Positions 1-59,952 of a stretch of 59,952 nt of DNA are shown here, piece after piece. The notes under the pieces are model-generated. The model was not told the origin of the DNA and did not search any database. It saw only the letters and a program-made list of their open reading frames with translations. The stretch comes from a virus. Taxonomy: Duplodnaviria; Caudoviricetes. Made by a program: the position numbers and the translations under genes. The DNA lies in IMG/VR virus record IMGVR_UViG_3300017747_001692, positions 1 to 59,952 of that record; one strand, 5' to 3'. Within the stretch, counting starts at the first letter, position 1, and each line of letters starts with the position of its first letter.

Positions 1-123
1 ATTTTATCCCAGTACATGGCGCGGTAAAACGGTTTGACGATGTTGGGCGTCAATTTCCGCATCTCTTCATCTGAAGAACTGCGGTTCCAGTAGGCTTCCC
101 AAGCGCGCTGGGTGACGCCCAAA
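1..123. repeat. Terminal direct repeat (copy 1), identical to 59830-59952
   Basis: attttatccc...ggtgacgcccaaa is identical at both ends; lies within the endolysin ORF, so probably an assembly circularisation overlap. Confidence 0.95.
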
Positions 124-215
124 TTGGTGCGTCCGCCCGGATCGCGGGGATCGTTGACGTAGCCGCCCTCGTGGGCCAGCACCATTTCAAAGCTTTTGTC
201 CCAGTTCTCGCGCAT
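1..215 (-). CDS. Endolysin, glycoside hydrolase family 108 (5' part; continues at 59535-59952 across the join)
   Basis: ATG at 215 gives MRENWDKSFEMVLAHEGGYVNDPRDPGGRTNLGVT; EGGY..D.GG.TN.G is the GH108 signature. Confidence 0.9.
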   Translation of the reverse strand, partial: MRENWDKSFEMVLAHEGGYVNDPRDPGGRTNLGVTQRAWEAYWNRSSSDEEMRKLTPNIVKPFYRAMYWDK

Positions 216-216
216 A

Positions 217-738
217 TCACTTGTCCTTTGCGGCAAGGAGATCATTCTTGGCTTTTGATCCAGCCGATGACCCATAATAGAACTGGACAACGCCGGTCCA
301 TGAAGTGCTGAGTGAACCAAGCATCATCAGCAGAACTTCAGTCCCCGTCTGCGGGATGCCGAACACCATGATCCAGATCAGCGCCCCAAAGAACCCAAAC
401 GTAATGAAGAAGGCCAGAGCCTTCGGGGTCCAATCCTTCGTCTCGCGCTGCATCTGCCGAGCGCTGTCGCGATCACCAGCGGCGATACGCTCAAGGTCAA
501 TGTCGAGGGACTTCATCTGCACCTTGAAGTCGGCGTCAATCTTCTTGATGGCGGCAAGCTGGTCAGGCGTTGCCGCAGCCATTGCCTCGGAGATCTGCTC
601 CTCTGTGCCGTCCTCATGCCCAAAAAGGGCGCTGGACAGGGTCTTGACGGCAACGCCAGCCAGCGGACCCCCCAGCGCCGTGGCGATGGTAGGAGCCACC
701 TGTCCAAGAAGGGGGCCAAATTTAGCAAGCAGATCCAT
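217..738 (-). CDS. Putative holin (3TM-holin-like membrane protein)
   Basis: C-terminal hydrophobic helices ending in FYYGSSAGS; directly upstream of the endolysin. Confidence 0.65.
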   Translation of the reverse strand: MDLLAKFGPLLGQVAPTIATALGGPLAGVAVKTLSSALFGHEDGTEEQISEAMAAATPDQLAAIKKIDADFKVQMKSLDIDLERIAAGDRDSARQMQRETKDWTPKALAFFITFGFFGALIWIMVFGIPQTGTEVLLMMLGSLSTSWTGVVQFYYGSSAGSKAKNDLLAAKDK

Positions 739-739
739 G

Positions 740-1207
740 TCATTGCCCCTGTATGTTGAACGTTAGATTTTTGTGGTCGGGATATGGAATGACCACATTG
801 CCCTCTGGGCACTTGTACATAATCCGAGCGATTAGCTTTGCGCTTCCCGGCGCGACAGCTTCTGGCTTATCTATGGTCAGGGTGTAGCCAAATTTGTCTA
901 CAACGGGGCTGGCCGGTCCAGAAAACTTGGCGACGGACGGGTTTGCCTTGTGAACCATGTAGTCAGAATCTCGCACCTCAAGCGCAAAATCCTCAACCGT
1001 GCAGTCGTCGCGGATCTTTTGACGAGCTACGACTACCTTGAACTGACCAGAGGCCGGGCCACTTGAAATGCTGAAATGTTCTGCATCCCACTTGAGAATG
1101 TCCTTTGGCGGCAACTTGATCTTGTCGTAAAGGGAATATCCAGCACCAATCATCGCCATGACTGCGGTCACAACTGCGACAGGTTTGGTGATGGAATCTG
1201 TGTCCAT
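740..1207 (-). CDS. Hypothetical protein with N-terminal membrane anchor
   Basis: 155-aa ORF abutting both neighbours in the lysis region. Confidence 0.6.
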   Translation of the reverse strand: MDTDSITKPVAVVTAVMAMIGAGYSLYDKIKLPPKDILKWDAEHFSISSGPASGQFKVVVARQKIRDDCTVEDFALEVRDSDYMVHKANPSVAKFSGPASPVVDKFGYTLTIDKPEAVAPGSAKLIARIMYKCPEGNVVIPYPDHKNLTFNIQGQ

Positions 1208-1464
1208 TATTTGGATTCTCCGCTGTTGATCCGTGCCTCAACGCGCTCAATCTTGTCGTAGATGCGCTGAAACATCGCTTCTATGTGCTCCATACGCTTA
1301 TCTAAATCGTTCTTGCTGACATAGCTTTTGGGTAAATCAATCTCAAGCTCATGCAAATCCCTGCGCAATTCCTTCACCGCGCCCCAGATCTCGCGCGCGA
1401 ACCAGCCCCCAGTGGCTATGGCGCCGCCACCAATGATGTTGAGAATCGACTGCAAATCCATCAC
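1207..1464 (-). CDS. Small membrane/coiled-coil protein (lysis region)
   Basis: N-terminal TM segment followed by a heptad-rich region; overlapping start/stop codons. Confidence 0.6.
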   Translation of the reverse strand: MMDLQSILNIIGGGAIATGGWFAREIWGAVKELRRDLHELEIDLPKSYVSKNDLDKRMEHIEAMFQRIYDKIERVEARINSGESK

Positions 1465-2552
1465 GCCGCTTCCTTTTCAAGCTCTGGCTCGCCTTTGTAC
1501 CAACGAAGATTGGCTTGAAGCCGTTCGTCGCTGGGCTCCAAATCAACCGCGATCTGACCCTGTTGAACTGCAATGTCTTTGAGGCCAAGGTTCCACGCGG
1601 CGACGGCGGCAAGATCGTGGGCCTGATAGCCCCACACGGCGGGGTCGCAGGTGTAGACGGCCTCGCGGTTGGTGATGCGAAGCGCCCGCATGGCGTAGGC
1701 GAAGCACTCTTCCCAACGGCTCTGACGGTAACACAAAAGTGCCAATTCGCACCAAGGTTCGCGGGTATTAGGAGCTTCACCGGCAGCGGAGTGAAAGGCT
1801 TGCTCTGCCTCTTGGGGCAAGCCAACTTCATTGTAGCAGCGGCCCATAACGCGATAAGCGTAGCAACGCTCATTCTGCCATGTGGCGCGGGGAAGCTTTA
1901 GGTAGTTCTTACAAGCCTCAATTGATTCCCACCAACGGCTATGGAAGCTCAGTTCGCGGGCGTAGTAGAAGGCATTGCGCGGGCAATCAGGGTCTTCCTT
2001 TACAGAAAGCTCCAATAGATCCATGTACTGGCCCCGGCTTTTGGTCGGGTCCGGCTTGTGGACGGCGATAAGGAAGTCGGTCTGCGCCCAAACTTCTTCA
2101 ATGCGTCCGTCAGGTACAGGATATTCGTGGCAGGGATGGTGCCAGTGATAGCCATGTCTTGCGTGGATCTTCTCGTAGTAGAAGCTGATTCCGCAGCCCC
2201 AATCGAACATGTAACGGAGGCGGGTGGTCTCTCCCTTGATCCAGACACGCTCTATCTCCTCGCGCCATCCCGGTTGTAAAATCTCGTCTATGTCTAGGCT
2301 GATGCATACGTCAATATCGCGAGGAACAAGGGAAAGAGCAGCATTGCGAGCGAGATCAAAACGCCAAGGAGTGATGCAAATATGATGAACAATCGCTCCA
2401 TACTTTGCCGCCCCTTCAGGAAGACCATCGTCTGAACCAGTGTCCGCAATCATAATGAGATCCGCATCTTGCGCGGACTCGCAGAAACGCTGCACAAAAT
2501 GCGCCTCGTTCTTGCTGATGGCGTAGACGCATATTTTCAACTTCTTCTCCAT
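1461..2552 (-). CDS. Family 2 glycosyltransferase with TPR-like C-terminus
   Basis: ICVYAISKNE, DTGSDD, RFDLARN, LDIDE (DxD) and HE motifs; helical repeats at the C-terminus. Confidence 0.85.
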   Translation of the reverse strand: MEKKLKICVYAISKNEAHFVQRFCESAQDADLIMIADTGSDDGLPEGAAKYGAIVHHICITPWRFDLARNAALSLVPRDIDVCISLDIDEILQPGWREEIERVWIKGETTRLRYMFDWGCGISFYYEKIHARHGYHWHHPCHEYPVPDGRIEEVWAQTDFLIAVHKPDPTKSRGQYMDLLELSVKEDPDCPRNAFYYARELSFHSRWWESIEACKNYLKLPRATWQNERCYAYRVMGRCYNEVGLPQEAEQAFHSAAGEAPNTREPWCELALLCYRQSRWEECFAYAMRALRITNREAVYTCDPAVWGYQAHDLAAVAAWNLGLKDIAVQQGQIAVDLEPSDERLQANLRWYKGEPELEKEAA

Positions 2553-2576
2553 AGCGATCCCCCTTCGCTGCTAAAA

Positions 2577-3284
2577 TTAAACGATAGTCCAGTAGCTGCC
2601 CGATGGGACAGTTACTGTGATGCCAGAATTGACAGTGATTGGCCCAGCGGACATGGCGTTGTAATTGGTTGTAACCGTGTAGTTGACGGTAACCGTCTGC
2701 TGGTTCTCATAAAAAATACGGTCAGGCGAGCCGCCAGTCGGGTAGATAGAGCCCGTGGGGCCTGTAGCTCCCATTGCCCCTGTAGGGCCAGTAGGCCCGG
2801 TAACGCCTTGAATGCCTTGCGGGCCAACATCACCCGTGGGACCAGTCGGGCCTGAACCCGTAGGGCCTGTGGCTCCCGTAGGGCCAATATCACCATTTGG
2901 CCCTGTAGCACCCGCTGGTCCCGTAACTCCAGTAGGGCCGGTCGGGCCATAAGGGCCGGTGGGGCCGGGCGTTGTAGAAACAGCCCCGGTGGGGCCGGTG
3001 GGGCCTGTGGGGCCTGTGGGGCCTGCGATTCCCGTAGGGCCAGTGGGGCCTGCGCCTGTAGGGCCAGTATTCCCAGTCGCACCCGTTTCTCCGGTGGGAC
3101 CAGTAGGGCCAGTAACACTTGGGCCAGCGGGGCCTGTAGGCCCAGTTGCCGCTAGATTGGCAATCGCCTGTGTCGTCGTGCGCTTTGATTCGCCAGATTG
3201 AACAATCTCAACCTGTTCTGTGCCATTGAGAGCAATAGCCGCGCCAAGATTTGGGATCTGAACATTACTAGCGTAAAGAGGCAT
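2577..3284 (-). CDS. Collagen-like (G-P-T repeat) virion fibre protein
   Basis: Long Gly-X-Y run; N-terminus paralogous to 38733-41369. Confidence 0.85.
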
Positions 3285-4018
3285 CAGAGCGGTCCTGTCT
3301 TGGGCACTTCAGTGAAGCCGTAGGGCAGACTGGGATTGTTTATAACATACCCGCCAGACGTGTAGGAGCCAGAGAAAAGAACGCCCTGCAATAGGATTTG
3401 CGACGTGTTGAGGACCGTGATCGTCCAATTTCCATTAGCGACATCAACGCCGCCAACGTCCTGCACAATCACTTTCTGCCCTGTGATCATGCCGTTTGTC
3501 GTCGCAATCGTCAGGACGGTGAAGCCGAGGCCGTTGTTCTCGGCGTTGGTGACCGTGCGGTAGGTGACCGCGTTCGGGTCCGTGCCCGGCAATTGATTTG
3601 TGCCGTAGGGCGCCTCGCCGGTCTGCTGCGTGACGCGGGTCTGGTTGGGCACATCCTGATCAATGGTGGTGACGCGCGTATCGCCGCGCTGAACGGGAAT
3701 GCCCGTCTGCGGGTTGGTCGTGTTGTTCCCTGACACCTGACGCCGGTCGATCTCGTCCCAAGCGTAGGGCTCGACGCGGGGATTAATGATCGGCACGGGG
3801 TCGGCGGGGATGATGATGGCCCGGAGCTGCTGCTGCGGCTCGTCATAGCAGGTGGAGCAGACGAGAATGCGCTTGTTGATCAGGGATGCGCCAGCCCAAT
3901 CGTACTGCCACTTCAGGTCAACGTGATTGTACCGGAACGCGCAGCGGTCACAGATTGCATGAGCCTGCGGATTAGTGGCGCTTGTTCTAGCCCGACCCGA
4001 CCTCGATGCGTAACCCAT
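3284..4018 (-). CDS. Hypothetical virion-associated protein (CxxC..CxxC N-terminus, beta-rich C-terminus)
   Basis: CDRC and CSTC motifs; translationally coupled within the late operon. Confidence 0.6.
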
Positions 4019-4028
4019 ACACGCCCCC

Positions 4029-4757
4029 TTACCTGAAGTAGCCAGAGATCATCGGGGAAATGTACTGTTGCGCGGTCTCCACGTTCTGCTCGGCGGCAAT
4101 CTGGTACGACTCGTCGGCCATGGGCTTGATCATCGCCACCGCCTGCGGGTTCCAGATTTGCGCGAGGCGCAGGGCAAGGCCATAGGCGAACGCCTCAAGC
4201 CACAGGTAGGGAATCTCGACCGTCTGGCCGTTCGTCAGCGCCGAGTCCTGTATCTGCCGCACCCGGTAGTATTTCAGGTATTGAGGCCCATTGTCCGTAT
4301 TAGGAACGGGCCAAAGAGTAACCGTAGGGCCAGTTGTTGGCGGTACTTGAGTGGACCGAGACGGGCTGATCAGGCGGTCAAACCAGTAGACAGTCGGGAA
4401 ACCCTGCTGCTCCTTGTTCGGGTAGCTGGCGTATTCCGTGCGGCTCACCGGCAGAATGATGCGGTCGATGTTGGCGCCCGAGTCGTCGTTCTGGACGTAA
4501 GCGTCCAAGATCGCGACCGTGTTGCCCTCAACAGGATATGTCGCCTGATCCGTGACGAGCGGCGTCGTGACGAGGTCAACGGCCCAAAGGTTCACACCCT
4601 GATTTGACCAGCGCGCGCAGAGCATGTTGGACGCCATGCGGGCGGCCTCCATATGCTCCTGAAGCACGGCGGTGTTCCTGATGCCGATGAGGTTGTACGC
4701 ATAAAGCGTCAGCTCACCAAGCCCCGGATTAAACGCATAGGTGTCGCTCGTCGCCAT
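4029..4757 (-). CDS. Putative head-tail adaptor / tail tubular protein A-like
   Basis: WSNQGVNLW, Y...PNK..QG.P, LWPVP pattern typical of podophage adaptors; located downstream of the capsid genes. Confidence 0.55.
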   Translation of the reverse strand: MATSDTYAFNPGLGELTLYAYNLIGIRNTAVLQEHMEAARMASNMLCARWSNQGVNLWAVDLVTTPLVTDQATYPVEGNTVAILDAYVQNDDSGANIDRIILPVSRTEYASYPNKEQQGFPTVYWFDRLISPSRSTQVPPTTGPTVTLWPVPNTDNGPQYLKYYRVRQIQDSALTNGQTVEIPYLWLEAFAYGLALRLAQIWNPQAVAMIKPMADESYQIAAEQNVETAQQYISPMISGYFR

Positions 4758-4766
4758 GATGGCTCC

Positions 4767-5087
4767 TTAGACCGGGCCAGCCTGAACAATATTGGCCGTC
4801 ACTGTGCCCGTGTTGGCGGAGACATTGAGAGAAATCGCGCGGCAGGGGATCGTCAAAGCGCCAGCAACTGCCACCGAGCCAGACGTAAAACCGGGGGCGA
4901 CAAACCAAGTTGCAGACGCCGCCAAGTAGCCATCAGCGTTCGGGTCATCCAGCGAGTATTCCACCGTAAATGTGGCTGTGGCGCTAAGAGACACGGCAAT
5001 GCCAATGTTGAAAGGGGTCTGAAAGTCATCAACGACGCAGATGGTGCTGCGGCCAGTTCCAGTCTTGGTGAGCGCCTTGTACTGCAT
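4767..5087 (-). CDS. Hypothetical beta-rich structural protein
   Basis: 106-aa ORF with GGAG-type context in the late operon. Confidence 0.6.
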   Translation of the reverse strand: MQYKALTKTGTGRSTICVVDDFQTPFNIGIAVSLSATATFTVEYSLDDPNADGYLAASATWFVAPGFTSGSVAVAGALTIPCRAISLNVSANTGTVTANIVQAGPV

Positions 5088-5088
5088 T

Positions 5089-5250
5089 TTACTTCCCCTT
5101 GCTGCGGGCCGCCGCAGCGTTGTCGATCAGGTTGGGATAGGGACGGCCTGCGGCGCGGGCTTTAGCCTTGGCAGACTGCACCTGCTTGCGGCTCAGATGC
5201 TTTTCCTTGGCGTCCTTCGGGGCTTTTTTTTCCCAAAAAGGCTTGTCCAT
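5089..5250 (-). CDS. Small basic protein (53 aa; not in ORF track)
   Basis: MDKPFWEKKAPKDAKEKHLSRKQVQSAKAKARAAGRPYPNLIDNAAAARSKGK exactly fills the gap between its neighbours. Confidence 0.7.
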   Translation of the reverse strand: MDKPFWEKKAPKDAKEKHLSRKQVQSAKAKARAAGRPYPNLIDNAAAARSKGK

Positions 5251-5251
5251 C

Positions 5252-5491
5252 TCAGCAGTCCCACTTCCTCAGTGACTTGTTGATGCGGCTGTTGGGGTCT
5301 GCGGCCTTTGCCGAGCCCGTCAGCTTTCGCTTTAACCCGGTCATCCTAGCACAGAAGCTGTCCTTGCGCGACCCGCCCTCGGGCTGCGGGCGCTTAATGT
5401 CGTGACCCTGAGCGCGCAAAGACGCACGGCCCTTTTCATTAAGTCCGCCAGACGGATTCTTGCCTTCCTTGCGCGTCCAAACAGCAGTCAT
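5252..5491 (-). CDS. Small basic protein (DUF6321-like)
   Basis: KEGKNPSGGLNEKGR...RKDSFCARM...SLRKWDC pattern. Confidence 0.65.
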   Translation of the reverse strand: MTAVWTRKEGKNPSGGLNEKGRASLRAQGHDIKRPQPEGGSRKDSFCARMTGLKRKLTGSAKAADPNSRINKSLRKWDC

Positions 5492-5559
5492 AGCAATCTC
5501 CATGCGAATGCGGGGGCGCTAAGGCCCCCGCGCGCTCCACTAAGCCGGGGAGGCGTAGC

Positions 5560-5802
5560 TTAGTAGTGCGAAGCCTTGCCGCGAGGCGTACCGCCAGCGG
5601 CAGAAGACATCACGCTGCCGCCGCTCTTGCGGGGCTTGCGACCGGCGTGAGCGGAGGACATAACGCCCTCGGCCTTCATGCCGACTTTGCCGCCCTTTTT
5701 GAAGCCGCCGGTGGGCTTCATCATTTCAGAGGCGACGTTGCTGTTGCCGCCAGAGTAGGCGGTGTGCGACTTGGCTTCGCGAGTTCCAGACTTACCCTTC
5801 AT
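5560..5802 (-). CDS. Small basic Gly/Lys-rich protein with KKGGKV motif
   Basis: AGGAG RBS; shares FKKGGKV..HAGRKPRKSGG with 10954-12321. Confidence 0.7.
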   Translation of the reverse strand: MKGKSGTREAKSHTAYSGGNSNVASEMMKPTGGFKKGGKVGMKAEGVMSSAHAGRKPRKSGGSVMSSAAGGTPRGKASHY

Positions 5803-5814
5803 GCTACTCTCCTA

Positions 5815-6270
5815 TTAGGCAGTCAGGTCGAGCGCCTGAACGTAGGTGACAGTGATGATACCGGCGCCAGAGCCGGTATTGGTGGAGGTGACTGCAATCT
5901 TGCGGTCAGTGGTTCCAACATCAACCCAGTTTGCGGCGCGAGTAGCGTCGTCGCCGGGAGCTGCCGAAACAATGCCAAACGCAACACCGTCAAGGGCAGC
6001 GGCTGCCGTAAAGAACGTGGCAGAGGCAGTCGTTCCAACGCCAAAGGTTGTGGCGGCGCCAGTGAACTCGGTCGTCACATTGACGGAGATGGTGAGGATC
6101 TGGCTGTTGGCTGGAATGACGATGCTGGTCGCACCGCTCGCCTGCGTGACCGCCGAAGACTGCGCCATGACGACATAGCCGACATTGGCCACGTCAGTCC
6201 CGAGCGTGGTGCCCGAGGTATTCAGGATATTGCCAGCCCGAACCGGGCCGGTAAATGTAGTCGTACCCAT
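5815..6270 (-). CDS. Putative capsid-associated structural protein
   Basis: MGTTTFTGPV start after AGGAGG; Thr/Ala-rich beta protein downstream of the MCP. Confidence 0.65.
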   Translation of the reverse strand: MGTTTFTGPVRAGNILNTSGTTLGTDVANVGYVVMAQSSAVTQASGATSIVIPANSQILTISVNVTTEFTGAATTFGVGTTASATFFTAAAALDGVAFGIVSAAPGDDATRAANWVDVGTTDRKIAVTSTNTGSGAGIITVTYVQALDLTA

Positions 6271-6347
6271 ATGGGCCTCCTGCACGATAAGATCACACAG
6301 TCTGTGCAGCGTCCGCTAGGCCGGTCTGCGTGATCGGGTTGCCTAGT

Positions 6348-7007
6348 CTATTTGCCAGCGGAGTGCTTCCTGATGTAGTCGGCGCCCGCAAGCAAAACTT
6401 CAATCTTGTCCCTCGCCTGACCCAACATGCTATTGCAAGAGTAGCACAAAAGCTCACGCACGGAACCAGTCTTGTGGCAGTGATCGACGGCGAGAACGCG
6501 GACGTTCCCGTGGCGATCCTTGTCCGTTTCTGGCAACTTGCAGATCCCGCATTTGCCATCTTGGACACGGTACATCTCGGCGTAGTCGTTCAACGAAAGA
6601 CCGTAATAACGCTTGAGGCTGTAGTGCCTCTGCTTATCACGGGAAATCCGCTTCACTGTGCGACCGTCTGACTTTTTGATGGTTGTGGTTTCATCAGACA
6701 ACTTGAGATTTGAAATCTTCAAGTTAGTTGTGACACCATCCACAAACATCACAGAACGATCAGGCCACACGCCGTAATGCAACATCCACGCAACTCTTGA
6801 GGCAACCATTTCCCGGTCTTTATAACGGATATAAAGGTAGGACTTGATCTGCCCGGTAGTACGGTGGCGGCAATTTTTAAAAGTTCCCGCCACCATACCT
6901 TTTTTGACATTCTTGGAGGCATCCAGCTTCCAAATGAAAGAACCAGTTTCGGGGTCGTAGGCGATAGCTTCAGATACTTCGCTGTGGCTCAGTTCCTGCT
7001 GTTTCAT
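6348..7007 (-). CDS. Homing-type endonuclease: degenerate HNH_3-like N-domain plus endonuclease VII domain
   Basis: YDPETGSFIW...RVAW..HYGVWP N-terminus; CGIC..LAVDHCH..LLCYSCN C-terminus; AT-richer than flanks. Confidence 0.8.
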   Translation of the reverse strand: MKQQELSHSEVSEAIAYDPETGSFIWKLDASKNVKKGMVAGTFKNCRHRTTGQIKSYLYIRYKDREMVASRVAWMLHYGVWPDRSVMFVDGVTTNLKISNLKLSDETTTIKKSDGRTVKRISRDKQRHYSLKRYYGLSLNDYAEMYRVQDGKCGICKLPETDKDRHGNVRVLAVDHCHKTGSVRELLCYSCNSMLGQARDKIEVLLAGADYIRKHSAGK

Positions 7008-7032
7008 GTCTTTCTCCTATGTTGACAACCTT

Positions 7033-7060
7033 ATTATAAGGCTATCATTTAGAAGGTCAA
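7033..7060 (-). promoter_or_regulatory. Sigma70-like promoter for the endonuclease gene
   Basis: Minus strand TTGACC-N16-TATAAT, followed by AGGAG and ATG. Confidence 0.55.
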
Positions 7061-7105
7061 CTTGAAACTTGTATCGCTTAAAACCCCTTTAACTAGTTGA
7101 TTTCA

Positions 7106-8011
7106 TTAGGTTGGGAAGGCACCGAAGATACTTCTCCAGTTATAATAGCCAAACGAGTACCTCTCGTATCCTTTAACGAGAAGGTTGTCTGTGGTGAAGT
7201 CGACCTGCATATCGGTTTCGAACTTAATGCGCTCCATATAGGAGAGCCCATCAATGTTCGTGAGCAGGAACCAAGCGCGAGCAGAGGTCAGATAGTCGTT
7301 GACCATGTAGCCCTCGGGCAGGCCGCCCGCAGTGGACTGGATCGCATTGACATCATTGTCTGCCGTGCCGGGACGCAGCTCAGTCTTCGTCAGGCGAATC
7401 GCCACCGGCTCAAGAGCAGGCGGGATGACCAGACGACGACCGCGAGCAAACACCTTCAGACCGGCCTGATCACGGAAGTTCGTGCGGATGGCGATCATGC
7501 CAGCCAGCAACGTGCTCTCGTTGAGGTCGTTCGTGGTGTAGTTCGAGATCGTGCCGCCGTCGATGGGGTGATCAGAGGCGACAAGGGCCTTGCCGTCACC
7601 GCCAACCGCCGAATTGTAGGTGGTCGCAGTGTTCAGCACGTTGGCGCCGTAGATTTCCTTGGTCTGCGCAAAGGACTGCGTCAGGCCGAGGTTCGACGGA
7701 GCGAACTGGCTCTTGTAGAGATTGTCGTCGATGGCCTTGCGAGTGATCGCGTAGCCAAGGCCGATCTCCGTGTGCTCCTGATTGTACACGAAACGCTCGC
7801 CAGCGCCGTTGTCGAACGCGGTCTGGCCGCCTTCGGTCTTGAGCTGTGCGTAGCCGAGGAAGCGCATCTCAGCGGTGCGCTCCAAGGCCATCTTGGAATC
7901 GTGCTTAGTGAAGATCTTGTCGTACTGCGACGGGATCTGTTCGTACTGACCCTCAACGCCCCGGAGGCCGGGGAGGAGAAGGTCTTTGATGGCAGAAAGA
8001 TTAACAGCCAT
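7106..8011 (-). CDS. Major capsid protein
   Basis: 301 aa, strong codon bias, LLLPGL...GLGYAITRKAIDDNLY...ERYSFG pattern of Mu gpT-like capsids; follows the scaffold and decoration genes. Confidence 0.85.
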   Translation of the reverse strand: MAVNLSAIKDLLLPGLRGVEGQYEQIPSQYDKIFTKHDSKMALERTAEMRFLGYAQLKTEGGQTAFDNGAGERFVYNQEHTEIGLGYAITRKAIDDNLYKSQFAPSNLGLTQSFAQTKEIYGANVLNTATTYNSAVGGDGKALVASDHPIDGGTISNYTTNDLNESTLLAGMIAIRTNFRDQAGLKVFARGRRLVIPPALEPVAIRLTKTELRPGTADNDVNAIQSTAGGLPEGYMVNDYLTSARAWFLLTNIDGLSYMERIKFETDMQVDFTTDNLLVKGYERYSFGYYNWRSIFGAFPT

Positions 8012-8026
8012 TGGTCCTTACTCCTC

Positions 8027-8614
8027 TTAGACGCCCGTGAGCTGCTTGGTGGAGACGTTATTGAACGCCACGATGGCCTTCTGATAAGCGCCAGCCTCGG
8101 TGCCGTTTACCCCCGGAGGGTCGGTAACGAGCGCAACCACCTTGAAGGGCATGGTGCTGTCCGTCGCCAGAGTGGCGAGGTAGGCGCCAGAGATGCCGTT
8201 AGAGGTGTTGCCGGTGCCGATGTTGAAGCCCACGCCGCTGTTCACATAAGCCTGATCAACGCTGACGTTGCCGAACTGGGCGACGAACTTGGCGTTGGGG
8301 TCGTTGATGATGTAGCCGGTGACCGTGTTGGTCGAGGCGACATCCGAGCCGGGCCAGTAGTTAGACCAGACGGTGCGCTTCTGAGCGACCGAAAGATACT
8401 GGCAGCCGACGAACACGCCAGCAATCTGGGTGTTGCCAGACGAGCCGGAGGTGACGCCCACAACGACGTAGCCGTTGGCGTCGGGGTTTACGGGGTCGCC
8501 GTAGTAGATGGCGGAAGCATTGTAGGCAATCTTGACCGCGACCTGTTCGTAGGTCGGGGCAGAGCCAGTGCCACTGTATTGCTGGAAACCGTTATAGGCG
8601 GCAGTGTTCGCCAT
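8027..8614 (-). CDS. Putative capsid decoration/cement protein
   Basis: MAN...IYYGDPV...GVFVGCQY...NDPN pattern directly upstream of the MCP. Confidence 0.65.
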   Translation of the reverse strand: MANTAAYNGFQQYSGTGSAPTYEQVAVKIAYNASAIYYGDPVNPDANGYVVVGVTSGSSGNTQIAGVFVGCQYLSVAQKRTVWSNYWPGSDVASTNTVTGYIINDPNAKFVAQFGNVSVDQAYVNSGVGFNIGTGNTSNGISGAYLATLATDSTMPFKVVALVTDPPGVNGTEAGAYQKAIVAFNNVSTKQLTGV

Positions 8615-8754
8615 GACGGGGTCTCCTTTTTACGGGAAAGCTCGTCATCTCGCGCCGGGGAGACTCGGAAGCCGGGGGCAGTTGGACCCTCCGCGCCGGG
8701 GGAGGGGAGAACATCTGGTGTTCCTGACATTGCAATATACAGACATTTGAAACA

Positions 8755-8782
8755 AAAGAAAAGGGGCGCACTGGGCGCCCCT
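8755..8782 (-). terminator. Rho-independent terminator
   Basis: Minus strand GGGGCGC-CCAGT-GCGCCCC followed by TTTTCTTTTG, after the 8791 stop. Confidence 0.75.
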
Positions 8783-8790
8783 CCTGAGCT

Positions 8791-9330
8791 TTAGAGATCC
8801 TCGGGGATCGGCATGTCGAAGGTCTTGCTGATCTTCGGGCTGACACGGTCGAGGGTGCCCTCGGGAGTGCCAGCGAGCTGGGCCTCCTTGATGCGGACCT
8901 GTTCACGCGCGCGGCGCTGCTCGATGCGGCGCACCTCGTCAGAGATTTCCTTTGGACGCTCCATGAGGATCATGCCCTTGCGCTCAATGGTGCCCTTTTC
9001 CCAACTGGATGGCATCATCTGCGGGTGGCGGCTGACCGGCACCGGCTCCCAGCCCTCGCGGGCAAGCTGCACCGTGTAGGCCGGGTCTTCCTGATTCCAG
9101 ATTGTGTGGCGCTTCCACTCGTAGCTCCAGCCCTCGGGGATGATGTCCTTGGGGATGTAGAACTCGTCAGTGCCCTCGTCCATGCCGCCATTGTCATTGC
9201 GGATCTGGGCCGCGCGGGCTGCGGCGCGGGCGCGAGGGTCTTCTTCACGCAGTTCTGGTCTCATGGGAGCGCGCTCCGGGTTCGAGAGTGCCGACTTCTC
9301 GGCGATTACACGTTGAAACTTGGCGTTCAT
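8791..9330 (-). CDS. Conserved head-region hypothetical protein
   Basis: PEGWSYEWKR...EGWEPV...GMILMERP; between scaffold and capsid genes. Confidence 0.7.
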   Translation of the reverse strand: MNAKFQRVIAEKSALSNPERAPMRPELREEDPRARAAARAAQIRNDNGGMDEGTDEFYIPKDIIPEGWSYEWKRHTIWNQEDPAYTVQLAREGWEPVPVSRHPQMMPSSWEKGTIERKGMILMERPKEISDEVRRIEQRRAREQVRIKEAQLAGTPEGTLDRVSPKISKTFDMPIPEDL

Positions 9331-10208
9331 TGCAGGCGCCCTTCCTTCTTGAGGAGCATCTTGTTGCGGGCATATTCCTTCTCGGTCATGCCCAAGTCGC
9401 GAGCCGTTTCAATCTCTTCCCGCGTGAGGCGCACCTCATTGGGGCGAGATCCCGTGCCGCCGCCACCGCGCGAGACGGGGGCTGCGGGAGGGGCAGAACG
9501 GCGCTGAGTGACCTTGGCGGCCCCAGACATGGGGTCGTCATCTTGGTCAATGTTGACGCGGCGGCCAATCTTCAGCGTGTCCTCGATCATGCCAAAGTAG
9601 TCGTCGCTGTCGGGCACATAACCGTCAGCCACGGCCAGATTATGGGCCGCAACCATCTTCTGATACATGCGCGGGTCGGTGACGCACTGCGGATTGCGGC
9701 GCACCCAGTCCGCAGAGCGGGGAGAAAGCTGCGAGGCCAGAGCTTCAACCGGGTCCGAAGGGCGCGGGGGCTCGGGCGCCACGACCTTCGGGGCGTTTTC
9801 CATGTGAGCGCGGCCCCGCTCCAGCTCCATGAGCTTGGCGGAGTTCATGCCCATCGTCTCTTGGATCTCCGCCGCCTTGTTATAGTCACCAACGGCCATC
9901 GCCTCAGAGTAATTGTACTTGAGGATGTCGTTGTTGCGCTTGACGGTGTCGATAGCGTTGCGGACGAGCTGCAAGTTGGTGTCCTGCACCTCGTTTTTGG
10001 CGTCCGCAGCGGTCTCGTAGGCCATTCTGGCGTGTTTCTGGGCCTCAATTCGGGCTGCGCGCTCCTGTTCGAGCTTCGCTTTCAACTCTTGAATGCCCTC
10101 TTCAGGCTCAGAGACCTCTTTTTTTGCGGCTTCTGGCTCTTTTTCAACTTCAACGACCTCAATCTCGTCGATTTTGTCGTCTTCCGGCTTGTTTTCTATG
10201 TCTGACAT
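9327..10208 (-). CDS. Putative capsid scaffolding protein
   Basis: Acidic coiled-coil N-terminus and VRLTREEIETARDLGMTEKEYARNK C-terminus; start taken at MSDIEN after GAGG. Confidence 0.65.
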   Translation of the reverse strand: MSDIENKPEDDKIDEIEVVEVEKEPEAAKKEVSEPEEGIQELKAKLEQERAARIEAQKHARMAYETAADAKNEVQDTNLQLVRNAIDTVKRNNDILKYNYSEAMAVGDYNKAAEIQETMGMNSAKLMELERGRAHMENAPKVVAPEPPRPSDPVEALASQLSPRSADWVRRNPQCVTDPRMYQKMVAAHNLAVADGYVPDSDDYFGMIEDTLKIGRRVNIDQDDDPMSGAAKVTQRRSAPPAAPVSRGGGGTGSRPNEVRLTREEIETARDLGMTEKEYARNKMLLKKEGRLQ

Positions 10209-10218
10209 GGGATTTTCC

Positions 10219-10629
10219 TCAGTAGACGGTGTCGGGGTGCGGGATGCGGGCGCGAATGGCGGCGTCGTCGAACATCCGGCACAGGACGCCATTGACGGTG
10301 ACGTTCCAACCGTCGCTGGGGCGGAAGACAATCCAGTCACCAACCCTCAAATTAAGGCCACCAAACCACTTTCCGCCCTCATCAACAAATGCGGTAGGTC
10401 CAGTTTTGATGATCAGGCCGACTTTGGACTGGTAACGGTCTTCATCACGGGCCTTCGGGGCCATAATGATGCCGCCCTTGGTTTTCTCGGGGCGGATATA
10501 GACCGCCACAAGCACTTGCGTGTTCAGCAATTCAACCTTGCTGATGTCGCCCAGTTCCGCGAAGAGCGTCTCTTTCGGGTCGGTCTCATGGAGCATGGCG
10601 ATGTTGTGGTGTAAAGATACGTTTGACAT
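10219..10629 (-). CDS. groES: GroES-like co-chaperonin
   Basis: EKTKGGIIM mobile loop, VG.IIKTGP, VGDWIVF. Confidence 0.8.
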   Translation of the reverse strand: MSNVSLHHNIAMLHETDPKETLFAELGDISKVELLNTQVLVAVYIRPEKTKGGIIMAPKARDEDRYQSKVGLIIKTGPTAFVDEGGKWFGGLNLRVGDWIVFRPSDGWNVTVNGVLCRMFDDAAIRARIPHPDTVY

Positions 10630-10642
10630 AGTCCCCCTCCTT

Positions 10643-10852
10643 TTACTCGCGGTTCTCGCGGCTACAGATCGTCGTGGCCTCGTCGCAGAACTCAAGAGCC
10701 ATGCGGAGACCGGCGATTATTCCTACTTGGTGTTTGTAAGTTGGGAAATCAATCGTTGATAAACCTGTGGAAAGGTTTTCCTTCCGATCCTCTATGGCGG
10801 AAACGATTAATTTCTTTAGTTCGCGCTCAAAGAGCGTGTTGAACGTAAGCAT
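10643..10852 (-). CDS. Hypothetical protein
   Basis: LSTG...YKHQVGIIAGL; GAGGGG RBS; directly upstream of GroES. Confidence 0.7.
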   Translation of the reverse strand: MLTFNTLFERELKKLIVSAIEDRKENLSTGLSTIDFPTYKHQVGIIAGLRMALEFCDEATTICSRENRE

Positions 10853-10953
10853 AGACCCCTCTTTGCTCCCCCTCGATGTATTGGGACGGCTGGTAGAGGG
10901 GGTCAAACCAGCCGTCCCGTTACCCGCAAGTGAACCGAATCACTCGCGAATTG

Positions 10954-12321
10954 TTAGCCCTTGCGCTTCTGAATCTCGGTCTTCTCAAGCCGACCAAGGC
11001 CCGAACCGGCGCCTGCATCAAGATCCTTGTAGGAGCGGTAGACCTTGCCGCCAGCCTTGCGCGCCATCGGGGGCATGCCGCCGCCAGCGGGAGGCGTGGG
11101 CATCGGCATCGGCACAGGCATGGGGGCCGGAGGAGCGCCACCGGCGGGAGGCATGCCCATCGGGACGGGGATGCCACCTGCGGGGCGGGGAGGCAGGCCC
11201 GGAGGCATGCCGGGCAGGCCCGCAGCCATCTGATCCTCGGGCTTGACGCCCGTGTTGATCGTGATGGAGACGTTCATGCCCTTCTTGCCCTTGGTGGAGC
11301 CGCCGTCGGCCTTGCCCGGACCCATGTTGAGGCCGCTGATGCCGCCGCCGCCATACTTCTTGGTGCGGGCCTCGGGCTTCACCATCTTCTTGATGAGCGC
11401 CTTGTCCATCGCAACGTCCTCGTGCTTGGCCATGCCGCCCTTCTTGTAAGGCGAGCCGGGAGCGCCAACGCCAAAGTTCATGGCGTTTTTCTTCACCATG
11501 TCCATGCGGGCGTCAGGCCCAGCGCCTTGCATCGGAACCGTGCCGCCGTAGTCGTAGTGGCCAGCCTTGCCGCGCGTGGGCTTGGAGGCATTGTCCTGAC
11601 GCTTCTCCTCGGCAATCTGCTCCTTGGTGGAGGGAGCCTTCTTGCCAGCAGGCATTTCCTGCGGCCCATAGTTGACGTTGCCGCCAGCCTTGCGAGCGGT
11701 GCGGCCACCCTTCTTCATGCCCTCAATCTTCTTCGTCAGGGCGTCCTTGTCCTCTTTGGAGGTCGTTTCTCCTTTGTAGGACGGGTCGGTCACGGGCGAC
11801 TTGTCTTTGTTGTAGCCAGCCGCCTCGCGGATGCGTTCTGCGGCGGTAGAACCTCCGTTGTTCTTGCCCGAGCGGCCACCCTTCTTCATGCCCATCGTGG
11901 CGCCGCGAACGGCCTGCAAGATGGCGGCGGGGTTCATTGAGCCCTTCAGAGCGTCGGCAGGCATGCCGCCCAGCGCCTTCTTGGCGCGGCCACCCTTCTT
12001 CATGCCGCCGACGTGCTTCTCGCCCTCGCGCTCCTCGTTGGCTTCCTTCACGTTGCGGTTGACAAGGCTGTCAGCCGTCAGGGCGCGGCCACCGGACTTG
12101 CGGGGCTTACGGCCAGCGTGGCAGTCGGCCTTCTCGCCCATAACCTTGCCACCCTTCTTGAAGCCCTGTTTGGAAATCGGGCGCATGCCCGTCTTCACGT
12201 CGGCCTTCAGGGGCTCGGCGGGCGTCCAGTCTGAGCTGTCCGTCTTCTGGTCCTTTTCGCCAGCAAGACGTTTGGCCTTGCCCTTCATGGCCTCGCGGGC
12301 CTTGTGCGCCATCTCATACAT
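10954..12321 (-). CDS. Basic low-complexity protein with about a dozen xxGG motifs (putative internal head protein)
   Basis: Repeated MKKGG/RKAGG/RKSGG; Pro-rich C-terminus; GAGGAG RBS before MYEMAHK. Confidence 0.75.
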   Translation of the reverse strand: MYEMAHKAREAMKGKAKRLAGEKDQKTDSSDWTPAEPLKADVKTGMRPISKQGFKKGGKVMGEKADCHAGRKPRKSGGRALTADSLVNRNVKEANEEREGEKHVGGMKKGGRAKKALGGMPADALKGSMNPAAILQAVRGATMGMKKGGRSGKNNGGSTAAERIREAAGYNKDKSPVTDPSYKGETTSKEDKDALTKKIEGMKKGGRTARKAGGNVNYGPQEMPAGKKAPSTKEQIAEEKRQDNASKPTRGKAGHYDYGGTVPMQGAGPDARMDMVKKNAMNFGVGAPGSPYKKGGMAKHEDVAMDKALIKKMVKPEARTKKYGGGGISGLNMGPGKADGGSTKGKKGMNVSITINTGVKPEDQMAAGLPGMPPGLPPRPAGGIPVPMGMPPAGGAPPAPMPVPMPMPTPPAGGGMPPMARKAGGKVYRSYKDLDAGAGSGLGRLEKTEIQKRKG

Positions 12322-12351
12322 GCTTTTCTCCTCGGAGTTCCGGCGTCCCGG

Positions 12352-12380
12352 TTGCCACAGTGGCTGGGCCATTATACACT
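12352..12380 (+). promoter_or_regulatory. Sigma70-like promoter for the lone plus-strand gene
   Basis: TTGCCA-N17-TACACT; overlaps a minus-strand TATAAT. Confidence 0.55.
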
Positions 12381-12418
12381 GAAACGGTATTCGTTAAACG
12401 CCCCCTATGGAGATCAAG

Positions 12419-12628
12419 ATGACCGAGCGCGAAGCGTTCACCGAAGCCGTTGCCGACAGCATCACCGAAGACGTAATGGCATCAGTTGCCGACATACTTT
12501 TTGCCGGAGGCTTGCTTTCCCCCGAAGATGGGCACGGATCGCTCCGTACCAGCCAAGCTGTTTCTGCCGCAATTCATTCAATTGAGCGGACACTTGCCCA
12601 ATTGAAAGATTTCACGGCTCAAGATTGA
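12419..12628 (+). CDS. Hypothetical protein, only plus-strand gene in the late block
   Basis: ATGGAGATCAAGATG RBS of the early-gene type, with an upstream promoter. Confidence 0.55.
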   Translation: MTEREAFTEAVADSITEDVMASVADILFAGGLLSPEDGHGSLRTSQAVSAAIHSIERTLAQLKDFTAQD

Positions 12629-15600
12629 CTTCCCCACCCTTACGCCAACCAAACAACCTTTTATGCTGCTCCTGTTGCTTCATCACGCGATCAACCATTT
12701 CCGCGTCAATCTTCTGCGCCGGGAATTGAGTCATCATTCCCCATTGGGCTTTTGGCCATTGTTTGGGGTCATGCGCAGCGGGGTTAAGTTTATTCCACCA
12801 GTCGCTCCAAATGTCCTTGACGTGGACGGAACTTGGAAGCCCGCCAAGATAAGCCCCAAACTTGGGCGCAGCCATTGACCCCGTGTAGTTACTGTGGGGG
12901 TACGAGGGATTGGCGAGCAATCCACCGCGAGGATCAAGTTCGGCAACGGAATATCCCGCACGAAGGCCGGAGCTTCCAAAAAGACGCGGCTCAGTTATCG
13001 CAAACCTTGTTTGGCCAACATCAGGGAACCCAGCCTTTTGATGGGTTGCAAGATCAAGAGTTTTCGCAAGTTGCTTGCGATCAACAAGATCAAGAGTTTG
13101 CATAAAATCTTCAGCTTCTTGCGTGTTCATAATTCCCGGCCATCCGGGGAATTTTGCCGCCATCTTTGCGTCCACATCCGCGATTGCCGCCTTCGTAATC
13201 TTTGAGCCGGGGATCTGGCGCAACATGGCCTGATAGAACATGTCAGCGGAGTCAGCGGCTTCTGGCGACATCGTGGCTTGAATACCAACGACGCGCTCGC
13301 CTTCTGGTATCCTTCTCTCCAGCGAGTTCATGTAGGTTTGGGCCTTGTCTTTCATGGATGCCCAACCAGCAGGCGCCTCGCCTCGACCGGCTGGACCGCG
13401 AGGGAAATCGCCGCCGCCTTCCGTGTAAAAAGGTTTGGTCAGTTTTTTGCCGCCGATTTCGTGGATAATGACACCGCTTGAGCTTAGGTCGCTAAGAAGC
13501 GGAACGCCCCAAGCTCCTTCAAGGTCTTCCATGGACAATGTTTTACGTGGCTCAAGATAGCCGGGGATCTTTTCATAGCCAACGCTCATATCTTCAAACG
13601 GAATAGCGCCCCGCACTTTTGAGAGTACGGGAACATTGGCCGCAAGATAGGGGTCTTTGGCCAAAATGTCGGCGCCCGTGCGCGTGGTCACGGCCCCGCT
13701 GGGGGTATGCTTGGGGAAGAAAGCTTTAAGCTTCGACAGGTCAGCCGCCTCGGCGTTCTCCGGCGCCAAGGTGGCGGCAGTGGCTGCTGTAGCGCCAGTG
13801 GCTGCGGAAGACGGCAGGCGATACGCCGAGGTCAACGGCTCCGCAGCCAGCCTCTCTAAATTGCCCGCTTTGGTAAACGGCTTCAACATGCCCCGCATGC
13901 CGCCACCAACAGCAATGTCGGCAACAGTTTCGGCTTGCTGCGCCTTCTTAAGATCACCTGTGGCGCGAAGAATGGGATCGCGTACCAAAACGCGCTCTAA
14001 GCCGGTCAGGGGTGACATGGCCATGCCGAGCGCACCGCCAGCCATACCTAGAGCCCCAGCACCGTAATTACCCTCCCTGACGGCTTTGAGGCCCTCGGCG
14101 ACAATATCCGCGTTCTCGCCAAACGCTTCGCCGGTGCGCTTCAAAAATGTTCCCGGACGGCGCTGCGGCATATACTTGTCCCAACCGGTGGGGGCGGCGG
14201 ACATATAGGTTTCGCCCTTCGGGAGATCGCCCTCACCAATGCCCAAGGCGCTAGTCAAGCGCTCGCCTTGCGTGGGCTTCGCCATTTCCAGAACGCTTTC
14301 AGGCGGTGACTCAAACGTGAAGAATGGCGACCGCCCCACTGCCTCGCCGTCAGCGTGATGCTCGCGCACGACGCGCAGGGCGTCGCCAACCTCACCGCCG
14401 TGGGCGTAATCGTGGATTTCTTCCCAATGCACAGACGAACTGGGGCTCACGCGAGCGCCGGGCTCGTGGATGCCTTCAATGTAGTCAACGACATTACCGC
14501 GATAGACATTTGTTACATCCTCGCGGGGAATTTGCCCTATAACACCAATCTCGGATTCGCCAGTTCCGGGGACGCGAGAAATGCTTTCATCGGGAGGGCG
14601 TTTGGCAGCCACGACATATGCGGGACGAGCCGGATCTGGCTTAAACTCTGAAGGGGCAAAACTGTGAGCGTAGCTGCGCGCTTCGTCAGGATTGACTGAG
14701 AAATATGTGAGCCCCTTTTGGCCTTCGCCGATGTTGTGAGTGCCGAGGCTCTGGAGGTAGTTGTTTTTTTGAAAGTTGGCGAACTCCTCCGCAGACATGC
14801 CACGGAAAATCTTGCCGGGGTCGGCCTGAGCCGGAAGATCGTAGGAAAAACCCTCCCGTGGGATGGTTACATCTTTGCTGGCAATGATGTTGCCCGCCTC
14901 ATCAACAAGATCGTCCCTTTTTAAGTCAAAATATTTCGGATTGTAGACACCTTGACGCTCAAGCGAAAATGACCCGCCTTTGTAAGGTTTAAGCTCGGGA
15001 TTTGCCCTGAGAAAGTCTAGCGCCTTCTTAACAAGGCCGCCATCCCCATAATCCTCAACCTCGCCGCCCTCGGCGCGCTCAAGCTTGTGGAAACGCGTCG
15101 CGCCGATGTCCACACCGCCGGTGCGGCCCCACGACGGGGCGGGACGGCCAAGCGCCTCCTGAGCAGCCGGAGCCCAGAAGTTGGTGGCCCCGCCCGTGAT
15201 GTCCTCGCCAGCCATGGCGGCCTCAAGGGCGTCCCGAGCATCGGAATACCGCTGGCTCTTGGGCGAGATCTTCATGGGGTAGTTGGCGCCCGCCGGGTTC
15301 ATCCAAGGTTCAAACTGGCGCTTGGCGAACAGGACGGCCTCGGGGCTGGAGCCATACTTGCCCGAGTTGATGCGGTTGAGGATCACGCTGGCGATGGCCT
15401 GCGTCTCCTCCGGCGACTTGCCGCTCGTCTCCGCCGCGATGGTGCGGATGACGTAGTCGGCCTGTTGCTTAGTCAGCGCCGTGCCGTGGGGCTCCTCGGG
15501 GATGCGGGCCGTCAGCTTGCCGGTCGCCTGATCAATCGCGTTGACTGCGGGGGCAGCGGCCTGCGTGGGGGCGTAGGCGAGCGGCAGGCTCGTAACGGAC

Positions 15601-16382
15601 GCCGGGGATATGTCGGAACTGAGCAGGCTCACGCCACGGTCGGGCGCGGCGAATGGGATGTTAACCGGAAGATCCCGCACCTCGACCGCGCCCGGACGGG
15701 GAGCCGTCAGCGGGGCGCGCACGGGGATTGATCCCGTCACGTCGTCAGCCCTCGCCTGCGCCTCACGCGCCAAGCGAAGGGCGCGGTCGGCCTTGAAGAA
15801 GTCAGACGCCACCTCGGGGTCGCCCCAATTCGTCGGAGACGTTACCTCGCCGGTGGACAGGTAGTCGGGGCCAGAGAACAGGTCGGACAGGAAGCCACCC
15901 CCAGCTAAGTGGTGGCGGACGGCGTGGAGGGCGGCGTCTACTTCGCCGCCATGAGCGCGAGGCTGCGCGTAAACATCCTCATCGCGCATGCCAAGCTCGC
16001 GGGCGGAGTGAAGGATTTGGCGATACTTGTGGGGCGTGATCCACTCTGGATTGTTGGCAAACATGTCGGCCACGGTGCCGTAAGCTCCCAAATTATCCGG
16101 CCACGCCACGGTCGAGTGCGGGTCTCCGTGCGCCGCCATTGCATCGTTCCACCCCGAGACAATTGAAAAACCGGCATTTGGGTCGGTGTCTGTCGTGCCA
16201 TCAGGATTGGCGCGGTTGGTCACGCGAACGGCATTGGCTTGACGTAGGGCGTCGAAGTTCAACGGGCGAAAGTTAACGGGCTCTCCCTCCGCATCAGAAG
16301 TGAATCCGGCAGGGATGCTGGTGGCAGGCTCACCATCATATTGACGCGCAGCTTGGAGAGCCTTTGCGACCAGATCATCCAT
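12612..16382 (-). CDS. Multidomain internal/ejection protein with SleB-like cell-wall hydrolase and ART-like domains
   Basis: IRTIAAE...VILNR...KRQFEPW...DITGGATNF (Hydrolase_2/SleB); FRG..YFS..ESE motif set; follows the portal gene. Confidence 0.75.
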   Translation of the reverse strand: MDDLVAKALQAARQYDGEPATSIPAGFTSDAEGEPVNFRPLNFDALRQANAVRVTNRANPDGTTDTDPNAGFSIVSGWNDAMAAHGDPHSTVAWPDNLGAYGTVADMFANNPEWITPHKYRQILHSARELGMRDEDVYAQPRAHGGEVDAALHAVRHHLAGGGFLSDLFSGPDYLSTGEVTSPTNWGDPEVASDFFKADRALRLAREAQARADDVTGSIPVRAPLTAPRPGAVEVRDLPVNIPFAAPDRGVSLLSSDISPASVTSLPLAYAPTQAAAPAVNAIDQATGKLTARIPEEPHGTALTKQQADYVIRTIAAETSGKSPEETQAIASVILNRINSGKYGSSPEAVLFAKRQFEPWMNPAGANYPMKISPKSQRYSDARDALEAAMAGEDITGGATNFWAPAAQEALGRPAPSWGRTGGVDIGATRFHKLERAEGGEVEDYGDGGLVKKALDFLRANPELKPYKGGSFSLERQGVYNPKYFDLKRDDLVDEAGNIIASKDVTIPREGFSYDLPAQADPGKIFRGMSAEEFANFQKNNYLQSLGTHNIGEGQKGLTYFSVNPDEARSYAHSFAPSEFKPDPARPAYVVAAKRPPDESISRVPGTGESEIGVIGQIPREDVTNVYRGNVVDYIEGIHEPGARVSPSSSVHWEEIHDYAHGGEVGDALRVVREHHADGEAVGRSPFFTFESPPESVLEMAKPTQGERLTSALGIGEGDLPKGETYMSAAPTGWDKYMPQRRPGTFLKRTGEAFGENADIVAEGLKAVREGNYGAGALGMAGGALGMAMSPLTGLERVLVRDPILRATGDLKKAQQAETVADIAVGGGMRGMLKPFTKAGNLERLAAEPLTSAYRLPSSAATGATAATAATLAPENAEAADLSKLKAFFPKHTPSGAVTTRTGADILAKDPYLAANVPVLSKVRGAIPFEDMSVGYEKIPGYLEPRKTLSMEDLEGAWGVPLLSDLSSSGVIIHEIGGKKLTKPFYTEGGGDFPRGPAGRGEAPAGWASMKDKAQTYMNSLERRIPEGERVVGIQATMSPEAADSADMFYQAMLRQIPGSKITKAAIADVDAKMAAKFPGWPGIMNTQEAEDFMQTLDLVDRKQLAKTLDLATHQKAGFPDVGQTRFAITEPRLFGSSGLRAGYSVAELDPRGGLLANPSYPHSNYTGSMAAPKFGAYLGGLPSSVHVKDIWSDWWNKLNPAAHDPKQWPKAQWGMMTQFPAQKIDAEMVDRVMKQQEQHKRLFGWRKGGEVNLEP

Positions 16383-16383
16383 C

Positions 16384-18693
16384 TTACCGCTCCGTTGTCA
16401 GGGGCTGCTCGTTCTGCTCAAGGCGCTGGAGCATGTCGTCGGGGATGATGCTCTGCACAATTGGAATGCCCGCCGGGTTGGCGGCCAGATCCTCGGCCAG
16501 CCTCACCGCCGCCAGACGCTCGCGGCTCTCGCGGTCGCGCTTGCGGTTGATGGCGTCCAGCATCGAGTCCTGCTTCTTTTCCTGAAGCTCTTGCTGCTTC
16601 AGCTCAATGTCGGCCATCTTGAGCTGGTCGGCAATCGTCGGACCCTGCTCGCCACCGGCCAAACCGCCAGCCTCCTGAAGCTTTGCCGCCACTTCCTGCG
16701 CCTTGATGTCAACCATCGCCGTCTTGGCGTCGGCCTCCTGCTTCTTGATCTGCACCATGGCCTGAGCGTACTGGACCTCTGGCGGGGGCTTCTCGGACAG
16801 GGAGTTCGGGGGCACCATGAACTGTTGCGGGTTGCTCCAGCCCATCGCCTGCAAGGCCGCAGTGTCGATGGCGATGGGGTCGTACAACGATGGGTTGCCC
16901 TGCTGGAGCTGCTTCAGGCCCATGATCTTCATCATGCGCTGGGCGTGGCTGGCCGTGTTCGGGTCGGCCTGCGGAACCAAGTCGCAGTTGTTGATGGCGT
17001 TCAGGAACGTCTGCTCGTCCCACTGGTAGGCGGGCTTCTTGTTCCGCTGCCAGAAGCTCTCGGGGTTCTCCTGAAAGCAGCGGACCAGAAGCTGGAACTC
17101 TTGCGCCTGCGCCGAGTGCATCCGCTTGTGGACGGCGTTCATCACCTTCGTGGCCTGATCAATCATGGCCAGCGTCGTGCCCACCGGCGCGTCTGCCCGG
17201 CCCTCGCCGACCTGCATCTCGCTCGTTCCGCCGACCCTCATGCCGGTCTCGGCCATGTTGCTGACGAGGCTCATCAGCGACGGCGCGGCGCCGTTGTTGT
17301 AGGGCAGGGGCATGATGGCTTCTTTGATAGACATGCCGCCGGTCTTGACCAAGGCTCCGCCGCCCGGAGGGACGCGGAAGATGTTGGTGTTCTGCCTCGC
17401 GCCCGTGTCCGCCATCAGGAAGCCGGGGAAGTTGGCGTACATGCCCGAGTCCAGCAGCTCACGCCACGCCGCCGTGATGGCGTTGGTGGTGTTGCCGAGG
17501 ATATGGAGCAGGCCGATGTCGTAGAAGCCCAAACCGGGAACGAACGTGTACTTCACGAAGTTCGTGCGGGCCTCGGGGAGCGCGGCCTCGTCCTCGTCGT
17601 AGTTGCGGACAATGGACAGGATCTCGCGGGACGACAGGTCGATGGTCACGCGGTAGGGGATCTCAAGGCCGGTCACCTTGCCCTTGTACTTGTGCTCAAA
17701 GCCGGGGATGTCCAGCTCGCAGTAGCACTCGTAAATCTCGCGGTCGCGGTCCTCGGGGCGGAAGGAGCCCACCGAGATGCCTTGCTGCGCCCGCTCCTCG
17801 CGCTGCGCGGCGTCGAGGTCCGGGTCTTTCGGGGCCGGAAGGTCGAGGTCGCGGTAGACGCCGAGGATCTGGAGGCGCCGCACGGTTGAGGCCTTCATCA
17901 TCGAGCGGTGCGTGATCCGCTTGGCGTTGCGCAGGTCGGTCGCCGCGTTGTTCACGATCAGGTCGTCAGCATCAACGCTCTCGGACACCGGGCGCCCGCG
18001 CAGCGGGCAGAAGTAGACCTTCTTGAAGCTCGTGCCGCCAAAGCCGAGCATGAGCAGCATGCGGTCGGTGTCGGGGTAATACTCGGTGGCCGTGGCCGTC
18101 AGGTAGTGGTTCAGGTCCAGCTCAAGCGCGTCGGCGAGCTGGTCGGTGTTGAGCGAGCCGCTGTTGCCGTCGTCGCGGATCTTGACCGGCCCGTCAGTCG
18201 GGAGCAGCTCCGAGCGGGCGTTGGCCTGAAAGCGCAGGCAGGCCTCAAGCAGGAGCGGGTGTCGAACTTTTGACATGCCCTCGACGGGCGCACCGTCAGC
18301 CGAGCCGCCGAGGCCGGGGATCTCCAGCTTCAGGCCGAGCAGCTTGATGCCCTGCGCCCGGCCCTCGATCCATTCGCGGCGGCTCTCAATGTCGTCCTCG
18401 ATGCCGCGCAACAGCTCGTCGGCGATCTGGCCGAGCGAGCCCTGATCAATGTCCTCGACGAGGTTGTCGAACCAGCCGCCCTTGGCGCGTCCGGGGCGAT
18501 CCGTCAGGCTGTTGCCGTCGATGCTGATCGACACCGAGCCGTCGTCATGCTCGATGCGCAGGACCGGCTCGTTGTCGTTCATCTCGGGCGCCGGGCCGTC
18601 GTCCTGCACCACCACAACGTCGGGCGTCGGGATCGCCGCGTCGGGCAGGCCGGGCAGGCGGATGTTCTGGGGCGCGAGGCCGGGGAGCGGCAT
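16384..18693 (-). CDS. Portal protein
   Basis: 769 aa downstream of TerL; VRHPLL.EAC.RFQA, FKKVY, PGLGFY.IGLLH, APVGTTLA motifs. Confidence 0.85.
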   Translation of the reverse strand: MPLPGLAPQNIRLPGLPDAAIPTPDVVVVQDDGPAPEMNDNEPVLRIEHDDGSVSISIDGNSLTDRPGRAKGGWFDNLVEDIDQGSLGQIADELLRGIEDDIESRREWIEGRAQGIKLLGLKLEIPGLGGSADGAPVEGMSKVRHPLLLEACLRFQANARSELLPTDGPVKIRDDGNSGSLNTDQLADALELDLNHYLTATATEYYPDTDRMLLMLGFGGTSFKKVYFCPLRGRPVSESVDADDLIVNNAATDLRNAKRITHRSMMKASTVRRLQILGVYRDLDLPAPKDPDLDAAQREERAQQGISVGSFRPEDRDREIYECYCELDIPGFEHKYKGKVTGLEIPYRVTIDLSSREILSIVRNYDEDEAALPEARTNFVKYTFVPGLGFYDIGLLHILGNTTNAITAAWRELLDSGMYANFPGFLMADTGARQNTNIFRVPPGGGALVKTGGMSIKEAIMPLPYNNGAAPSLMSLVSNMAETGMRVGGTSEMQVGEGRADAPVGTTLAMIDQATKVMNAVHKRMHSAQAQEFQLLVRCFQENPESFWQRNKKPAYQWDEQTFLNAINNCDLVPQADPNTASHAQRMMKIMGLKQLQQGNPSLYDPIAIDTAALQAMGWSNPQQFMVPPNSLSEKPPPEVQYAQAMVQIKKQEADAKTAMVDIKAQEVAAKLQEAGGLAGGEQGPTIADQLKMADIELKQQELQEKKQDSMLDAINRKRDRESRERLAAVRLAEDLAANPAGIPIVQSIIPDDMLQRLEQNEQPLTTER

Positions 18694-18695
18694 GA

Positions 18696-18911
18696 TTACG
18701 GTCCTTCGACTGGCGGCGAGGGCATAGCCTCCATCTCCTCGACGAAGCGCCGGATGCCCTCTTGCGCGGCGATTGTATCAGATTGGGCCATGATCTCATA
18801 GTGACGCACGAAGTCGTAGGGCGCCTTGCCCCAGACCTCGACCCGGAAGTTCCCAATCCGCTTGGGCGTGTTGGGCGTGATGACATCGACGATTGCGCTG
18901 GCGAGGACCAT
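18696..18911 (-). CDS. Hypothetical protein
   Basis: 71-aa ORF between TerL and portal. Confidence 0.6.
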   Translation of the reverse strand: MVLASAIVDVITPNTPKRIGNFRVEVWGKAPYDFVRHYEIMAQSDTIAAQEGIRRFVEEMEAMPSPPVEGP

Positions 18912-18922
18912 GACCTTGACCT

Positions 18923-20608
18923 TTAGATTGGATAGAGCGGGGCGGGAGCTTTGCCGACGTGGCGGCGCCCGGCGTCGATCTCAGCCATACGCTCAGGCGC
19001 GCGGACGAGCAAGCCGGTCTCGCGCAAGTGGCGCAGGGCTTGGCTTACTGTATCCACCAAGTCGTCGTTCTTGCCCTTGGGGAAGATCTCGCACTGGCGG
19101 ATGACCATGTCGGCCCACGTCCGGTCGGGGGCGTAGATCATGCCCTCGCTGAACAGGTGCTGGATGGAGTAGACGCGGGCCAGCTTGTCGAGCGATCCGG
19201 GGTTGATGAGCTGGACGGCCCAGTCCTCGTTGCCGTAGAGGCGCCTGATTTCCTGCGCGACGGACAAGCCCGAGGCCTTGCCCTCGACGAGCAGCTTGTC
19301 CACGCGGAACTTGCGGCAGAACCCGGCCACCTTGTGGACGAGTTCGGACAGCTCCAGCTTGCCCTGCCACGCGCCCATCATGATGACGCGCGGGACGGAC
19401 TCGGGACTGTGGTCGAGCATGTCCCGGACGCGGACGCCCTCGTCGAAGCGGCTGGCCTCGTCGGCGTTGTTCTTGAAGCGCCCGCGCGCGTTGACGAAGT
19501 TCTCGGCCCGCATGGTCGAGTAGTCGCCGCTGAAGACGCCCCAAACCGTCAGGGCGCTGAAGTCGTTCTCTTGCTTGGTCGTGTAGGCCGTGTCGAGGCT
19601 GGCCACGACGTAGTCGATGGGCGGCCACGCCTCCTCCATCCACGTCTCCCACCACGCGGCCTTGATGACCTCGCCGCCCCGGGGCGCGGGCTCCTGCTGG
19701 TGCTGCCCGGCGGTGGCGTAGGGGCCCATCGACCGCTCGTCGCGGTCCACGACCTCCATCGGGAAGCGGGCGGGAAAGAGCAGCTCGCCCTCCTCCTGCC
19801 GGGGGTCCTCGATGCCGAGCATCGTGGGCCGGGCCCGGATTGGGTCATAGCGCATGGGCAGCATGACGTGGTCGTAGCCGAGCTGTTTGTCGAGGATGAC
19901 GCCGGACACGTCGCTCTCGTGCAGGCGCTGCATGATGACGACGATGGCCGACTCAATGGGACTGGTGAGGCGGGTCGGAATGGCCTCAAGGAAGGTGTTG
20001 ACCTCGGTCTCGCGCATGGCGTCAGAGGCCGCGCTGTCCACGCTGTGGGGATCGTCGATGATGACCCGGTCGCCGCGAATACCCGTGAGCGACGTGATGG
20101 CCGTGGCGATACGGAAGCCCTGCGACGAGTTGACGAAGTTGAGCTTCTCGTTCTGGTCGCGGGCCAGCGATACCCGGTCGCCCCAGCGCTTCTGATACCA
20201 GTCGGACGTGACGAGCTGGCGCATGCGGCGGCTGTCTCGGGCGCTGAGGTTCTCGATCTTGTGGGCGGCGCAGACGTAGCGCAGGTGGGGCATGTTGCGC
20301 GGGCCCCACTCCCACGCGGGCCAGAAGACGTTGGTGATGAGCGACTTCATGGTGCCCGGCGGCACGTTGATCAGGAGGCGGTTGTAGAGGCGCCCGTCTT
20401 CCAGCTCGACGCCGTCCGTGATGGCCATGAGGTGTGCGGCGATGAAGTCGATGTGCCAGCCGTGGACGTAGGGCGCGCCGGGCTCAATGACGTGCCACGC
20501 CTGCTTGATGAACGTGACGAGGTCCAGCTCGGCCTCGTACTTGTCGAGTTCGAATAGGGTCTGGTCGATGTCGATCTTCTGATCGCCATATGTGATGTAG
20601 CGTGGCAT
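18923..20608 (-). CDS. terL: Terminase large subunit
   Basis: LLINVPPGTMKS (Walker A), IIDDPH (Walker B), IMQRLH, SLDTAY, VEGKASG, NDDLVD nuclease motifs; start taken at MPRYITY. Confidence 0.92.
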   Translation of the reverse strand: MPRYITYGDQKIDIDQTLFELDKYEAELDLVTFIKQAWHVIEPGAPYVHGWHIDFIAAHLMAITDGVELEDGRLYNRLLINVPPGTMKSLITNVFWPAWEWGPRNMPHLRYVCAAHKIENLSARDSRRMRQLVTSDWYQKRWGDRVSLARDQNEKLNFVNSSQGFRIATAITSLTGIRGDRVIIDDPHSVDSAASDAMRETEVNTFLEAIPTRLTSPIESAIVVIMQRLHESDVSGVILDKQLGYDHVMLPMRYDPIRARPTMLGIEDPRQEEGELLFPARFPMEVVDRDERSMGPYATAGQHQQEPAPRGGEVIKAAWWETWMEEAWPPIDYVVASLDTAYTTKQENDFSALTVWGVFSGDYSTMRAENFVNARGRFKNNADEASRFDEGVRVRDMLDHSPESVPRVIMMGAWQGKLELSELVHKVAGFCRKFRVDKLLVEGKASGLSVAQEIRRLYGNEDWAVQLINPGSLDKLARVYSIQHLFSEGMIYAPDRTWADMVIRQCEIFPKGKNDDLVDTVSQALRHLRETGLLVRAPERMAEIDAGRRHVGKAPAPLYPI

Positions 20609-20820
20609 CAGCAGTCCAGCCCTATGCGGTCCACGAGGTATGTCCCGAACAGGCCCATGACTTCGAACAGCATCATGACCTCTTCGTGGCTCGGGTCGGT
20701 CGAATAGATCAGGTCGCCATCCGGGGCCTCGTAGCAGTAGCCCTCGTCGGCTGTGTCCAGTTCGGGGCGTCGGAGCCAGCCGTAAGTCCAGTGGGGGCCG
20801 CAGGATTGGTATGGCTTCAT
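20608..20820 (-). CDS. Hypothetical protein
   Basis: MKPYQSCGPHW... after GGAG; coupled to neighbours. Confidence 0.55.
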   Translation of the reverse strand: MKPYQSCGPHWTYGWLRRPELDTADEGYCYEAPDGDLIYSTDPSHEEVMMLFEVMGLFGTYLVDRIGLDC

Positions 20821-21008
20821 TGCCTTCTCCCCATCGTGATGTTGATCTGCGCCCGGATCTCTTGGTTGCGCCACGACCAGCACTCGCCGTTCTGCTGGAA
20901 CACGACCCAGACGAGATCCATTTCGGCGCCGTAGTCGATAATGACGTGCGCAAGGCCCGGCCCCTTGGGCGTCATGACGGGCAGCGGCGGGTTGAGCTGG
21001 AGCATCAC
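20817..21008 (-). CDS. Hypothetical protein
   Basis: LQLNPPLPVMTPKG...IDYG.E.DL.WVVF; coupled to TerS. Confidence 0.65.
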   Translation of the reverse strand: MMLQLNPPLPVMTPKGPGLAHVIIDYGAEMDLVWVVFQQNGECWSWRNQEIRAQINITMGRRQ

Positions 21009-21478
21009 CGCTCTCCGGGATCGTGCTCGATGACCTTTCCGGCTGACGTGAGGGCCAGCCTGAGCGCCTCGCGGGCGTCATCGTCGAGCTGGCGCACGTC
21101 AACCGCGCTGTTGGTGACGATGGTGATTTGCGGGGCGTCGTCGCGTTTTTCCGTGTAATCCTCGCGGAAACGAGCGGTGACCGACTTCGTCCAAACCTGC
21201 GCGTTGAACTTGTCCGCGATCATTCCAGCCTTACCCGCGCGCTCCCACCAAGCCTGTTCATGAACCTTTGCACGCGTCATAGCTGTGCGAAATTCTTCGT
21301 GTTCATCTGACCATCTTATGAGAGTAGCTCGATCAACATCAAGCTCTGAGGCGATCTCCGCAGGCGAGCAGCCCTGCTTTCCAAGCTCGATAACCTTCTC
21401 ACAATACTCGGGCCGATAAAGCGACGGACGACCGACAGGCCGCTTCTCCTTGATTTGCTTCTTAACAGCCATGTTCAA
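21005..21478 (-). CDS. terS: Terminase small subunit
   Basis: GRPSLYRPEYCE plus HTH plus WSDEHEEF; upstream of TerL. Confidence 0.75.
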   Translation of the reverse strand: MNMAVKKQIKEKRPVGRPSLYRPEYCEKVIELGKQGCSPAEIASELDVDRATLIRWSDEHEEFRTAMTRAKVHEQAWWERAGKAGMIADKFNAQVWTKSVTARFREDYTEKRDDAPQITIVTNSAVDVRQLDDDAREALRLALTSAGKVIEHDPGER

Positions 21479-21496
21479 ACCTCACCGCGTTGAATA

Positions 21497-21640
21497 TCAA
21501 TCGTCTTTTTCGAGCGCGTCGAGGTAAGCTTCGAGCATTTCCTCGTCGAGTTCTTCTTCCTCGTCGGGCGCGTCGTCTTCGCCGAGGTCGCGGAGGATCT
21601 CGTCGTTTTCGATTTCAAGAGCGATGTCGTCTTCGTCCAT
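21497..21640 (-). CDS. Very acidic 47-aa protein
   Basis: MDEDDIALEIENDEIL...LEKDD; GAGGGG RBS; 25 of 47 residues are D/E. Confidence 0.65.
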   Translation of the reverse strand: MDEDDIALEIENDEILRDLGEDDAPDEEEELDEEMLEAYLDALEKDD

Positions 21641-21758
21641 GTTCAAGCCCCTCTCATTCTGATCAAAGATAATCCGTCTGGGGCCAAAGGACAATGACCC
21701 CCAGAATTGCGGGCGGAACGTCCCCCTGAAATTATTTTTCAAAAATGGCAAAAATCGT

Positions 21759-21787
21759 TTGACAGGCGAAATATCTTCGCCTATAAC
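21759..21787 (+). promoter_or_regulatory. Strong sigma70 promoter with palindromic operator as spacer (P1)
   Basis: TTGACA-GGCGAAATATCTTCGCC-TATAAC. Confidence 0.8.
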
Positions 21788-21833
21788 TTTAATCACGGTC
21801 TGAGACCGAACGACTTACCTGATGGAGATCGAC

Positions 21834-22112
21834 ATGACTTTCAACTTCTACGGCCTCGGCGAAACCCTCCCCTGCCTGACCTTCACTGCCACTGGCGACG
21901 GCCTCTGGGACACTCTCTGTGAGAACATCGTTGACCACGTCCTTGGCGCTGACCCCTACTCCGAGGCCGCCGCCCGCGATTTGATCGACATCGTCGCCAT
22001 GCAGACCCCTGACGAATCTGAGTACACCGAGGCGGTGTTTGTGCAGGGCAAGCTGGTTGGCTCGATGGACACGCCCTTTTGGCTGGACCCCAGCGAGTAT
22101 GTGAAGATCTGA
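21834..22112 (+). CDS. Acidic early hypothetical protein
   Basis: ATGGAGATCGACATG RBS directly after P1. Confidence 0.75.
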   Translation: MTFNFYGLGETLPCLTFTATGDGLWDTLCENIVDHVLGADPYSEAAARDLIDIVAMQTPDESEYTEAVFVQGKLVGSMDTPFWLDPSEYVKI

Positions 22113-22151
22113 AAAAATTATCCATAGGGTGCGAAAATGCTTCGCACCCTG

Positions 22152-22180
22152 TTGACAGGCGAAATGATTTCGCCTAAGAT
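22152..22180 (+). promoter_or_regulatory. Sigma70 promoter with palindromic operator as spacer (P2)
   Basis: TTGACA-GGCGAAATGATTTCGCC-TAAGAT; related palindrome GGGTGCGAAAATGCTTCGCACCC just upstream. Confidence 0.8.
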
Positions 22181-22224
22181 CAAATCACGGTCGAAATAAA
22201 GACCGCAACCTGATGGAGATTGAT

Positions 22225-22518
22225 ATGACCAACACCGTCGCCGCCGTTGAAGTTTACCTCGCCGCTAAGGCGCAATCAGACGCCGCCGAAACTGTCCTGA
22301 AGGCCGCCAAGTCCGACGTAATCGCCATCGTCGGCGGCTACGGCTTTATCGAGGGCGAGACCGCCGACCTTGACGTGGCCGTGCAGGCCCGCTCCTCAAT
22401 CAACGAAAAGCTCCTCCTTCAGTTCCTGACGCAAGAACAGATCGACGCCTGCAAGGTCGAGGGCGCCGCCTTCCCCGTCGTCCGCATCAAGCCCAAGAAG
22501 GTCCGCAAGGCCGCCTAA
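22225..22518 (+). CDS. Early hypothetical protein
   Basis: ATGGAGATTGATATG RBS; high codon bias. Confidence 0.75.
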   Translation: MTNTVAAVEVYLAAKAQSDAAETVLKAAKSDVIAIVGGYGFIEGETADLDVAVQARSSINEKLLLQFLTQEQIDACKVEGAAFPVVRIKPKKVRKAA

Positions 22519-22567
22519 TCATCAACGGGGGCGCACAGCCCCCACCACCCACCAAATGGAGATCGAC

Positions 22568-22765
22568 ATGCAAAAGCTGATTGACGCCTACCGCAAAGAC
22601 CCCACCGACATGGCGGCGCTCAAGCTCGCCCATCACGCGAAAAAACACCCCATGAGTGTGTGCCTGCTGACCGTGGCCGACGCCGCCCTGATCGGCAAGG
22701 CGCGTGAGCAGCTCGCGCCCCACGTCGAGAAGTTGAAGGCCGTCATCGTGGGGGAGGTGATCTGA
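22568..22765 (+). CDS. Early hypothetical protein
   Basis: ATGGAGATCGACATG RBS. Confidence 0.7.
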   Translation: MQKLIDAYRKDPTDMAALKLAHHAKKHPMSVCLLTVADAALIGKAREQLAPHVEKLKAVIVGEVI

Positions 22766-22968
22766 TGCCACATCCTGTTCACACCTCCCTCAACAAGGAC
22801 GGCACCTTTTCCGTCTACTACTTCGACCGCCTGATAGGATACCTCGCCAAGGGCTCCATGAGGTCCAAGGGCAGGCCCATCTGGCGGGCGCTATCCATCC
22901 ACGGCGACTTGCGCCACACCCACTCACAGGCCTCCGCACGGGCCGCGCTGCTGGAGATGAGCCATTGA
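22765..22968 (+). CDS. Early hypothetical protein
   Basis: TGATG coupling; GGAGG RBS. Confidence 0.65.
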   Translation: MPHPVHTSLNKDGTFSVYYFDRLIGYLAKGSMRSKGRPIWRALSIHGDLRHTHSQASARAALLEMSH

Positions 22969-23186
22969 GCGCCGCCGACCTCAAGCAAATGATGGACGAC
23001 CTCGGCTTCACCACCGGCGACGTGGCCGTCCTGATGGGCGTGACGCGCCGGACCCCCCAGCTCTGGCTGTCCGGCCACTCGCCCATCCCCCAATCCGTCG
23101 CCATCCTGCTGCGGGCGATCAGGGACGGCCTGCTGCCGCTGGAGTGGGTCGAAGACAGAATACTTGAGACTATCAAGCTTTCCTGA
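22965..23186 (+). CDS. Small HTH (XRE/Aca-like) regulator
   Basis: LKQMMDDLGFTTGDVAVLMGVTRRTPQLWLSGHSPIP is an HTH pattern; last gene of the operon. Confidence 0.7.
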   Translation: MSAADLKQMMDDLGFTTGDVAVLMGVTRRTPQLWLSGHSPIPQSVAILLRAIRDGLLPLEWVEDRILETIKLS

Positions 23187-23211
23187 CGCCCGAGGGGGTG
23201 CGTCGGGACAG

Positions 23212-23253
23212 GGGGCCGGGGAGCAGGTGCTGCGTTTCCCCGGCCCTTTTTAT
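23212..23253 (+). terminator. Rho-independent terminator
   Basis: GGGCCGGGGA...TCCCCGGCCC followed by TTTTTATT. Confidence 0.7.
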
Positions 23254-23535
23254 TCGCCCGGCCTGCCCCACTTCCAGCCCCACAGGCACAGCATCCGCCT
23301 CCCGCCGGGCGTCATGACGGCCCGGCCCCTGCTCAACAACGTGTCAAGCGCGGCGTTGATTTCGGCGGGTGTGCCACGATCACGAAACTGTTGTGTAACA
23401 TAATACATGTTCAGGTGGCCCTCCCTCTGCATCGCATTCCACAGCACGTCAGACAGATCCTTTTCGGGAATCGGGTCCACGCTGAACAACTCGTCGTCGA
23501 TATTCCTGTTCATGCCAAAAGCCTCATTTTCAATC

Positions 23536-23778
23536 GAGGGGACCAGTTGGGCGGGGACCAGCAAAACCCCGCTATCGTAGCCAGAAAATATTTTTGTATG
23601 AGCCTCCCACTTCATTTTATTTCTCATTTTTTATTTTTCTGTAATTTCCTACTTTTCTTACTACAACTTATCCCTTTGTCCCCAATATAAAAAAGTAGTA
23701 GGGAAAATAAGAACTTAGCGAGGGGACCAGTTGAGGGGACCAGTTTAAAAAAGGGACCAACCTTGGTCCCTTTTTCCG
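23536..23778. other. Putative replication origin (GGGACCA iterons, AT-rich tract, hairpin)
   Basis: GAGGGGACCAGTT x3 (23536, 23720, 23733), further GGGACCA copies, AT-rich 23610-23715, palindrome AAAAAGGGACCAACCTTGGTCCCTTTTT. Confidence 0.55.
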
Positions 23779-26259
23779 TCAAAACGGCTCGTCGCTAAAA
23801 TCTTTTTCCCCGTTAAAAAAATCTTTGACTATGTTTTTTGCCAAGTCGCTCGTCATCTGCTTCCCCGGGGGGACCACTGATCCCCGCCGAAACCAGACCG
23901 TATGCTTGTCCTCGGCTTTATTTATTTTAACCTTTCGGCCCTCGATTTGAACAAAACCCATGTCGCTCAGGATGTGCGCCAACTTGGAAGTCATGGGCAT
24001 ATCTTTGCCGTCAGCCGTCGCCATTCGGTTAAGATATGTAACATCAATAAGGTCCTGACTGACGATGTCGCAGGCGTAGTCGGCCATCGCATTTTCCACA
24101 TTCTCGCGGTCTTCAGAAATGTGCATGTTGCGCATGTCCGACAGGCCCTCAGTTTCGGGCGCCCGCCCCGCCGGTGAGAAATCGGCTGACACCTTCCAGT
24201 CCAACAAGAACCGGGCCAGAGCATCCGGGCGGCGCTCCAAATCGCCAAACAACTCCCCAAAGTACGCCGACGCCCCCTCCTTGCCCCCAAGCTCTGCAAA
24301 GAGATCCTCCTTGCGGGTCTGGCGGGTGAAGATCACGCAGTAGCGCCGGTCGTTGTCGCCAACCGGGATGGCGTCGGCGTGGTTGGTCATCATCATGTAG
24401 GACGTAAAGTTGGGAATATGCTTCTCGTTCTTGCCCTTGTGGACAACCGGGATGGTGTCGTTGCTGATGATCGGCTTCATCTTGTCGAGGATGGCGTACT
24501 TGTTGACGCCAGAGATGCGGATCTCCTCGACGCAGGCCAGAATGGAGCCCTCGGCCCACCCGGTGAACGCTGAGTCGATAGCCGTCGTCGAAACGACCGA
24601 CGCCTGCCGCCCCAATAGCGCCTGCATGACCCGGAAGAAGTACGACTTGCCGTTTCCCTCAATCCCCTTAAGCAGCAAGGCCCATTGCACCCGCCTGCCG
24701 GGGTTTTGGTACACGAAGGCCATGAAGTCGAGGATGATGCGCCGCTCGCGCTCCACGCCCACCGTTAAAGCAAGGTGGCGGAGGAACCTGTCCACAACCG
24801 CCTGACCATCCTCATCCAGTTCCGCGCAGGGCTCAACGCCGTCCTTCTCATAAGTGTTAAGGTAGGTCAGTCCGGTTTTGGCGTCTGTGAAAATTGGGCC
24901 GAAGCCCGGCCAGTACATCTTGGCGGAAACGTGTGGAATTAAGTTGTTGCGCATCAAGAAGGTGACCGCGTCGAGTTCTGAGCCGATGACCTCGGGCCTG
25001 CCTGAATTGGCGATGCGAAAGGCGTCAGGCTTAACCGAGTGACGGGTTGAGACGCGCTCGAACGTGTTCTCCCCAGAACAAAAAACCAAATCCTTCGCCC
25101 ACTCCGGCGCCTCGGCGTCACCGAAAAAACCGTCACCCTTGTCCTTGCCGCCGGGCTTTGCGGGCCTGAAGGCCTTCTTAACCTCCGAGAGCGTCATCCC
25201 CGCCCCCTTACCGAAGGACACATGGACAAGATTGGCCAACATGGCCCGGCTGTCCAAGTGGAGCTGGGCCTCGCTCATGGCGTTGAGCTTGTTGCGCAGG
25301 ACGGTGTAGGCCTCGCGGGTCATGACCCCCTTGGCTTCGGCCTCAAGCGCCTCGAAAATAGAACTGCTGGGCTGAATCTCGACCGCCGCCCGGCGTCCAC
25401 CGGCGAGGTGAATGATCGAGGCCATTGTGACGGGGTTGCGGTCACCGCCAAAGGAGCGCCACTTGGTCCTCATGTGCCGGGGGTCGTGCTTGCTGCTTTT
25501 TTCGCTCCACGCCAGCCAACGGCCCCAACCGTCCGGCGATCCCCGAAACTGGTGATAGAGCGCCATGCCGACGCGCAGCCACTCGTCATAGTCCTTCCCC
25601 TCGGCGGGGTAGTTCTCCAGTAGGGCATCGACTTCGCCGACGCTCATGTCGAGCGGCTCAGAGGCCACTAAAATCTCAAGGTCACTGAAGTCGTCATCTT
25701 CGCCCCCAGCCGAAATCGCAATTTCGGTTATGTTGACCGCCCACGGCTCCCCGTCCTGACGCAGGGACCAAGGCGTGACGCCCTCCCGGTTGCTGGGCAG
25801 GAACATGATCTGGGACATAGTAAAACTGCACGGGTCCACGTTCCCGAGGCCCACGAGGCGAACGATGTCGTTGACGATGACGCGGTACTCGGCCTCGTTA
25901 ACGGGGCGGCTCAGGGGAACGCACAGGCGAAAGCGCGGGACTTCGGGCGTGTGCCGGAAGGTTGAGTAGGCCACGAAGGCGCAGGGCATCGTCATCCCGA
26001 GCTGGAACTCAATGTCCGCCAGTGAACCCTTGGGGGCGTCAAAGTCGAGCGTGGCGACCGTGCGCAAGACAATGTTGCCGTCTGCGCGCCCCTTGTCCTC
26101 GTCTGCGCGAATGCCGCCAACGAACGCCGCCCGCTTAATCGAGGCCTCTTTGTTTGGGTAGGCCTTGAAGGTAGTTAGGCTCTTGGCCATGTCGGGCCAC
26201 GGGCGCTCCAGTGTCACCGCCGTCGCAAAATTTTTGCAGTAGGTGAAGCGGATCATCAT
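23779..26259 (-). CDS. Primase-helicase (primase, PriCT-2, SF3/D5-like NTPase)
   Basis: LDFD, YSTFRH.P..PRFR, YDEWLRVGMAL (PriCT_2), GIEGNGKS Walker A, VEEI, TNH...DRRY. Confidence 0.88.
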   Translation of the reverse strand: MMIRFTYCKNFATAVTLERPWPDMAKSLTTFKAYPNKEASIKRAAFVGGIRADEDKGRADGNIVLRTVATLDFDAPKGSLADIEFQLGMTMPCAFVAYSTFRHTPEVPRFRLCVPLSRPVNEAEYRVIVNDIVRLVGLGNVDPCSFTMSQIMFLPSNREGVTPWSLRQDGEPWAVNITEIAISAGGEDDDFSDLEILVASEPLDMSVGEVDALLENYPAEGKDYDEWLRVGMALYHQFRGSPDGWGRWLAWSEKSSKHDPRHMRTKWRSFGGDRNPVTMASIIHLAGGRRAAVEIQPSSSIFEALEAEAKGVMTREAYTVLRNKLNAMSEAQLHLDSRAMLANLVHVSFGKGAGMTLSEVKKAFRPAKPGGKDKGDGFFGDAEAPEWAKDLVFCSGENTFERVSTRHSVKPDAFRIANSGRPEVIGSELDAVTFLMRNNLIPHVSAKMYWPGFGPIFTDAKTGLTYLNTYEKDGVEPCAELDEDGQAVVDRFLRHLALTVGVERERRIILDFMAFVYQNPGRRVQWALLLKGIEGNGKSYFFRVMQALLGRQASVVSTTAIDSAFTGWAEGSILACVEEIRISGVNKYAILDKMKPIISNDTIPVVHKGKNEKHIPNFTSYMMMTNHADAIPVGDNDRRYCVIFTRQTRKEDLFAELGGKEGASAYFGELFGDLERRPDALARFLLDWKVSADFSPAGRAPETEGLSDMRNMHISEDRENVENAMADYACDIVSQDLIDVTYLNRMATADGKDMPMTSKLAHILSDMGFVQIEGRKVKINKAEDKHTVWFRRGSVVPPGKQMTSDLAKNIVKDFFNGEKDFSDEPF

Positions 26260-26453
26260 TTTTGTTCCCCGGCGCGAGGATCAATCAACAGTGAGGCGAG
26301 GTCTTGCGACAGCGCGGCCTTCACTTCATCCAGATCGAAACGCCGGTGCCCCGAGGGCAGTTGAATGCAGGGTATTCGGCCCTCCTTGGCCAGCCTCCCT
26401 ATGGTCCCCTTGGTCAGGCCGAGGGCCTTCCCGACTTTTGTACTTGTGAGCAT
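26256..26453 (-). CDS. MerR/excisionase-like HTH protein
   Basis: VGKALGLTKGTIGRLAKEGRIP...PSGHRRFD; AGGAG RBS. Confidence 0.75.
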   Translation of the reverse strand: MLTSTKVGKALGLTKGTIGRLAKEGRIPCIQLPSGHRRFDLDEVKAALSQDLASLLIDPRAGEQK

Positions 26454-26476
26454 TGTGGCTCTCCTAATCGTGCATG

Positions 26477-26505
26477 TTGACACTTATTCGACCATATCGT
26501 ACAAA
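26477..26505 (+). promoter_or_regulatory. Sigma70-like promoter for the replication operon
   Basis: TTGACA-N17-TACAAA in the divergent intergenic region. Confidence 0.5.
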
Positions 26506-26542
26506 TTGCACGTTAGCAATAACCCTAAAAGGAAACCCTGAA

Positions 26543-26986
26543 ATGCTAGAAGTTGAAATCCAAAAGCTCACCGCCGCCGTCGAAGCCCTGACCGCTGAAC
26601 TTAGGTCGGCAAAAGTCGGCAATTCATTGCCGACCGAAATTCCGACAAATTCCGACAAACCCCGACAGAGAAAGCCGAAGGTGACGCCAGAAGAACAGGC
26701 GGCGCTCATTGAGGCGGCAAAACCTGTGGAAAACCCCGTTGTCACCGATCAACCCCTAAAAGACGAACCGAAAGAAGTCGACCCCGCCATCACGGCGGAA
26801 GACCTCAAGACGATGGCGATGGAGATCGCCCGCGCCGACTCGTCCACCCGGACCATCATCCTTGGCATTCTCGGGGAGTATGGGGCCAAGACCATCACGC
26901 AGCTCGACCCCAAGAACTACCAAGCGGTCCACGGGCGCCTGATGAGCCTCGCCCACGACATCTACGAGGCGGGGGAGGAGGCCTGA
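26543..26986 (+). CDS. Hypothetical protein preceding DUF2800
   Basis: MLEVEIQKLTAAVEAL...ILGEYGAKTITQLDPKNY. Confidence 0.7.
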   Translation: MLEVEIQKLTAAVEALTAELRSAKVGNSLPTEIPTNSDKPRQRKPKVTPEEQAALIEAAKPVENPVVTDQPLKDEPKEVDPAITAEDLKTMAMEIARADSSTRTIILGILGEYGAKTITQLDPKNYQAVHGRLMSLAHDIYEAGEEA

Positions 26987-28107
26987 TGGTCGCACACGCC
27001 AAACTTAGCGCCTCGGGCGCACACCGGTGGATTGCCTGCCCCGGCAGCGTCAAGGCCGAGGAGGGATTGCCCGACAGGGGCAGCCCCTTCGCCGAGGAGG
27101 GGACGCGGGCGCACGACCTCATGGAGATGATGCTCCGGGGCAAGCCTATCCGCGTCGGCGACTACGACTTGGAAATGTGGGAGCACGTCGAGACATACGT
27201 CAGCTACGTCCTTAGCCAGAAGAGGCCCGGAGACGCCCTGTTCATAGAGCGGCGCGTGGACTTCTCGGACTGGGTGCCGGAGGGCTTTGGCACTGCCGAC
27301 ACCATCATTGTCAGTGACGAAGTCTTGCACATCATTGACCTCAAATACGGCAAGGGCGTCCCCGTCTACGCGGAAAACAATCCGCAGGCGATGCTCTACG
27401 CCTTGGGGGCATACGCCGAGTGCATGTTCATGTGCGACTTCAAGACGATCAAGATCAGCATCGTCCAGCCGCGCCTCGACACCATCAGCGAGTGGGAACT
27501 CCCGCTGATGGATCTCCTGAAGTTTGGCGAGACTGCCCGTCAAGCGGCGCTGGACACTCAGAACCCCAGCGCCAAACGTGTCCCCGGCGAGAAGCAGTGC
27601 AAGTTCTGCAAGGCCAAGGCGACATGCCCGGCCCTTTACAAACTTACCAGCGACTTGTTGATGGCCGACTTTGAGCAGATCGACGAGGCGCCTGCGCCCC
27701 ACAAACTGACCTTCGCGCAAATGCGCGCGGTCCTTGAGAATAAGACTTTAGTCGAAGCTTGGTTATTATCTGTGGAAAACTCTGTGAAGGACCTCCTGCT
27801 TGAGGGGGTGCAATTCGAGGGGTTCAAGCTTGTTGAGGGGAGGTCGATACGCAAATGGTCGGACGAGAAAAGTGCCGCCAGTCGCCTTGTCCAATTGGTT
27901 GGGGAAGAGGCCGCCTACACCAAGAAGCTCATCAGCCCCGCGCAGGCGGAGAAGGCCTTGGGCAAGAAGGACAAGTCGAAGATCGAGGACATCATCGCCA
28001 AGCCCCGGGGGGCCGCCACTGTGGCGAAGGACAGCGACCCGCGCCCGGCGATTAGTCCCTTGGAGGCTGACTTCGACAACCTTGACGACTCAGAAAACGA
28101 AGCGTAA
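26986..28107 (+). CDS. DUF2800 family PD-(D/E)XK nuclease
   Basis: HAKLSASGAHRWIACPGS, GFGTAD, IIDLKYGKG, QCKFC. Confidence 0.88.
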   Translation: MVAHAKLSASGAHRWIACPGSVKAEEGLPDRGSPFAEEGTRAHDLMEMMLRGKPIRVGDYDLEMWEHVETYVSYVLSQKRPGDALFIERRVDFSDWVPEGFGTADTIIVSDEVLHIIDLKYGKGVPVYAENNPQAMLYALGAYAECMFMCDFKTIKISIVQPRLDTISEWELPLMDLLKFGETARQAALDTQNPSAKRVPGEKQCKFCKAKATCPALYKLTSDLLMADFEQIDEAPAPHKLTFAQMRAVLENKTLVEAWLLSVENSVKDLLLEGVQFEGFKLVEGRSIRKWSDEKSAASRLVQLVGEEAAYTKKLISPAQAEKALGKKDKSKIEDIIAKPRGAATVAKDSDPRPAISPLEADFDNLDDSENEA

Positions 28108-28163
28108 TGTGTTGAAGCGTCGCAAAGCGACGTATAACCCTAGAACTAGAAGGACTGAATAGA

Positions 28164-28688
28164 ATGTCAAAGATCATGCTCCCCAACGTCCGCCTGTCAT
28201 TCCCCAGCCTGTTCCACAAGGCTGTGTTTGATGGGAAGGAGACCAAGTTTGAGGCGACGTTCCTGATCGACAAGAACGAGCAGGCCGACAAGATCAAGGA
28301 GATCAAGGCGGCCATCGACGCGGCGATCAAGGAGGGCCTTAAGGGCGCAAAGCTTCCCCCGGACAAGCTCTGCATGAAGGACGGCGACGGCATTGAATAT
28401 GCTGGCTACGCCGGTTGCATGAGCCTGAAGGCCTCCAGCCAGAAGCGCCCCATCGTCCTCAACCGCGACAAGACCCCGCTCACCGAGGAAGACAACAAGC
28501 TCTACGCGGGCTGCTACGTCAACGCGATCATCGAGCTGTGGGCGCAGAACAACCAGTTCGGCAAGCGCATCAACGCGAACCTGCTGGGCGTCCAGTTCTT
28601 CAAGGACGGCGAGCCCTTCGCTGACGGCGTGACCGCCTCGGCCAGCGACTTCGAAGCCTTCAAGGACGAAGACTTCGACTTCATGTGA
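28164..28688 (+). CDS. DUF2815 single-stranded DNA-binding protein
   Basis: VRLSFPSLF, YAGCYVNA, LLGVQFFKDGE, acidic/Phe tail. Confidence 0.88.
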   Translation: MSKIMLPNVRLSFPSLFHKAVFDGKETKFEATFLIDKNEQADKIKEIKAAIDAAIKEGLKGAKLPPDKLCMKDGDGIEYAGYAGCMSLKASSQKRPIVLNRDKTPLTEEDNKLYAGCYVNAIIELWAQNNQFGKRINANLLGVQFFKDGEPFADGVTASASDFEAFKDEDFDFM

Positions 28689-28852
28689 TTGGTTGGCGGG
28701 GTAATCCACCCGCAGCCGCTGCGGCAACGGGCGAGCGTTTAAAGGCGCTACAAGGTAAGGTTCGGCCCCCGCATCTGACTCATAGCCGTGAAACCTTACA
28801 AGCCGCAACCAAACGTCAGGACGGCGTGACAGGCGGGGAGAGACCCGCACTC
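28689..28852 (+). ncRNA. Candidate structured RNA in the SSB-polymerase intergenic region
   Basis: Nested stems TTGGTTGGCGG/CCGCAACCAA and GTAAGGTT/AACCTTAC, plus hairpin GCGGG-GAGAGA-CCCGC. Confidence 0.3.
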
Positions 28853-28872
28853 ACTAACTGAGGCCACTCCTC

Positions 28873-30654
28873 ATGCTCGTCATCGACACCGAAGTCTACG
28901 CGAATTATTTTCTCGTCATGTTCAAAAACATCGAGAACGCGCGCTACGCCTCCTACGAGATGTTCAAGGGGCAGGAACTGAACAGGTCGCGCGTCATCCA
29001 GCTCATGAAGGAAAACACGACTGTGTCCTTCAATGGCCTTGGCTACGACATCCACATCATCACCGCCGCCCTTGAGGGCTGGCCCTGCGACGCCATCAAG
29101 CGGTTCTCTGACGAGATCATCCGCTCCAATTTGCCCGCGTGGCAGGTGGCCAAGGACAACCGCCTGCGCCTCAAGCACGACTGGGACCACATCGACATCA
29201 TTGACGTGGCGCCGGGCAAGGCGGGCCTCAAGATCTACGGCGGGCGCATGCACGCCCCCAAGCTCCAAGACCTTCCCATTGCCCCTGACGCGCTCATCAA
29301 CCCCGAGCAGCGGGTTGAGCTGCGCCGGTACTGCAAGAACGACCTCGACACCACCGAGGCGCTCTACCGCAAGTTGGAGCCCGCCATCAAACTGCGGGAG
29401 CAGATCGGCGCGCAGTACGGTGGCATCGACCTGCGCTCCAAGTCCGACGCGCAGATTGCCGAGGCCGTCATCAAGTACCGCCTGCACGAGTACACAGGGC
29501 GCAGCTATAAGCCCCGCAAGGTCTCCGTGGGGCACCTGTGCCGGTACGAGGACCCGAAGATCGTCAATTTTCAGGGGCCAGAACTCCAAAAAGTTTTCCA
29601 CAGGATTTTACAGACGGGCTTTCCGGTCGGCTCGAACGGCGCGGTCCAGATGCCCGAGTGGTTGCAGAAGACCAAGATCAGGATCGGACAGAACGACTAC
29701 CAGATGGGGATCGGGGGCCTGCACTCCTGCGAGAAGGGCCAGAGCGTTGTGGCGGGGCCTGACCAGATCCTCGCCGACTTTGACGTGGCCTCGTACTATC
29801 CCAGCATCATCCTGAAGTTGAAGCTGGCGCCCAAGGACATGGGGTCGGACTTCCTGCTGATCTATCAGGACATCGTGACCGAGCGCCTTCAGGCCAAGTC
29901 GCGGGGCGACAAGCTGACTGCCGACACGTTGAAGATCGTCGTGAACGGGAGCTTCGGGAAGTTGGGCAGCATGTACAGCGCCCTCTACGCGCCCGAGCTA
30001 ATGATCCAGACGACGATTACCGGGCAGCTCTGTTTGCTCATGCTGATCGAGTGGGTTGAGAGCGTCGGCGCCCGAGTGGTCAGCGCCAACACGGACGGCA
30101 TTGTGGTGCTGTGCGACAAGGCCCGCGAGAAGTGGCTGGAGGAGGCCATGTTCGATTGGATGCTGACGACCTCGTTCGAGCTTGAGCGTGCGGACTACCG
30201 GTCGATCCACTCGCGCGACGTGAACAACTACATTGCCGTGAAGCCTGACGGGAAGACGAAGCGCAAGGGCGTCTACGCCGAGCCGGTACTGTCCAAGAAC
30301 CCCGACTTCACCATCGTCACGGACGCGGCGGCGCAGTTCCTGAGCAAGGGCGTTCCGGTTGAAGACACGATCAGGTCCAGCACAGACGTGCGGGGCTTTG
30401 TGACTGTGCGCCAAGTCACCGGGGGCGGCCTGTGGCGCGGCGAGTATCTCGGCAAGGCCGTGCGGTTCTATTACTCTACGCAGGTGGGCCGAGACGAACA
30501 CCTGAGCTACGCCAAGAACAGTAACAAAGTGCCGCGCTCTGACGGGGCCAAGCCCCTGATGACGCTGCCCGCTGAGTTGCCTGACGACATAGACTTTGAT
30601 CGGTACATCGAGATGGCGCGCGGCGCGCTAAGGGAAATGGGAGTGATCAAATGA
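28873..30654 (+). CDS. DNA polymerase, family B-like
   Basis: Exo DTE, FNG..YD, YCKND; polymerase DVASYYPS, K...NGSFGK, NTDG. Confidence 0.88.
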   Translation: MLVIDTEVYANYFLVMFKNIENARYASYEMFKGQELNRSRVIQLMKENTTVSFNGLGYDIHIITAALEGWPCDAIKRFSDEIIRSNLPAWQVAKDNRLRLKHDWDHIDIIDVAPGKAGLKIYGGRMHAPKLQDLPIAPDALINPEQRVELRRYCKNDLDTTEALYRKLEPAIKLREQIGAQYGGIDLRSKSDAQIAEAVIKYRLHEYTGRSYKPRKVSVGHLCRYEDPKIVNFQGPELQKVFHRILQTGFPVGSNGAVQMPEWLQKTKIRIGQNDYQMGIGGLHSCEKGQSVVAGPDQILADFDVASYYPSIILKLKLAPKDMGSDFLLIYQDIVTERLQAKSRGDKLTADTLKIVVNGSFGKLGSMYSALYAPELMIQTTITGQLCLLMLIEWVESVGARVVSANTDGIVVLCDKAREKWLEEAMFDWMLTTSFELERADYRSIHSRDVNNYIAVKPDGKTKRKGVYAEPVLSKNPDFTIVTDAAAQFLSKGVPVEDTIRSSTDVRGFVTVRQVTGGGLWRGEYLGKAVRFYYSTQVGRDEHLSYAKNSNKVPRSDGAKPLMTLPAELPDDIDFDRYIEMARGALREMGVIK

Positions 30655-30878
30655 GTGAAGCATCTATGAATAAAGAAAATCAGGCGTATACGCTTGGTGA
30701 ACCACCGACGTTCAAATGTTTTCAAGAGGACAATGAGTGGCGGTTCTATTGTCCGAACTGCAAAAAAGAACATCATCATGGAATTGGGCCGGGGCACCGC
30801 ATAGCGCACTGTTCAAAAGGCCCGTTCAAGAAAACCGGCTATTTTCTCGTTTTAAATGAAGAAGGGGGAACAAAATGA
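30651..30878 (+). CDS. Small zinc-ribbon-like protein
   Basis: CPNC..HHHG...HRIAHC. Confidence 0.6.
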   Translation: MSEASMNKENQAYTLGEPPTFKCFQEDNEWRFYCPNCKKEHHHGIGPGHRIAHCSKGPFKKTGYFLVLNEEGGTK

Positions 30879-31108
30879 ATGACACAAATAAATTGATTGA
30901 TGAGTGCATCGACTTGGCCACGGTGATGCGGCCATTCATTGCAAACAAACGCGGGCCGGTCGTGATGACGACGCTGTGCATGCTCACAGCGGAAGCTATA
31001 GTTAACACTGCCCCCAGCGCCACCACGGAAGAGATGTTCCGCATGATCGACCAGTGCATTCGCGATTACACCGTGCGTCTGGAGGATGCAGCCGATGACG
31101 CCCCGTGA
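30875..31108 (+). CDS. Hypothetical protein
   Basis: ATGA overlap coupling. Confidence 0.55.
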   Translation: MNDTNKLIDECIDLATVMRPFIANKRGPVVMTTLCMLTAEAIVNTAPSATTEEMFRMIDQCIRDYTVRLEDAADDAP

Positions 31109-31391
31109 AGTCATACCCGCACACATACCCGAGGAGGTGGAGGACGAAGTCTCCATCGCCCTCAACAAAATGGTGGACAAAATGCGAATCAAACCCGTCT
31201 CCAAGCGCCAGTGGAAGGCCCGCCTGAAGTTGGGCCGGTGGATACCCCGCATGGTCGTTGAGCGGTGGTCCCTGACTGCCCCAGAGGGAATGAAACTGGT
31301 CTGGCACCCGGAAGAAGATTTCCTCAAGATCCAGCCCAAGATTTTCATGGCCTATCGCGACTATCACCCCATTAAAAAGGCGTGGGAATAA
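31095..31391 (+). CDS. Hypothetical protein
   Basis: GGAGG RBS; coupled to VRR-NUC. Confidence 0.55.
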   Translation: MTPREVIPAHIPEEVEDEVSIALNKMVDKMRIKPVSKRQWKARLKLGRWIPRMVVERWSLTAPEGMKLVWHPEEDFLKIQPKIFMAYRDYHPIKKAWE

Positions 31392-31654
31392 TGCTTGAGC
31401 GAGTTATCGAGGCGGCGCTCGTGCGGCGCGTGAAGGAGTTAGGCGGCCTGTGCGAGAAGTTTGTCTCGCCCGGTCGGCGCAGCGTTCCCGACCGCATCGT
31501 CACGCTGCCGGGCGGACGCATCGTGTTTGTTGAGTTGAAGGCCCCCGGCAAGAAGCCAACTGAGTTGCAGGAGCGCGACCACTGGCGGCGCAGGAAGTTG
31601 GGCTGCGAGGTCGTGGTCATCAACAGCATGGAAGAGGCAAGGAGCTTCGAATGA
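31391..31654 (+). CDS. VRR-NUC domain nuclease
   Basis: KFVSPG...VPDRIV...FVELKAPG..PTELQ. Confidence 0.9.
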   Translation: MLERVIEAALVRRVKELGGLCEKFVSPGRRSVPDRIVTLPGGRIVFVELKAPGKKPTELQERDHWRRRKLGCEVVVINSMEEARSFE

Positions 31655-31986
31655 GCAACTTTAACGCCGAGAAATCAAAACAAAACAGAGACGCAGGTAT
31701 AGAGCGCGTAGCCAATTCCAATTCATTTTGGTTGGCCGCAGTTCATGATCGGCTGCGCAAAATATCAAAGGAAAGGGAGGGGCAACTTGTTACGGGAGAA
31801 GATGTTCGCGCTACTCTCACAGAACTTGGGCTTGAGCCAAACCACCCCAATGCTTGGGGGGCCCTTATAAACGGGTTGGTGAAGAAGAAGGTTCTGCTTC
31901 CAACCGGCGTTTATCGGCCCATGAAAGACCCCCGCAGTCATGCCAGAAGCACTCGCGTTTATGCATTGTCTGGATGGCAAGAGTGA
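31651..31986 (+). CDS. Hypothetical protein
   Basis: RDAGIERV...EPNHPNAWGA...SHAR pattern. Confidence 0.65.
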   Translation: MSNFNAEKSKQNRDAGIERVANSNSFWLAAVHDRLRKISKEREGQLVTGEDVRATLTELGLEPNHPNAWGALINGLVKKKVLLPTGVYRPMKDPRSHARSTRVYALSGWQE

Positions 31987-33323
31987 TGCTTTCTCGTGAA
32001 AATCTCCACGCCTACCAGCGCCGCGCCGTCTCCTTCATCAAGGACCAACGGCGTTGCGGCCTGTTCCTCGACATGGGCCTCGGCAAGACCAGTTCGGCCC
32101 TGACCGCTGTCAGCGACCTGCGCGATGAGTTTGCGATCCACAAAGTCCTGATCGTCGCGCCCTTGCGCGTGGCCAACAGCGTCTGGGCGCAAGAGGCGCG
32201 CAAGTGGACGCACTTGAAGCACCTCCGGGTGTCCGTCTGCACGGGATCGCAAAAGGCCCGTCTGGTGGCCCTACAGGCCGATGCAGACGTGTTCGTGATC
32301 AATCGTGAGAACATCGCTTGGCTCGTTGAGACACTGGGGGCCAAGTGGCCCTTCGACATGGTCATCATCGACGAGAGCAGCTCATTCAAAAACCCGTCCT
32401 CCCAACGTTTCAAGGCGATGCGGCGTGTGTTGGCGAGGACTGAATACATGGTCCTCCTGACCGGCACACCGTCGCCCAACGGCCTCCTCGACTTGTGGTC
32501 GCAGATATACATGATCGACTTCGGGCAAACGCTGGGCCGCACCATGACGGCCTACAAGCAGCGGTTCTTTGAGGCCGACTTCATGGGCTATAAATTTACG
32601 CCGCGCGAGGGCTCCGCCGACAAGATCCACTCTCTGATCGCCCCCAGCGTTATTCACATGAGCGCCGAGGACTACCTCGACCTGCCCAAGCGCATTGACC
32701 TCATTGAAAGCGTTGAATTGGATCGGGAGACCCTCGCGAAATACAACGAGTTTGAAGAGACGCTGCTGGCCGAGCTTGATAACGGTGAAGAGGTTGAGGC
32801 CGCCACTGCGGCGGTGCTGGCCAACAAGCTCCTGCAATTTGCCAACGGGGCCATGTACACCGACACGAACGGAAACTGGTCAGTGATCCACACTGGAAAG
32901 TTTGACGCCCTCGCCGAAATCATAGAGGAGAACCCCAATGAAAATTTATTGGTCGCCTACAACTATCGCTTTGACCTTGAGCTTCTCACGGCCCGCTTTC
33001 CCGGTGCGGTTGTCTTGGACAAGTCGCAGGAGACGATTGACCGTTGGAATCGGGGCGAAATCAAAATGCTCTTGGCTCATCCGGCGTCTGCGGGGCACGG
33101 GCTAAACTTGCAGGAAGGGGGTTCCGTCATTGTCTGGTTCGGCCTGACGTGGTCGCTTGAGTTGTACCAACAATTCAATGCGCGCCTGCACCGGCAGGGC
33201 CAAACAAAGCCGGTGAGGATATTGCACGTCGTCGCAAAGAAAACGATTGACGAACGTGTTTTGAGCGTTCTATCGTCCAAAGACGCTACGCAGAAGAACT
33301 TGCTCTCTGCGTTAAAGCCCTGA
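31986..33323 (+). CDS. SNF2-like helicase
   Basis: DMGLGKT, IDESS, LTGTP, SAGHGLNLQ, QFNARLHRQGQ. Confidence 0.92.
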   Translation: MLSRENLHAYQRRAVSFIKDQRRCGLFLDMGLGKTSSALTAVSDLRDEFAIHKVLIVAPLRVANSVWAQEARKWTHLKHLRVSVCTGSQKARLVALQADADVFVINRENIAWLVETLGAKWPFDMVIIDESSSFKNPSSQRFKAMRRVLARTEYMVLLTGTPSPNGLLDLWSQIYMIDFGQTLGRTMTAYKQRFFEADFMGYKFTPREGSADKIHSLIAPSVIHMSAEDYLDLPKRIDLIESVELDRETLAKYNEFEETLLAELDNGEEVEAATAAVLANKLLQFANGAMYTDTNGNWSVIHTGKFDALAEIIEENPNENLLVAYNYRFDLELLTARFPGAVVLDKSQETIDRWNRGEIKMLLAHPASAGHGLNLQEGGSVIVWFGLTWSLELYQQFNARLHRQGQTKPVRILHVVAKKTIDERVLSVLSSKDATQKNLLSALKP

Positions 33324-33345
33324 TTGAAATTGAGATGGAGGTGAA

Positions 33346-33624
33346 ATGAAGTTTCTCATAACCATGAACATGCCCTCGCGTAACAACGCCATCCACCAGA
33401 TCATCTGTGAATATCCGGCCAAGGGGTTGGCCGATTTTTGCGATGCGCTGGAGCGGCGTGAGTTTACTATTGTTGAAGAGTTCTACAAAAACAGCGAGAC
33501 GGTCCTCGGTCTAGATCCCTACTACTCGGTGGGACTGACCGGCATCAACTACCGTTACGTTGGAAAGATAAAGGAGCTTGGTGGCGTCACCAGCGCACAT
33601 AAAAACATGAAGAAGGAGTATTGA
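33346..33624 (+). CDS. Hypothetical protein
   Basis: GGAGG RBS. Confidence 0.65.
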   Translation: MKFLITMNMPSRNNAIHQIICEYPAKGLADFCDALERREFTIVEEFYKNSETVLGLDPYYSVGLTGINYRYVGKIKELGGVTSAHKNMKKEY

Positions 33625-33625
33625 T

Positions 33626-33958
33626 ATGAACCATACCGACATCCTCACCCAGTCCGTTCTCACGCTCCGTGACCGCGACGATCAGTACGGGAGCATGCAG
33701 GACACCATGATCCGCGCCTGCCAGATCTTTGAGTTGATCACCGGCAGTCCCCTGAGCCCCTACCACGCCAATGTCTTCATGCATGCCCTGAAGTTGGCGC
33801 GCGTCAGGTCGTCGCCGGGCAAGCTCGACAACTACATCGACGGCATCAACTATCTGGCCTTTGCCGGTGAGTTCGCCGTTCCTCCGGGCGGCGCCGAGGC
33901 TATCGTCAACGCCGGGATGCGCGACCTTGTCGAGCAGATGAACACGCAAGAAGGATAA
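33626..33958 (+). CDS. DUF6378-like protein
   Basis: DR..QYG...LKLAR......DNYIDG.NY.A. Confidence 0.7.
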   Translation: MNHTDILTQSVLTLRDRDDQYGSMQDTMIRACQIFELITGSPLSPYHANVFMHALKLARVRSSPGKLDNYIDGINYLAFAGEFAVPPGGAEAIVNAGMRDLVEQMNTQEG

Positions 33959-34064
33959 GCGTCTCAAATTAGTACAGCGTATGCGTGTCCGCGTTAATGA
34001 AATGGCGACTTCTCTGCCCTAGAGTGGGGAAGTCGCCAACATTGATATGGAGATGGAGATTGAC

Positions 34065-34310
34065 ATGGCCCGCATACAGGACAAGTTGAGGAAGACCAAT
34101 CTCTTCATCGACCCCGCCTACCCCGTCAGCAAAAGTGTGCTAATTAACCCGGACGGCATTGAGGCCGCCGACCACATTGACAACCTCATCCAAAAACTGA
34201 GCCACATCACCCACCTTGCCATCAATCACGTTGACGATGAAGAGGTGAAGAAAGAGATCTGGCAAGCTTACTATGAAGCAGTGGGAGTTAAATATGACAT
34301 TAAATGCTGA
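34065..34310 (+). CDS. Hypothetical protein
   Basis: ATGGAGATTGACATG RBS; INPDGIEAADHI. Confidence 0.65.
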   Translation: MARIQDKLRKTNLFIDPAYPVSKSVLINPDGIEAADHIDNLIQKLSHITHLAINHVDDEEVKKEIWQAYYEAVGVKYDIKC

Positions 34311-34377
34311 GTTACAGATCGTGGGCGCCCTGATGCTGCTCATCACCGTCAACGTGATCATTGGGTGGGGAGGCTGA
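34294..34377 (+). CDS. Putative 27-aa membrane peptide
   Basis: [27 protein letters not shown]; GGGAG RBS; fills the gap between neighbours. Confidence 0.45.
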
Positions 34378-34378
34378 T

Positions 34379-35005
34379 GTGTCTGATCCCAAAGACTACC
34401 GGATTGAGATTAAGGTCAAAAACAATCGCCTCCTGACCAAGATGGAGCAGGCGGGCTACCCCACTGTGGCGAAGCTTGCTGACACAATTGGTATGAATCG
34501 CACCGTCATATATCGCATCGTCAGTATGAAGTCTGCGGCGCTTGATGAGGAGGGTTATTACCGGCCCGAAGCTTTACGCATAGCGGAGTTCCTCAAATGC
34601 ACTCCGCAGGACATTTACCCTCCCGCGCAGATGCGTGGGACCATGAAGGAAAACAAGGCCCAAATAACGGCCAATGCAAATGAGGTTGACTCGCTCACCT
34701 CGTCCCTGCGGACGCTGGCGTTCTCGCCCGAGCGCAAGATGATCTTGAATGAAGCCAATCAAGCTTTAAAGGCGGCAATGATGACGCTGACGCCAAAAGA
34801 GCAGCGCATATTAGATTTGCGTTACGGGTTGACCTATGGCGAAGAAAAAACATTGGACGAAGTTGGCGCCATGTTTGGAGTTTCTCGTGAACGAATCCGT
34901 CAACATGAAATGAAAGCCCTGCGCAAAATGAGGCATCCGGGGCGCTCAAAAGAACTGCGGGAAAACCTTAACGAACTGACCATTGACCCGTTGGACCAAA
35001 AATGA
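34379..35005 (+). CDS. XRE-like HTH fused to sigma70 region 4
   Basis: C-terminus [14 protein letters not shown]...[28 protein letters not shown] is RpoD region 4-like; GTG start after GGAGG. Confidence 0.8.
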
Positions 35006-35385
35006 CCGACCTCGTCCAACAACTGCGCGACCGCATTGCAGAACTTGAGGAAGAAGTGCGTCAGCTTCGCGCCGATATGGTGCCGACTGACGCAACTTTT
35101 CGGGGTGTTCTGTCAAAACAGGAAGTGAAGCTCTTGATGGGCATCTACAGCCGCCCGATAGCCGACTACGCCTACCTCGACCGGATCACCGAGCAGGGCG
35201 ACAAGTACAGCCGCTACACCGACATCAACCACGAGGCCCTGCGCAACCGGGTGTCGGTCTGGAAGCTGCGCAAGAAAATGCGCGAGTATGGCATTGAGAT
35301 CAAAACATGGCGCGGCATTGGCTACTATCTGGATGAAGCTGACAAAGCAAAATTAAAGCAACTGATGGAGAAGAAAGATGATTGA
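35002..35385 (+). CDS. Coiled coil plus OmpR/PhoB-type winged-helix protein
   Basis: LSKQEVKLL...V.VWKLRKKM...[11 protein letters not shown]; no receiver domain. Confidence 0.72.
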
Positions 35386-35722
35386 CAAAGATCGCACTTA
35401 CCGCACCCGCGATGGCCGTGAAGTCCGCATCTATGCGACGGATGGAAAATATCCGTTTGTTGTTCAAGGTGCTGTAAAAACAGAACATGGAGAATGGGAG
35501 CAAGTTAGCTGGACCAACGGAGGTAATTTCTTGTTGGTGAATGGCTGTCACAATGACCTCATCGAAGTCCGCCCCCGCCACAAGCGGACGGTGTGGCTGA
35601 ATGTGTATGATAACGGTATTCGCGAATGGCGCACGAAAGAAGACGCAGATCGTTATGCAGGCGATACCCGCATCGCCTGCATCAAGGTCGAATTAGACTT
35701 TGAAGAGGGAGAAGGGCTGTGA
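35378..35722 (+). CDS. Hypothetical protein
   Basis: YRTRDGREVRIYATDG pattern common in phage ORFs. Confidence 0.7.
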   Translation: MIDKDRTYRTRDGREVRIYATDGKYPFVVQGAVKTEHGEWEQVSWTNGGNFLLVNGCHNDLIEVRPRHKRTVWLNVYDNGIREWRTKEDADRYAGDTRIACIKVELDFEEGEGL

Positions 35723-35925
35723 CTGACACCCCCGACTCCATGCTAGTCCACTGCGGCTGGTGCCGCCACGAATGGTTTGCCCTTAAGCTGCCAATGCCCA
35801 TCGCTGAAGCGGCGGCGAAGATGATCGCGATGCGCTGTCCTGAATGCGACAAGGCCCTAATCTACTGCGGCCCTGCGCCAGTTAACACATCCGCAGAACA
35901 TGTTAAAAATAATGGGAGATCTTAA
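35719..35925 (+). CDS. Small CxxC-CxxC protein
   Basis: CGWC...CPEC. Confidence 0.55.
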   Translation: MTDTPDSMLVHCGWCRHEWFALKLPMPIAEAAAKMIAMRCPECDKALIYCGPAPVNTSAEHVKNNGRS

Positions 35926-35926
35926 C

Positions 35927-36115
35927 ATGAGCGATGATCTTGTGAAGCAATTACGATGGCTAGGAGACCATGCATCCTTCGAGCCCCACATGCACCACAC
36001 TGCCGCCGACCGCATCGAGCAGTTGGAGGCGGCGCTGGATGAAATAGTTAAGTACCTTCATGGGTATCCGCCCGCAGACATCGCCCGCAAAGCACTGGAG
36101 GGGAAAGATGATTGA
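35927..36115 (+). CDS. Hypothetical protein
   Basis: MSDDLVKQLR...AADRIEQLEAAL...ARKALEGKDD. Confidence 0.6.
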   Translation: MSDDLVKQLRWLGDHASFEPHMHHTAADRIEQLEAALDEIVKYLHGYPPADIARKALEGKDD

Positions 36116-36332
36116 AGACGTATTTCCAAAAGGGAAACTTGCGGCGCTTGATCCGGCGCAATACTGGGAAGCGCAAGCATCCATGTGGCATGAGACCTAT
36201 AAGGAGGCGGTCGTGCATGAAGGACCAGCACGACGGTTCCGTGAGGTTCTGGAGGAAATAGCAAAGGGGAGATTTACTGCCGAACGCCAGAGACAAATGG
36301 CTATCAAAGCATTGGCAAGGGAGATCAAGTGA
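36108..36332 (+). CDS. Hypothetical protein
   Basis: GGAGGGG RBS; coupled. Confidence 0.55.
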   Translation: MIEDVFPKGKLAALDPAQYWEAQASMWHETYKEAVVHEGPARRFREVLEEIAKGRFTAERQRQMAIKALAREIK

Positions 36333-36532
36333 TGGCCCTATGGGTTGAGGCGATTAACAGGATCACAAATTTGGCTGTGCTGAATGACGGCCAAATTTTA
36401 CCGATCACACACTGGTTTGAGGACGGAGGGGAATGCGAAGCCGAGGACGCCACATCCTGCGTATGTGGGCCGTGCGAAAGCGGATACTGGTACACTGTCG
36501 ATCTTTCTGAAATGGACGGGGTGATGCAATGA
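36329..36532 (+). CDS. Hypothetical acidic protein
   Basis: Coupled ORF. Confidence 0.55.
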   Translation: MMALWVEAINRITNLAVLNDGQILPITHWFEDGGECEAEDATSCVCGPCESGYWYTVDLSEMDGVMQ

Positions 36533-36804
36533 CTGAAGCATCACGGGTCCAGAATCTGCTCAATGAGCAGAATGCAGAGATTGACCGGCTCAAGAACCGC
36601 ATTGAGAAGCTGGAGGCGGCGTTGCGAAAAGTACTGATTGGCGGCAATCATGTCGCCCTGCTTATTGGCGTCGGCCACCCTTTGCACACAGTAACTCACG
36701 AAAAAGCTCTAGCCCACTACGGCGCTGGAGACGCTTACGAAGCATGGTGTTGTTGGAAAACAATAATGGACGCCCGCAAAGCGCTGGAGGGGAAAGATGA
36801 GTGA
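36529..36804 (+). CDS. Hypothetical protein
   Basis: RIEKLEAAL...ARKALEGKDE. Confidence 0.6.
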   Translation: MTEASRVQNLLNEQNAEIDRLKNRIEKLEAALRKVLIGGNHVALLIGVGHPLHTVTHEKALAHYGAGDAYEAWCCWKTIMDARKALEGKDE

Positions 36805-37009
36805 TTGGGTTAAAGAGTGCCGCGAGGAGGCGGCCAACACCTTTTACACGCCATTGAAGGAAGCATGGACGAATGTCGGCGACCACATTGAAAAATTAGA
36901 GACAGCCCTCCGCGAGGTCGCTAAGATCAACAATCAGCGCGACCGATTCAGCTCAGACATCGACGCCATTATCATTAACGCACTGGGAGAAAAAAATGAT
37001 GACGCTTGA
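36797..37009 (+). CDS. Hypothetical protein
   Basis: HIEKLETAL...NALGEKND. Confidence 0.55.
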   Translation: MSDWVKECREEAANTFYTPLKEAWTNVGDHIEKLETALREVAKINNQRDRFSSDIDAIIINALGEKNDDA

Positions 37010-37499
37010 AGAACTCCACGCACACTACAAGGCCGTCCGCGCCCGTTTGGATGGCGGTGTAAAGAAAGAGCCCGCATTCCGGCTCATCTACCCGGAGCCT
37101 CCCCCGGCGGTCTACCCTGACCCCATTGATGTTCCGACGCCTGCCACGGAGCCCGTTGCCGCCCCTGCGGCGGCCACTGAGACGCCCGCCCGCAGGATAA
37201 TGAATGAGGTGGCCGAGAAGCATAACATGCCCGTGGCGGCCTTCCGCAGCCAGAGCAGAACGATGCCCTTTGTGAACCTTCGGCACGAGGCCTGCTACCG
37301 ACTGAGCACGGAGCTGGGTTTTTCCCTCAAGCAAATTGGGCGCCTGATGGGCAACCGCGATCATACGACAGTAATGAACGCCATCAGAAGGCATAAAAAA
37401 ATCCTCGCCGAGGGTTACAAGCCCAAGACGAGGACCAAGTGCGTTTCGAGCGCCCGTGTCACTCAGGTGGAACCACAGACGCAACATGATCATGGATGA
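36996..37499 (+). CDS. DnaA C-terminal (domain IV)-like DNA-binding protein
   Basis: R..ACYRL...GFSLKQIGRLMGNRDHTTVMNAIRR, the DnaA signature. Confidence 0.8.
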   Translation: MMTLEELHAHYKAVRARLDGGVKKEPAFRLIYPEPPPAVYPDPIDVPTPATEPVAAPAAATETPARRIMNEVAEKHNMPVAAFRSQSRTMPFVNLRHEACYRLSTELGFSLKQIGRLMGNRDHTTVMNAIRRHKKILAEGYKPKTRTKCVSSARVTQVEPQTQHDHG

Positions 37500-37731
37500 T
37501 CTTGACGCCAAGAGCAAGGAGGCCCCCACCAAAAATGATGGGGGCCAATCACTATTTGGTGTAACGATCTTGGATCTGCGGATCTTCCACTGCCGCTACA
37601 TCGTCAACGAGGCGGAGGCGCTATTCTGTGGCGCCGAAGTGTACCGCGTCTCGTACTGCAAAGCGCACTATCGGCTGTGCTACGTCAAGCCTAAGCGCCC
37701 GCCGCCAGCGCCTGTATCTGCGCCGAGATAG
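37486..37731 (+). CDS. GcrA C-terminal domain-like protein
   Basis: ILDL...CRY......FCG......YC..H...Y pattern of GcrA. Confidence 0.7.
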   Translation: MIMDDLDAKSKEAPTKNDGGQSLFGVTILDLRIFHCRYIVNEAEALFCGAEVYRVSYCKAHYRLCYVKPKRPPPAPVSAPR

Positions 37732-37888
37732 CCGCAAGCTGCGCCTGCAACTCTTCCAGCGTCGGAGGAGCTGGTACAGGCTCCGGCGGCAAAGATGCGG
37801 CATAGGCAAGCGCCGCAGTCTCTTCCTCTGGCGTGTACTGGATGACCGTCACTTCACCCGTCTCGACGTTGACCTCAATGCGTTCCAT
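37691..37888 (-). CDS. Small tail-fibre-associated protein
   Basis: RIEVNVETGE...PTLEELQAQL; last gene of the fibre operon. Confidence 0.65.
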   Translation of the reverse strand: MERIEVNVETGEVTVIQYTPEEETAALAYAASLPPEPVPAPPTLEELQAQLAAISAQIQALAAGA

Positions 37889-37897
37889 GTAAGACTC

Positions 37898-38722
37898 CTA
37901 TTCATACAAAATGTTGATGCTACCGGCGTCGAAAGTGTCGGTGCCAGTGGTGGTAAAAATGCGCACATTATCAAGAGTTCCAGAAAGAGATACATTGCCG
38001 CCAATGGCAGACATACCGCCCGCCCCAGAATAAGAAACATTGCCATTAGCAACCCAAGTATTTGATGTAACATTATAAAAGAATAAAGCACCAGAACAAT
38101 TTGTTGCTGCGCTGTTGATGATAGAAGGAACTCCACTGGTGGAGCTTGCAACAGCAGTCGTTCCACTGCCACCTATAATTCCGCAGTTGCCAACGTATCC
38201 AGTTGTTGTTGGAGTTCCGCCAGTCCCAATTTGAAACAAGAGATTGCCGGTACTACTCAAGCTGACGCCGTTGAGCATTATAGTGATGCGCTTTACCCAA
38301 GACGGGATGTTCAAAAATCGTAAGCCAATAATTGTGATTGTCGTAGAAGCGACGGTTTGAGACGCGCTGACCGTATAGGTTCCAGTGCTTCCAGAGCCGG
38401 TTCCTAATGCTGTGATGGTTGTACCTGCGGTTACACCCGTACCAGTGATAACCTGTCCAACAGCAATCGTGCCAGATGCAACCGCAGTCACCGTCATCGT
38501 CGTGCCGCTAATAGAAGCAGTGAATGACGTTGTTGCTGTTGAGACGGAAGTGCCACGCACGATCTTCTGCGTCGATGACCACACAGACCCGTCCGCAGTG
38601 AACAGCACGTTGCCCGCAGTCGTTGGCGACACGCTTGCGCCAAGCCCACCATAGCCGCCAGCGAGAATGCCAGAGCTACTAGCCCCCTGCGCCATGACTG
38701 ATATGTTGCGAGAGATGGTCAT
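37898..38722 (-). CDS. Tail fibre/spike-like protein
   Basis: Thr/Gly-rich; C-domain paralogous to the C-terminus of 38733-41369. Confidence 0.7.
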
Positions 38723-38732
38723 GAGTTATCCC

Positions 38733-41369
38733 TCATTCATACAGGATGTTGACGCTTCCTGCGTCGAAGGTGTCTGTCGTGTTAACCGCTAAAAGTTGAA
38801 CGCGGTCCAATACACCGGCCAACGATAGCGGGATATAAACCGTAGTTTGAACGCCGTTTTGCGCGGTTGTCCCGCCGTTACGAGTGGCCGTGCAGGCATA
38901 GTTCCAGACATTCCCGGTTATATTGTACAGCGTAATAACGCCAGAAATCGTACATGTGTTGACAGAATAGCCGCCAACAGTAAACGCTGTTGTTGCAGCA
39001 GCGCCGCCCGCCGCGACACTTGATTGAGAAACAAAGGCGCTTGATCCTACATACCCTGAAGTAACGAATGACCCAGAACCAATTCGAACTGAAAGATCAG
39101 ATGTCCCACTTGTGCTTAAGGCGTTCATAAGAATCGTGATGCGCTTAACCCAAGCAGGAAGCCCCGTAAATGAAACGCTAGTGCCGCTGGCTGAGACAGA
39201 TGTACCCTGCACAATCTTCGCTGTCGATGACCAGTTTGTCCCATCAGTCGAGAATATCGTATTGCCAGCAGTCGTTGGCGACAATGACGCGCCAAGACCG
39301 CCATTGGCAGTGGGGAGAATAGTTGTGCCCTGAATGCTTGTGGAACCAGTCCACGTCGCTATCTGCCCGTTCGTTGGTGTGCCCGTGATCGTCACGCCGC
39401 CAGTGAACGTACCGATGTTGATTGCGACTACATCGACAATGTCGCCAGCCGCTGCCGCAGACGCCAGCACAACGGTGGTGCCGGTGGTGGCCGTGTAGTC
39501 GGCGCTGTTGAGCAGGATTCCGTTCACATAGACCTGAACGTAATTGACCGTGTAGTTGGCCGTGAAGCTGGTCTGACCGGCAGTCGCTGTGATCGTGGTG
39601 CGGGTATAGGTGCCGCCGGGCACATTCACCGTGACCGCAGTGCCAACCGCCGAGGCCGTGACGCCGGAACCAGTGAAATCAAAGCTGGTGACGCCCGAAG
39701 TGAGAAGCGACCCCTCGTCCGACACCGAGATGCTGCTTCCACCACCGCCGCCAGCCGGACCTGTGGGACCAGTCGCACCAGTCGCGCCGACATTGCCAGC
39801 AACGCCGATGTTCCAAGAGGTGTAGGTGCCAGAACCGCCGAATGCGTCAGAGGTGATGACGAGCGTCGTGCCACTGAACGAGGTGATGATCCCCTCGACG
39901 TAGTTCGCGGGCGTCACTGTATAGGCGATGCGGACACGCTCACCAATCGCAAAGGCTGTCTGAGTGTCAGAGAGATTCGTGGTGAACGTCAGCGAACCCG
40001 CGCCAACAGCATTTGAGGTGCTGCTGGTCAGTCCAGCGTAGCCGAGCCCGTTTGGACCCGTGGGGCCGGTGCTGCCCGCGCTTCCGCTGGTCCCGGTCGG
40101 GCCCGCGCTTCCGGCGTCTCCCGTGGGGCCAGTTGGGCCGGGCACAGTAGAGGACGCGCCAGTCGGACCCGTTGGCCCGTCGATTCCCGCCACGCCCGTG
40201 GGGCCTGTAGGCCCGGCAACTGTGGAGGCACCTCCGGTCGGCCCGGTCGGCCCTAGGTCGCCTGTGGGGCCTGTCGGGCCAGCTACAGTCGATGCCGCGC
40301 CAGTGGGGCCGGTTGGCCCTTGTGCGCCAGTCGGGCCACTCACGCCATTCACGAGCGCCAGAAACAGCGTCTGCCCGCTGGAGAAGTTAGTGGTGCCCGT
40401 GCCGCCGGATGCCGTGAGCGTGACCGGGTATGTCCAGTAGGCAGTGGCAGTGCCGGGGTTCACGCTAGTTGGGGTGCCAGAGATCGTCCATGTCTGGTAG
40501 TCCGAACTGCTACTCTGGCTCTGGATGACGATCTGTTCGCCAACGGTCAGGAGCGCCAGAAAGATGTCCACGTCCACGTTGTTGTCAGTCAGGTGGCTGA
40601 CATTGATCTGCGTGGCGCTGGTCTGGGTCGAGGCATTCCAGAGAATGTCACCGTCACCCGGATACCCCGAGGTGATGCTGGTGTTCGCCCGGTACAGGAA
40701 CAAGTTTGAAGATGTGCCAGCCGCGCCAGTGGGGCCAGTGGGACCGGGCGTTGTCGAAACAGCGCCAGTGGGGCCAGTCGGGCCAGTCGGGCCAGTCGGG
40801 CCGACGACCGTAGAGGCCGCTCCCGTGGCTCCAGTCGGGCCGATGCTGCCAGTTGGCCCCGTAGGCCCAACAACCGTAGATGCGGCTCCCGTGGGGCCCG
40901 TAGGCCCGTCTATGCCCTGCACACCCGCAGGCCCCGTAGGCCCGGTTGCGCCGCTTCCCGTAGGCCCCGTGCTGCCCGTAGGCCCGATATCGCCGTTTAC
41001 GCCCGTAGGCCCCGTGCTGCCCGTGACGCCCGTGGGGCCGATAGTCCCCTGCGGGCCGGTCGGGCCGGGCACAGTAGAATCCGCTCCCGTAGGCCCCGTA
41101 GGCCCGAAGCCGCCGGTCGGGCCGGTGCTTCCGGTCGGCCCAGTGACGTTGGATGGCGCCCCCGTTGGGCCGGTACTGCCAGTCGGGCCGGTCGGGCCTT
41201 GGTCCCCGGTGGGGCCGACGCTTCCCGTGGGACCGGTGGGGCCGCCAACAATCCCAGCTATGTCTCCAGTAGTCGTGCGCCGTGACGTGCCAGCCTGAAC
41301 AATCTCAAGCTGCTCCGTGCCGTTGAGGGCCGTAGCTGCGGGGAGCAGAGGGATTTGTGCGTTTGCCAC
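38733..41369 (-). CDS. Collagen-like fibre protein
   Basis: Three G-P-T collagen tracts interrupted by globular beta domains. Confidence 0.85.
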
Positions 41370-41404
41370 GTTCTAGTCTCCAACGCACCAAAGCATGACT
41401 ACCA

Positions 41405-41488
41405 TTATTTAGCCTCTAACGCAGCAAGACGAGTCTCAAGCGCGTCGTTTTTGGCGGATAGTTCTTGGATAGTCATACCAAGTTTCAC
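41405..41488 (-). pseudogene. Orphan coiled-coil tail resembling the end of an S74-type fibre gene (or a mini-ORF)
   Basis: VKLGMTIQELSAKNDALETRLAALEAK*. Confidence 0.45.
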
Positions 41489-41502
41489 GTTACTACCCCT
41501 CA

Positions 41503-42891
41503 TTACGGACCAGCGTCACGCCATGCGCCGCCGGAATAGAAATATAGCTTGTTGTTGGTAGTGTTGACCACTATGGGGGCCATGCCCGTTACGGCTGTTG
41601 GCGTCCCTGTTGGCGTTCCGGCGCAAGTAGGAACATACAAGAAGCCGTTGGTAGCCGTGGTTGCTAGAGCAACAGACCCGCCAGCAATGACGTTGCCGCT
41701 GGAGTCGATGCGCATACGTTCGTTACCGCCGTTGGTAGAAAACGCAATAGCATTTGCACCGTCATTACGAATATTGAATAGGCCACCCTGATCCATGTAA
41801 ATGATGCCCGTGTAGGCAACATTTACGTTTTTCCAATCCGCTCTTGCCCAGTTAGCGGCAGAAGCATCAGAAACAAAAACAACATTTGGATTGTATGCAT
41901 CGTTCGCTACAACGGCCAATCTGCCATAGGTGCTTGGAGAGCTAATCCCAATCCCCACGTTACCGCTGGAGTCGATGCGCATGGATTCTGTTGGAGTTGA
42001 GCTACCTGTCCGTACAGTAAAGTGGTATCCACTAATTGTTGGTCCGATACCTGACTGGTCATAAAACTGACTGTTGCCTGCAATAGTTGTTGGATTTGAA
42101 GCCAATCCAACACGCAAGGCCCCGTTCACATCTAACTTTACTCCCGGCGAACTCGTCCCAATCCCCACGTTGCCGCTGGTGTCGATGCGCATTGCTTCTG
42201 AGCTGCTTAACTTCCATACGTGGTATGAAGCATCATTGGATTTGTACACATACGCACTTACGGCAGCGTTAGTAGACACCTCTTGCGTGAAAGCGGCGTT
42301 GTTCACTTCCAAGCGGATTTGTGACGTGCTTGTTCCACCGTTGACGACAAGCTTGGCACCCGGCGAACTCGTCCCGATCCCCACATTCCCCGACACCGCC
42401 AGACCATTCGTCCCGACGCCGGTAAGGGTGGAGTAGCCAATGCCGACAGTGCCGAGGTCGGTGCCAGAAGTAGCGCCGATGCGCACTTGTTCAGAGCCAC
42501 CAGTGTGAAATGTCATCGGCAAATAGGTGCCGGTTCCATTTGCGCTAGAAAAAATACGAATATCGGTATTTTTGATTAAACCGATTCCACCAGCGGAAAA
42601 ATTCGCTGCTGTCGCGTAATTGCTGTCTCCAACTATTAATTGCGCGGCACCAGCACCTGTAGACGTTGTACCATTCTCAACGGCAGCAATGTTTGTTTGC
42701 GTATTTGAAGTGCTTGACTGAAATAATATTCGAGTATTAATCGCTCCAGAGCCAAAATTGCCAGTGATGCGCGCACCAGTGCCGGTGAAGGTCAGGTTCG
42801 CACCCAACGAAACGTTGCCACTAGCATCGTTGACGATGTTGTTCGTCGTTCCAGAAGGATGGATGACGTTGATGGTCTTTAACGTGCTAAT
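41503..42891 (-). CDS. Tail fibre protein (MRIDSSGNVGIG repeats), probable ATT start
   Basis: Repeated E.MRID.SGNVGIG; frame open to 42891 where AGGAGG-N5-ATT occurs. Confidence 0.75.
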   Translation of the reverse strand: MSTLKTINVIHPSGTTNNIVNDASGNVSLGANLTFTGTGARITGNFGSGAINTRILFQSSTSNTQTNIAAVENGTTSTGAGAAQLIVGDSNYATAANFSAGGIGLIKNTDIRIFSSANGTGTYLPMTFHTGGSEQVRIGATSGTDLGTVGIGYSTLTGVGTNGLAVSGNVGIGTSSPGAKLVVNGGTSTSQIRLEVNNAAFTQEVSTNAAVSAYVYKSNDASYHVWKLSSSEAMRIDTSGNVGIGTSSPGVKLDVNGALRVGLASNPTTIAGNSQFYDQSGIGPTISGYHFTVRTGSSTPTESMRIDSSGNVGIGISSPSTYGRLAVVANDAYNPNVVFVSDASAANWARADWKNVNVAYTGIIYMDQGGLFNIRNDGANAIAFSTNGGNERMRIDSSGNVIAGGSVALATTATNGFLYVPTCAGTPTGTPTAVTGMAPIVVNTTNNKLYFYSGGAWRDAGP

Positions 42892-42911
42892 GGTAGCCTC
42901 CTATTAGGTTA

Positions 42912-43244
42912 TTAGGCAGAAGCCCAAGGCAGCGGGGGCGTCACAACAGGCGGGCTCACCTGATCAGCGATGTTCGCAGCAAGGCCATCTTCAATGCTGG
43001 TGACTTGTTCAGGCCCCATAGCATCCTGCACCCAACCAATGACCTGTGCCTGCGTCAATTGAGCGTAGGGCGTGTAGGGCGAGCCTGCGACGTAGGTGAT
43101 GCCAACCGTGCCGTAGACGCTTGCGTTGTAGGTGCCGTCAGTGGCGTTGACGCGCCAGTGGACAGTAAACACCACATCCGTCTGGCCCTCAGCCTGCGGG
43201 TAGCAGTTCATCTGCTCGATGACCCAAGTGTTCGTGATGCTCAT
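42912..43244 (-). CDS. Tail-fibre-associated hypothetical protein
   Basis: DVVFTVHW...PYAQLT...VIGWV...PLPW. Confidence 0.7.
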   Translation of the reverse strand: MSITNTWVIEQMNCYPQAEGQTDVVFTVHWRVNATDGTYNASVYGTVGITYVAGSPYTPYAQLTQAQVIGWVQDAMGPEQVTSIEDGLAANIADQVSPPVVTPPLPWASA

Positions 43245-43393
43245 TGCACAATCTCCTCAGTTGCAGGCTGGCTCAGTTGAGCCTGCGCCTGTTCGCGAAT
43301 CTTCTGGATCAACTCAGCAACCTGCACATAGGGCGCATTGCCGAGTGCCTGCATGATGGTGTTGACTTCGTTAACCGTTAGTTCCAGCTTCAT
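43241..43393 (-). CDS. Small hypothetical protein
   Basis: MKLELTVNEVN.I.QALG..PY.QV..LI; GAGGGG RBS. Confidence 0.7.
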   Translation of the reverse strand: MKLELTVNEVNTIMQALGNAPYVQVAELIQKIREQAQAQLSQPATEEIVQ

Positions 43394-43403
43394 GTTATCC
43401 CCC

Positions 43404-44453
43404 TCAGGATATGCGGACAAAAAGTGTGGCGTACCCGCTATCGCAATATCCCATACAGCGCCATGTTTGACCACTGGGGATAGCGCTACCTCCGTTGTTA
43501 TTTGTGGCAGCGGGAGTTAAATTAGTGTATGGATACGTCGAACTATTTGTGGTTACAGAAGTGCCAAATGTTATGACGCCGCCAAACGAATAATCCCATG
43601 TCAAAAATGCATATGTTCCAACAGCGCCAGCAGTCGTGCTAACTGCAATGGTCCCGCTGCCGGTAATTGTCCCGCCAGTCAGTCCATTTCCCGCCGTGAT
43701 TGACGTAACTGTGCCCCCAGTTCCGGTTATTGTAACCCCGCCAGTAGATCCAGACAAACTAATGCCAGAGCCAGCGGCCAGAGAAGTGACGCCCGTGTTT
43801 GTAAAAGTAATGCCGCCCGTCGAGCCAGATACGCTAATGCCCGTGCCAGCAGCCGCAGATGTCACACCAGCATTCGTGACCGTGATGTTTCCGGTGGTGG
43901 TGTTGACCGATATGCCCGTGCCCGCATTTACAGACAGCGCGCCCGTGTTGGTGACGCTGACAGCGCCAGTCGCAGATGTGTTGGTGCTCAATCCGCTGCT
44001 GGTCGTCAGAGACGTTACGCCGGTATTGGTAAACGTCACGCCGCCAGTCGAACCCGAAACGCTGATTCCAGTGCCCGCCGCAGCAGAGGTCACGCCCGTA
44101 TTGGAGACAGTCACCGATCCGGTGGAGCCCGACACGCTAATCCCTGTGCCCGCCGCCAAAGCAGTCACACTTGCCGCAGGCGCAGAACTGGCCCAAGTTG
44201 TCCCGTTGCTGGTCAGGATATTACCGTTCGCCCCCGGCGCAACAACCTGAAGGGCGCTCGTCCCATTCCCCAAGAGCACATTGTTCGCAGTCAACGATGT
44301 GGAACCAGTGCCGCCCTGCGCCACCGTCAGCGTCGTTCCAGTCGTCAGTACCGTCCCATTGACCGCAGGCAGCGTCAGCGTCGTCGCAGAAGCCGTTGAC
44401 CCTGACGTAAGAGTGACTGAGCCGCCAGCCGTTGATCCAATATTCAAGGGCAT
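43404..44453 (-). CDS. Repeat-containing fibre protein
   Basis: Tandem ~25-aa GVTSxxAGTGISVSGSTGxVT repeats. Confidence 0.75.
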   Translation of the reverse strand: MPLNIGSTAGGSVTLTSGSTASATTLTLPAVNGTVLTTGTTLTVAQGGTGSTSLTANNVLLGNGTSALQVVAPGANGNILTSNGTTWASSAPAASVTALAAGTGISVSGSTGSVTVSNTGVTSAAAGTGISVSGSTGGVTFTNTGVTSLTTSSGLSTNTSATGAVSVTNTGALSVNAGTGISVNTTTGNITVTNAGVTSAAAGTGISVSGSTGGITFTNTGVTSLAAGSGISLSGSTGGVTITGTGGTVTSITAGNGLTGGTITGSGTIAVSTTAGAVGTYAFLTWDYSFGGVITFGTSVTTNSSTYPYTNLTPAATNNNGGSAIPSGQTWRCMGYCDSGYATLFVRIS

Positions 44454-44463
44454 TTCAGCGTCC

Positions 44464-44679
44464 TCATGTGCCAGAGGTGGATGCGAGAATGTAATAAACA
44501 GTCCCGTTAATGTTCACCGCAATCTTGTTCGTCACAGTGTTCGTGCTAGACGACGACACCGCCGTAGAGGCAAGCACCGTGCTATCCGTCGCAGGCAGCG
44601 TCAGGGTCGTGTCCGTGGAGGCCGCGCCAGCAGTCAGCGTAATTCCCCCGCCGCCCGTTCCTTTGATCGCTATTGGCAT
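44464..44679 (-). CDS. Small fibre-associated protein
   Basis: N-terminus resembles that of 43404-44453; AGGAG RBS. Confidence 0.65.
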   Translation of the reverse strand: MPIAIKGTGGGGITLTAGAASTDTTLTLPATDSTVLASTAVSSSSTNTVTNKIAVNINGTVYYILASTSGT

Positions 44680-44692
44680 GTCAAAGAAGCTC

Positions 44693-45271
44693 CTACTGAG
44701 GTACGCCGCCGACGATATTCCACGTTGACCCAGACGGAATCGTGACAGTCACAGACCCGCCAATGGTCACAGGACCAAACGTGCCAGCGTTTTTCCCCGT
44801 GGGGATAGTATAGCTGGTAGTGATGGTTATGTCATTAAGATAGAAAGCCAGATCGGAGCCGCCCCCAGTCGGAGACGTACTCGCCGTCACGACATAGCAG
44901 TTGGTCCCGTCGCATGCCACCGTAGCCACAAGGCTGGGGCTAACCGTGGCCGACACGCCCGCCCCGCCAGAGGCTATGATGATGTTCTTGTTGCCGGTTG
45001 TGGCGTTCCGCACCACCCACTGACCGCCAACTCCAGCCGGAATCGTGTAGGTCACATCCGCCGCAATCGAGCCGGTCACGTTCAGGATCAGCTTCTGATA
45101 CTGCGTAGCCGTGAGCGTGGCCGAGCCGGAAGTCGCGTTTAAGCTTGTTGTCCCGCCCAAGGCGGCGTCAATGATGGACATGTCGCCGTTAACAGGGACG
45201 TTCCATGTGTTGACGTAGTCGCCATTGCCGGGCAGCTCAAGAGACTTATTCGTGCTGAAAGTGCTGGTCAT
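44693..45271 (-). CDS. Tail fibre adaptor-like protein
   Basis: STFS....LELP..G....TW...N....ID.A N-terminus; C-domain shared with 2577-3284. Confidence 0.65.
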   Translation of the reverse strand: MTSTFSTNKSLELPGNGDYVNTWNVPVNGDMSIIDAALGGTTSLNATSGSATLTATQYQKLILNVTGSIAADVTYTIPAGVGGQWVVRNATTGNKNIIIASGGAGVSATVSPSLVATVACDGTNCYVVTASTSPTGGGSDLAFYLNDITITTSYTIPTGKNAGTFGPVTIGGSVTVTIPSGSTWNIVGGVPQ

Positions 45272-45280
45272 GTTCAGCCC

Positions 45281-47707
45281 TTAGATGTGTTTGTTGGCGA
45301 CTTCCAGAGCGCGGGTGACCGTGTCGTCACTCTCGTTCAGGAGGTCCTCAGTGCTTTTCGTGACGTGCTTCTTGGCCGCCTTGGATAATGCCATGAGATT
45401 GACTGCGCCGCCAGTGGCGCGACCCTCGCGGAGGTTTTTGACATCCTCCTCAAGGCCCGGCTCCGCAGTTACGCCAAGCGGAACCGCTGTGCGAGACGCA
45501 GGGAAGCGGTAGGGACGCGCCACGTTCTCTGGGGGACGATTGGCGAGGTATGTTTGAACTGCGGGCGTTCCCTTGATGACGCGGACGCCGCCGGGGATTG
45601 ATCCAAGCGCGCCAAAGACAGCGGCCAGCGTCGGATCAATTTGGGTCAATTGCGTCGCAGCCGCACCAACGACCGCTGGCGCCACCGTCAGCGCCGCATT
45701 GCCCCAAGCGCCCAGTCGGTTGGCGGCCTCCGCAGGCGGAAGTTGGCCAGCGCGGCGCATAACGTCGGCGTAGCGCGCCATCGCATTGCGTTCGCCATTC
45801 GTGAGGAAGCGGCGCGAGAACTCTGCGCCCTTGCCGGTCAACATCTGGTCGATATTGGTCGCCACACGCGAGAAGTCAGCGGCGGCTGTGGCAGCCTCAT
45901 TGGCCCCTGCGGGAACTCTCGGGGTCATCACTTGCTGCATGTAAGAACGCTTGATGTCCTCCAACTCCGGGGAATTGGGGCCAAGCGCCCGGCGCAGTTG
46001 CAGCATCGTCTTGATGGCCTGCTGCTTCAAATTCGCATCGCCAGACGAGGCAAAATTGAACATGGCGTTGCCAACGTCGTCGGCGCTCTTTGTGCCGTCA
46101 AGGACGCTGCGCATCAGTTGCCCGGCGTCTTCGCCGGTCTTTCTGACGCCAAACCGGCCCTGATATTCAGAGTAGAGCCTGCGGGCTGCGCGCCAGTCAT
46201 CGACGACATTCGGGTTGCCGGAGAAGGCCCCGTTGTTGATGTTCTGCTCAATCCGTTGGTCAAACTCGTCAATCAGGCGGCGAACGGCCCGACGATCTGC
46301 ATTATTCGTCGCGGCCCCAAGCGCCTCGTTGAGGAGCTTGCGACCGGCCTCGACACCCTGAAACGTCCTGTGGACAACAGATACTCCGGGGCCAGCAGGA
46401 ATTGCGGCACCTAAGACGGTGTCCAATTTAGTGGCAGCGGCCCGCGCAGCGTCGTTCCCAATAATGGAAAGGTTTCTCGGGTCAGTCGCAAGCCCCTGCA
46501 TTATCTTGTCGCCAAGATTGGAGATCGACTCACGGGTAAAGGTGCCGGGCGTGTTTTCGGCCACGGCATAGGCCTGAGTATATGCCCTGCGAAGAGCTTC
46601 CGCTTGACGGTTGCCAGCCTCAACAGCGGCAGTCACTGCGTCCCTGACGGAGGGTTGCGCGCCACCGGCGATGTTTTGAGCCGCCGCCGCCGCTTGTTCA
46701 GCTTGCGGGGCATAGTTTCCAAAACGAGCCTCACGCTCCAACTGCGCGGCCTCGCCAGTGACCATGCCGCGCGTGGGGGTGATGCCAAACTCTTCAAAGG
46801 GAGCCTCTGCGGCCCCTGCGGGCGTCACGCCGCGACGTTCAAAGGTCTGACGCAGTTGGGGAGTTAGGGTAGTAATTTCCTGATCAGTGAGGCCCGCAGC
46901 CCGCGCGGCGGCAATAGCCTCGTCGGTGAGCGCCCCAGAGGATGTTACGACTGGCTTGCCGCCGGTGAAGAGGCGCATGAGCCCGGAAGCTGTGCGCTCA
47001 AGAATGGGGGCAGCGACAGCGCCACCGAGAGTGCCGACAACTGCGCCCTTCACGGCGTCACCGATGTCGCCCTCCGCAGCACCGCCAGAAACAGCGCCAT
47101 AAGTTCCGCCAGTAAGGGCACCAGACACCATTGGGCCGCGCGCAGGCGCAATGGCCGGTAACGCTGTGGCTCCAAGCAAAAGGCCGCCAGCGGTGCCAGC
47201 GGCGCTGTAGCCGGGCTCAATAGTGGAGGCCGCACCCATTTTGCGTTCGGCTTCCTTTTTGGCCTCCACAAGCGGCATGTCAGCGTAACGCTCGTAGCCA
47301 GAAATACCAAGCTTGCCCGCACCCTTGGCGAGAGCGGCGGGGATATACGGAAACACACCGGCGGTGGCCGTGTCGGCTGCGGAGCCGGTCAACGCCAAGG
47401 CTTTTTGCGTCATGGGGTCAAGATGCCCCAGCTCCATTTGAGCGCCCGCCAACTTGCTCAGGCGTTCGGACTCAGCCTCCTGCTGCGTCTTCTCAATGGC
47501 TGGCAGCATCTTCTGCTCAAGAACGTCACCCATGCGGCGAGGCGTCAGTGGGCGAACTATTTTCTCTTGAACACTTTCGGCTGTCGTCGGCGGGGGCCTA
47601 GAACCCTCGGCGAACAAGGTTTCAACGCCTGCGCCACCCGGCTCCGCCTGCACCGCCGCACTGGGAGGAGGGCCACCAAAGAGGGCGTCGATCTCTTGCT
47701 GGCTCAT
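45281..47707 (-). CDS. Putative internal virion/ejection protein
   Basis: 808-aa Ala/Gly-rich helical protein with hydrophobic segments; ends RATGGAV. Confidence 0.65.
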   Translation of the reverse strand: MSQQEIDALFGGPPPSAAVQAEPGGAGVETLFAEGSRPPPTTAESVQEKIVRPLTPRRMGDVLEQKMLPAIEKTQQEAESERLSKLAGAQMELGHLDPMTQKALALTGSAADTATAGVFPYIPAALAKGAGKLGISGYERYADMPLVEAKKEAERKMGAASTIEPGYSAAGTAGGLLLGATALPAIAPARGPMVSGALTGGTYGAVSGGAAEGDIGDAVKGAVVGTLGGAVAAPILERTASGLMRLFTGGKPVVTSSGALTDEAIAAARAAGLTDQEITTLTPQLRQTFERRGVTPAGAAEAPFEEFGITPTRGMVTGEAAQLEREARFGNYAPQAEQAAAAAQNIAGGAQPSVRDAVTAAVEAGNRQAEALRRAYTQAYAVAENTPGTFTRESISNLGDKIMQGLATDPRNLSIIGNDAARAAATKLDTVLGAAIPAGPGVSVVHRTFQGVEAGRKLLNEALGAATNNADRRAVRRLIDEFDQRIEQNINNGAFSGNPNVVDDWRAARRLYSEYQGRFGVRKTGEDAGQLMRSVLDGTKSADDVGNAMFNFASSGDANLKQQAIKTMLQLRRALGPNSPELEDIKRSYMQQVMTPRVPAGANEAATAAADFSRVATNIDQMLTGKGAEFSRRFLTNGERNAMARYADVMRRAGQLPPAEAANRLGAWGNAALTVAPAVVGAAATQLTQIDPTLAAVFGALGSIPGGVRVIKGTPAVQTYLANRPPENVARPYRFPASRTAVPLGVTAEPGLEEDVKNLREGRATGGAVNLMALSKAAKKHVTKSTEDLLNESDDTVTRALEVANKHI

Positions 47708-47708
47708 A

Positions 47709-50700
47709 TCACTGCCTCATCGCGGGGATGGAGTAGAGTTGCTGCTTGGGGATTGGCCGGATGACCTGATCGGGCGGAGCTTCCGCACCTCCATATTGGA
47801 AGGCGTCGCCAGCCTTCAGCCCGCGTTTGTCAAAGAAGGCTTTTTGCTCCGTAGAAAGGCTCTTCGGCACAACATAGACTGCGCCGGGGGCCCATTCAGA
47901 AGCTTTGGGTAGCGGCATGCCAGCGAAGTTACCCATCTGGCGTTCAGCCGACTGTTCAAACTTCTCAATTGGATTGGCTTTAGACCATACAGCATAATAG
48001 GCAGACGGGCTGCGCCAGCCTTCCTCTTGCGAGGCGTTCTGCCAAGCCTGCATGAATGCATCGGTGCGGTTCAACGTGGCAAGACCTTCCTTTACCATTT
48101 GGAAGTTAGCCTGCGGAAGCTTATTAGGCTCCGGCGTTCCCTTTTCTTGCAAAGTCATAAATTCAGACTGAGCAAAACGGGGCGTGGCAGCCTTCAGTGT
48201 TTCCAATACAAGATTGGGGCCAATCTTCTGCGTCCACTGAACGGCGGCGGGGTCACCGCTTGCAAGGCCCCGAGCGATCTCGGGATAGCCGAAGCTCTGG
48301 GCGACAGCCGCCCACCCGGCGAGTGTGCTTTCCGCACTGCCGCTCTCAAACAGTTTGAAGGCATTCACCAGACCCATATAACGCTGGCGGGCCTGCCCAA
48401 CGGACGGGGCCTTTTCCATGAAGTCCTTTTGAAACTGCTCATCCATTGTGCTTTGATTTTTGGCTGCCGTGCTAATTTCGCTGACTTTAGTTCCCGGAGG
48501 AAGATTTGTCGGCTGGATCAATCCGCCGCCAGCGGGCGCAACAGGGCGGGCAAGAACAAGGCGAGCTGTCTTGGGGTCAACTTCGGCGACTTTTGGTGCT
48601 GTTTGTTGCGCAGCCGTGGGCTCAGGGGCAACGGCAGAAGGCATTTTTACGCCGGGCGGCAGGCGAACTTTTTCACCGCTGGGCGCTATTTCTTCTGCAA
48701 AATCTCTTTCCACCGTTCTTGCGATGCGGGCCTCTGCCTCTTTAAGCTGGCTGGCAATAGCGCCCTCAAACAAATTGTTGGCCTCTTCACGCCTCTTCGC
48801 CGCCTCTTCGCGCCTGTCCTTGGCCAGTTCCGCAAACCTCTTTGATGCGGCCTCAAGGCGCACACGCTCTTCAGCGCCCATGGTGAGGCCAGACCGGCGC
48901 GCTTCTTCCTGCGACTGCCGGAGATAGGTTTTGCCCTCATCCTCAAGGCGCTTTGCTTCGGCCTCAAGGGCCAGTGGGCGACGCTCTTCAGGAAGGTGTT
49001 GAAAGAGACTCTCATTCTGACGCGCAGCCGCAATCATCTCGGGCTTGGTCAAGATGCGATTAGGGTCTGGTTCGGCGGCCTTCGGGGCCGAAGTTGCGGC
49101 AGCGGGTTGCGTTGTAGTAGGAGCGGCAATCTCTTCCTTTTTTGCCGGAGGAGCGGGAGCGCGTGGCTGAACTGTCGGAGGTTCTTCCGTGACGATCTTT
49201 TTAGCGGTATCGACAGCGTCAACGGCGGCTCTTCCGCCCGGCGTGGAAGGCAATGCCGGGGCAGTTGCAGCCGCCCCAGAACCTTTTCCCCCAATGAACT
49301 GGTTTTGACGACGAGCCATTTCCTCTTGCGTGACATAGTCACCGGCAACGGTGTCCTGATACATATCTTTGTCGCCGACAAGAACAGGACCCTTGAAGCG
49401 GCCCTTGGACATCTCCAGCCTCTTCATAAGCTGATCGGCCTGCTGCTTCTGCAAGTCAGTGTAGGCAGTCGTGCCGCCCACCAACCCCGAGCCAACGGCC
49501 CCGAGGAACGTCTTGTTGGGCGACGCCAGCATCGAGCCAATGCCCGCCAGAGCGGGCACCCAGAAGTTCTCGGACGACAAGGTATCCTTCATCCCCTCGG
49601 GGACGAGTCCGCCGAGGTCTGGGATAGACGGGCGAGACCCGGAGGCGACGCCGGGTTCGCGCGCGCGGGGCGCAGGAACGGCGGCAATTGCACTCTCAGG
49701 TGTCGGGACGGGCCGCGTAGTCCGCACAAGCGGGGCGGAATGACCGACAACTGTCTTGCCGTCGCCGCCTTGGGTTGTCGTTTCAGTGCCGCCCTCGGCG
49801 CCCGCAAGGTCGGGCTCTGCGGTGGAATACTCGTCAGGAACTACAAGGCCAGCCCTCTGATAATGCTTGCGCTTGGCGGCCTTATCGGTCGCCTTCTTGT
49901 AGTTCACCGTCTTCATGCCGCCAGCAAGGCCAACAGCTTCGGGGGCGACCTTCTCAACCTTCTGGGCAAGGAGGCCCATCTGGGTCTTGTCGTCGCCATT
50001 GTAGGCGTAGCGGTAGACGGGTTGGCCGTCGAAGAGGGTGCCAACCTTCTTGATGTCGTGCTTGGCGCGCTCGTCAGACAGGAAGGCGAGGAAGGGAAGA
50101 GCCTCAAGCGCCGTCGTCCCTGCCGCAGCAAGGCCAGTTCCCAGCTCCGCGAGGCCCGCCGCACCGGCAAGGCCTTCCGCAGCCGCAGCGCCGCCAGCAA
50201 GGGCTTCGCCAGCCCCCGCCGCACCTGCGAGACCTTCAGCCGCAGCCGCAGCTTCCGGCGCAGCACCAGCAAGGCCAGCGCCAGACGTGAGGTCGATGAC
50301 GCCCGGCAAAGCCTCGGCGCTGGTGGCGCTCATGGCAGTCGGAGAAGCACCGAGGCCGAGCTTGTCCGCCGCCCACTCGCCGCCCTTGTAAAGGCTCTTT
50401 GCGGCATTAATCGTCTCGCCGAGGCCGCTCTTGGCGGGCTGGGGCTTCGGCGCGCCCTTCACGTCGAGGGACGGACGCGGCGTCTGTTGCTGCGTCTGGA
50501 GGGTGTCGTCCAGATAGCCCTCGGATATGCCACTGTAGGGGTTGGAGCTGGAGTTGACGTAGCCCCTATCACGATAAGCCTCACGGTCGCCGATCAGGCC
50601 GCCGTGGGCTTTGCCGAGGAGAGTGTCAACGTCAATGCCCTTCTCCTTAGCCCATTCAAGCTTCTGCAATTCGGCTACTTTTGCGGCGGCTTCAGAGGTT

Positions 50701-52988
50701 TTGCGGGCCGCAATATCCGCATCGCTGCGCAAAAAGTCGGGGCGATTCTTGTAGCCAGCGTAGCCCAAAGAAGCGAGGTCGCCGATCTGCTTGGCTTCGG
50801 CCAGAGCGTTGCGCTCCGCCGGACGCTGGCCGGGCTGCGCCTGCATCATCTGGCGAACCTGCATGGGCTCCAACTGGACGCCGTAGGGGCCACCGCCGAA
50901 GGCGAAGCCGCCACGGGAGAAGGCGCCGCCCTCGGGGCCGACAAGGCCGCCCTGCGACGAGTTCTGGCCAAGGAACCTGTCCAACTCGGACAGCCTTGAC
51001 TGCATGTACTCTGGGCCGGAGCCAAGGTCCGCGCCGCGCCCGCTGGAAAGCGCACTGCGCAGGCTTGCGGCTTCGGCGCGATTGGCCTCCATCGTGCCGG
51101 GCGAAAAGCCGGTCGCCTTGGGAGCGCGGAGGGCCTCAATCTCGGATGCGGGCGTCATAGAGCGGACAGCAATTCCCTCGGTCTTCATCTGGGGCAACTG
51201 CAATGCGCCAAGGCCGGTGGGCTTGGCCAGCATCTGGCTCTTTGACTCGGGGGTAATAGCGTAGGCGTCAGTTGTTCCCCCGCCGTCAGCCTTATGCACA
51301 GCGTCTTCCGTGGCCTTCTTGTAGTCCACGGTCTTGTAGCCGCCAGCAAGCCCCACCGCCTCGGGGTGCTCCTTTTCAACGTCCTGCGCCATGAGCCCGA
51401 TCTGGGTGCGCGGATCGCCCTTGTAGTTGTAGCGATAGATGGGCTGGCCGTCGTTGGTCTCGCCGACCTTCTGGACATTCTCCTTGAGGCGCTTGTCCGA
51501 GAAGAACCCGCCGCCGCCCGTCGTCGTGGACGTGCTCTGATTGCCCGACAGGGCGCCCGTGCCGGTGGCGATGTTCGCAAGGAACTGGGCCACTTGGAAG
51601 GGATAGCCCTGCTCTTGCATGAACTGATTGTACATGGCCTGCTTGCCAGCCTGCTCAGTCTGCTGTTGCTGTTGGCCAGCCTGCAATTGCGCCTGCGCAC
51701 CAGCAAGGCCCGCCTGTTGGGCATTCGTGCCAAGGTTCGCAAGGGCGCTGGACGTGCCCGCACCCATGCCGTAACCCTGTTGGCCAAGCGCAGCAAGCTG
51801 CTGGGCCGTCTGAGCCCCCTGACCGTACTGCTGTTGACCAAGGCCCTGAATGGCCTGACCAAGGCCCAGCGCCTGTCCATAGAGCCCCTGACCAAGAGCC
51901 GCAGCCTGTTGCGCCGCCGACAATTGTTGGCCAAAACCAGCCTGCCCAAGTTGAGACAAAGTCTGGGCGCCGGTCATGCCCTGCCCATACAAAGCCTGCC
52001 CCAAGCCAGCCATCTGCTGGGCGGCGCCAAGTTGCTGGCCATACCCCTGCTGCCCAAGGGCGGCGAGCTGGGGAGAAAGCCCTTGGAGAGCGGCGCGATT
52101 GGCTTGCTCTGCGCTTAAATTAACACCCTGCTGCTGTTGAGCAGTCTGCAAGGCATTCTGATAGGCCTGCTGGTATAGCGGGGCAATGGCTTGCGATTCA
52201 GCAAGGGCCTGTTGCCCGCGAAGCTGCGCACGTTGCAGCCCGGAACGGTCACCGCCAAATGCCCCGGCACGAATAGCTTCGGCCTGCTGTTGAGCCTGCT
52301 GCTGCCCAAATTGCTGGCCCAAGGCGGCCTGCGTAGCCGCAACGACATTCTGTGTATAGGGATTCAGGAACTGAACGGTTTGAAGCTGCCCCGGAGAAAC
52401 GGCCTGAGAACCGGCCAAAGCCGCCTGCGTGGCAGCCGTTTGATATGGCTGCGCCCCCCGAATTGCGGCCTGCGTTCCACGGGTAGCCGCGCCATAATAA
52501 GGGGCGGCAGCTCCAGCAGCGCCAAAAGCCGACTGGGCGGCGGCGAGATTTAGCGGGGCGGCAAGGCCCAGACCCGCACCAAGATTGGCTGTGGCGGCCT
52601 GATAATAAGGGGCCGCGACATTGGCGGCCTGAGCGTATTGTTCACCGGCGGTGGAGCCTAATGCCTGACCCGTCTGCTGCGCAGCCCCGAGCTGGCCCGT
52701 AGCGGCGCCAAGATAGCCCTGACCCTGCTGTTGAGCCTGACCGAGTTGCTGGGTGGCGGCCCCGTAATAGGGCTGCGCAGCCCCGGCCATCGCGTTAACA
52801 TTTTGAATGCCAGCCATTTGCGTGGGCGTCAGGCCAGCCACAAAAGCGTTGGGATCATTGCTGTAACGCTGGTAGGGTTGCTGGGCGACGGTTTCGGCCC
52901 GAGCGTTGACGGCATTGTACCGCGCCAAAACTTCCGGCGGAATTTCCGTCTTGTTGACTGTTGTCGAACCGCCTTTGCCGCCGCCCAT
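47709..52988 (-). CDS. Large ejection/DNA-transfer protein with two internal peptidase-S74 (intramolecular chaperone) domains
   Basis: MGGGKGG start, Gln/Ala-rich N-region; SDKRLK...GLMAQDVE and SDERAK...GLLAQKVE. Confidence 0.8.
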   Translation of the reverse strand: MGGGKGGSTTVNKTEIPPEVLARYNAVNARAETVAQQPYQRYSNDPNAFVAGLTPTQMAGIQNVNAMAGAAQPYYGAATQQLGQAQQQGQGYLGAATGQLGAAQQTGQALGSTAGEQYAQAANVAAPYYQAATANLGAGLGLAAPLNLAAAQSAFGAAGAAAPYYGAATRGTQAAIRGAQPYQTAATQAALAGSQAVSPGQLQTVQFLNPYTQNVVAATQAALGQQFGQQQAQQQAEAIRAGAFGGDRSGLQRAQLRGQQALAESQAIAPLYQQAYQNALQTAQQQQGVNLSAEQANRAALQGLSPQLAALGQQGYGQQLGAAQQMAGLGQALYGQGMTGAQTLSQLGQAGFGQQLSAAQQAAALGQGLYGQALGLGQAIQGLGQQQYGQGAQTAQQLAALGQQGYGMGAGTSSALANLGTNAQQAGLAGAQAQLQAGQQQQQTEQAGKQAMYNQFMQEQGYPFQVAQFLANIATGTGALSGNQSTSTTTGGGGFFSDKRLKENVQKVGETNDGQPIYRYNYKGDPRTQIGLMAQDVEKEHPEAVGLAGGYKTVDYKKATEDAVHKADGGGTTDAYAITPESKSQMLAKPTGLGALQLPQMKTEGIAVRSMTPASEIEALRAPKATGFSPGTMEANRAEAASLRSALSSGRGADLGSGPEYMQSRLSELDRFLGQNSSQGGLVGPEGGAFSRGGFAFGGGPYGVQLEPMQVRQMMQAQPGQRPAERNALAEAKQIGDLASLGYAGYKNRPDFLRSDADIAARKTSEAAAKVAELQKLEWAKEKGIDVDTLLGKAHGGLIGDREAYRDRGYVNSSSNPYSGISEGYLDDTLQTQQQTPRPSLDVKGAPKPQPAKSGLGETINAAKSLYKGGEWAADKLGLGASPTAMSATSAEALPGVIDLTSGAGLAGAAPEAAAAAEGLAGAAGAGEALAGGAAAAEGLAGAAGLAELGTGLAAAGTTALEALPFLAFLSDERAKHDIKKVGTLFDGQPVYRYAYNGDDKTQMGLLAQKVEKVAPEAVGLAGGMKTVNYKKATDKAAKRKHYQRAGLVVPDEYSTAEPDLAGAEGGTETTTQGGDGKTVVGHSAPLVRTTRPVPTPESAIAAVPAPRAREPGVASGSRPSIPDLGGLVPEGMKDTLSSENFWVPALAGIGSMLASPNKTFLGAVGSGLVGGTTAYTDLQKQQADQLMKRLEMSKGRFKGPVLVGDKDMYQDTVAGDYVTQEEMARRQNQFIGGKGSGAAATAPALPSTPGGRAAVDAVDTAKKIVTEEPPTVQPRAPAPPAKKEEIAAPTTTQPAAATSAPKAAEPDPNRILTKPEMIAAARQNESLFQHLPEERRPLALEAEAKRLEDEGKTYLRQSQEEARRSGLTMGAEERVRLEAASKRFAELAKDRREEAAKRREEANNLFEGAIASQLKEAEARIARTVERDFAEEIAPSGEKVRLPPGVKMPSAVAPEPTAAQQTAPKVAEVDPKTARLVLARPVAPAGGGLIQPTNLPPGTKVSEISTAAKNQSTMDEQFQKDFMEKAPSVGQARQRYMGLVNAFKLFESGSAESTLAGWAAVAQSFGYPEIARGLASGDPAAVQWTQKIGPNLVLETLKAATPRFAQSEFMTLQEKGTPEPNKLPQANFQMVKEGLATLNRTDAFMQAWQNASQEEGWRSPSAYYAVWSKANPIEKFEQSAERQMGNFAGMPLPKASEWAPGAVYVVPKSLSTEQKAFFDKRGLKAGDAFQYGGAEAPPDQVIRPIPKQQLYSIPAMRQ

Positions 52989-53003
52989 CGCCTACCTCAA
53001 GAG

Positions 53004-53495
53004 TTATTCGGCAGCCTGTTTCCAAGTGCCTGTGCGGGTTCCGTAAAGGAAATATGCCCCAGAGGGCGGCCCAAAAATGCGCTCGTACATGCGGATTTTG
53101 CCTGCCGTGCGCTGGCTGGACATGACGCCGATGGTGAGCGGTATTCCAAGTTCATCCGCAACCTTCTTGCCAAATTCGCACAACTTGCGAGCGCGACCAC
53201 CCTTCGCGACCCTGAAATCGGGGTGAATGAAGACGGCGCGCTCTTCAAGGATTTCGTCGTCACTATACCACACATGGCAAATTCTCAAAAGAATCGCCCC
53301 CTGTGGCTTCTCGCCGGGGACGCCGACGAAGCCGACGATCCCGTTTTCGCGGTTCAGGGCGGGCCAAACCTCGCGCAGGAGGAGTTCGTGATTGGGCCTC
53401 ACGAAGCTGTTTTCGTAGCTGCCCGCAATGGCCAGCTCCATCATGTCGTCCACATCCTCGGGCTTGCCAACCCACACCTTCAGTTCGTCAGACAT
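53004..53495 (-). CDS. GNAT-like acetyltransferase-fold protein
   Basis: FIHPDFR...GRARKL...YER.FG resembles GNAT motifs A/B. Confidence 0.55.
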   Translation of the reverse strand: MSDELKVWVGKPEDVDDMMELAIAGSYENSFVRPNHELLLREVWPALNRENGIVGFVGVPGEKPQGAILLRICHVWYSDDEILEERAVFIHPDFRVAKGGRARKLCEFGKKVADELGIPLTIGVMSSQRTAGKIRMYERIFGPPSGAYFLYGTRTGTWKQAAE

Positions 53496-53506
53496 TGAGA
53501 TCCCCC

Positions 53507-54061
53507 TCAATCTTTCTTCGGACCCGGCAACTTCTTGAGTGTGTCGATCAATTCCTTGCGCGTGTCCGTGACCCACTTGTCGAGGGAGCGGTGGCCCGCG
53601 TCAAGGTCTCCGCCCCCGGCCCAGATGACTTCGTCGGGAGAAAGAACATATTCTCCACCGGCGGCGACAATAGGAACAGGTTCTCCGACGCCACCACCTG
53701 CGGCATAGGCCCCCTGCGGCGCATCACGAAACATCATTTTGACGGCACGGTAGCCCGCCATCGTGTTCCCCTCGCCCAGCGACGACACGATGTCGGCGGG
53801 GATGACGTAGGAGCCCGAGGGAACGTGCATGGGCAAGTGGTCGGTGCGTCCGGCAACGGGGCTGTGAATTGGCCCGAGGTGAACGGTTGACGCCTCTGGC
53901 TTGGGAGGCTTGGGCATTTTCAACGGGCCACCAGTCGCGCGGGCGTGACGGGCGGGGTTGAGGGCGATGGCGACGGCCTGCTTCTGCGGGCGACCGGAGC
54001 TGACCAGCTCGCTGATGTTGGAGCTGACAGTTTTCTGCGAGGAGCCTTTTTTCAATGGCAT
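53507..54061 (-). CDS. Hypothetical protein with a GRTD/GEYV domain like those in tape-measure C-termini
   Basis: MPLKKGSSQKT.S.NI...; ATGG..GPI...GRTDHLP...SGSYVIPA...GGEYVL. Confidence 0.7.
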   Translation of the reverse strand: MPLKKGSSQKTVSSNISELVSSGRPQKQAVAIALNPARHARATGGPLKMPKPPKPEASTVHLGPIHSPVAGRTDHLPMHVPSGSYVIPADIVSSLGEGNTMAGYRAVKMMFRDAPQGAYAAGGGVGEPVPIVAAGGEYVLSPDEVIWAGGGDLDAGHRSLDKWVTDTRKELIDTLKKLPGPKKD

Positions 54062-54063
54062 GA

Positions 54064-55356
54064 TCACACCGACAGGTTGTAGAAGGCGATTGAGCCGATA
54101 CCAGCACCATTGGAACCCGAAATATTCAAACCGCGAGCCCCGAGAGTTATAACATCGCTGCTGGCAAAACCGTTGCCAGTTAAGGACGCTACGTAGCCAA
54201 GCTGCAAGTCAAAGTTGTAACCAAAGGGAGCGATGATTGGCACAGACCCCTGATTGGTAGACACTATGTAGTCTGTTTGAACAATACCATCAGCGGTTGC
54301 TGTCATGGCTGTTGCAGCAGTGTCCACATCGACAATACCATCGCTGATCGTTCCGGCGGCCCATGTTGCTCCCGTCAGTGTCGGGTTTCGCACCAAAACA
54401 ATCTCGTAAGTTCCAGAATATGTTGCAGCAAAGTTCACGATAGACGGAACTATCACGGCCCCATAATAGCTGGAATTGACCCTAATTGACACCACAGGGG
54501 TGAACGCGAGCCCCGTATTATTAGCTATCGCTACGCCGTTTCCGGTCGCTCTCGCGATGTAGGGCGCGGACACTTGCTCGTAGCCACCCTCAGAGATGAC
54601 GGTGGCGCAAATCATTTGAAGAGCGGCAGTAGCCGCAGTGGTGCCGGTAGTGGCTATTTCATACCGCAAAGGCAACGTAGCAGTCTGCATATAGACTTTA
54701 GTCGATGTTGATTCGTTTGCATTTTGGAACGTGTGGCAAACAACATACTGGCCGTTGATGATGAACCCGCAACGAACGTTGCCAACACCCAGCCACTCAA
54801 TATCGAACCAAAGGATCTGCGTTTTGGTCAGATCAAGCGTGATGCCAGACGCGCCAGTGCCGTTGAGCTTGTCGCCGTTCCAATTGGCCTGCGCCACATA
54901 CCGGGCATCGCTCACGGTCCCGCTGGTATAGGTGCGGATCACAAACGTGACGCCATTTGGCCCTTGCTCAAGATACACGCCATTTTGGGCGCTAAAATAC
55001 CCAACTCGCTGGCGCAAATTTGTAGCGGCAGACGCCATAGTGAACGTCTGTAGTGTAAGCAAGCTTTTACCGGGCTGATACGGAAACACCCGAAATGTCT
55101 GGGCAACAGCCGTTGAGCCAGAGGTTGTTGTGACATTGAGGTTCACGGATGATTGATTGGTATTGTAGCTGGTCGTGCCGCCAGTAGCGGTCACGTAGCT
55201 GAAGTGCTTGTCGGCGGCAAAACGGCTCTGGCTGTCAAAGAGCGTGAACGGATTAGACACCCGCAGACGCCCGAAAGCATCGACGTTCGTACCGTCAAAG
55301 GTCACATATTGAGGGTTTGTTTGAGAGCCATAGGGCGGGTAGACCGTAATAGCCAT
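54064..55356 (-). CDS. Beta-rich virion protein
   Basis: DAFGRLRVS.P.TLFD...YQPGKS...WLGVG pattern. Confidence 0.7.
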   Translation of the reverse strand: MAITVYPPYGSQTNPQYVTFDGTNVDAFGRLRVSNPFTLFDSQSRFAADKHFSYVTATGGTTSYNTNQSSVNLNVTTTSGSTAVAQTFRVFPYQPGKSLLTLQTFTMASAATNLRQRVGYFSAQNGVYLEQGPNGVTFVIRTYTSGTVSDARYVAQANWNGDKLNGTGASGITLDLTKTQILWFDIEWLGVGNVRCGFIINGQYVVCHTFQNANESTSTKVYMQTATLPLRYEIATTGTTAATAALQMICATVISEGGYEQVSAPYIARATGNGVAIANNTGLAFTPVVSIRVNSSYYGAVIVPSIVNFAATYSGTYEIVLVRNPTLTGATWAAGTISDGIVDVDTAATAMTATADGIVQTDYIVSTNQGSVPIIAPFGYNFDLQLGYVASLTGNGFASSDVITLGARGLNISGSNGAGIGSIAFYNLSV

Positions 55357-55769
55357 TAGGTCGCTCCCCCTGAAATTTTCATGGACACTGTAGCCGCGCC
55401 AGCCAAGACCTGAACCGTGCTGCCAGCCGACAACGCAGTGCTCCCCGTCCACTGCACAGTCGTATTCCCGTTGATGGGAGCGCTATAGAATAGCGCGTTG
55501 CTGGTCCCCGCAGTGCCGCCAGACGCCACCAGATAGATGCTGAACGTAGTGGCTGCGGCGGATGCGTTGCAGATCTCAATGTCTGTCAACGTGAACTGTT
55601 GATTTGCAGGGACCGTGTAAATGGTCCCAATAGACGTGCCCGCAGCTCCGCTGGGCTGCGGATTGCCACGGTAGACAGCCCCAATAAACCCAATGTTCTG
55701 GTTCAGGCCATTGATCGCAACGACGCCGTTTTTTTGCGTTGTAAGGATGTCATCGAGCGATGCGGGCAT
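55356..55769 (-). CDS. Hypothetical tail protein
   Basis: Coupled ORF; IYTVPA...ICN. Confidence 0.65.
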   Translation of the reverse strand: MPASLDDILTTQKNGVVAINGLNQNIGFIGAVYRGNPQPSGAAGTSIGTIYTVPANQQFTLTDIEICNASAAATTFSIYLVASGGTAGTSNALFYSAPINGNTTVQWTGSTALSAGSTVQVLAGAATVSMKISGGAT

Positions 55770-58072
55770 CAGTATTTCCCATCGGCTTGGATGCGGTAGC
55801 GGATATTCCCGAGACGCCAGAAGGAGCCAATGTCATTGCTCTCAATCCGTATGGCGACCAAGCGGCCACGGAAACGGGGAGTGATGTAGGTTGTAGCCTG
55901 CGTCAACGTGTACGGACCATATGCCGTTGGTGTTTGCCCGGCATAGTCTGTCACATAAAAAGTCAGAAGGACGTTAGCGCCCTGCGTTCCACCATAATAG
56001 CCCCACTTCATGTCAGGCCAGACCTGATCAATAAACATCTTCACATCGGCTTCGTTTAGAACGAAGTATCCGGTCTGGAAGTAGCTGTCCATCGCCACGC
56101 CGTCTGCGTCAGTCGATGTCTCGTGCTGGTAGAGATACTGGTTTAAGCCTGCGCCAATTGGCGCACCCAAAACCGACTCGTTGATCCACGCAGACCGCGC
56201 CACATAGGGATTAGACGCAGAGTTGAACCCGTAATCCCACTGGTCCAAAACAAAGTTGTATTTGACGTAGCCATAGTTTTCACCGCCATTGCTGATGGTG
56301 GGGAAATGCCAAGTGATTTCGCCAAAGCGAGAGTTGGGCGCGACTCTGATGCGGTCAAGATTTGTCGTATCCAGATCCTGAAAAACAACATCCCAAACGG
56401 GGCAACGAATGGGTTCAACACCGCTGCCAGCAAGCCTGTAAAACTGGCTCTGCCCCATCCAATAGACAATGCCGTTTACCGAACCAGCAGCCTTACGACC
56501 AATCAGGCCGCAGCCAGTGCCAAGCTCGTTGAACTGATAGACATAAGGAGGACCGACATACTGCATGGCCCATATGCCAAGGTCTGTCCACAAAAGGCCC
56601 TGTTGTCCCGCCTGAATGCCTTGAACGATACGCGAACCCTTGGGGATGCGATAAGAGCCGGCCTGATTGGTAATTTGCGCGATCCACTGGTCATAGTTAT
56701 CAACGTCGCACCAGCGAACCAACATGGAATCAACAATTCCAGTAAATGTTGAGCCCCAAGCCACAATCTGACGCTGCGGCATGGCGACAAACGCGCCTTG
56801 GTTGACCGGAGGAGCGTTAACAATGACGCCAGCAACAGCATTGGATACTGACGGATTCCAAGCGTAAATGGGACCACCAAGGGGATTGGCAATAAGCACA
56901 GAACCCCAATTGTCCAAAGTCCAGTCAGTGGCATTGATGGGAACGCCACGGGCTCCCGCGCCAGAAACAACGCCGCCATAGCCGTAGTAGCCATATGCGT
57001 TGATCCCGTAGCCAAGACCCTGTGGCAGCGGGCCAACGCCGTTGTAGTAGACAAAATGAACCTGACCGCCGTTTTCGGACCCAGTCGCCGTTGAGCCAGC
57101 AGCTATCGTCCCATTAATGACAAAGGCATTTGCGCTAGTAATGCTGACAATCGTGTAATTGCCGTAAAAAGTAATGCCGCCAACAGTTGTAGCTACAAGC
57201 ACGGGAAAAGAATCACCGGCAGCATACCCGTGATTATTAAGCGTAACCGTTACCGAGGCTTTTCCGTTCGTAGTTGAAAAAGAAGGAACCGCGCCGCCAT
57301 TGGCTACAGTTGCCGTTGCCAATTGTGGGTCGCCAAGTGCGTCAGTCGCATAGATTGTGTACTGGTTGGCAGTCAACGATGGATTATAGATTTGATATTG
57401 GCCGAAGAGAATAAGGCCACCGACACTGATTTGCGTCTGTATATCAACGACCCAATAGTCATTGGCATTGCGGCCAGTATCAACAACCGTGACGGCATTG
57501 CTGCCAAGTGTTGTGCTGAAGTCAACGGTTGTGTTCACCGTCAGTTTTTCAGGCGTAATGTCTTGATTTCCCCCGGACGTGATGATGTCCAAAGTGCCGC
57601 CACCACCAGTGATTGTTCCGCCAGAAACGTATGCAGTCGTTGTGGCGCTGGCGTAAGAAACGCTTGTAGAGGTCGTGGCGGTGATCGTGTAGGTGCCATT
57701 ATACCCGCTGGGATTTACGCCACTTACTGTGATGGCGCGGCCAAGGACAAAAGAAAACGGACCCGTAAACGTCAGTGTGGCAGTAGCCCCGTTGCCGCTG
57801 GCTCCAGTGACGACTATGGGAGATGCGCCCTCTGCTCCAACTGCCAAATAGGAATTGGAGTTTGTGTCTTCCCACGCCCACAAAGCGCGGACAGTAGAGC
57901 CAATCCGGTTGGCATAAAACTTTGTCCAGCCACCAAGCTTCTGCACCAGACCACCAAGAGTCCGGTCAGGGATGAACCGCACAAGTTGGCTTTCTGAGAT
58001 TGCGGCCTCGTTGAGGGCGGGCGTCTTGTTTTGATCGACGCCTGCGAGTAATTTAAGCGATTGATGGGGCAT
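55769..58072 (-). CDS. Tail tubular protein B / DNA stabilisation protein
   Basis: KLGGW, W.LDNWG, VRWCD, RFRGR...WRLG pattern; 767 aa. Confidence 0.7.
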   Translation of the reverse strand: MPHQSLKLLAGVDQNKTPALNEAAISESQLVRFIPDRTLGGLVQKLGGWTKFYANRIGSTVRALWAWEDTNSNSYLAVGAEGASPIVVTGASGNGATATLTFTGPFSFVLGRAITVSGVNPSGYNGTYTITATTSTSVSYASATTTAYVSGGTITGGGGTLDIITSGGNQDITPEKLTVNTTVDFSTTLGSNAVTVVDTGRNANDYWVVDIQTQISVGGLILFGQYQIYNPSLTANQYTIYATDALGDPQLATATVANGGAVPSFSTTNGKASVTVTLNNHGYAAGDSFPVLVATTVGGITFYGNYTIVSITSANAFVINGTIAAGSTATGSENGGQVHFVYYNGVGPLPQGLGYGINAYGYYGYGGVVSGAGARGVPINATDWTLDNWGSVLIANPLGGPIYAWNPSVSNAVAGVIVNAPPVNQGAFVAMPQRQIVAWGSTFTGIVDSMLVRWCDVDNYDQWIAQITNQAGSYRIPKGSRIVQGIQAGQQGLLWTDLGIWAMQYVGPPYVYQFNELGTGCGLIGRKAAGSVNGIVYWMGQSQFYRLAGSGVEPIRCPVWDVVFQDLDTTNLDRIRVAPNSRFGEITWHFPTISNGGENYGYVKYNFVLDQWDYGFNSASNPYVARSAWINESVLGAPIGAGLNQYLYQHETSTDADGVAMDSYFQTGYFVLNEADVKMFIDQVWPDMKWGYYGGTQGANVLLTFYVTDYAGQTPTAYGPYTLTQATTYITPRFRGRLVAIRIESNDIGSFWRLGNIRYRIQADGKY

Positions 58073-58734
58073 TAAATGCTCCCCCATCCAAGGTGAGCAT
58101 CTTCAGGCGGCAAGCGACAACCCTTAGACAAGTTTTCTGTGCCGGGTATTACTTGCAGATTCCACGGCACATGAAGGCCAGTAAACCCATCGCCTTGAAG
58201 AGGATGGATGTGATCAACATGATGCTGAATGCCGGTCTGAACCGTGCAAGCAAGCGCAACATCATACATTTCTTGGATCTGAGCCTGCTGGATAGCAGTC
58301 AGCCAAGGAGGAGTAGCGTTGAGTTTGGCAGCGCGGCGCTTGGCGGAGCGTGCCATATATTCAGGTTTATTTTTTGCGTAATGAGTACGCAGATAAAGCC
58401 TAGCCTTATCTTTGTTAGAAGATCGCCATTTAGTGACACGATTAATTACGGAATCTTTGTTTTCTGCATAATAATCTTTTCTTTGGATAAGCGTTTTTTC
58501 TTTATCCAAATAATATCTTGCACGGTCCATTTCTAACACACGTTCACGGTTACGCTCGCGGTATAGCGCAGCTCTCTTTTTTGTTTTTTCTGGATTTTGC
58601 TTGTGCCATAAGCGCGACTTTGCGCTATCGCATTCTTTGCAATTGTAATGCAACCCATCTTTTTTGGAGCGGTTTTTGCAAAACGCTTCAAAAGGCTTTT
58701 CAACATTACAGATTTTGCAAACCTTGAGGCCCAT
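58072..58734 (-). CDS. HNH homing endonuclease
   Basis: CKIC..CKEC, ATPPWL, HVDHIHPL...GLHVPWNLQ....N; AT-rich. Confidence 0.88.
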   Translation of the reverse strand: MGLKVCKICNVEKPFEAFCKNRSKKDGLHYNCKECDSAKSRLWHKQNPEKTKKRAALYRERNRERVLEMDRARYYLDKEKTLIQRKDYYAENKDSVINRVTKWRSSNKDKARLYLRTHYAKNKPEYMARSAKRRAAKLNATPPWLTAIQQAQIQEMYDVALACTVQTGIQHHVDHIHPLQGDGFTGLHVPWNLQVIPGTENLSKGCRLPPEDAHLGWGSI

Positions 58735-58737
58735 TTT

Positions 58738-59490
58738 TTAACCTCTTGTTGGCGTTGCAAATGTTGAGGGAGACTGCGAGGACCAAGCGGCAGCTTCGCT
58801 TTTCTTTCGGGCCTCCTCAACCATCGCGCCTTTCAGGAGCGTTTGATATTGACTCTCATAGCTAATTGCCATTTGAGGATCATCTGATTGACGGCCCCAG
58901 TTACGTTGGTAAGCAGAAATGTAAACCATGCTCGCCATGATCATAATATCGGGCAAGTTGAGGCTGATAAAAGTTGTTGGGTTGGACACGGACAGACTGG
59001 CAGGACGGTAAGTGCCAACAAGCTCAACCGTGTAACTCTGGTCAGGATATGGCCCTACGAGGAAAGTGTAGTCATCAAACGGCACCCAATATTGAGGAAC
59101 CCCACGATTAGCAACCGCGCCAGAACCGTACACGGCGTCCAGAAACTCCTTCGTGGTCGGAAGAAGCGGGACACGCTCGGCAAGGTCGGGATTTGTAGAC
59201 CCCACAAGCACGTTTATCTGCTCGGGGACAACGAGCGTCCCGAGCGGGAATGTGTCAGCGGGGACGTTTAAAGTCCGGCTTCCAGCAGTCAAGCTATAGG
59301 CTGTCGTTGTGCCAGAAGTGAACAGAAAGTCCAAATCGCGGTACATCCGCAACTCGGCATAGACGATCATTTGGGGCAAGATGGTTACAAAAGCGGGGTC
59401 TGTCTCAGCCACAACAGCCATCGTCGCCATCTGGGTGATGTAGCTGGTAGTCCCAGAAACTGAGCCGTTGTAACTCATAGGGGTAGTCAT
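58738..59490 (-). CDS. Tail tubular protein A / head-tail connector-like
   Basis: AELRMYRDL, G.PQYW, VGPYPD..Y.VEL, YESQYQ. Confidence 0.6.
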   Translation of the reverse strand: MTTPMSYNGSVSGTTSYITQMATMAVVAETDPAFVTILPQMIVYAELRMYRDLDFLFTSGTTTAYSLTAGSRTLNVPADTFPLGTLVVPEQINVLVGSTNPDLAERVPLLPTTKEFLDAVYGSGAVANRGVPQYWVPFDDYTFLVGPYPDQSYTVELVGTYRPASLSVSNPTTFISLNLPDIMIMASMVYISAYQRNWGRQSDDPQMAISYESQYQTLLKGAMVEEARKKSEAAAWSSQSPSTFATPTRG

Positions 59491-59534
59491 CGAGGAAACT
59501 CCGCTTTCCCGGCACTATAACATTGCCGGGCGGT

Positions 59535-59952
59535 TTACGCCATGCCAGAGGCTTTGTCCTTGACCTCGGCAACCCTGCGGCTCCAACCCTTGCCGAACGT
59601 CTCAAACGTAGGCAGGCGCTTCAGGAAGTCGAGACGCATGTCACAGAGGGCATCGACCATCTGCTCAGGGTCGCAAGCCTTGATCGCCTCCAGCGACTTA
59701 GGCCCAATAACGCCATCCGCCGTCACCCCGGCGATCTGCTGAAGGTACTTGGAGGCGCGCCCGACGCCCGAATTTACCGCAAGATCATAGGCGGCGTAAT
59801 CGACGCCGGAGGGCAAGTCATCGCCCCTGATTTTATCCCAGTACATGGCGCGGTAAAACGGTTTGACGATGTTGGGCGTCAATTTCCGCATCTCTTCATC
59901 TGAAGAACTGCGGTTCCAGTAGGCTTCCCAAGCGCGCTGGGTGACGCCCAAA
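59535..59952 (-). CDS. Endolysin GH108 (3' part, with peptidoglycan-binding C-domain)
   Basis: YWD....DDLP.GVD...D.AVNSG...DGVIGP...FGKGW.RR. Confidence 0.9.
   Translation of the reverse strand, partial: LGVTQRAWEAYWNRSSSDEEMRKLTPNIVKPFYRAMYWDKIRGDDLPSGVDYAAYDLAVNSGVGRASKYLQQIAGVTADGVIGPKSLEAIKACDPEQMVDALCDMRLDFLKRLPTFETFGKGWSRRVAEVKDKASGMA
59830..59952. repeat. Terminal direct repeat (copy 2)
   Basis: Identical to 1-123. Confidence 0.95.

Follow-up and report, generated by a model that had tools for sequence, protein, structure and literature searches.

A candidate immediate-early operon with palindromic promoter spacers and a terminal Aca2-like HTH gene in a freshwater phage

Small genes followed by the gene of a small helix-turn-helix (HTH) regulator that acts on inverted repeats at the promoter are an operon design that is already known from anti-CRISPR operons. 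The closest described regulator is Aca2 of the acrIF8-aca2 operon of Pectobacterium phage ZF40 (PMC6765145, PMC8633003). According to the accessible part of PMC8633003, the inverted repeat IR1 of ZF40 has the sequence TTGCTT-GTTCGC-GATT-GCGAAC-ATATA and is located between the -35 and -10 elements. In the same account, Arg30 of Aca2 makes a base-specific contact, Ser28, Ser31, Gln33 and Trp35 contact phosphates, while Tyr34 and Arg39 are both required for DNA binding. There are also published cases of one Aca regulator governing several neighboring operons, and of DNA-modification genes inside acr-aca operons (PMC13551039, accessible text).

Here we describe an operon of this layout in a window of 59,952 bp, the whole stretch of DNA that was analyzed, which is a complete phage genome carrying its own replication genes. 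The genome yielded neither a tyrosine integrase nor a serine recombinase, and this freshwater phage is probably virulent. Among phage records, a blastn search with the region returned no cultured relative, a tblastn search with the HTH protein returned three weak records and one with the orf2 protein none; the nearest terminase relative was MW202675 (59.6%). Two related contigs were binned in Opitutae MAGs. Our observations concern the anatomy of the operon, its conservation in related phages and the Aca2-like nature of its HTH protein. On balance, we consider it probable that the locus is an immediate-early operon which is read by the host RNA polymerase and repressed by its own terminal HTH protein at operators within the promoters, with a likely takeover or counter-defence theme. 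The features of the operon are as follows.

21759..21787, plus strand: promoter P1 with operator O1 (-35 TTGACA, 21759-21764; 17-nt spacer GGCGAAATATCTTCGCC, 21765-21781; -10 TATAAC, 21782-21787)
21797..21809, plus strand: 5′ leader hairpin of the P1 transcript, CGGTC-TGA-GACCG, predicted by folding
21834..22112, plus strand: orf1, 92 aa; family F3 with 14 loci, present only in some relatives
22118..22126, plus strand: DnaA-box-like nonamer TTATCCATA with one mismatch, upstream of P2
22126..22150, plus strand: auxiliary operator within a hairpin with 9-bp arms (GCGAAAATGCTTCGC at 22131-22145), 28 bp upstream of O2
22152..22180, plus strand: promoter P2 with operator O2 (-35 TTGACA, 22152-22157; 17-nt spacer GGCGAAATGATTTCGCC, 22158-22174; -10 TAAGAT, 22175-22180)
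22188..22205, plus strand: 5′ leader hairpin of the P2 transcript, CGGTC-N8-GACCG, predicted by folding
22225..22518, plus strand: orf2, 97 aa, first gene after the P2-type promoter; family F0 with 25 loci
22568..22765, plus strand: orf3, 65 aa, conserved in the lineage; family F2 with 21 loci
22765..22968, plus strand: orf4, 67 aa, five strands and a C-terminal helix in the model; conserved neighbor of the HTH gene
22965..23186, plus strand: orf5, TTG start, 73-aa Aca2-like HTH protein, proposed autorepressor
about 23210..23254, plus strand: intrinsic terminator-like G+C-rich stem followed by UUUUUAUU / TTTTTATT, operon end

An earlier note on this DNA had reported two sigma70 promoters with the palindrome GGCGAA-N5-TTCGCC as spacer, and both can be read in the sequence, the palindrome making up the entire 17-nt spacer of P1 as well as of P2. 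The match to the sigma-70 consensus amounts to 11/12 positions for P1 and 10/12 for P2, which are two of the five sites with at least 10/12 matches on both strands of the genome. As the -10 element of P1 ends in C, a consensus scanner reported P2 only. Elements of the -10 type with a terminal C resemble the alphaproteobacterial housekeeping consensus. Within the 59,952-bp window, GGCGAA-N5-TTCGCC is restricted to these two promoters. The shorter form GCGAA-N5-TTCGC occurs three times in the genome, each time at the operon, compared to an expectation of 0.11, and none of 100 shuffled sequences reached three copies.

The other elements listed in that note were also recovered: the third GCGAA-N5-TTCGC near 22131-22145, which moreover forms the core of a longer hairpin, the duplicated leader, consisting of CGGTC..GACCG hairpins after P1 and P2 that are followed by ACCTGATGGAGAT, and the four small ORFs, the 73-aa HTH gene and the terminator. 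The hairpin around the third palindrome (22126-22150) has a predicted folding energy of -20.3 kcal/mol (z -5.6). Despite this strength it was rejected as an intrinsic terminator, since GTTGA follows and there is no T run. A palindrome with one mismatch occurs at the matching place upstream of the P2-type promoter in relatives. The DnaA-box consensus is TTATCCACA, and a perfect copy lies 14 nt upstream of the -35 element in 10 units of relatives. The genes are arranged in the order orf1, orf2, orf3, orf4 and HTH, all five with GGAG ribosome sites, and the TTG start of the HTH gene at 22965 overlaps the orf4 stop codon, with 4 nt shared between the two genes. The terminator-like stem at the end of the operon (-39.1 kcal/mol in the fold) is faced by a convergent gene for a 125-aa protein.

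Promoter, operator, 5′ hairpin and ribosome site form a unit, of which the window and related metagenomic phage contigs contain 25 non-identical copies. Along the GCGAA half-site the commonest base is found in 25, 25, 25, 24 and 25 of the 25 units and along TTCGC in 25, 20, 25, 25 and 24, whereas at the three central positions of the operator it occurs in 9, 9 and 14. Conserved half-sites around a free center are the pattern expected for the site of a dimeric protein. The leader hairpin is found at the same place in all 25 units, with compensatory changes in three. A collection-wide scan for the operator yielded 118 loci, 13 of which had the full unit of operator, hairpin and ribosome site; each of these 13 encodes proteins of this phage lineage, and 103 of the 118 lacked both the unit and the proteins. 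The operator-promoter unit is conserved together with the HTH gene in related phages. The co-occurrence of operator and HTH gene is confined to one syntenic lineage, and their association is therefore not independent evidence.

A profile of the HTH protein had its best PDB match in Aca2 (7ezy_A, E 8.6e-4), and further Aca2 entries followed at E 0.05-0.3. The AF2 model (pLDDT 94.4) consists of five helices only, and Foldseek placed the same Aca2 chain on top (TMq 0.70, rmsd 0.9 over 55 columns, 31% identity), with no match at E 0.001. All leading matches in the fold list were XRE-type HTH proteins, among them HigA2 at ranks 2-6 and Aca1 at ranks 17-29. The protein also matched the transcriptional regulator phrog_14076 (E 5e-5). 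In Pfam, Aca2_YdiL (PF08965) had no match anywhere in the genome at E <=10, and 0/20 members of the HTH family reached any Pfam cut-off; the matches below the cut-off were to HTH families, PF08965 not being among them. Profile and fold comparisons gave Aca2 as the best match, the Pfam family was not matched, and the similarity to Aca2 is marginal.

In the profile alignment, Ser28, Arg30, Ser31, Gln33 and Trp35 of Aca2 correspond to Thr27, Arg29, Thr30, Gln32 and Trp34, and Arg29, Gln32 and Trp34 are invariant in 20/20 family members. The position of Tyr34 is taken by Leu33 and that of Arg39 by His38, where the family has His, Arg, Lys and others. Because the protein lacks the dimerization domain of Aca2 and does not match Aca2_YdiL, we read it as the member of a new Aca2-like family, as far as sequence comparison indicates; the supplementary operon lists of PMC13551039, compiled from RefSeq and IMG/VR, might already include the lineage.

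These observations are compatible with the following course of events. Two tandem cassettes, P1-orf1 and P2-orf2-orf3-orf4-HTH, would be transcribed by the housekeeping RNA polymerase of the host, their promoters firing on phage entry. The HTH protein would be produced last from the same transcript, accumulate and bind the operators, probably as a dimer. Positioned between the -35 and -10 elements, it is proposed to exclude RNA polymerase, so that a short pulse of expression would be followed by self-shutoff. The terminal RNA hairpin at the 5′ end of every transcript would probably provide a further layer of control, over stability or translation. Autoregulation by the HTH protein had been proposed in the earlier note, and the Aca2-like sequence and fold, the shared contact residues, the shared half-site and its position in the spacer and the conserved unit all point to it; binding, repression and timing are what we infer from them.

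The small genes upstream of the HTH gene gave few leads. For orf1, Pfam gave no family above the cut-off, and neither PHROGs nor PDB gave a match. Its assignment as a GNAT fragment was discarded: the Atlas score was 0.95, but 141 features were shared compared to 170 typical of true members, and Pfam gave no acetyltransferase, DUF7754 alone appearing at E 0.0045, below the cut-off. A PDB search with orf3 had no match. The orf2 family is wide among phages, with at least 121 cluster representatives (50% identity clusters) at E <=1e-3. Its C-terminus is AA in 28/62 members, which may be a ClpXP-type degron, and 12/62 resemble the C-terminal portion of phrog_434, whose annotation is RecE-like exonuclease. 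Weak matches to DUF7307 were found in just 5/62, in the Atlas orf2 hit unnamed viral clusters alone, the PDB profile search gave nothing significant, and the source names of the 137 proteins that the A4 profile detected were no guide to function. For orf4, 68 homologues were collected and a model with pLDDT 89 was obtained, for which Foldseek had no match at E <=0.001 and VIA-align a best Z of 5.5, hence no clear structural relative. An AP2/Arm-type DNA binder was considered from the sequence pattern and dropped, the AP2 protein 7wq5 coming just 38th in the list at Z 3.8, a noise-level score. Among the matches listed in the two fold searches with orf4, none named a RelE/HigB-type toxin.

With respect to the claim of an acr-aca-like operon, the terminal small HTH gene after small genes and the inverted repeat at the promoter are present, but none of orf1 to orf4 belongs to a known Acr or to a named or characterized family in Pfam, PHROGs or PDB. 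Since no ORF matched any known function, an anti-defence role of the operon is hypothetical, and the four may be new anti-defence or takeover proteins. In relatives, the locus comprises 34 gene families, 17 of them seen once, and two to four promoters, and a C5 DNA methyltransferase gene is inserted between orf4 and the HTH gene in seven related contigs. This diversity hotspot and the methyltransferase may be taken as indirect support for an anti-defence theme. Ten other cassette genes of relatives were compared as well, with 0/10 matched in Pfam and 5/10 in PHROGs (four function-unknown families and one HNH endonuclease). For the cargo, early host takeover or counter-defence seems the likeliest theme.

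The most serious alternative is a core early programme for the takeover of replication, recombination or expression, in which the HTH protein would be a Cro-like switch from early to middle expression and the cargo essential or near-essential. We hold it to be rather unlikely. It would agree with orf2, orf3, orf4 and the HTH gene forming a fixed backbone in the lineage, where the only truly variable position is that of orf1, and orf2 follows immediately after the last promoter in 13/14 complete operons. Moreover, in the distant phage L144 a different palindrome precedes genes that resemble orf2, orf4 (hhalign 96%) and the HTH gene (90%), arranged in that order, the orf4-like gene again adjoining the HTH-like gene. 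The conservation of orf2 and orf4 across lineages is unlike the typical variable cargo of acr operons. The match of 12/62 orf2-family members to the RecE-like-exonuclease PHROG and the DnaA-, GcrA- and sigma-like fragments encoded elsewhere in the phage point the same way. Against a core programme stand the highly variable upstream cassettes and the methyltransferase gene, both typical of counter-defence hotspots, and a core function is demonstrated for no orf.

The same backbone permits a wider reading, which we offer tentatively and would not expect to hold in full. The genes orf2, orf4 and the Aca2-like HTH gene, often with a C5 methyltransferase gene, may be a conserved early module of several unrelated phage lineages, each of which would have re-keyed it to a palindrome and a recognition helix of its own. 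The orf2 protein, whose family repeatedly heads such operons, would be the effector, pulsed under three controls: promoter occlusion by the HTH protein, the 5′ RNA hairpin and an ssrA-like ...AA tail for rapid proteolysis. The HTH protein would represent a new Aca family reading an everted Aca2 half-site via a different dimer. If true, the orf2 protein would be a host-takeover or counter-defence factor that is both new and widespread. Its family offers a concrete starting point for functional screens. Should the HTH protein bind the palindrome, a short regulator family related to Aca2 would be added by this lineage, and the easily recognized operator could help to find early and counter-defence genes among uncultured phages of freshwater. 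Everted half-sites combined with conserved contact residues would show one recognition helix re-used in a different dimer.

Within the favored reading of a self-repressed early operon, the palindrome most likely serves as the binding site of the operon's own Aca2-like HTH protein. Two further proteins of the phage are putative DNA binders that could act at the locus.

34361-35005: HTH fused to sigma region 4 (Sigma70_r4, E 1e-18, and HTH_26)
36996-37499: DnaA domain IV protein

The palindromes might thus be bound by this fusion or by a host regulator, the terminal HTH protein having another target. The operator abuts a perfect -35 hexamer, the sigma part of the fusion could occupy the adjacent TTGACA, and the link of HTH protein and operator rests on synteny in one lineage. 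We nevertheless regard this as improbable: the HTH protein has DNA-contact residues in common with Aca2, the operator of Aca2 has the same pentamer, and the genome contains no further copy of the palindrome, as would suit a regulator that serves its own operon alone. That orf4 and the HTH gene are a HigB-HigA-type toxin-antitoxin-like pair, toxin gene first and the antitoxin autoregulating via palindromes, would suit the high ranks of HigA2 antitoxin chains and the 4-nt overlap within the most constant pair at the locus, but is very improbable, as the orf4 model has no relative above Z 5.5 among solved chains, the methyltransferase gene splits the pair in the seven contigs and the operators, 600-1200 bp upstream, are set apart by intervening genes.

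Among known systems, HigA2 antitoxins and the C proteins of restriction-modification systems share the small XRE-type fold and are autoregulators on palindromes in their own promoters, but no recognizable toxin or restriction enzyme partner is present here and a long distance separates the HTH gene from the operators upstream. Aca1 of Pseudomonas phage JBD30 is likewise an all-helical HTH dimer of ~70-80 aa that acts on inverted repeats at the acr promoter; the similarity to it is below that to Aca2, and recognition helix and operator differ. The predicted or shown multi-operon arrangements of Aca1, Aca2, Aca11, Aca13 and Aca14, as given in the accessible part of PMC13551039, also have one regulator with two to four copies of its site before neighboring cassettes, mostly unannotated cargo and, in some relatives in our case, embedded DNA-modification genes, while the HTH family described here is not among the Aca families named in that part. 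Compared to Aca2, with about 120 aa (chains of 115-125 aa), the HTH protein has 73 aa and lacks the C-terminal dimerization domain, Tyr34 and Arg39 are not retained, Aca2_YdiL is not matched and no known Acr gene is present. The half-sites are everted, GCGAA-N5-TTCGC here and TTCGC-N4-GCGAA in Aca2 (PMC8633003, accessible part). Given this orientation, opposite to that of IR1, and the absent dimerization domain, the geometry of the dimer is assumed. The stem of the 5′ hairpin (CGGTC/GACCG) is unrelated to the operator, unlike in the Aca2 operon, and ZF40 is temperate whereas the phage described here appears virulent. What the two systems have in common, as far as the accessible text on ZF40 goes (PMC6765145, PMC8633003), is the HTH sub-type with the equivalents of Arg30, Gln33 and Trp35, an operator formed by an inverted repeat of the TTCGC/GCGAA pentamer, though in opposite orientations, between -35 and -10, a second, weaker repeat nearby, a 5′ UTR hairpin and a regulator gene downstream of small genes.

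The operon lies on the plus strand between minus-strand packaging genes and a minus-strand primase block. Its elements and neighbouring genes are as follows.

18923–20953, minus strand: large terminase subunit
21005–21478, minus strand: small terminase subunit
21759–21787, plus strand: promoter P1, TTGACA-17-TATAAC, 17-nt spacer GGCGAAATATCTTCGCC
21834–22112, plus strand: small cargo gene orf1, GGAG ribosome site
22152–22180, plus strand: promoter P2, TTGACA-17-TAAGAT, 17-nt spacer GGCGAAATGATTTCGCC
22225–22518, plus strand: orf2, GGAG ribosome site
22568–22765, plus strand: orf3, GGAG ribosome site
22765–22968, plus strand: orf4, GGAG ribosome site
22965–23186, plus strand: helix-turn-helix (HTH) gene, TTG start, GGAG ribosome site
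about 23210–23254, plus strand: strong operon-end stem with UUUUUAUU
23779–26259, minus strand: primase-helicase
from 26986 onwards, plus strand: exonuclease, Gp2.5-like ssDNA-binding protein, DNA polymerase, helicase

Direct inspection bore out the layout described in the earlier note: both promoters, a third GCGAA-N5-TTCGC palindrome at 22131–22145, a duplicated leader (each a CGGTC..GACCG hairpin, then ACCTGATGGAGAT, then ATG), and four small ORFs followed by the HTH gene and a terminator-like stem. GCGAA-N5-TTCGC occurs three times in the whole genome, always within the operon region, at a chance expectation of 0.11; three sites were reached in none of 100 shuffles. The third palindrome forms the core of a hairpin (22126–22150; 9-bp arms, −20.3 kcal/mol, z −5.6), which was rejected as a terminator as a T run is missing downstream. 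We read it as a putative auxiliary operator; it lies 28 bp upstream of O2, the putative operator in the P2 spacer. Five sites genome-wide match the sigma-70 consensus at 10 or more of 12 positions, P1 and P2 among them; a consensus scanner returned only P2 because the −10 element of P1 ends in C. Of the other strong sites, one (26477–26505, TTGACA-17-TACAAA) heads the plus-strand replication block and another (7060–7033, TTGACC-16-TATAAT) is on the minus strand; the palindrome is absent from both.

Relatives comprised 15 viral contigs retrieved by the HTH protein and two MAG-binned contigs, and an operator-pattern scan added nine further contigs of the window's lineage. The locus is syntenic, with the small terminase gene on one side and the primase gene on the other, and each of the 14 complete operons contains two to four copies of a unit made up of a promoter with its operator, a hairpin and a ribosome site. 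Across 25 non-identical units, the successive positions of the GCGAA half-site are conserved in 25, 25, 25, 24 and 25 and those of TTCGC in 25, 20, 25, 25 and 24, while the three central operator bases are free (commonest base in 9, 9 and 14). All 25 carry a hairpin at the predicted transcript 5′ end, its stem preserved by compensatory changes in three; loop length varies (3–8 nt), which argues for an RNA structure rather than a second protein site on the DNA. The operator pattern was found at 118 loci, of which 103 hold neither the unit nor lineage proteins; the full unit is present in 13, all belonging to the window's lineage.

In ten promoter units of related phages (L004–L014), a perfect TTATCCACA, the DnaA-box consensus, precedes the −35 element by exactly 14 nt, and these are the units whose −35 is weakened (TTTACA or TAGACA). 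In the window, TTATCCATA occurs at 22118–22126, upstream of P2. A protein encoded at 36996–37499 consists of DnaA domain IV alone (PF08299, 58 bits), and it or host DnaA might act on promoters bearing TTATCCACA. The −35 elements could alternatively be bound by a protein encoded at 34361–35005, in which a Cro/C1-type HTH (HTH_26) is joined to sigma-70 region 4 (E 1e-18); region 2 was not detected in this protein.

The 59,952-bp record is a complete virus genome with direct terminal repeats and no tRNA genes. Neither a tyrosine integrase nor a serine recombinase was found in it, which makes a virulent lifestyle probable. The nearest deposited phage record is a metagenomic Caudoviricetes genome (terminase identity 59.6%), and no deposited phage matched the operon region at the DNA level. 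At least half of the region's sampled words were present in three public runs from three studies, all labelled freshwater metagenome. Two related contigs (L019 and L020) were assigned to Opitutae MAGs, one of them, at 58,587 bp, as large as a phage genome. At 37456–37731, however, the window carries a GcrA-like fragment (PF07750, E 6.5e-4, not reaching the cut-off), GcrA being a regulator found in Alphaproteobacteria. Immediately upstream of the small terminase gene, an extremely acidic 47-aa ORF (21497–21640, minus strand; Asp/Glu about half), 98% identical in L005 and without a family match, could be a DNA mimic or packaging accessory. A 69-aa ORF (12420–12629, plus strand), flanked on either side by minus-strand structural genes, has the operon's ribosome-site context, ATGGAGAT-N4-ATG, and a small palindrome, GCCAC-A-GTGGC, upstream; it seems to be an accessory gene that was inserted there.

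None of orf1–orf4 matched any characterised family. The orf2 family is wide (121 representatives of 50%-identity clusters, E up to 1e-3); among 62 members, 12 match the C-terminal portion of phrog_434, a PHROG annotated as RecE-like exonuclease, and 28 have AA as their last two residues, usually within VAA, IAA, LAA or EAA. This ending resembles an ssrA-like proteolysis tag (ClpXP degron), which would suggest a short-lived orf2 protein. For orf4, with 68 homologues, a confident model of five strands and a helix gave no clear structural relative. Gene clustering across all contigs at the locus yielded 34 families, 17 seen once. The variation sits in the upstream cassettes; the constant backbone consists of a P2-type promoter, orf2 (directly after the last promoter in 13 of 14 complete operons), orf3, orf4, sometimes a C5 methyltransferase, and the HTH gene. 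The methyltransferase lies between orf4 and the HTH gene in seven related contigs, one scanned copy matching PF00145 (E 2.8e-14) and the remaining copies being linked by BLAST clustering.

Fourteen distant loci were inspected around two remote orf2-family members. In most of them the orf2-family gene is the first behind a sigma-70-like promoter whose spacer holds another palindrome, e.g. ATGCCC-N3-GGGCAT, ATGAC-N5-GTCAT or GCATCGTACGATGC, and a hairpin and GGAG site follow. In L144 the orf2-like gene is succeeded by orf4-like (hhalign 96%, E 1e-9) and HTH-like (90%, E 1.9e-6) genes, together with a C5 methyltransferase-like ORF recognised by motif alone; L143 carries an HTH-like gene (92%) along with a second paralogue. 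The recognition helices read RRTPQLW in the window's lineage, ERTIYKW in L144 and ERTVYRW in L143, and the palindromes differ as well, which across these three lineages fits an HTH protein reading the palindrome. In L154, L156, L158 and L161, which represent another phage lineage, the palindrome ACATCGTACGATGC recurs two to four times within about 7 kb, beside TTGACA-like boxes on both strands, an arrangement that resembles a more extensive regulon built on the same plan.

That orf2 and orf4 are retained in different lineages is as suggestive of a core early function as of anti-defence. For the cargo, an anti-defence role is plausible in view of the locus behaving as a hotspot, the methyltransferase carried by related phages and the parallels published in PMC13551039. 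For regulation, a negative feedback loop of the Aca type is the best-supported mechanism. On entry, host polymerase would fire P1 and P2; the HTH protein would build up, occupy the gap between the promoter boxes, presumably as a dimer, and switch the operon off, with the auxiliary site at P2 probably adding cooperativity. The 5′ hairpin may act in the transcript.

The HTH family is small, with 59 generically named proteins in a 5.8-billion-protein collection, and none of the 20 members in its alignment reached a Pfam cut-off. Likeness to Aca proteins, as the earlier note supposed, held for profile and fold. Against solved structures, the 20-member profile scored best with 7ezy_A (E 8.6e-4; other Aca2 entries 0.05–0.3), a chain of Aca2, the autorepressor of the acrIF8-aca2 operon in Pectobacterium phage ZF40. 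The AF2 model (five helices, pLDDT 94.4) had the same chain as its top Foldseek match (TMq 0.70, rmsd 0.9 over 55 columns, 31% identity), ahead of HigA2, Aca1 and controller proteins, with no match reaching E 0.001. The likeness did not extend to the Pfam Aca2_YdiL model, which found nothing in the window genome even at E 10.

Aca2 Ser28, Arg30, Ser31, Gln33 and Trp35 align with Thr27, Arg29, Thr30, Gln32 and Trp34, and Arg29, Gln32 and Trp34 do not vary within the HTH family. In PMC8633003, Arg30 reads the half-site G, the other four hold phosphates, and Tyr34 and Arg39 are also needed; the latter two are Leu33 and His38 in the window protein. ZF40 IR1 is given there as TTGCTT-GTTCGC-GATT-GCGAAC-ATATA, and PMC6765145 reports another, weaker repeat that likewise has the TTCG core. 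IR1 and the window operator have in common an inverted repeat of the TTCGC/GCGAA pentamer between −35 and −10. In contrast to IR1, the window half-sites are everted (GCGAA-N5-TTCGC), and the HTH protein does not possess the C-terminal dimerisation domain of Aca2. Because of these two differences and the unmatched Aca2_YdiL model, we treat the HTH protein as working like Aca2, yet as standing outside the Aca2 family.
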